From contig NC_068986.1 of NCBI RefSeq assembly GCF_001194135.2, forward strand, positions 53,865,772 through 53,929,771: a stretch of DNA of 64,000 nucleotides, given 5' to 3'. The position numbers were made by a program, and so were the translations under genes. This document shows positions 1-64,000 of the stretch, one piece after another (position 1 is the first letter of the stretch; each line of letters starts with the position of its first letter). The DNA is from Octopus bimaculoides (lineage: Eukaryota). The notes under the pieces were generated by a model. The model had not been told where the DNA came from, did not search any database, and worked only from the letters and a program-made list of their open reading frames with translations.

Positions 1-24989: not shown

Positions 24990-26023
24990 GTGGACCAGGA
25001 GATACGAACATAGTAAATAACAGCTAGCCTTTGGCTGCATTTTGGACCCCATTGTGTCCACTACTCTGATTAGTTGGTATTGGCGCAATTTGTCTCTTAC
25101 TCTATCACGCCAATACGCAGCATATAACCAATCGAAGCACCTAAATAAGGTTACGTGTGACAGCCTGTTCTCAACTCAGTTTTGAACCTACAACTTCTTA
25201 TAAAAACCCAGCTTCTCCTTGTCTTGATGTCTTTCAGTTCCAGACCTTTTAAGGTCTAGCCACTGACCACACAAGACACCACCAGTTCCAGTGACAACAC
25301 AATAGCAGCTACGTGGAAACTCACCAACTTCGTCCAATAGCATTCAGCGACCTCAATCTCTGTTGCCACCATTGTCCTAACGTCAACATCTCTCTACGTA
25401 CACAACTCACCCAGGTTCCAACACTGCACTGTTCGTGAACTACTTCACCATGGATCAACAGCGAATATACGACCTGCAAGAACTCCTGAACTAAGTGACC
25501 TAGGCAGCAGCATCACAGACACAACTTCACATCCAACATGTACCACAACCGGCTCTGCATCATTGCCACAACTTCTTGATACAGTATTTCAAATATTATG
25601 TACAATTGACTATGAACTGGTATTTATCATTCTTGTGGCTATGAACCTACTCCTCACTTTGATGGCTATAGACTCTTTCACTGTCTCTTCTTCATTGCAT
25701 CCTTATGTTCTTAATACGCATATGGCTATGCCGACATACACACACATACATCTCGTTCTTATGATGGCCTGTCTATTATTCTGTCACACATGTTAACATA
25801 TCAATCTATTATTCTGACACACATGTTAACATATCAATCTATTATTCTGACACACATGTTAACATATCAATCTTCTCTTAAACATTCTACCCAGTTGTGT
25901 CTCTTATTTCCCTCTGGCACGTATATGCATTGTTCTATTTATATTTATTGTATCGACTGTATGATGTACTAAGGAGCCATTCTCATCACCTCACTTCGCA
26001 CAGACGTTACAAATTGGTGACCC
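24990..26023 (+). mobile_element. LTR-retrotransposon LTR (about 1 kb) with a PBS stub, probably Gypsy-like
   Basis: CCAAT-like boxes, TATAAAA at 25199, end ...GTTACA at 26011 followed by AATTGGTGACCC (TGG-type PBS). No internal gag/pol follows. Confidence 0.55.
25772..25870. repeat. 33-bp tandem repeat x3
   Basis: tctattattctg(a/t)cacacatgttaacatatcaa repeated three times. Confidence 0.95.
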
Positions 26024-27117
26024 ATTCCAGCTCTTTGAAACTATAAAAATAATTATAATGGGAGAAGGAGATACTGCACAGGTATCATAAACCTTCCATT
26101 CCATTATAACTTGAAAACTTTGTACATAGTATTGTATTTCTAGACAAACTATAATTTTCTGTTTGCTTCTGTCTTTCCAGTTGAAACTATTTGTAGTAAA
26201 GAAGAGCATCTTGCTATGAAATATCTTTCACCAAGAACATATAAATATCTGAAGTCTAAATCTGCAAGATCCATCCCATTCAAGTTAGGGAAAATAGATC
26301 TATAAAACAGAGATCAACCAATTTATTTTTGCAATAATTTTAAAATTTCATAAGGTAGCGAGCTAGCACATGATTGCAAAAACATAAATTTCACAACTTG
26401 TGAAGTAAACAAGTGATGTCAATTGGCACACTGCCTCATGAAGGTCATATTTTCAAATTTATTTTGCTCATAAGTCTGTACAATTTGAGTTCACATAGAG
26501 TTCAACAACAACATTTTATATGTGAGCCAACAAAGAAGCCTTCATCTAGTTACTCAATCTGTCAGAAATAGCAGACAAATTTCAAATCACATCCTACCAT
26601 TTTAAAAAGATAATGGTAGGATCACAGCCAAAACATCTTTAGTTTGCGTAATATGGGCTGATATGGGCTACACTACAACAACCTATACATATGAATAGGC
26701 AAGACAGCAAGTAAGCTTCTACATGGTTTCTTGATATGCTAGAAATAGCAGCCAAATTTCCCTTAAACCACACCTTTAAAAGATGACAGTATGGTCACAG
26801 CTGCAATGTCTTTGACACAGAGATCAGAATTGATGAGAACTGATCTAGGGTCAAACAACAATACATACATACAAGACATGCCAACGACAGGCATCTGGGG
26901 NNNNNNNNNNGGGGGGGGGGTGTTTCAATCAACCTGCTAGAAGTACCAACAAAATCTTCCTCAGATCTCTTATCATCTTAAAATAAAAAAAGGCTGGATG
27001 GTCATGACTGGAATGCCTCTGATCACAAAGTCTGCTTGCTCAGAGTTGACTGGAGGGGTTAAATAACAACAGCGTCAGAAAAAGATAGTTTCCAAAACAG
27101 TTTGAGCTGGGACTCAC

Positions 27118-27256
27118 CAAGAATCATACATCCATGTACTTTGTACTCGGCTACCTTCAAGTCCAGCCACATCATAAAATGAGACAAGATCCAAGGTTGC
27201 ACCTTCTGTACCATTGATGTAAAATTCTCCTTCATTCCCATGAGATCACCAGACAT
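27118..27256 (-). CDS. Putative first coding exon of the zinc-finger gene (MSGDLMGMKENFTSMVQKVQPWILSHFMMWLDLKVAEYKVHGCMIL)
   Basis: Exon 27281-27118 is bounded by ttttttacctttTAG and TG|GTGAGT. ATG at 27256 ends in phase 1, giving 139+924+347=1410 nt, a 469-aa protein. The reading frame is ambiguous (see findings). Confidence 0.45.
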
Positions 27257-27390
27257 GATGTTTCTTGAGATTGTCAACCAACTAAAAGGTAAAAAAAAGA
27301 ACAAAAAATTTCTTACATTTATTTGCTCATACAAATTGTGCTACAATGGTTACAAGGTAAGAGAAAAGGATGTGTGTGCATGCATGCACA

Positions 27391-27425
<35 letters not shown>

Positions 27426-29385
27426 GGTTTAGGGCAAGAATGTAATATGCCTTAAGACATCTTAAAAATGTGAACAAATACGAATAAATCATGTGTATTA
27501 CACACACATCATCATCGTTTTAACATTGATTTTTCCATTCTTGCAACAGTTAGGTGGAATTTGTTGAGGCAAATTTTCTATGGCTAGATGCTCTTCCAGT
27601 CACAAACTCTCAACTGTTTCCAAGCAAGGTAATATTTCCCCATATCTGTTTGAAGGCAACAAAACCATGCCCAATTTTATATGAATATCAGAGCAGTTCA
27701 GCCACAAAGGAGCAAGAGGCCACCACTTAGGTGGAATTAGAACACTTCATGGTTCAAACTATTTTTCAACCGATACTTGAAACTAGCACTTCTGAAAGTG
27801 CCCATGGTCACTTTTGGTATAGGACAATTTAAGTCAAGAAACAGTCCACATCATTTTGATTGCTTAATTCTAGTTGTTGATAGACTGCTCATGCAGTTTT
27901 TTACCAATAGTCTATTATTTAAGCAGGGATGTAGGTACAGCTGAGTGGTTAAGAAATTTGCTTCATAATAATGAGGTCTTTAGTTCAATCTCATTGCATG
28001 GCATCTAAGCAAGTGTCTTTACCACAGCTATGGGTCAACTCAAGCTTTGTGAGTGAAGTTGAGTAGGTATGGAAACAGTTCAAAAGACTGGTGGATAGAC
28101 TGTAACTGTAATTTGAATACTCAAATGTTCAGCCTTGTCACACAGTGACATGTTGATTCTACCTGAATATTACATAGAGGGTACATATGTCTGTGGAATA
28201 CTTGATTATTTTGCACACTAATTTAACCCTTTAACATTTAAACCGACCATATCTGGCCAAAATATTCTATCTGTTTTATGCTCAAATTGTCCAGATCTGG
28301 CCTCTCACATATACCCTATGTCATTCTAAAAATAAACAATCACATCATCAAAATCTTGAAGCTATGAGCTAATGCATGATTAATTCAAAACAAATTGAAT
28401 AGCTAAGCATTACATTTGACAGAGTAACCTAAATGCTAAAGGATTTATGAGTGGATCATTTATTTGATCAAACAACTGGATGTTCTGAGAAATTTCATCA
28501 TTATTTAACTGTTCCATACATTCAGACTTTTCTTTTCTTCGGGTTGTATACCAACAGATCCATGCCAACAAACCAGAAAACCATAAATTTAATGCAGCCT
28601 CAGGTGGCAGTGGCCTCTGCTTCATGTGTCTTGTCTTTGGCCTGGGCTTGTACTTACTTTTCTTGAGTGTTCTTTTTTTATTGCCATCTCTCACCAATCT
28701 TTATTTCTTTCCTAATGTCACAAAAAAATGGAGATAAGGCTTCTGTCTGGTTCTGTGCTGAAGGAAGAGACTGCCCTTAGTTTCTCAGTGCTCCACTGCA
28801 TCATTGGTCCCTGATGCTGGTGACATTAAGGCCAAGATGGCTTTTACTGCACTGGCAATTCTTGGAGCTGTGATCAGTGGCATTAGTGTGACTCATCAAC
28901 TTTGTTAGCTTCCTCAGTTTTAAAAATTAGGTATACAGCCTCATAGAACTACATCTAATTGTCCTTTTGAGGGTAAAAAGAAACCTGTTCTGCTCTTGGC
29001 AGTGCAGAAACAGTAAACTTTCTTTTTCTCTTGCACTTGGATGAAGAGTTCAGGCAAACAGATGCTCTTCTCATTTACAAAACATTGCCAAGCAATTTTT
29101 TTTCTCATTCAGTTAATTTTTGTTAGAATTAGCATTGATAAATGAAAAAAACTGATATTTTTTCCACTGTGTTACTGTTTCCTGTCAAAAATGTCATTTT
29201 TTTCATGCTGAATATTTACATTCTGCTCTATAATGAAATTTGTTTGGATTTTTTTGCTTGTTTATTTTATGTGCTGTAGCATTTAGTTGACTGACTCAGT
29301 GGGCTTCATCTCAGTGGCTGTTATCAATATTAGGCTGAATGTAAAATCAATAAGATTATGTTTAAAATGTCCAAAAATTACAAAC

Positions 29386-29517
29386 CTTGTTTCTCCCCCG
29401 ATATGGGAGAGATATCCAGAGGATTCCAGGAGGGTTTTACGAAGAAAATATTTAAAAACAAATGTTCCTTTCTTGAAAGAAATTCAACTTCTGCTGAGCA
29501 GGAATATGCACGTCTGT
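29386..29517 (-). other. Candidate upstream (5'UTR) exon
   Basis: Strong acceptor tttttgtgttttctgtAG at 29519-29518 and a possible donor CAAG|GTTTGT. Confidence 0.3.
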
Positions 29518-29809
29518 CTACAGAAAACACAAAAATAATAATAATAATAATAATCTTTTCGACTATAGGCACAAGGCCTGAAATTTGCAGGGAGAGGACT
29601 GGTCGAATATATTGACCCGTGTTTCACTGGTACTTAATTTATTAAACCTGAAAGGATGAACGGTGAAGTTGACCTTGGTGGAATTTGAACTCAGAACATA
29701 GTAATGGGCGATGTACTGCTAAGCATTTTTCCCAGCATGCTAACAATTCTGCCAGCTCACCACTTTATATATTAAAAAAAAAATATTAAGTATCAATACT
29801 CTGTCAAAA

Positions 29810-30880
29810 TAGACAGGAAAACAAGAAAAATAATGACAGGATTTAGGATGCACCACCCAAAATCTAACATAGAAAGGCTATATATACAGCGTATTGAAGG
29901 TGGTAGAGGCCTTATACAGCTAGAAAACTATTACAAAATAGGACTACAGAAATACCTACCTCAGAAGCAAGGAAAACTAATACAAATAGCCACAAAACAC
30001 AAACAAAACAAAAAAACTGTTTTCTATCTTTAAGGAAGCTGACAAATACAAAAAAGAAGGCATAGTACCTGACAACTACGAAGAAAAAGAAAAACAACAA
30101 AAGCTGTAGAACTGAAATCTAAGCTAAAACTGGAACAGCAATGTATCATGATAAAACGATGCCAAGAAAAGCCCCTACATCATGTAATAAAAAGAAATAC
30201 AAGTAATTGCAGAATATGTGGTGATGGAGAAGAAACAATAAATCATATTATTTCTGGCTGCTCAGTCCTTGCTTAGAAGGAATATATTCACAGACATGAC
30301 AGAGTTGGGACCTATATACACTAGAAGCTATGCCAACACTATGGAATAATGACAGAAGAAGATGGTATAGGCACTCGCCAGAAAATGTCACCGAAAATGA
30401 GAAAGCAACCATACTCTGGGATATGCCAAAACACACAGATAGAGAAATTAAGGCCAATAGGCTGGATATAGTTGTCAGAGATCATCAAAAAAAATATTGT
30501 TTTCTAATCAATGTATCAATACCAACAGATGACAATGTTTCTCTAAAAGAAAAGGAGAAACTTTCAAAATACAAAGACCTGGAAATAGAGGTAACTTGAA
30601 TGTGGAGCCTAAAAACAGAAACAATTCCTATCATAGCATTAGGTGTGATAAAAAAAATATTCAGACAAATACATAACAAAAACACCAGGACAAACAAGTA
30701 TATATACCATTCAGAAAATAGCACTACTCGGTACCACACACATACTACATAAAACACTTTCAAAACAGTGAAAATAAGAGCACAACAAATCACAGCACAT
30801 ACCCAAGGCACACAGAGCTGCGCTTGGTAGTGCAGTGAAAGCACATGATAAAAATAAGACTATTGAATAACAATAAAAAT
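29810..30880 (+). mobile_element. Degenerate R4/Dong-like (RLE) non-LTR retrotransposon 3' fragment
   Basis: HPKSNIERLYIQRIEGGRGL, CCHC knuckle CRICGDGEETINHIISGC, ILWDMP..TDREIKANRLDIVV and KEKEKLSKYKDLEIEV, with stops and frameshifts. Confidence 0.85.
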
Positions 30881-33849
30881 GGTTTCAAATCTTGGCACCA
30901 GGGCAGCAACTTTTGGGGAGGGGGTTATGTCGATTACATCAACCCCAGTGCTTATTTTATTGACCCCAAAAGGATTAAAGGCAAAGTTGTCCCTGGCAAA
31001 ATTTAAAATAATAGTGATGGTAATAAACAATAATAACTGATTAGTTATTACTTGTGTGCGTATAACTGGAAAGCTGAACAACAATACTTTATTTCATCTG
31101 TTTCAGATGGATGAAAAGTAAAGTAAACTTTGGCAGGTTTTGAAATCAATGGAAAGGGCCGTAACTAAAATATTGCAGACATTTTGTTTAGCACACTAAC
31201 TATTCAGCCAGTCAACAATATCTATACCCAGCTTCCATCCAAATTTGTGGCTATGTTAGAAATTATCATCATCACTATCACTTAGCATCTGTTTTCTATG
31301 CTAGCAGGGGTTAGATGGTTTGATTAGTACTGGTAAACTGCACCAGGCTCCAGTTATCTATTTTGACTTGGTTTCTATGGCTTGCCCTTCCTAATGCCAA
31401 CCATTTTACAGAGTATACTGGGTGTATTTTACATGTCACCAGCACGGGTGCCTTTTCTGTGTCACTGGCATGGGTCCCTTTTTACATGTCCCCAGTACTG
31501 GCAATGGCCAAAATTCACTTAGCTTCACGTGTCTTCTCAAGCACAGCAAATTGCCAGAAATCTTGGTCACTTGTCATTGCCTCTGTGAGGCTCTATTTGA
31601 AGAGAAAAGGATTGTAGAGCAGAGGTTCTCAAACTAAAAAATACCAGAAACATGCTTCCTGCTAAGAGAAGTCAAAACAGTGTTGCATCCATCTAATTTT
31701 TCTTTCTTCACAATGGTGTTTGAGAAATTTAAAAAGTTCAAATCAAATTTTAAACATAGCAATTTTGTTCGCTCTTTTTTTCAATGCATTACAACTGCTT
31801 CTCCTATCAGAAACATTCTTGTAGAGAGTAAGAAGTAAAACATGTTAGGATTGATGTTCTCAGCTTGAATTTTAGAATACTAATTTTGGTATTTGCTGTA
31901 CTTAGAATGTCTGACTCATGATCAGAACATTGTAGGTTCAATTCTTGGATCAGGCAATGTACTGTGTTCTTGAGTAAGACACTTCATTTTACACTGCTCC
32001 AGGCTACTCAGATGAAGTGAGTATCAACCAGAGTGCTGGTGCAGCCCTCTAGCAGTCCTCTCTCTCTCTCTTCCCAGCTGTCACATCCAGATGTTCCCCT
32101 GGGTCAAGGATGAGGGCACCAAAAGGATGTGTTTGTCTGTTTGTGACTACAATTAGTGAAAGCATGATACATACTATGAAACTATAGATACATACTATGA
32201 TACATACTATGAAACTATAGATGCATTTAAGTCAAAGCTGGCTGTATAGTACTGATCACCTCTTTATAAGATTAGGTTACACCAAGTGGAGCTATTTGTA
32301 GACAAAAACTGAAAGATGTTGTCTCATATATCTATCTATCTGTTTCTCTCTCTCTCCTTCTCTATGTATATATATATATATTGTTATACTTGGGGATGAT
32401 CATTCTTTACCAATTAAACCAGGCATTATTTATTTCATCTTCACTTCAGTTTAATTAGTATTATAAATTTTTCTTTTAGTTTATTTATCTGTCATTTTTT
32501 TTCAGCAACCCTCTGTCCTATGTGTCGCCTCTTGTTATGTCCCATGTGTTTCCCTGTAAGTAGAGCCACATGAGACAAAGTATTGTTGAAGAGGTCACAG
32601 AATGTTCGATAAAAAGAACAAAATAAAAAAATAATACTCATAAAACTAAACTGAAGATCAAATAAATAGTACCTGTGTTTAATTGGCAAAAGATGATCCC
32701 CAAGTATAACAACAATATCTGTTTCAACACGTTTCCACATCAAGAATCTTGCAAAAGAAAAAAAAATACATGAACATATGTGTGTGTGTGTGTATCTGTC
32801 TGTCCTTGTATTGGTGTAAATGAGTGTCACTGTCGTAGAAACTGACATTCCTTTCCAAAAATCCTGTGAAAGCATGCCTGGCCATGAGAAATATTACCTT
32901 GCTTGGTTGGTGGCAGGAAGGGCATCCAATCATAGAAAATCTTTCTCAACAAACTTCCATCTGACCCATGTAAGTATGGAAAAGAGGACGTTAAAATGAT
33001 GATTATAATAAGACTACAGATACTGACATAGACTGTTATAGGAACATTATTTTTTACATTTTAAAATTTTATGTAAAGGGACATAACTAGTACCCTTCAA
33101 TGTTTGGTTACTGAGGTAAAAATAAAATAAATTAGTCAATAGAAAAAATTATATTTAAGGTTAAAACAATAGAAATTATTGCAAGAATGTTCATTATGAA
33201 AATGCTTTTGATCTTTGTATATTATAACTAAAAAATAAAATCCAACACAGAAAACGAGAGAATTTCAGCAAGGTCAATTGACTTGACAGAAGTCAAATCT
33301 CTTTCTTGCGTCAAATTAAGAGTTTAAGACTGTAATATGAAAATATGAAAGATTCTCTGTTAAGACTAACTCAGGGATTTGGTGAAAAGCTTGGCCTCAA
33401 GTAAATTCCTGAGTCACTGAAAGCAATTACATAGTTATTTTATCATTTACTTGTTTCAGTTATTAGACTGTGGCCATGCTGGGGTGCCACCCTTTAGCTG
33501 AATGAATTGACCCCAGTACTTTTTTTTTTTAAAGCCTGCTACTCATTCTATTGGTTTCTTTTACAGAGCCACTAAGTTGTGGGGTTGTAAACACACCAAC
33601 ACCGGTTATCAAGTGGTAGTGGGGAACAATCACACACACATTTATATACATGACAAGCTTCTTTCAATTTACATCTACCAAATCCAGTCACAATGCTTTG
33701 GTTGGCCTGAGGCTACAGCAAGGCACTTGCTCAAGGTGCTGTGCAGTAGGACTGAACCTGGAACCATGTGGTCGGGAAGCAAGCTTCTTAACCAACCTAT
33801 ATAGAGTTACCAAAGTTTATTGATGAGAAAAATGAGAAATGGAGAACAT

Positions 33850-36836
33850 ACGTGGACCGAATGAATCGCTGAAGAGGTCACAGATGTGTGATGAAAGATT
33901 TCCGGCAATGGACGTGAAAAACAAATATATAGTGCGTGTGTTTATTTGGCAAAAGGAAGAGAAAAAAAATATGACCATTTCGAAACATAACAATACAGAA
34001 ATGAAATAATTCCTTCAATTTTAGAAGAACGTATTTAATCACATCTGAATAGATGAGACAAATTTAGACACAAAAAAGACTCCACCCCGCTGACTGGTAA
34101 ACCCCATCACATCCCTGAAAATCTAAATTTTATCAATATATTTTTTATTCTATTTTCTCCGGAGCGTATTCTTTACAAATTGCCAAATAAAAATAATCAT
34201 TTTAAAGAGAATTATAAGGAACCGAAAGTCAGTAGATTGAGAGAATAATCCCAAACTCCTTTCCAACCAAAAAGGAAAAAAGGGCGATCTTTGCTTATCG
34301 TTATCTATACTCATGAGAATGCATCTCAGCAAAATTTTATGACAAAATATGCATTTTCAGAAAGTTATGAGGAAACAAAGTCAGTATGTACTTATGCTGG
34401 TTCGTTTCGTTTTTGTTTTCAGTAACGAATACTCCGATAATGAGCATTCTGTTATAATTTCTATTATCTTATTCCCTAAAAAATATTTACTTTTCTGTTG
34501 AATATTGTCATAAAACACACATTCTAAACGTAGGCGCAAGCATGGCTGTGTAGTTAAGAAGCTCGCTTCGCAACCACGTGATTTCGGGTTCATTGGCACA
34601 ATGAGCAAGTGTCTTCTACTACAGCCCCGGGCTGTACAATGTCTTATGAGTGAATTTGGTGAACGGAAACTGTGTGGAAGCTCGTCGTATCTGTTTATAT
34701 ATATATATATAAATAATACAGAATGGGACAAGAACACAAAACATCCAGACATGGGATGGTATGTTTGCGTTTGTCACCCACACCGCTTGACAGCCGGTGT
34801 TTTTTTTTCACGTTCCTTATAACTCAGCAGTTCAGCAAAAGTAGTCGATTTATTTGACAAACCCTTCAAGGTATAAAAGATAGCGGTGGTGCTAAGAATG
34901 TTAGTGCAATGAGTTACGTCCCTTGAAAGCCAACAGTTAAAGAAGCTGTAACTGAAAGTCGGTGACACCTCAAAAGATCCCCTAAGCAAAATAAGCTGAC
35001 CGTAGCGCAGCGTTAAAAAATTTCTTCCACAGTTGTTAAACAAATTAATGGGAAAGAAAAGAAAAGAAAAAAAAAACACGTAGTACATGTCCTGCGCTTT
35101 TATTTACAATAAGCGGTTCGGCTCGAAGATACTTTGTCGCAACACCAAGTTTCTCTTTTATACATTCGTTTAAGCAAACGATGACAAAAGCAAGAAACAT
35201 GGAATAGTGACGAAGACAATTAAATCATCATCTCCGAATGTACTAAGAGCGATCTAGGTTAATGTTTACGGGTCAAGATGTAAACATTAACCGCGATCTA
35301 TATGGCTCAACTTAGTTTTCACTTTCTATAGGGGTTTCCCATCAGTAATTTATAAGCTTTCATTTTTGCACGTTTTTCCCCCCGATCTCTACTTTTCAGT
35401 TTGTCTACAAACGTAAGTCGTCACGTATCACTGACAACTATTATTTTTGTATTTGTATATTACTAACGAATATTGAGGCAGTGATTTGGCAGAATCGTTA
35501 GCACACCTGACATACTGCTTAGAAGGCATTTCGTCCCTCTTTACGTTCTGAGTTCAAATTCCGCCGCGGTCGACTTCGCTTTTTATCCTTTCGAGGCCAA
35601 TAAAGCAAGTACCAGTGGAGCACTGAAGTCGCGACTAGTCTCTTTTCTGCCACAGTAGAAAGAACATTACTTTTACCTTTGTTTCTTCACAATTTTTAAT
35701 GAGTCCCGACGAGTAGCAAGACAATTTGAATGAAACTTATGGTAGTTGAGTACTGGCCAATTACAGTTGCTATAACATTGTGTAAAAGTCTTGGACAATT
35801 ATTACTGACCATTTTCTAGACTGAAAGGAAAGTTTAAGTTTGCGAAAAGACAAAACAGGACGTTCATATTATATTGGTTTCAAATTTTGGCGCAAAGCCA
35901 GCAATTTCGGGGGAGGGGTAAGTCGATTACATCGATCCCAGTTCTCAGCTGATACTTACCTTATTGACCCCGGTGGCATTTGAACTCAGAAAAGTAAAAA
36001 CCGGGAGAAATGCCGCTAAGCATTTTACCCGGTGCCGTAACGATTCTGCCAGCTAGTCGCATTACGTTCGTATTAGTTTCAAATTTTGGCACAATTTCAG
36101 CAAGTTCTGGGGAGGGATTAAGTCGATTACACCGACTCCAGTGATCTACTGGTACTTATTTTATCGACCGCAAAAGGGATGAAAGGCAGAATCGACCTCG
36201 GCAGAATTTGAGCTCAGAAAATAAGGACGGACGAAATGCCGTTGTGTATTTTGCCGGCGTGCTAACGATTCTGCCAGCTCGCTGCCTTTTTTTTTTTTGT
36301 ATTATATTGAGTACTCTTTCATTTCTGCGTGTGTTTATATATATAGGCAGACGATGCTGACGAAAATGCAGACACGAACGTCCAAACATTCTAATCTACA
36401 GTCTTCTTAAGGAGACTGTAGATTAGAACGTTAACAAGAGTTAGCAAAAGACAGAAAAATTTTTTTTTTCATTATATCATTAAAAAGGACTGTCGTTTTG
36501 CCTAAGACGAAGTGTTGACGTTTGGATTCGATAGTGTCGTGTTGCAGGTATTAACATCACTTCATTCTTTAGTTACTTTTTTTAACAGCAGTTCTGTATT
36601 GTCGAATGGCAAAAAGCAACTGATGTTTATTTTCTGTTAACACACAGAGAGTATATCTTGCGTGTACATGCAGATGACTGCTACTGTTGAATTTAGAGCT
36701 TAACGTAGATGATAAGTTGTGGTTAAGCATCCAAATGCAGTTAGATCCAATACAGAGTTAGGAACTTCAGTGGCAAAACGTGCAAAGAACAAATGATATA
36801 AACTTGTATTTATCGTAATTTCTTTCCCCACCTCCG

Positions 36837-36906
<70 letters not shown>

Positions 36907-37500
36907 ATTAGAGAGAGAGATTATATTATTAAGAAGTAAGCAAAGTGAATATAATAGTTTTTATGTGTTCTTGAATGGCTAACATGACTCTTCTACGATA
37001 CAATTATTTCAATCACAAACACTATCACACACATCAAGTCATTTGCCAAACAATCGCAACCCCGAAATATTGCAATTGACAGATGGGAACCTTATCTTGT
37101 TTTTAACAAAGGGAGACGATCAGCATCAAGTAATTACCACAACCGTTATATCTATGCTTATAACATAAGTGCGAGAAATCGGCAACCATAAACGATAATA
37201 AAATATTCGAATGAAAGTAAACTGAATTCATATACATGTGTCAAACAAAAGGAATGAACAATTGAGATAATATGAATACAAACCTCAAAATAAACAACAG
37301 GAAATAAGACGGTGAAGAATATCAAAATATTCAGTAGTGTGCTACACTCCAAACAGTTTAGTGGTCAATATTTTTTACAGGTCTTGAACTGAACCAAGCG
37401 AAATATCAGTCTCTCTATCTCGCCTCATCAGGTTTAAAAAAAAACAGGTAAATATTGCTCGTGAATAAATGGCTTTTAGAATCGATTGTGCATTTTAAAA
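33850..37500. promoter_or_regulatory. CpG-retaining promoter-like zone with candidate divergent first exons
   Basis: CG dinucleotides are visibly frequent compared with the CpG-poor flanks. Minus-strand donor CAC|GTATGT at 33852/33851, CCGGAAAT (ETS-like) at about 33897-33904 on the minus strand, and plus-strand donor CAG|GTAAAT at 37447/37448. Confidence 0.35.
35257..35292. mobile_element. 36-bp micro-MITE (13-bp TIR, 8-bp TSD)
   Basis: GCGATCTA-[GGTTAATGTTTAC gggtcaagat GTAAACATTAACC]-GCGATCTA. Confidence 0.75.
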
Positions 37501-38685
37501 ACATTATCGTCTACATTATATGTATATATATTTTTTACTATGCATGTATTTACACACACATACATCATTATCATCATTGTTTTAACGTCTACTTTTTTAT
37601 TCTCACATGGTCCGGCCATAATTTGCTGAGGCTGACTTTCTCGGGTCGGGTGCCCTTCCTGTCACCTATTTTCAAGTAAGCTGGTATCCCCATATGAACA
37701 GATATGTTTTCACAGAAGACTAAAAAGGAAGCGTACTGCTTACATGACGGTGGAACTCATTTACATCTATCATGCGAAGGCAAGTAGATAGTAACAAATA
37801 AACATATATATACACACACGCAATAGACTTCTTCCATCTACTAAATTTACTTGTAAGGCTTTGGTTCACCCAGGACTATAGTAGAAGACACTTGCCCATG
37901 CTGCTATGCAGCGTGTCTGAACTCCAAACCATGTGGTTGGGAAGCAAACTTTTTACCACACAGCCATGTATGTATGTGTTTCTGTTTGTCTGTCTGTATA
38001 CATACGTGGAAGATTTCCTGATGTTTTGGACTAAGTCATTCATCAGAGAGGAAAAAAACTTTTCTGTCCTTTGTCTATCCAAGTATGATAATAGTAAATA
38101 GTTAGTTTCTACAAATATGTACAAAAGAGAAAGGAAGAGAAATTAAAAGTGTGATGTGGGAGGCAGAAATTAAAAAAAAATATTGGTTAAGGTAAAGTTA
38201 GAAGTTGAGTCAGTTTGATGTTAAAACATTCATAAGGGGACTTGTGGAGACATAGCTGATATCATCATGGTTTGGTGTGATAAAATATTTCAGAATTCTA
38301 GTATCATTGTTCACTTCACCTTTCATCAGATTTATTTGTGGAAGCTTATGACATACTCTTTTACTTGTTTCAGTCATTTGACTGTGGCCATGCTGGAGCA
38401 CCACCTTTAGTTGAGCAAACCGACCCCAGGTCTTATTCTTTGTAAACCTAGTATTATTCTATCGTTCTCTTTTGCTGAACCGCTAAGTTACAGGGCCGTA
38501 AACACACTAGCATCGGTTGTCAAGCAATGTTGAAGGGATAAACACTATGCCTGTATGAAGTCACTGCATATATATATAACATATACAGAAACTGAAAGAA
38601 CTTTGTTGTGTGTGTATATATATATATGCATATGTAACATACTGTATAATTATAAACAGGGCAAATTTTAACCATTTCTCTGCAG

Positions 38686-38922
38686 ACTGAAAAAAAATAA
38701 TGAACAACCGTAATTGATTTTTGAACCTTATTGGGTTCTCATCAACAGCATCTACATCATTCTGACAGTCTTCCAGCGAAAAAAGCAGCCAAACTGTTTA
38801 TATACTCAACAAATGCAGCAGTTACTCTATGAAAGAGTTCCTAATTTGCATACTGAAAGTGTTTAATACTCTATAAATACTAACGGCCTGTCAACAGGGA
38901 TCTTAGTCCACACAGTATTAAG
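38686..38922 (+). other. Candidate non-coding exon (237 nt)
   Basis: Acceptor catttctctgcAG and donor AAG|GTATGA. Stops occur in all frames. Confidence 0.3.
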
Positions 38923-40039
38923 GTATGATATAAAATATATATGTAACATATGGTATAATTACATAACTTTATATATATTAAGTCATAAATTACAGAGAAG
39001 TAGTTTGGTGAAATTTTATTTAACAATAAGAAAACCTAATATCACAAAAAATTGTTACTTGAATCCATATATTGTGACTTAAATTTATATATATGTATGT
39101 ATGTATATCTATGGTGTTTATCTGTGTCTGTCCTCCACCAGCACTTGACAATTGGTGTTGGTATGTTTACGTCCCTGTAACTTAGTGGTTTGACAAAAGA
39201 GACCAACAAGACTAAGTACCAGGTTTAGAAAATTAAAATAAGTACTGTGGTTGATTTCATTGACTAAAAATTCTTTAAAGCAGTGCCTTGAAGAATTTTA
39301 TTGAAACAAGTAAAAGGAAAAGATAAAAGATATGGCTTGCATTTGTGTTATCATTTTGTAGATGAATCCTAAGGTGGGAAGCAAAGGTGTAAACTACAGG
39401 CTACAAAAAAATCTGATGCTGCTAAATTGTGTCGTCATGTATTGTGCCTGTGTTTCTGTTTGTGTGTGTGATGAGTGAATGAATTAAAATTGAAAACATA
39501 AAGCCAACTCAATGAAAGAAAATACTTGTGGCTGGGTGATAAGCCTGGAAAATACATTTATAGAAACAATTAAAAAGTTGAGATGATTAATTACAATTTA
39601 AAATAAAATTGATGAATAAAATGATCCATTACTTGAAAGAAGTAATAAAATATAAAAATTGTCCATGACATGGACTGCATACATAAACCAGAAATTACTG
39701 TTGTAATACTATGGTTAATACTATGTTGTAATGCAATCTTTAATGGTTCTTGTTATCTTCATACAAGCCGTATTAAATAACCAATACTTATTTGTCTCTT
39801 ATCAATTTTCTTAATTTTTTATTCCATAATTTGACCATAGCTCAAGGAATACTAACAATGAATTTTGTACAGAGATGGTGATTCTGCATTTATTGTATTT
39901 TCTGTCCTTCAAACATCTCATGTAATAGATGATGGTTCTACTGTATGGCTTTTGAGTATGACTAGTAATTATTGCATTGTAGTTGGTTACTGATGTTTCT
40001 GTTTGAAATGAAATAGCAAGGGGAAGGGGAAAAAGTGTA

Positions 40040-41230
40040 GCAGCTGTTGATCTTTTCTTGACTCAGACTGTAACTTCATCAAAGAGAGGAGTTGTAGAAA
40101 ACTGTCTTACGAATGGAGACCACCCCTTCCACGAAAATCTGCAGGAAATGTGCATCATTGCATATCTGCACAGCAGGGCCACAGCATACAGAGCCTACAT
40201 TCCAGAGGGCACTGGCAACATGGACTGCTTGACCCATGTGGAACATATCCCTTCCACAAGAAGCAGAAACGCTGATGCTCCTTTCTGGCTTAAAAGAGAC
40301 TGTAGCAATGCACAAAGGTCAGGTGATAAGTTATGACAGAAAGAATGAAAGCTTTCACAATCTATGCTCAAGCTTAACTTTCTCTCAGTCCATTTCTGAT
40401 TCAGACTGTGTTGTAACCTTGTCCCAGGTCCTGTCTACCTGGTGGGCCAAACCAAACTAGATTTCAAGCAGTGACCTACTATGCAGTTCAGTAGCATAAA
40501 CCTGCCTCTCCAAGTGCAGAACACAAGTCCACTGACTTGTCCTGATTTATCTTTGCTCCTACCATTATCTTGTATTCCTTTAGAATGGAACAAACTATAG
40601 TGTCAGACACCATTATGATAATGTCATCTGCATATGCTGACACAGCTTTCCCACATCTCAGCTCAAAAAAGATGCCCCATAAGAAAGAATTCTAGCTTCT
40701 GCAATAATGGCTCAAGTGCCGGTGTCTATAAAAGAAATGAAAGAGGACACTCCTGACAGACTAAGTATGTGATATGGAACAATTCCAAGAGATGGCTGTT
40801 CACTTTGACCAACAAGCAAGCATCACTATGCATTGTTGTGATCCATCCTATGGAAATGGGTTCAAAATTGTCTGCTTTTAGGGCTGCTGCTAGATGGTTG
40901 ATACTCTCAAAAGCTTTTGATTGATCAATGCTAAATTTGTTACCCACTCCCAATTTGATGTATCACATGAGGTGGAGGTTGTTGTAGATGAATCTACAGG
41001 GAACTGTACATGTCTGTGCTTCCCTGGCCACACCACTGACGAGCACTAGCCTTTTTGCTAACACCTTGCCCAAAATCAAACTCTGCCTTTAACAGAGTTA
41101 TGGGCCAGAGATTACCTATAATATCCCCTTTATTGACCTTTCTCAGCAGTGCTAACATGCTCTGGTTCACACAACTAGAAATTCTCTTGCTTTGTTGCCA
41201 GTAGTGATTGACTTTTGCCAAGAGGCTGTC
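40040..41230 (-). mobile_element. Degenerate L1/Tx1-clade reverse transcriptase fragment
   Basis: NLWPITLLKAE, IDQSKAFESINH and ...VCQECPLSFLL resemble the RT motifs WRPITLLN, DQ.KAFD.V.H and RQGCPLSPLL. Confidence 0.75.
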
Positions 41231-43020
41231 AAACTAATCTGGCATATAAAAATAAAATTCATAGGGCAAACCATCCAAACTGAATGATTTATCCTTTGTG
41301 CAAATTCTCAATATTTCCTGTATCTCACTCTTACTGGCCTTTTGGAGTTATTGAAGATCTAGTGATTATACCAGCTCTGCTTTTTTTTTTCTTTCTTTAA
41401 TTTAATTGTGCTAACAATTGGCTTGTTTAAATTAAACTGTTTTGCAGTTTCTCTTGTACTTTTTTCATTTCCAGATAATTGACATATTTGATATTTGAAA
41501 TTTAATTATTCAATCTTTCTTGATTTCATTTTTTTTCTCATTCCATTTATTGCACCAACCTTCTTTGCATTTTTCCATGTTTTTTTCTTTATTTTCTCAA
41601 CTGTCCAGCGTCCTTAGTTTTTAAACGATATATATAATGCATAAATGGAGCCTGAAAGATAGCTTTTAGATACATGCTGTATTTTATAAATATTCCTGCT
41701 CAAGTATCATAAAAGCATGACACTAATAGTAGCCCTTTTGGTTGTGTATTAAATTGATATTTATCTCACTGGATAGAGTACTTTTTTTGCTGATTCTACT
41801 TCTACTGGATCCATCCATCCATCCATCCATCCACCGACCGACCGATTGTATCTTATCTTTTACTTGTTTCAGTCATTGGACTGTGGCCATGCTCGGGCTC
41901 TGCACTGAAAGGTTTAGTTGGATAAACTGACCTCAGTACTTTCTTTTCTTAAAGTCTGGTACTTATTTTATAAGCTTCTTTTTGTCAAACTGCTAAGTTA
42001 TGGGGACATAAACACACTAACACTGGTTGTCAAGCAATGGTGGGAGACAAACACATAAACATATACATATATATGATGTTTCCATTTACCAAATCCACTG
42101 ACAAGGCTTTGGTTGGCCCAGAACTACAATAGAAAGTACTTTCACAAGGTGTCAATCAGTGAGACAGAACTGAAAACCATGTGGTTGGAAAGCAAACTTG
42201 TTACTAAACAGCCTCACATGTGATTGAATGTGGTCTGTAAGCAGAAAAGAAAAAATAGCACATAAATATATGAAACAGTGAGGCTGTATGATTTAATAAT
42301 TATCATACAAACAAATGACTTTATATAACTGAATTTTGTGTAAGACTGAGTGGCTTATATTTATCAGATGCACATGTTTAAGATCTATGGATGAATATTG
42401 TGGAGAAAGTGAATCTTCCAAAGCCTTTTGGGAAAATGGATACAAAAATTTCATTAACATTTTCCTAATGAAAAAAATTATTGTGCATTAATAGTGCAAG
42501 AATGGTAACTCATGGTTTAGGACAGAAGAATTGTTTCTTAGTTAAGAGAAAAGAAATGAGAACAGATCTAGAAGTGTAGAGAGGCACAAAAGGCAAGAAA
42601 GAGATAGAATAAAGAGGAAAAAACAAGAAGCAGAAGAAATGAAGAGAGAAGGGAGGTGTAAAAGAGGAAATGAGAAAGAGAAGGATGAGTGTGCAAAGAG
42701 GTTATGATGTAATGAGTAATGGAATGAAGAAATGGAGTGCACAGAGAATCGACTGAGAAGCAATTGGAAAAAGGTACATTGGTGTTTATTCAACAAAGCT
42801 TGGACTAGTATCTGAGAATGTACTTCTGCTCATGCAAGCAATGTTTATGGTCTCTGACATGGTATTTAGATACATCCTGGTTGTGAAGGAGCTCATAAGT
42901 ATCCATCTCTTCTCTGCTAAGCACTGTCCATATCTGCCACTGTTGGAAGCTATCTTATTAGATAGATGCAAGTGATGTAATTAGCAGCCTTATCCTTCAA
43001 ACACTATGTGCTTGACCAGT

Positions 43021-43239
43021 ACTCTTTTACTTGTTTCAGTCACTTGACTGCGGCCATGCTGGAGCACCACCTTTAGTCGAGCAAATCGACCCCAAGACGT
43101 ATTCTTTGTAAGCCTAGTACTTATTCTATCGGTATCTTTTTGCCGAACCGCTAAATTACGGGGACGTAAACACACCAGCATTGGTTGTCAAGTGATGGGG
43201 GGGGGGACAAACACAGACACACAAACATGCATACATATA

Positions 43240-43284
<45 letters not shown>

Positions 43285-43460
43285 ATATACATATATATGA
43301 CGGGCTTCTTTCAGTTTCCGTCTACCAAATCCACTCACAAGGCTTTGGTCGGCCTGAGGCTATAGTAGAAGACACTTGCCCAAGGTGCCACGCAGTGGGA
43401 CTGAACCTGGAACCATGTGATTGGTAAGCAAGCTATTTACCACACAGCCACTCCTGCGCC
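43021..43460 (-). mobile_element. Full-length SINE family A
   Basis: Head GGCGCAGGAGTGGCTGTGTGGTAA (A box) ... GGTTCAGTCC (B box), central (TA)n/(TG)n, tail aagtaaaagagta. Other copies lie at about 33440-33800, 34535-34850, 37850-37970, 38355-38530, 41850-42210, 58520-59470 and 60670-61050. Confidence 0.85.
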
Positions 43461-45469
43461 TATAGTGATGTATAGTACAGTGATGTTTTGTTTCTTGTAG
43501 CACCCAAATGATGTGATATAGTTGTGTATGCATTTCTTGAAGGGCTCCTTTATCAATCCAGTATAGCACTTTATGCTGGATACATCGTTCAGCCCTAAAA
43601 ATCTTACTTCTACCTCATACCCAATGGCCTCTGTGTTTTGTAATAACCACCAAGTGGGCAAGTGATAGAATTTTCAAGAGCAACTGATCTCAGAGCTTGG
43701 AGTGAGCTTGTGTGAAAGGTTATTCATGTTGGCTATAACATCAGAGATTGATGACAACACATTTTTCACTTTTTGAAACCAAGTTTTTGTGACACTGACT
43801 TATTTCTTTTATCAAATTTCACAGGTTTTTTTAGGTGGAGGTGCAGAAGTATACATTTTAGCTCTTAAACTTATTTCTGCCAATAAATGGGAATAATTTT
43901 GATGGCTTTCATGGAATGTATTAACCGTAACTACTGAACAGACTCTTAAATATGTATTATTAAAATTGTCCTAGAATTTGAGACTTCATTTAAATTGGGA
44001 GTGTGTAAGATTAGCACCTTGATCTTTATCCTTTGTTACTATTGCTTTTTTTTCCCCAAAGAAATGGTGCATCTTTGTGTTGTCATTAAACTTTAGGTCA
44101 GTCCTGATCTGACAGATCAATGATCAAAGGCTTTCCAACCATGACAGTCTTAACTGATTTTTCAGATATCACTTCATTCAGCAAGTATGACCACATTATC
44201 CATAATGACCTTTCTTTTTCATAGAGTAGCAGGGATTCAAACCCTAATTGCTTGATATTTGCTTAGGCACCATGAGTGAACCAAAGTTTCATATGATTGA
44301 TGTATAAACTGACCAATCAAAGCTGTGGCATGATATGGTTTTCTTGAATTTAATCTCTTGTCCCCTATAAAAACAGTTTGGCACTTTAACTTGTCACAGA
44401 GTGTTGAGGGCAGCCGACTAATTCACATGCTTTATCTCTTGCCAGGCAGAGCCCAGATAGCTGACTACTGATGCTTCTGAATTTTGCATAGAATATTCTT
44501 GACTCTTGAAGAGATAGCTTCATACATTCATAGAACAGTTTTTCTCCTTTTCAGTCAGCAATTATTAATATTGTTCATTGTAAAAATCCAACACCAAATA
44601 TCATTATGTCTGGTGATAAAGTTAAATTTGAGTTAAATGTCTGTGAGTTTGCTTCAGTTATTATTCACAAAGCATGCACATTTCACATGTACACCATAAC
44701 AATGATAATTAAGCCATCCACTTCAAAAGTGGCAACTTAGAGCTTGAAGTATATCATCATTGACCAGCTCAACAACACAAGCAACAAGCAAACTTTGCGA
44801 TGATAATATAAGCTCTGATTTCAATGAGATCTGGCTGCTATTTCTAGCAGGTAGAGGTTTCCTCTTTTACTTGTGAAGCTTTATGTACTGTTGTTTAGAC
44901 CTAGGTCAATTTGATTTGAACAGATCACTGCAACCATGATCTTTTAATTTTTTAGGTGTGTGTAGGATATTAGCTGTGTTCTGTCTTTCTATGCAACTGT
45001 AGTGTGTAAGTTAATGAAGCTTTGGTTTCTAGTTCTTACTAGATGACAGACAACACAAATGCTCCCTTATTTTAGACTAATCAGTCACACTAGGATTTAT
45101 GTGTCACTGTAGGTTGACAGATGCAAAGCCAGTGTTAAAGCAAAAGTAACAGTAAAAATTAGTTTTATTTACATAAAGATTGAATCTCAATTTAATTACA
45201 AGGAAACAAAAAAAGGGAGGGCGGATTAAGCAGCAGAAGATGGGGTCAGGGAATAAACTCTAGAACAAATAATGTATTCAGCAGTGCCCTACAGACATGA
45301 CCACAATAGTGTTACTGAGGGAAATGGCCAGCAACTCCACCTTACAGGGCTCATTTCACAAACAGGCTGCAGTTATTCAGATTTTTAGAGGAAATCAACA
45401 ATGCAGGGTCCGAGAACAGCTGAGGTCTTAACCAGCATAAACTAATAGCAACCAGTCGGGTTTCTATAT

Positions 45470-46170
45470 TCATTTATTTTTCTCTCCTCTGCATTATGGG
45501 TGGTGATACCTGGGTTTGTGGCCAATGCAGCAAAGTTGGAGCCAAAGAACATGTTGCTGCACACAACATACAAGATTAGGGATCTACCTCCCTTGTATGA
45601 GTAGCAGGTTATTCTGTTGGTGCGTTTACTATATCTGCAGTTGAGACTTATTGGCTCCAGTTGATATGAGAAGCCAGCTGTGTCAAGGACCCTTCAGAAT
45701 ATGTCATTCAGAGTGATATGTCGGGGATACTGGCCTGTGCTATGGATGCTGGCTGAATTCATCAACTACTTCTCCACCATAGCAGTTGTGCTGCTCACAC
45801 ATGCAGAGACCACGGCACTGGGCTACTGATACAAGTGTACTCGTCAAGAAGGGTATCAGTAGGTGAGGAAGACACCGAATTAAGCCACGTGCAAAATGGA
45901 AAGGAGGCAGGCGAAGCGGTGCTGGTCTAAGGATGTCTCAATCTGTCCAAAGGCAATCTTGCATCTGATGTCGTCCCAATTACGTAGAGCATCTGTATTC
46001 AGTGGGACAGCAAGGCTTTCAGCGGTCCAATTAGCTACGGCTGACTCTAGTTCCTGGGCTACATCGGGTTCTATCACCCCGTAGTGTTTCGCCGATGAGG
46101 GTGCGGCTGGAGGAGATTGAGGAAAGATAGGCAGCCAGAGCCAGGTCCAATGCGGAACGGAGGCCAAGGC
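45470..46170 (-). mobile_element. Second degenerate CRE-like RLE retrotransposon fragment
   Basis: ...HRFACLL... then PRHITLNDIF*RVLDTAGFSYQLEPISL...GRSLILYVVC, the same family pattern as 14940-15790. Confidence 0.6.
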
Positions 46171-46199
46171 CACAACCTTAACAGTGCCAAAACTGACGT

Positions 46200-47100
46200 G
46201 AAATGTGAAAAATGATTGATGACCTTATGATCTGTATTATATATTTTGGCTTCACTATCAGTCACGCAAATATACGGTAACTGAAACCAAAGATCGCTTA
46301 TTTTTTAATATTAGAATGCACTAAATGCAGTAGGGTACAGAGTACTCAAATATATTTAATTGCCAGTTTACCAGTATATGGAGTTCGGCGGCTTAATGAA
46401 TTAAGAACGAAAGTAGAGTATTATAATGAACATACTTTGAATACTGAATATTTTATGACTATAATACTTACAGATGATGTAAAGGAAAATCGGCTGATAA
46501 ATCGCCCTGTTCGAGCAATCACAGAGAAGTTTTAGTGATGTGGTGTTTTTATTTAGTTTTGTGTTCCTGATTTTTCGGTATATCTGTACACAGTTCTATG
46601 TAAGTACTACACTAATTATACGAATGAAACCATCATTTCATGATTTGCGAGCTAATGAAGCACTCGAAACTCGCACTAAATTTTGCTCGTGACCGAATGT
46701 ATACAAATAAAGAACATAAACAAAACCTCATCATCTTGAGCTTTCTGTCAGTCAATTTTGGCGCCAGTATCCATAGCAACAACCATAGATTCGTATTAAA
46801 AAAATGTGATTTAAAAAAAAGTTAATTTTCTATATTTTCGAGAGAAATGAAAAAATATCTCGTAGTAATTTAGAAATATTTAGGATATTATGTAATTTTT
46901 ATGTTGTAAAATATTCCTAAGGCTAAGTCAATAACAATGTATTCGAAAAGTTGCTAAGAATAAATAGAATATGTCTCCAATGCTACTGAACGATACTATT
47001 TGTGATGTCTTCGAAGGTAAGAATAAGCCAAAAAACACAACTCGTTCTCTTTATTTGTTTGCTCAGACAGACTTCGTGTTAGGACAACAAATCAAACAAA
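46200..47100. promoter_or_regulatory. CpG-rich, probably bidirectional promoter with E2F-like and RFX X-box motifs
   Basis: TTTTGGCGCC at 46756-46765 and GTATCCATAGCAAC at 46767-46780. Donor GAAG|GTAAGA at 47016/47017 (+) and TCT|GTAAGT at 46472/46471 (-). Confidence 0.45.
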
Positions 47101-47225
47101 ACTGTTTTAACAGTTAGATATTCCTCTTTATCTTTTCATTGATATTCGCTTCTCAGTAGACATTCACCCTGGTCCTTGTTGTTGTTGTTGTGTAGTCCCT
47201 ATCACCCTTGTCAAACAGCTAACTA

Positions 47226-49241
47226 TCGTATTTACTAATGTATAATGCGAGAAATTTACTATGAGAAAATATCAGGGTCAAAATTAGGTGGGTAGCATTA
47301 TACTCGAGTGTTAGAAATATGTATAAACGTAAAAACAAACGTGAAATTTGAAAGTCGTATTCCTGAGACGTCGAACGATATATACACACACACGCTTAAT
47401 TGTGGCTATGAAACATCGTATGTGTAGTGAATACATTCCAGTGGCAGTTATTAATTCAGTGAGCACACTGGTGATGTGTTGTTTACAATCTGTCAAAAAG
47501 TGATGATTCAATTAAAAAGCTTACTGTTCAGAACTTGAAAGTTATATTACTGACATACGTTGGTAATTTTAAAAACAATTTCCATTCTACAGCCTTATGA
47601 TTAAAAGTATGGATTCCAAAAAAAGACGTATTGCTTACAGTGCAGAATTCAAACTCACTGCCATAGAATTTGCTGAAAAGAATACCAACCGTGCAGCCTC
47701 TAGAAAATTCGGTGTTGTTGAGAGCAACATTAGGCTATGGAGAAAGGAAAAAGCTCAACTGCAGAAAATGCCAAGTTGTAAACAATCTCTAAGAGGAAAA
47801 CAGGCTCACTATCCAGAACTGGAAAAAGAATTAGCTGAATGGGTGGAAAACAAAAGAAAAAATGGATATATTGTAACAACACTGCATGTAAAGTTACAAG
47901 CAAAGAAAATGTCGCAAGATGAGAAATATGGAGTTTGTCAATCTTTCAAATTTTCAAATGGCTGGTGCCAGAGATTCTTCTCAAGATATTCTTTAGCTCT
48001 ACGCCAGAAAACAAAAAATTCACAGAAGCTTCCTACTGATTTGGATGAAAAAATTGTGCAGTTTTATAGTTTTATAATAGAATTGAGAAATCAGCATGAC
48101 TTTGATCTGAGTCAAATTGGGAACATGGATGAGATACCTTTGATTTTTGACATGTCAGGGACCAGAACACTGGGAAGTAAAAATATCTATGTGAGAACAG
48201 CAGAACATGAAAAAAATCATTGTACTGTAGTTATGTGTTGTCTAGCTGATGGAACCAAACTAAATCCCATGGTTATTTTTAAAAGAAAGACAATTCCAAA
48301 AAGTGTAATATTTTCTTCTGGAGTTATTGTTCACTGTCACCCTAAAGGCTTGATGGATAGAGAAGGGATAGATGTATGGCTGAGAAAAGTTTGGAATAAA
48401 CGACCTGGAGCACATTTAAACAAACCTGCAATGTTGGTGTGGGACAAGTTTAGAGCTCATCTTACCGAGCCAGTGAAACACATATTGAAAGATATGAAAA
48501 CATATCAAGCTGTTATCCCAGATGGTTTGTCAAGTATTCTTCAGCCCCTTGATGTTGTTTTGAAGAAACCATTTAAAAATGAAGTTAGAAAGCACTGGAT
48601 GTCCTGGATATCATCTGATGAAATGGGAAATACAACAGGTGATAATCTCAAAGAGCCTGACCTTGCTACTATTGTTACTTGGGTTAAAATAGCTTGGAAT
48701 TCTTTACCTGAACATATGGTTTCCAAGAGCTTTTTAAAAACTGGCATCAGTAATAAACTGGATGGAACGGAAGATTACCTGCTATGGAATTGCCAAGATG
48801 CAACTTTAGGCACCTCTACAAGTTTAGATGAAGAAGATGATGAAATGATAGGACAGGACTCTGATGAAAAGTTAAATGAAGAATGTTTGCTGTTAGTTGA
48901 AGAATCAGATGATGAATCAAACTTTGATGATTTTTAATTGATAAGCTCATTATATATATGATAACCTTTTCTTTAAACTTAAGCTACAACCTTCACTCAG
49001 TAGCTTTTAAGCAATTTTTACTGAGCAAAAACAGGAACCATGCTAGATCTTATTTTAATTTTTCTGTTTTATGTGTTTTAACATTTGCAGTGAAAATATA
49101 TTGGTTTCTTAAAAAGTCTAAATAACTATGGTTGTACTTGAGGTTCACATTATAAAGAGCAAAAATATACTACTGATTGTCACCTACACAAAGTTGGGGT
49201 TGCATTATATTCAGGATCACATTTTACTTGTGTGAATATAA
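47226..49241 (+). mobile_element. pogo (Passer-like) DNA transposon, about 2.0 kb, with decayed TIRs
   Basis: TA|TCGTATTTACTAATGTATAATGCG versus CACATTTTACTTGTGTGAATATAA|TA: 16 of 24 TIR positions match, and TA flanks both ends. Confidence 0.75.
47597..48937 (+). CDS. POGK-like pogo transposase (Brinker-type DBD, CENP-B HTH, DDE_1 DD35D), 446 aa
   Basis: AYSAEFKL..AASRKFGV..NIRLWRK; HYPELEKELAEWV..FKFSNGWCQRF; catalytic NMDEIP, VWDKFRAH and QPLDV with 35 residues between D2 and D3; acidic tail. Uninterrupted ORF with acceptor ttccattctacAG at 47591-47592 just before the ATG. Confidence 0.9.
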   Translation: MIKSMDSKKRRIAYSAEFKLTAIEFAEKNTNRAASRKFGVVESNIRLWRKEKAQLQKMPSCKQSLRGKQAHYPELEKELAEWVENKRKNGYIVTTLHVKLQAKKMSQDEKYGVCQSFKFSNGWCQRFFSRYSLALRQKTKNSQKLPTDLDEKIVQFYSFIIELRNQHDFDLSQIGNMDEIPLIFDMSGTRTLGSKNIYVRTAEHEKNHCTVVMCCLADGTKLNPMVIFKRKTIPKSVIFSSGVIVHCHPKGLMDREGIDVWLRKVWNKRPGAHLNKPAMLVWDKFRAHLTEPVKHILKDMKTYQAVIPDGLSSILQPLDVVLKKPFKNEVRKHWMSWISSDEMGNTTGDNLKEPDLATIVTWVKIAWNSLPEHMVSKSFLKTGISNKLDGTEDYLLWNCQDATLGTSTSLDEEDDEMIGQDSDEKLNEECLLLVEESDDESNFDDF

Positions 49242-51002
49242 TAGATGTGATCTATAGATCCAGCATTCCAGATATACCAAGCTTTGGTGAATGGAAATCA
49301 AGTCACAAGAAAAACAGGCCACAATTTTGGCTTTTCTTGTTTCTCTTGGAAAGAGAGTCACAGGGTAGAATATCACTATCATATAAATAAGACAAATAAT
49401 AGTTAACGTAATTAAATGACTAATAAGTTTATTAACTGGCAATACATGAGTTGAATGCCTCTGTTATTGTATTAATAAAAAGTTGTGCAGTCTAAAATGA
49501 ATTATATTTCCAGACTAATTACTAAAATACTATTCAAAGACAAAAACAAAAAAAAAACCCTTAAAAATACTTGTATAAAAGGGATAAAAAAAAGACTCGA
49601 GGAAAAAACAAACTCCACATCTTCTGTTGAAGAACTTATCTCAGACACGCTCTGTAGACCGGATGGCAAAAGCATTGCTGTGAAGAACAGCCAGCAATAT
49701 CTAACGCATCAGCTATTCTACCTCACAGGGCTCCTTCTACAAGTGTGACACCCTAGTCCTGATCTGACAGAAGAAAGCAGCAGTCCGCTTGATGAGGACA
49801 CTGGAGATCTCAACAGCAATTGTCATGGAAAGGAGTACTTTTTTTTAATGACTGGTATTTATTCATCTTCTGCTTCTCTGCATTGCTGGTGGCATCTATC
49901 GAGTTTATTACCATGCTGTCAAGGTTGGCATCGTAGAATATGTTACAACATGTGGCATGCCAGATGAATGACTTGCTTCCTTGAATTGGAAAAAGCCTTA
50001 AATGTATGTGAAAAAAAAAACATATTTTATTCAGTATCATAAATAAAACTGCAAAAAAGACAAAAATATTAAATATTTATTGAAGTTTTCCTGGATTTGT
50101 TCACACCTTGTTTGTTATCTTTTAGTTGTAGGTCAGCCGTGATTGAGCAGATCTATGATCAAAGGCATTCCAGTCATGACCATTCCAGCTTTTTAGGGGT
50201 CCTTATAACTATGTTATCTAATGTGTCTTGTCTTTTATATAAGATGGTAGGGTGTGATTATTTAAGGAGTAAGTTGGGCAGCAATTTCAATCTGGTTGAC
50301 TGTTTTTGTTTGGCCGGCCATGTTCAGCTCTAAGAAGTAAACTTATGATTGAAGGCATTCCATCTATATTCTTGCTTATCCAGTCTTTTGATTTAACAAT
50401 CATCATCATCGTTTTAATGTCCACTTTCCTATGCTTGTATGGATCCTATAGAGTTTATTGAGGCAGATGCCCTTCCTGTTATCAACCCTCACCAATTTCC
50501 AAGTGAAGTAATTTTTCCCCATGGCTACATATGATTTTGCAAAATATTGGAAATGAATAATATTCATTTACAGTAGTGGTTCTAACCGTTTTTTTTTTTT
50601 TACATAAGGAGTCTTTTGATTACTGTTTTACTTTGGTAGACCCCTATAGCCATTCACTGTTTATAAACTAGTTTTATTTGTACTTCTTTCAAAATTCCTA
50701 TTTTGTTCATCACACATTGACTTGTGTAGGTTGTACTATGTAAAATGTTCAAGAAAGAAATCTAGCTATTTCTTGCAATAAATACATCTAAAGCAAAATT
50801 CTTTTTATGGATCCTTGATATACTACTGTAGATTCTCAGTTTACTATTTTGCTTGCCTGGATCTCCAAAAACCTTACTTGAACCCCAGTTGAGAACCATT
50901 GATTTGTAACAATCACTCAATGTTGAGACAAGGAGACACAAACATATGCATACACACACGTGTGTGTGTATATATATATATATATATACTAGCAGAAATA
51001 TA

Positions 51003-52289
51003 TATATATACTAGCAGAAATACCCGGCTTTGCCCGGGTTAAAGAGAATAATGAAATCTAAAAACGCCGTCTAGACTACGCAACCCTCAACTGTTAGTAG
51101 CTACGATACCATATTTCTACATTAATAACTCTCCAATCCATGCCAGCGTGGAACATAGACATTAAGTGGAATGCCAGTCTCTCATCTAGGAGGGCCTTGA
51201 AATCAATGTTATCAACTGGGGACTATGTGTGTCNNNNNNNNNNNNNNNNNNNNNNNNNNNNNNNNNNNNNNNNNNNNNNNNNNNNNNNNNNNNNNNNNNN
51301 NNNNNNNNNNNNNNNNNNNNNNNNNNNNNNNNNNNNNNNNNNNNNNNNNNNNNNNNNNNNNNNNNNNNNNNNNNNNNNNNNNNNNNNNNNNNNNNNNNNN
51401 NNNNNNNNNNNNNNNNNNNNNNNNNNNNNNNNNNNNNNNNNNNNNNNNNNNNNNNNNNNNNNNNNNNNNNNNNNNNNNNNNNNNNNNNNNNNNNNNNNNN
51501 NNNNNNNNNNNNNNNNNNNNNNNNNNNNNNNNNNNNNNNNNNNNNNNNNNNNNNNNNNNNNNNNNNNNNNNNNNNNNNNNNNNNNNNNNNNNNNNNNNNN
51601 NNNNNNNNNNNNNNNNNNNNNNNNNNNNNNNNNNNNNNNNNNNNNNNNNNNNNNNNNNNNNNNNNNNNNNNNNNNNNNNNNNNNNNNNNNNNNNNNNNNN
51701 NNNNNNNNNNNNNNNNNNNNNNNNNNNNNNNNNNNNNNNNNNNNNNNNNNNNNNNNNNNNNNNNNNNNNNNNNNNNNNNNNNNNNNNNNNNNNNNNNNNN
51801 NNNNNNNNNNNNNNNNNNNNNNNNNNNNNNNNNNNNNNNNNNNNNNNNNNNNNNNNNNNNNNNNNNNNNNNNNNNNNNNNNNNNNNNNNNNNNNNNNNNN
51901 NNNNNNNNNNNNNNNNNNNNNNNNNNNNNNNNNNNNNNNNNNNNNNNNNNNNNNNNNNNNNNTCTCTCTCTCTCTCTGAAAGTATCTGTCATTACAGTAT
52001 CGAAATGTGATTGTTTCAGTTAGTAGAATAGTTTCATTTTTAAAGTGAAAGTATTTGACATGAGTGTTTTTGTTTCACTTTTGACACGTAATACTTAAAT
52101 AGTGGAGGAGGTATTATGTTGCTGTGGGCTCGAACTCTGCAAGAAGTTAAAATTTTTTTTGACTAAAACACAACTGGAACCCTAAGTAAGGCATCTGTAA
52201 AATTTGAATGAAATTGGTTGCGTAGTTCTCGAGTTTTAGGGATTCACACAGACAGACAGACACACATTCTCATTTTTATATATATAGAT
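51003..52289 (+). mobile_element. Helentron/DINE-1-like non-autonomous element (interior mostly gap)
   Basis: 5' TATATACTAG...ACCCGGCTTTGCCCGGGT hairpin; 3' (CAGA)n...CTCATTTTTATATATATAGAT. Confidence 0.55.
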
Positions 52290-53189
52290 ATATATACATA
52301 CATACCTGTATATGAGAGGCTTTCAGTATTCATCTATCACATCCACTCACAGAGCTTTGGTTGACTTGGGGGTAAAGTAAAAGACATTTGTCCAAAGTGC
52401 TATGCTATGGAACTGAACCCAAAACCATGTGGTTAGGAAGCAAACTCTTTAACCATACCTGTGCCTTTTGTCTTTAATTTTTTTGTGGGGATGGTAGGGT
52501 GTGCATTTAGGAAGGTTTGACCACTTTTTCTTGTAGGTTGAATGGCTGTGAAGAAGCTCTTACTGGCTCATGTACTTGTTGTTTGGGTTGGTAGAAACAG
52601 TAACATGTTGAACCTAATTACTTTAAATTATTTTGATTTTTTTTTCTCTATATTCTTATACTATTACGAAAATTACAATTTTCTATTTTGTTTTCTTAAT
52701 TTTATCTAAAATGATAAAGCTTTGATTTCTTATAAATATAGAGAAATTGGTTAGCACAGAAGGTATGTATTTTCAGGGAAGGGAATTGCCAGAAAAAACC
52801 ACAACTTTCCTGAAGGTATTCATAGCATAAATTAAGTGTCCTGTTTGGCTTCAGGAATTTAAAGTGCACCTCAATCTTGTTCTTTAAAACTAACCTTTTA
52901 CTCAACAGTGCTAGGTACAAAGCTAAAAACATTTAAGAGAACATGATGTTAAATTCATGGTTTTTCCACAGCTGCATATGCCAAGTAAATGAATTGAAAT
53001 ATTTTGTCTGGAGATAAAAAAATCCATGTGTGTGAGCATGGTTTGTTGCATGCTTACATTTGGTTCTTTAGTGTTTGTCTGACTTTTGCAATTGAGATGA
53101 TCTATGAATGTCTATTTTTTGTTGTTCTATAAATGTTTTTTTTCCTTTCTGCTCCATAAGTCATTATTAGTGTGATATATTGGTCAAAC

Positions 53190-53590
53190 ATTGTACTTTA
53201 GGCATTATGGCAATTAATTTTCATGATGTCACATAATTTACCAAAACTACAATGTTCAGCTTGGATTTCTTTCAAAAGCTCTAAAAGGCTATATTCCACT
53301 TTATCCAGCTGTCCAAGATAAATATATCTGTATGTTGATGTTATAGCATTATGGAGGCATGTGCAATGACTCAAAACATGGAACAAGTGCTTACAATAAC
53401 ACAGAGAAATACGGAAAGATGAATGTTAAAAATCATTGAACTGGACACATAAACTTATCAATGGTTAAGGAGCCAACAAAGATTTTGCATCTCATAGAAT
53501 ATGCTAAGAAAGGAAAATTGAGATCAAGTGAATTCACTTGCAAAGCAGTCATGCCCAAGCCTCTGTCAGGTTGGCATAAATGATGATGTT
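53190..53590 (+). mobile_element. Highly degenerate RTE-type LINE 3' fragment
   Basis: EACAMTQNMEQVLTITQRNTER*MLKI resembles the RTE thumb-region pattern; ends in a (GAT)n-like tail. Confidence 0.4.
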
Positions 53591-54609
53591 AACAGTTAAA
53601 AATGTGGATTAGTGTAATTAAGTTGGATGTTGAGTCCCTGCTTATATGATTTTTTTCTATTAAAATTGTGACTGGTTGACAATCTTTAAGCCAGTTGACT
53701 TCTGTTTGCAATGTTGTGGATTTACTTGTTGAAGCTGTGTCAATCTTCTTGGGTGAGTGTTGATACAAGTAGTAAAAGTGCCTGTCTTGGAGGTTCTGAA
53801 GAAAACCATGATTGTTTTCCTTTACTCTTCTAAGGTATTAAAACAAAAAAGATGTCCTTTCCTCTCCCAGGCCTTACACTAATCTCTTCACAGTCCTTCC
53901 TCTCTAAAATTCCATCTTCATGTTTTTCTTGTAGCTTAACTCATTTTTTCACCATTTTTTTTTTCTGTTGAAATACACTGCTTTCACTTTAGACAATTTT
54001 GAAAGTTATGAAGACTTTAGTAAAATAATATGTCGTTATTAAGCTGGTGTGGGAGACATAAATTAGCATGAAATTTTGATGGAAGGTTTTAAGATCACAT
54101 AGAACCAAAGACAGTCTTGGACAGGGTGGTTTCAAAGTGATTAAGTCTTATTGATCATTATAAGTCTCAGCTTGATGGGCCTAGAAAAGTCACAAGTAGA
54201 ATCTCTATTTTAGACTATGCTATAAAATAAGACCAGTTTTGCTCCGAATATACTGTATGAAGAGGTCTTTAGCAGTTGTTTCAACAATCTTGTGATTTCA
54301 TATTAATCATCATTACTATAAATATTTATTTGTTCTTTAGTCTCAAATTTATTTTAGTGGAAAGGAAATGAGATTCTGTAATTTTTATGTTAAGTTGAAC
54401 GACATTTATTGCAGGCATAGATATATAATTAAAAGCTTCACTTTGCAATAACATTATTCAGGGTTCAATTCTAGTGTGCAACAGTTTTGGTTGGCCATAG
54501 TCTCCTGTTGATTAATACCTTGTGAGTGAAAATTGAAATTCGGTAATTGTGCAAAAGCCTTCCCCCCCCCCCCCAAACATATGTTAAAATAAATGGAAGA
54601 AAGAGTTCT

Positions 54610-54950
54610 GAATACTAAAAAGGTAAAGACCCTCTTTGGTCATGAATGACCATGGGATTGGACTTACGAAGTTCCTCCTTTGAGGCACAAGTCTGGGCAA
54701 GGTTGTTTATGGAGGACCAACAGTTTCCCATGCTTAGCGGCCTCATCTCTCCCTACCACTAATGTTAACCAAGGGAAAGGCGAAGGCTGATACAACTTGG
54801 CACCAGTGATGTTGCAACTCATTTCTACAGCTGAGTGAACTGGAGCAACTTGAAATAAAGTGTTCTGCTCAAGAACGCAATGCAGAGCCTGGTCTGGGAA
54901 CCAAACTAAACCCCATGATTGTTAACCTGATGTTCTAACCACTGAACACT
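54610..54950 (-). mobile_element. tRNA-derived SINE (family D)
   Basis: cagctgagtgaactggagcaacttgaaataaagtgttctgctcaagaac core; related pieces at about 31920-32020 and 55210-55330 (+). Confidence 0.5.
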
Positions 54951-55517
54951 AGGAGTAGAGTGTAAAATTCATTGATTTATGATCAGCCATAATGGATATT
55001 ACTACCTTAGGTTTCATGCTGACATAAAAATGTCACAGTCAATTTGGCCTGTGTATGTATAAATGTTTTGTTTTAACTTCCATTTTTTTCTTGCTAGAGT
55101 TGGGGAAATAAAATTTCTCGAGCCAGTATTCTACAATTGGATGCTCTTCCTGAAACCAACACTTACTTGTTTCTAACTAAGATACTGACACCACAAATCT
55201 TCACCAGGTTTAGTGGATAGGGTGTTAGGCTCATGATCATAAGACCATTGGTTTGATTCCTGGAATGAATTGCACATTGTGTCATTGAGCAAGGCACATC
55301 ATTTCCCATTGCTTCAGTCTACTCAGCTGAGTGTTGGGGCAGCTCTGTTTTCCTCCAACTGCTGCATCCTCGATATTTCCTCTATGTCAAGGGTGGGAGT
55401 GCTGAGAGGGTATCTCTGTCTGCTTGCAACTATATAAGCAATGAAAACAATCAGCAAAAGCATGGCATAAGCTATCAAATCATTCTTGATTGTGAGTGAC
55501 AGCTAAGCTTTTAAGCT

Positions 55518-55555
<38 letters not shown>

Positions 55556-55559
55556 TGTA

Positions 55560-57000
55560 TGGGTCCTAAGGTAAACTTAGTGAAGACCAAAGTCCTAGTA
55601 AGCAAGAAGTCGGACAGGACAGGACCCTTCATTTGTCAGGTAAATGGTCCTTGGTGTAGGTAGATATTCCATTTGGTGTAACTAGTGCAAGCTGTGGATA
55701 CACAAGTGGAATAGTTGGAAGATTAACAGAAAAAGTAGAGTTCACATGTAGATGTACAGGAGCCATAAAGACCGCAGATACACAGAATACTGATTTCCTT
55801 AAATGTCTTAATGGCTCTCTGGAAGTTGTAGATGATTTTTTGCTACCTAGGTGACCTAATAAGTAGTAGAGGAGGTTGTACAGAAAGTGTAATTGCTAGA
55901 ATAAAAATATGATGGAGAGGGTTCAGAGAACTTCTGCATCTGTTGGCAACCAAAGGTCTCTCTTGCTGAGTGAAGAGAAGATTGGTGCATGTGTACAAAC
56001 TGATGCTGTATGATAGTGAGACATGGAACCTGAATGTGGAGAAGCAAAAAAAGCTGGTATGCTCTGCTGGGTGCGAGGTGTCAGTGTGCATGTGTGACAG
56101 AGCACTGGTGTATTGAGGGAGAAGTTAGGCATAAGAGGAATTATTTGCAGTGTACAAGACTAGAGACTGTGCTGGTTCAGTCATGTGATGTGGATGGATG
56201 AAGACAGTTGCATAAAGAAGTGCCAATCACTTAAAATGGAAGTGAAGTTACAGAAGAGAAAGACCCAAGAAGACATGTGACAAAGTATTGAAAGCTGATC
56301 TCAAAATGCTGAGCGTCACAAAGGTGATGACAGGACTGAGATATGTGGTACATTGCTGAACTTGAGAAGACCTGCCCACTACAACAGAATTGAGATCCTA
56401 AAACCAAGGTGCCACATAAAAAGTTGATGTGGGTACTAGTGTCACATAAAAAGCTCTGATGCTAGTGCCACTTAAAAAGCACAGTTGATGGTGCCACATA
56501 AAAAGCACCCAGTACACTGTGGAGAGGCTGACATTAGGAAGGGCATCCAGCTGTAGAAACCAAGCCAAAACAGACTATAGAACCTGGTGTGTCCCCTGGT
56601 CGACACTCATCTAGTTCCAAGCAAGGCATTTTTTCCAATGAGCAGACATACTTTCATTGAAAATTGGAAATGAAGGGTGCTACTTGTATAACAGTGACAC
56701 TTACAGTTATCATAGTCTGTCAAGATAAGGAAAACAAACAAACACGCACACACATTTGTATATACAGATACAATAGGTTTCTGGCTACAAAAGCTATTCA
56801 CAAGGTCTTGGTTGGTTTGAAGCTGTAGTAGAAGATACTTGCTCCAGGTGTTTAGCATTAGGAAAGGCATCCAACTGTAGAAACCACTCCAAAGTAGTTG
56901 TAGGAACACAATGACGTTCTTGCCCCATTGGATCTTGAAAAAACCATCCAACCTATGCCAGCATGGAAGATGGATGTTACATAGTGATGATGATGATATA
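55560..57000 (+). mobile_element. RTE-clade LINE 3' fragment
   Basis: KVNLVKTKVLVS, YLGDLISSRGGCTESVIARI, GFRELLHLLATKGLS and MLYDSETW, with a (GAT)n tail. Shorter pieces lie at about 57715-58170, 61620-62040 and 62460-62700. Confidence 0.8.
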
Positions 57001-58195
57001 TTTTATTAGTTAGATCTGGATGAAGGTATATTGGTCCTTGGTCAATCACACTTGCCTTCAAGACTGTTGAGATTGATGCTGTTAATATTTTGCTTAAATC
57101 ATTACTAGTTGATGACTGGAGGTAAGATGTACAGAGGTGGGAGTGATTTCCAAAGGACTGACATTCTAGGGTGGAAGGACTAGGTGTAGGGGTTAGTACA
57201 GGGATTTGGTGAAGGTGTTAAACACAGAGTATTACAAAAAAGGGGAAATGAGTGAGTTGAGAATGAAGGTGAACATGAGACCAGATAGCTTTAAAAAAGT
57301 GAGGCTGTTGAAAAAAAAAAAAAATGAAATGGAATAGGTATGGTTAGAATGCTTTAGATCATAGATCTCTTTGTTAGTGATTATCCTGGGGCTAAACAGC
57401 CAGAACAGTTTAAAATTATTTAAAAAATATATACTTATATTTAAAACAGATCAATGCAAAACAAACTCTAATGAAAATAATTTGAACCTGACTTTTATAA
57501 TTTTCCTAAACTTGGAATGAAGAAACAAAATGAAATTTAATAGAAACAAAGGCATGAAAATAGAGAACAAAAACCCAACAATTTTTTTTATTCAATTCCA
57601 AAAATGTAATCATGTAACTAGTTATTTATAAGAAGCAAATTTGATTTTTGCAACTTTTTTTCACATTGGTAAAATATAAATCATGAATTTGTATCCCTTT
57701 CAATTTTGTTTGGAAGGCATGTGTGTGTGTGATGCATGTGGATGAGGACAGTTGTATAAAGAGGTGCTGATCTCTAACTGTGGAGGGAACTTGTGGAAGA
57801 GGTAGACCCAAGATGATGTAGGAGGAGCTGGTGGAATATGGTCTTCAGATGTTGAGTCTCATGGAGGCAATGACAAATGATTAAAATTGTTGGTGATTTG
57901 CTGTGCTTGAAAAGGCATGTTAAGTTTAGTGAAATTATAGTTGTAGCCAGTTCCACTGACACACAAATGGTGTCTGTGCTGGTGACACATAAAAGCACCC
58001 ATGCTAGTAATACATTGAAAACACCTAGTATACTCTGTAGAGTGGTTGGCATTAAGAAGGGCATCCAGCCATAGAAACCATACCAAAACAAACTGAAGCC
58101 TGGTGCAGCTCCAGTCAAACCATCTAACTTATGCCAGTATGGAAAATGGACAGTAAGTGATGATGATGATATATATATATGTGTGTGTGTATGTG

Positions 58196-58490
58196 GAGGC
58201 ACATTGCCTAGTGGTTAGAGTAGTGGACTCATGGTCGTGGGATCGCGGGTTTGAATCTCAGACCAGGCGATGTGTATGTTTATGAGTGAAACACCTAAGC
58301 TCCCTGCGGCTCCGGCAGAAGGTAATGGTGAACTTCTGCTGACTCTTTCACCACAACTTTCTCTTACTCTTTCCTCCTGCGTCTAGCAGCTCACTTGTGA
58401 CGGACTGTCATCCTGTTCAGGTGGGAAATTTATATGCCAATGAAACTGGGAAACCAGTCCTTATGAGCCAGGCATAGCTCGAGAAGAAAC
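58196..58490 (+). mobile_element. SINE with a family C head and a different 3' half
   Basis: GGAGGCACATTGCCTAGTGGTTAG...ctctttcaccacaactttctct is shared with 12118-12496; the sequences then diverge. Confidence 0.6.
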
Positions 58491-58707
58491 AAACAATATA
58501 TATATATATATACACATATATAGGAAAGATGTGGCTGTGTGGTAAGAAGTTTGCTTCCCAACCACATGGTTCCGGGTTCTGTCCTACTATGTCCCACTTT
58601 GGGCAAGTGTCTTCTACTATAGCCTCAGGCTGATGAAAGCCTCGTGAGTGGATTTGGTAGATGGAAAGAAGCCTGATATATATATATTTATATATATATA
58701 TAAAAAA

Positions 58708-59158
58708 TCAAAATAAGCAACAAGGATATCCAGGGTTAATGCAGTACGATCGTTTCATGCGACTCCATTTATTTAAGCAATGTGAGCATTACATTAAATG
58801 TAAAATGCAGAGCAATCCTCAGCTGCACAGAGATATAGAAATTAACTGAAATTACATTTCAACAGAAGGACATATTTTTATAACTACATTTAAACTCTCC
58901 AAGTAGAAAGGAAGAATACAAAAAAACATTTTGACTTAGCCAGACCATATTCTTCCTTTCTACTTGGAGAGTTTAAATGTAGTTATAAAAATATGTCCTT
59001 CCTTTGAAATGTAATTTCAGTAAATTTTTATATCTTTGTGCAGCTGAGGATTGCTCTGCATTTTACATTTGATGTAATGTTCACATTGCTTAAATAAATG
59101 GAGTTGCATGAAATGATCGTACTGCATTAACCCTGGATATCCTTGTTGCTTATTTTGA
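58708..59158. repeat. 451-bp palindrome (about 211-bp arms, 29-nt spacer), probably a MITE
   Basis: 58708-58918 is inverted at 58948-59158 with only scattered mismatches. It lies within the central microsatellite of a family A SINE. Confidence 0.9.
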
Positions 59159-59222
59159 AATTGTATGGATAATACCATACTTAATTCTGGTGCCTAAACT
59201 TAAGTACCATATTCACCTTGAA

Positions 59223-59262
<40 letters not shown>

Positions 59263-60337
59263 CATATATCTGTGTGTGTCTTTGTGTCTGTGTTTATCCC
59301 CTACACCATTGCTTGACAACTGATGTTGGTGTGTTTATGTCCCTGTATCTTAGTGCTTTGGCAAAAGAGACTGATAGAATAAGTACTAGGACTACAAAGA
59401 ATAAGTCCTGGGGCCAACTTCTTCAACTAAAATCCTGAAGGCAGTGCTCCAGCATGGCTGAAGTAAAAGAATAAATACATACAGATGAGTGGACAAACAA
59501 AAGTAAGTAGCATTCAACACATTTGGTTGGAATTACATATATTTAATGATAGTTTGACTCAGCTCTACATTACTTAGTTTCGTGGGTGTGTAGAACATGT
59601 CCACTTCAGAGATTGTCTGAACATCTGATGAGGTGGACATGTCTGCATGCCCAGGAAACTTTATGTACCTTAGAGCTGAGTCAGACTATTATTAAATATA
59701 TGTATACACTCAAATACACAATATACACTTTTGCTGATTTCAGCCATCAGTTCATGGTTATGTTAGAGCACTCCTTTCATGTATTTCAGTTGATTATATT
59801 GACTCCCAACACCGAGGGATTATTTTATTGGTCTTGTGAGAAAAAAAAAAAAAACAGTTTGGTATAATGGGAAATAACTCTGCTATGCCTAAACATTGCA
59901 ATTTTTTTTTGTTCATTCTATGCTGATACAAATATAGTGATAATCGTTTTATATTTTTCTGTGCTTCTCAACCATAGCATTATGCCACTTATAACCCTGT
60001 GTCATTGCCTTTGTGAGGTTCAACATCATCACTTCCCATGCCTTTCTTGGTTATTTTCCACAGGTTCTTTCTCCTTGGATTGCTTTGTACATCTTCATCC
60101 AACTCTATCTTTCAAATGCATCATGTATCTCCACAACAACAGTCGATTCATCTCTCTTTATACTCAACAGTTGATTTCTCTTATAGTCAGTTTTCTTTTT
60201 AGCTTGGATGTACTCCTTTATGCATTTAACATTCATATGCATCACCAATCTCTAACCACTGTTTCTTCTCTATTACTATAGTTGATTCCTCTATCTTTCT
60301 TTCTTCCTTTCTTCTTCTTCTTCTTCTCCTCCTCCTC

Positions 60338-60625
60338 CCTGGAATCGAACTCGGAATCTTGGGGTTAGTAGCCCACACTCTTAACCACTATGGGCATATG
60401 GTGTAGTGGTTAAGAGCGCGGGCTACTAACCCCAAGATTCCGAGTTCAATTCCAGGCAGTGACCTGAATAATAATAGCATCGAAAAATACCTTAGGAATG
60501 AGAACCAGGTTCGAAATTTCCCCAAGACACCTGATGAGGGCTGGGGGGGTATATCAGCCGAAACGTGAACAACAAACAAGATGAAGACAAATATCTGTCT
60601 AATGTAAATAATGTAAATAATATAT
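60338..60625 (+). mobile_element. tRNA-headed element with a Penelope-like tail and an inverted partial head
   Basis: Head gggcatatggtgtagtggttaagagcgcgggctactaaccccaagattccgagttcaattcc; tail CACCTGATGA..GGCTG..CAGCCGAAACG and (TGTAAATAA)2. Confidence 0.6.
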
Positions 60626-61080
60626 ATAATATTATAATGAATAAATCAAGAGGAAAAGATATATAAATTTTTGGTGCAGGCATGGCTGTGTGGTAAGAAG
60701 CTTGCTTCCCAACCACATAGTTCTGGGTTCAGTGTGGCATCTTGGGCAAGTGTCTTCTACTATAGCCTCAGGTCGACCAAAGCCTTGTGAGTGGATTTGG
60801 TAGACAGAAGCTTGTTGTATATGTGGATATATCTGCGTGTGTGTCTTTGTGTCTGTATTTGTTGCCCCATCACCACTCGACAACCGGTGCTGGTATTTTT
60901 TCCATCCTCCTAACTTAGCAGTTCAGCAAAAGAACTGATAGTATAAGTACTAAGCTTTAAAAATGAGTCCTGGGGTTGATTGTTTGACTAAAATCATTCT
61001 GGGTGATGCTCCAGCATGGTCACAGTCAAATGACTGAAACAAGTAAAAGAATAAAAGAAAGTAAAAGAATATATATATAA

Positions 61081-61460
61081 GGTGCAGGAGTGGGTGTGTG
61101 GTAAGTAGCTCGCTTACCAACCACATGGTTCTGGGTTCAGTCCCACTGCGTGACACCTTGGGTAAGTGTCTTCTACTATAGCCTCGGGCCGACCAAAGCA
61201 TTGTGAGTGGATTTGGTAGACAGAAACTGAAAGAAGCCTGTCGTATATATGTATATATGTATGTATGTGTTTGTCCCCCCAACATCGCTTGACAACCGAT
61301 GCTGGTGTGTTTACGTTCCCGTAACTTAGCAGTTCGGCAAAAGAGACCGAGAGAATAAGTACTAGGCTTACAAAAAATAAGTCCTAGGGTCGATTTACTC
61401 GACTAAAGGTGGTGCTCCAGCATGGCCACAGTCATATGACTGAAACAAGTAAAGAGTATA
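61081..61460 (+). mobile_element. Full-length SINE family A (young)
   Basis: GGTGCAGGAGTGGGTGTGTGGTAAG...GGTTCAGTCC...aagtaaagagta. Confidence 0.85.
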
Positions 61461-62081
61461 CATATATATTTATAATGTCATATATGTATTATATGTATCA
61501 TATTATGTATGTATATTAATATGCATATATAATGATAATGTAACATTATGTAACATTGGGTTATCAAATAAATTCCTTTCATTTTAATCCTTATTTTTCA
61601 TCCACAATTTTAGCAAATCTGTCATGGCAGTGAGACATAGGCTGTTACTACAGAGGACATGCAAAGGCCTGAAAGAAATGAAGCCAGTATGCTGTGCTGG
61701 ATGAGTAATATCAGTATGCCTGTATGATGGAGTGTAAGTGATTTGAGAGAGGATTAAAAAAAAAAAAGAAGCATTAGATGTAGTGTGCAAGAGAGAAGAC
61801 TGCACTGGTATGGTCATGTGATGCATATGAATGAGGATAGCTGCATTAAGAAGAGCTGATCTCTAATTGTAGAAGGAATGTGTGGAAGGGGTAGACCCAG
61901 GAAAACATGGAGTGAAGTGGCGAGAAAGGGTCTTTAGATTAAACCCCACAAAGGAGATGACAAGGGACAGACTTTTGGCAGTTTGCTGTGCTTGGGAAGA
62001 CATGCCAAGTTAAGTATAATCACAAGAAAATCATGTTCTACAGTTCTATATTTAAGAGGTGAGGAATTATGTACGTTTGAT

Positions 62082-64000: not shown

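What the first reader, a model, noticed from the sequence alone, without database searches (positions are those of the whole stretch)
47017..49479. Probable domesticated Passer/POGK-like transposase
Seen: a 446-codon ORF with no stop or frameshift and a complete DD35D triad, while the TIRs mismatch at 8 of 24 positions. The right TIR has lost its CpGs (TACG->TATA) and the left has kept them. A splice acceptor sits 4 nt before the ATG, its candidate donor (47016) lies outside the element, and the first AATAAA I noticed downstream (49474) is also outside. Some usually conserved residues have drifted (GLMD for GWMD, PDG for PGG). Established: vertebrate POGK/POGZ, CENP-B and TIGD genes arose from pogo transposases. 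Inference: an independent cephalopod domestication, probably as a DNA-binding or chromatin factor rather than an active transposase.
Basis: partly seen in the sequence, partly recalled or inferred. Interest (0 to 1): 0.75.

Follow-up and report, generated by a model that had tools for sequence, protein, structure and literature searches.

The report
Octopod gene derived from Passer transposase
An old, immobilised pogo/Passer "jumping gene" in an octopus genome has kept its transposase reading frame intact under purifying selection at the same chromosomal site as in the distantly related argonaut, so it is most likely a transposase recruited as a host gene, a process well known in vertebrates but rarely shown locus by locus in invertebrates.

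Summary
[quoted passage not shown] It lies in a 2.0-kb element (47224-49243, TA-flanked) with decayed TIRs (8/24 mismatches).

Argonauta hians carries the same insertion at the same site. Similarity runs about 500 bp beyond the left TIR (z=33) and resumes in a collinear downstream block (E=1e-18). The two proteins pair in 200/200 bootstraps and share derived residues.

Between the two ORFs dN/dS is 0.25 (95% 0.18-0.35). All four ORF indels are in frame. A neutral ORF would stay open with P<=3e-4. Constraint is strongest on the CENP-B-type HTH (0.15). Several transposase-invariant core residues (GWMD, PGG, TTGHEK) have drifted in both lineages.

A CpG-undepleted, conserved patch (46.2-47.6 kb) with a conserved splice donor sits upstream and looks like a promoter. 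It explains why only the left TIR kept its CpGs.

Not shown: expression, genome-wide copy number, orthologues outside these two octopods, biochemical function. Argonauta has lost the N-terminal psq/Brk HTH.

Verdict: a new member of a known kind (a domesticated pogo transposase), of moderate interest.

The parts
46716..47016 (+). Conserved upstream flank outside the element: putative promoter and non-coding first exon, ending in the splice donor GAAG|GTAAGA at 47016|47017.
   Evidence: It is 64.8% identical to Argonauta, against 45% (sd 2.4) for shuffled controls, and the local score has z=33. The donor is conserved (CTAAG|GTAAAG in Argonauta). CpG o/e is 1.2 against a window median of 0.24. 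The upstream ATG at 46971, spliced to 47593, gives only a 17-codon uORF, MSPMLLNDTICDVFEAL*. The promoter and exon roles are inferred.
46760..46796 (+). Most conserved non-coding block (GGCGCCAGTATCCATAGCAACAACCATAGATTCGTAT), a candidate cis-regulatory element. It contains an X-box-like GTATCCATAGCAAC at 46767-46780.
   Evidence: 28/30 identical in the best 30-column block, and 34/37 by eye in A1. The motif is the only match in the window and in L001, at orthologous positions, but it is not significant as a motif (0.59 expected per window).
47017..47592 (+). Putative 576-nt intron (GT...AG) that contains the left element end and the element's former 5' non-coding region.
   Evidence: Canonical GTAAGA donor and an ...TTTCCATTCTACAG acceptor. 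CpG o/e is 0.9. The junction is not verified by RNA. The acceptor AG is not conserved at the aligned position in Argonauta.
47224..47251 (+). Left end: TA target-site dinucleotide (47224-47225) plus the left TIR, TCGTATTTACTAATGTATAATGCGAG.
   Evidence: Homologous to the L002 left terminus: 75.6% over 90 nt, E=5e-8, and a local score of 59 against a shuffle maximum of 29. Argonauta has the same flank/TIR junction.
47597..48937 (+). 446-codon transposase-derived ORF. BrkDBD/psq HTH is at 47624-47767, HTH_Tnp_Tc5 at 47810-48004 and DDE_1 at 48215-48733. The D178, D283 and D319 codons are at 48128, 48443 and 48551. The C-terminal tail is acidic and disordered.
   Evidence: The AlphaFold model has mean pLDDT 77. 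D1 lies on strand 174-184, D2 at the end of strand 278-283 and D3 at the start of helix 317-339. Residues 398-446 are disordered. Foldseek matches Mos1, SETMAR and Sleeping Beauty cores and the CENP-B(1-129)-DNA complex.
49216..49243 (+). Right TIR (CpG-decayed) plus the TA at 49242-49243.
   Evidence: 33/48 ungapped matches to the L002 right terminus, ending at the terminal TA. It matches the left TIR at 16/24 without the TA.
49411..49479 (+). First candidate poly(A) signals after the stop codon (ATTAAA at 49411, AATAAA at 49474), both outside the element.
   Evidence: Their use is not verified.
49732..50101 (+). Collinear conserved non-coding block downstream of the element. It may be a distal 3' UTR or a regulatory element. 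AATAAA is at 50042 and ATTAAA at 50068.
   Evidence: 61.5% over 379 columns, E=1.4e-18. Identity is 60.8% against 44% for shuffles. tblastx shows no coding signal. All 8 of its indels are out of frame.

Best explanation
A Passer-family pogo transposon inserted at a TA before the Argonauta and Octopus lineages split, and it became fixed. Its ends and non-coding parts then decayed, so it can no longer be mobilised. Its transposase ORF has been kept by purifying selection at the host level, which makes it a domesticated, transposase-derived gene.

It appears to be driven by a flanking, germline-unmethylated, conserved promoter-like patch about 0.3-0.9 kb upstream of the ATG. A short non-coding first exon may be spliced (47016->47593) over the left TIR.

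The most likely molecular role is a sequence-specific DNA-binding or chromatin-associated factor. It would act through its CENP-B-type HTH (HTH_Tnp_Tc5), plus the psq/Brk HTH in the octopodid lineage. The RNase-H-like domain would serve as a scaffold or interaction module, and the acidic tail would be retained.

Shown: shared insertion site, selection on the ORF, decay of the ends, and the domain pattern of constraint. Inferred: promoter, splicing, expression, DNA-binding function and loss of transposition.
For: (1) Same locus in two octopods. L001 8918-11145 aligns collinearly with window 46716-48921 across the left flank/TIR junction. The flank outside the TIR has z=33. The downstream block 49732-50101 has E=1.4e-18. 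No other copy of flank or element exists in the window.

(2) WINDOW and P0008 form an exclusive pair in 200/200 bootstraps. They share the derived residues F119, S312 and Y394.

(3) Selection. dN=0.23, dS=0.90, omega=0.25, bootstrap 95% interval 0.18-0.35. Codon-position identity is 0.73/0.84/0.63. The ORF has 4 indels, all multiples of 3, whereas flanks have 8 gap events per ~360-490 aligned nt, many of them not multiples of 3 (3-8 of 8 per segment). In simulation P(ORF stays open) is 3e-4 at 0.1 substitutions per site, and no simulated ORF (0 of 20,000) stayed open at 0.2 or more.

(4) Neutral parts are near saturation: 47.5-57% identity against a 45% background.

(5) Ends are decayed. The closest protein among 1.84 billion representatives is the Argonauta orthologue at 63%, so no near-identical copies are known.

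(6) Omega by domain: HTH_Tnp_Tc5 0.15, DDE_1 0.26, C-terminus 0.36. The transposase-invariant T180, W252, G309 and G349 are replaced by different residues in the two lineages, and in the TTGHEK motif T202/G203 are replaced in the window (A, E) and deleted in Argonauta.

(7) The CpG o/e ~1 patch at 46.2-47.6 kb is one of only two in 64 kb (P=8e-6). ORF o/e is 0.19. The same pattern is seen in Argonauta.

(8) The A. hians gene model was called on a repeat-masked genome (PMC12682272).
Against: Only one other species could be examined. The Argonauta copy has lost the N-terminal psq/Brk HTH through a stop, a frameshift and a deletion. It also deviates at 28 of 116 family-conserved columns and has four times the dN of the window lineage, so it may be under relaxed selection or changing function.

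There are no expression data, and the proposed splice junction is unverified. Its acceptor is not conserved in Argonauta.

No O. sinensis orthologue appeared among the listed protein hits, although the word index is demonstrably lossy.

Genome-wide copy number is untested. dS is about 0.9, close to saturation, and omega comes from a simple Nei-Gojobori estimate on two sequences.

The DDD triad is intact in both species, which sits awkwardly with a purely non-catalytic role.
Confidence: 0.77

Rival explanations
1. Domesticated, but as an enzyme. The protein keeps DDD-dependent nuclease or recombinase activity that the host uses on other DNA targets, as with other transposase-derived nucleases, rather than acting only as a DNA-binding factor.
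For: D178, D283 and D319 and the 35-residue spacing are retained in both lineages despite dS of about 0.9. The RNase-H-like core is confidently modelled with the three D residues in canonical positions. It matches active Mos1 and Sleeping Beauty cores. DDE_1 omega is 0.26.
Against: Transposase-invariant core residues have been replaced independently in the two lineages: W252, G309, G349 and T180, plus T202/G203 of TTGHEK, which are substituted in the window and deleted in Argonauta as part of a 5-residue deletion next to strand 2. POGZ also keeps DD35D yet shows no transposition of a Passer donor (PMC9976928). The HTH is more constrained than the core.
Confidence: 0.18
2. It is not a host gene. 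The pogo element and its flanks are part of a larger repeated or duplicated unit, so the Argonauta and window copies are paralogous copies of a multi-copy composite, or the element is still mobilisable.
For: Genome-wide copy number could not be measured. Only 64 kb of one genome and 21 kb of the other were available. The macro-synteny check failed, because the window's zinc-finger neighbour has its best Argonauta match on a different contig.
Against: Flank and element each occur once in the window and once in L001. The protein libraries hold no near-identical proteins; the best match is 63-64%. The ends are too decayed for recognition: 8/24 mismatches, and the right-end CpGs are gone. Even a paralogous composite would not explain codon-level purifying selection on an ORF that cannot move itself.
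Confidence: 0.05
3. It is a neutrally decaying dead transposon whose ORF happens to be still open.
For: The TIRs are decayed, some conserved residues have drifted, and the Argonauta N-terminus is broken.
Against: P(ORF open) is <=3e-4 even at 0.1 substitutions per site, whereas the observed dS is 0.9. Omega is 0.25 with an upper 95% bound of 0.35. All ORF indels are in frame. The identity pattern is 2nd > 1st > 3rd codon position.
Confidence: 0.02

Closest known systems
Passer (PS) family of the pogo superfamily (IS630-Tc1-mariner group), as defined in PMC7386202 and PMC9976928
   Same: DD35D triad. BrkDBD + HTH_Tnp_Tc5 DNA-binding region followed by DDE_1. TA target-site ends, TIRs under 30 bp, a 2.0-kb element and a 446-aa protein. 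It is 45-64% identical to many TE-type proteins of this architecture. One of them (L002) has 26/27-complementary TIRs that are homologous to the window's ends.
   Different: The window copy is not a functioning transposon. Its TIRs mismatch at 8/24, no near-identical copies were found, it is fixed at an orthologous site in two octopod lineages, and transposase-invariant residues are replaced.
Vertebrate POGK and POGZ (Passer-derived domesticated genes)
   Same: Same ancestral family and the same kind of event. The whole transposase ORF is retained, Ka/Ks is below 1, the locus is immobile, and the catalytic domain is kept (POGZ DD35D, POGK DN35D). The Argonauta orthologue keeps only HTH_Tnp_Tc5, as POGZ does (PMC7386202).
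   Different: There is no fused KRAB or ZNF domain. The origin is independent: it nests with TE-type proteins and not with the KRAB-containing turtle proteins P0060 and P0036. Its omega is higher (0.25, against 0.06-0.07 reported for POGK and POGZ). Remnants of the element's TIRs are still recognisable.
CENP-B, TIGD and JRK (pogoR- or Tigger-derived host genes)
   Same: These are domesticated pogo transposases that act through N-terminal CENP-B-type HTH domains. The model's N-terminus superposes on the CENP-B(1-129)-DNA complex 1HLV (25% identity, TM 0.55 normalised to the target).
   Different: They derive from other pogo families and a different first HTH type (CENP-B_N rather than BrkDBD). 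In several of them the triad is unrecognisable (PMC7386202), whereas here it is intact.
Catalogue of 'pogo-derived CENPB/HTH-Psq transcription factors' in Octopus bimaculoides (PMC10027918)
   Same: That paper already claims that pogo-derived factors were co-opted in the Octopus lineage.
   Different: The claim rests on domain annotation. The paper reports species-specific clustering with no homologues in close neighbours, and it gives no locus, synteny or selection test. Here a specific locus is shown to be orthologous in two octopod superfamilies and under purifying selection. Whether this gene is among the catalogued ones is unknown.

Membership tests
Passer family (pogo superfamily) | DD35D catalytic triad (35 residues between the 2nd and 3rd D) | tested here: met
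   D178, D283 and D319 with a spacing of 35. The family criterion comes from PMC7386202 and PMC9976928.
Passer family (pogo superfamily) | Bipartite DNA-binding region BrkDBD + HTH_Tnp_Tc5, followed by DDE_1 | tested here: met
   Pfam: BrkDBD 2.1e-9, HTH_Tnp_Tc5 4.7e-14, DDE_1 1.1e-28, all above the gathering score.
Passer family (pogo superfamily) | TA target-site duplication, TIRs under 30 bp, element of 1.6-4.0 kb, transposase of 400-500 aa | tested here: met
   TA at 47224-5 and 49242-3, TIRs of ~26 nt (degenerate), element of 2020 bp, protein of 446 aa. The TA alone is weak evidence.
Passer family (pogo superfamily) | Phylogenetic placement inside the Passer clade with named reference transposases | tested here: inconclusive
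   It clusters among proteins of identical architecture, including KRAB-bearing POGK-like turtle proteins (48-50% identical). No named Passer, Tigger or pogoR reference sequences were available for the tree.
Active autonomous transposon | Matching TIRs and several near-identical copies | tested here: not met
   The TIRs match at 16/24, and the pair is no better than chance on its own. No second copy exists in the window. The closest protein in 1.84 billion representatives is 63% identical. Whole-genome copy number was not testable.
Domesticated transposase gene | Orthologous at the same locus in different species | tested here: met
   Argonauta hians L001 has the same flank/TIR junction and conserved DNA outside both ends. 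Only one other species was examined.
Domesticated transposase gene | Purifying selection on the coding sequence between orthologues | tested here: met
   Omega 0.25 (95% 0.18-0.35), in-frame indels only, and the neutral survival simulation.
Domesticated transposase gene | Transcribed as a host gene, with a phenotype on loss | not testable with these tools
   No RNA data were available. There are only indirect hints: the conserved CpG-undepleted upstream patch, the conserved donor and the gene-body-like CpG depletion.
POGK / POGZ gene families | N-terminal KRAB (POGK) or multiple ZNF (POGZ) domains fused to the transposase, with orthology to the vertebrate genes | tested here: not met
   Pfam finds no KRAB or zinc-finger domain. 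The upstream ATG gives only a 17-codon uORF. The protein is not sister to the KRAB-containing turtle proteins. It is therefore analogous to these genes, not a member.

The most novel reading that the evidence does not exclude
The octopod protein may be a still-catalytic, host-employed DDD nuclease or recombinase. Its triad and RNase-H fold have been preserved since before the Argonauta-Octopus split. It may be expressed from an RFX/X-box-type promoter and may act on dispersed decayed Passer ends or other genomic targets. That would be an invertebrate case of a domesticated cut-and-paste enzyme rather than a DNA-binding factor.
Probability: 0.12. Interest if true: 0.85.

Novelty: new member of a known kind. 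Interest (0 to 1): 0.55.

Why it matters
Recurrent domestication of pogo transposases is documented mainly in vertebrates (CENP-B, TIGD, JRK, POGK, POGZ). For molluscs there are only domain-count catalogues without orthology or selection tests. This locus is a concrete, datable invertebrate case. The remnants of the element's ends are still visible, so the whole path can be read in one place: insertion, capture of a flanking promoter and 5' exon, decay of the TIRs, and differential constraint on the domains. It also offers a natural experiment, because one lineage keeps both HTH motifs and the other keeps only the CENP-B-type HTH. Cephalopod genomes are rich in transposons and lineage-specific regulators, so a conserved transposase-derived factor is a reasonable candidate for functional study. 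It does not change any general principle.

Tried and rejected
(1) Exact look-ups of the window protein found nothing, so the source genome or gene model is not in the collections.

(2) A PDB sequence search gave 0 hits. Fold comparison was needed instead.

(3) I tried to reach the O. sinensis orthologous site through the neighbouring gene P0121. No record was found.

(4) I spent the last word-index search on the divergent C-terminal 147 aa to expose orthologous fragments. It returned only 4 unrelated-lineage hits and missed P0008, which shows the index is lossy. Absence of an O. sinensis hit is therefore uninformative.

(5) The exhaustive representative search found nothing closer than P0008.

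(6) The upstream ATG at 46971 as an N-terminal extension is rejected. Spliced to 47593 it terminates after 17 codons.

(7) The TIR pair as stand-alone evidence is rejected: 33 such pairs were observed against 31 expected.

(8) The X-box/RFX motif as evidence is not significant as a motif and is kept only as a lead.

(9) Flank 49244-49731 and the element's 3' non-coding part are not distinguishable from saturated sequence.

(10) The dS branch partition with the TE outgroup is meaningless because of saturation (it gave a negative branch). Only the dN partition was used.


Full report
**Observation.** The window carries an uninterrupted 446-codon ORF at 47597-48937 on the + strand. Pfam assigns BrkDBD (aa 10-57), HTH_Tnp_Tc5 (72-136) and DDE_1 (207-379), all above gathering thresholds. 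The catalytic residues are D178, D283 and D319, with 35 residues between the last two, i.e. DD35D. The acceptor AG lies 4 nt before the ATG. The donor GAAG|GTAAGA is at 47016|47017. The first AATAAA after the stop is at 49474.

**Element boundaries.** By itself it is no better than chance: 33 such pairs were observed against 31 in shuffles, and it is not among the top pairs of a blind scan. The ends are nevertheless real, because they are homologous to the termini of an intact relative. Locus L002 encodes P0001, which is 64% identical and belongs to a 29-member cluster. L002 has 26/27-complementary TIRs, TACCGTATTTATTCGTGTATAATGCGA.

- Its left 90 nt match window 47224-47313 (75.6%, E=5e-8; local score 59 against a shuffle maximum of 29).
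- Its right terminal 48 nt match window 49196-49243 at 33/48 without gaps, ending exactly at the terminal TA (1/300 shuffles reach the score).

The element is therefore 47224-49243 (2020 bp, TA at both ends). At the right end every CpG present in the relative has become TpG, CpA or TpA, whereas the left end keeps them.

**Family.** PMC7386202 and PMC9976928 define Passer by DD35D, a BrkDBD + HTH_Tnp_Tc5 DNA-binding region, TA duplications, TIRs under 30 bp, elements of 1.6-4.0 kb and transposases of 400-500 aa. They derive POGK and POGZ from Passer. The window element meets each of these. An AlphaFold model (mean pLDDT 77) places D178 on strand 1, D283 at the end of strand 4 and D319 at the start of a long helix. 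The tail 398-446 is disordered and acidic. The model matches full-length Mos1, the SETMAR and Sleeping Beauty catalytic domains, and, for the N-terminus, the CENP-B(1-129)-DNA complex.

**Orthology.** The closest protein in both the word-indexed search and the exhaustive search of 1.84 billion representatives is Argonauta hians GAB1607331.1 (P0008, 384 aa, 62-63% identical), apart from the TE-type P0001. The evidence that it occupies the same locus is as follows.

- Its locus L001 aligns with the window in one collinear stretch, L001 8918-11145 with window 46716-48921.
- This stretch crosses the left flank/TIR junction and continues about 500 bp into DNA outside the element.
- That outside flank scores z=33 against shuffles. 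It is 64.8% identical, where unrelated sequence of the same composition aligns at 45% (sd 2.4).
- A second collinear block lies downstream of the right end: window 49732-50101 with L001 11895-12262, E=1.4e-18, 60.8%.
- The element's own non-coding parts (54-57%) and the stretch 49244-49731 (47.5%) are near saturation.
- Neither flank nor element has another copy in the window or in L001.
- The two proteins form an exclusive pair in 200/200 bootstraps and share derived states at family-conserved positions: A119F, T312S and D394Y.

I conclude that this is one insertion inherited by both lineages.

**Host and age.** A neighbouring exon (10245-11357, minus strand) is 81% identical to O. sinensis LOC115213480 and 52% identical to an A. 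hians protein. The window therefore comes from an octopodid other than O. sinensis or O. vulgaris. The Argonauta-Octopus split has a fossil minimum of about 29 Ma. It must be younger than the Vampyromorpha-Octopoda split, whose fossil minimum is 162 Ma (PMC12682272). The synonymous distance of 0.9 also indicates a deep split.

**Selection.**
- Nei-Gojobori gives dN=0.23, dS=0.90 and omega=0.25, with a codon-bootstrap 95% interval of 0.18-0.35.
- Identity by codon position is 0.73/0.84/0.63.
- The ORF alignment has four indels, all multiples of three. The flanks have 8 gap events per 360-490 aligned nt, many of them not multiples of three (3-8 of 8 per segment).
- In simulations a neutral 446-codon ORF of this composition stays open with P=3e-4 at 0.1 substitutions per site, and no simulated ORF (0 of 20,000) stayed open at 0.2 or more.
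- With P0001 as outgroup, dN is 0.044 on the window branch and 0.183 on the Argonauta branch. Both are well below any plausible share of dS.

Because the two copies sit at one fixed locus, this constraint cannot be selection for transposition. It is selection at the host level.

**What is and is not constrained.** By domain, omega is 0.15 for HTH_Tnp_Tc5, 0.26 for DDE_1, 0.28 for the linker 137-206 and 0.36 for the C-terminus. Among 128 columns conserved at 90% or more in 33 TE-type relatives, the window deviates at 12. Family members deviate at 1-12, with a median of about 5 and one outlier at 21. Argonauta deviates at 28 of 116. T180, W252 (GWMD), G309 (PGG) and G349 are replaced by different residues in the two lineages. 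In the TTGHEK motif, T202/G203 are replaced in the window (A, E) and deleted in Argonauta. This is the pattern expected if sites needed only for transposition were released after immobilisation. Argonauta's 5-residue deletion maps to a low-confidence loop (residues 200-204). Argonauta has also lost the N-terminal psq/Brk HTH through a 15-nt deletion, an in-frame stop and a frameshift. Its annotated Met corresponds to window residue 58. The triad is intact in both species.

**Transcription unit (inferred).**
- CpG observed/expected has a window median of 0.24. Only two patches are undepleted: 33.8-37.0 kb and 46.2-47.6 kb.
- The second patch covers the conserved upstream flank, the left TIR and the former 5' UTR. 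It holds 22 CpGs where 7.2 are expected (P=8e-6).
- The ORF has o/e 0.19 and the element's 3' part 0.0. Argonauta shows the same arrangement.
- By established knowledge, CpG depletion marks germline methylation, and invertebrate methylation concentrates in transcribed gene bodies and spares promoters. On that basis the pattern reads as an unmethylated promoter region followed by a methylated gene body. It also explains mechanistically why only the right TIR lost its CpGs.
- The donor at 47016 is conserved in Argonauta.
- The upstream ATG at 46971, spliced to 47593, gives only a 17-codon uORF. Exon 1 would therefore be non-coding, and the protein would start at 47597 or at Met5.
- The acceptor AG is not conserved at the aligned position in Argonauta, consistent with its remodelled 5' end.
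- None of this is verified by RNA.

**Explanation and rivals.** The best-supported reading is a domesticated Passer transposase gene (confidence about 0.77). It most likely acts as a DNA-binding or chromatin factor through its CENP-B-type HTH. The main rival within domestication is retained catalytic function (about 0.18), which the intact triad keeps alive. A multi-copy composite or paralogous origin (about 0.05) cannot be fully excluded without whole genomes, but it would not explain the codon-level constraint. Chance survival of a dead ORF (about 0.02) is contradicted by the simulations.

**Comparison and novelty.** The locus is analogous to POGK and POGZ: same source family, same kind of event. 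It is not a member of those families. It has no KRAB or ZNF domain and is not sister to the KRAB-bearing turtle proteins. A 2023 catalogue (PMC10027918) lists pogo-derived CENPB and HTH-Psq factors in O. bimaculoides from domain annotation. It reports no homologues in close neighbours and offers no synteny or selection test. No paper in the library mentions the gene ID carried by the Argonauta protein. This is therefore a new, well-supported member of a known kind, and I score its interest as moderate.

**Limits.**
- Only one orthologue was available.
- The estimator is simple and dS is near saturation.
- There are no expression, copy-number or biochemical data.
- The word-index protein search is lossy, so the apparent absence of an O. 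sinensis orthologue carries no weight.

Noticed in passing
window 46760-46796 (motif at 46767-46780); L001 8969-8982: This is the most conserved non-coding block between the two species (28/30). It contains GTATCCATAGCAAC, which fits the RFX X-box consensus GTHNYYATRRNAAC as I recall it. It is the single match in each locus, at orthologous positions. As a motif it is not significant (0.59 expected per window).
   Followed up: partly
window ~33800-37000: This is the only other CpG-undepleted patch in the 64 kb (o/e 1.1-1.3 against a median of 0.24). It may be the promoter of the minus-strand zinc-finger gene or of another gene.
   Followed up: no
window 578-970 (-), 4395-4742 (-), 10245-11357 (-): Two near-duplicate C2H2 zinc-finger exon-like ORFs lie here, together with a 370-aa low-complexity exon. 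The exon is 81% identical to O. sinensis LOC115213480 and 52% identical to an A. hians 'zinc finger protein MSN2-like'. That A. hians protein lies on a different contig from the transposase orthologue, so long-range synteny to this neighbour is not kept or the hit is a paralogue.
   Followed up: partly
window 2444-2623, 56517-56582, 58029-58180, 62597-62699; L001 12363-13009 and 18469-18510: A short interspersed repeat family (65-87% identical) is shared between the window and the Argonauta locus, in several copies and both orientations.
   Followed up: no
window ~985-1335, ~16255-16840, ~51230-51960: Runs of N (assembly gaps) show that the window comes from a scaffolded draft assembly. The third gap lies about 2 kb downstream of the conserved block.
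   Followed up: no
L002 4622-5060: In the intact-TIR relative, the BrkDBD-coding start (small ORF 4622-4777) is separated from the main ORF (5001-6320) by an insert. The insert is bounded by a perfect 16-nt inverted repeat (4701-4716 / 5044-5059) and looks like a nested MITE-type insertion. That copy is therefore itself disabled, although its TIRs are intact.
   Followed up: no
L001 9876-10000: The Argonauta orthologue has a decayed psq/Brk HTH (stop, frameshift and 15-nt deletion), while the following 384 codons stay open. This is a natural 'one-HTH' variant, comparable to POGZ.
   Followed up: yes
window 47593-47600: If the 47016->47593 splice is used, a 17-codon upstream ORF from the ATG at 46971 ends at a TGA that overlaps the main ATG (ATGA). 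This is a possible translational control feature. The upstream ATG is absent in Argonauta.
   Followed up: partly
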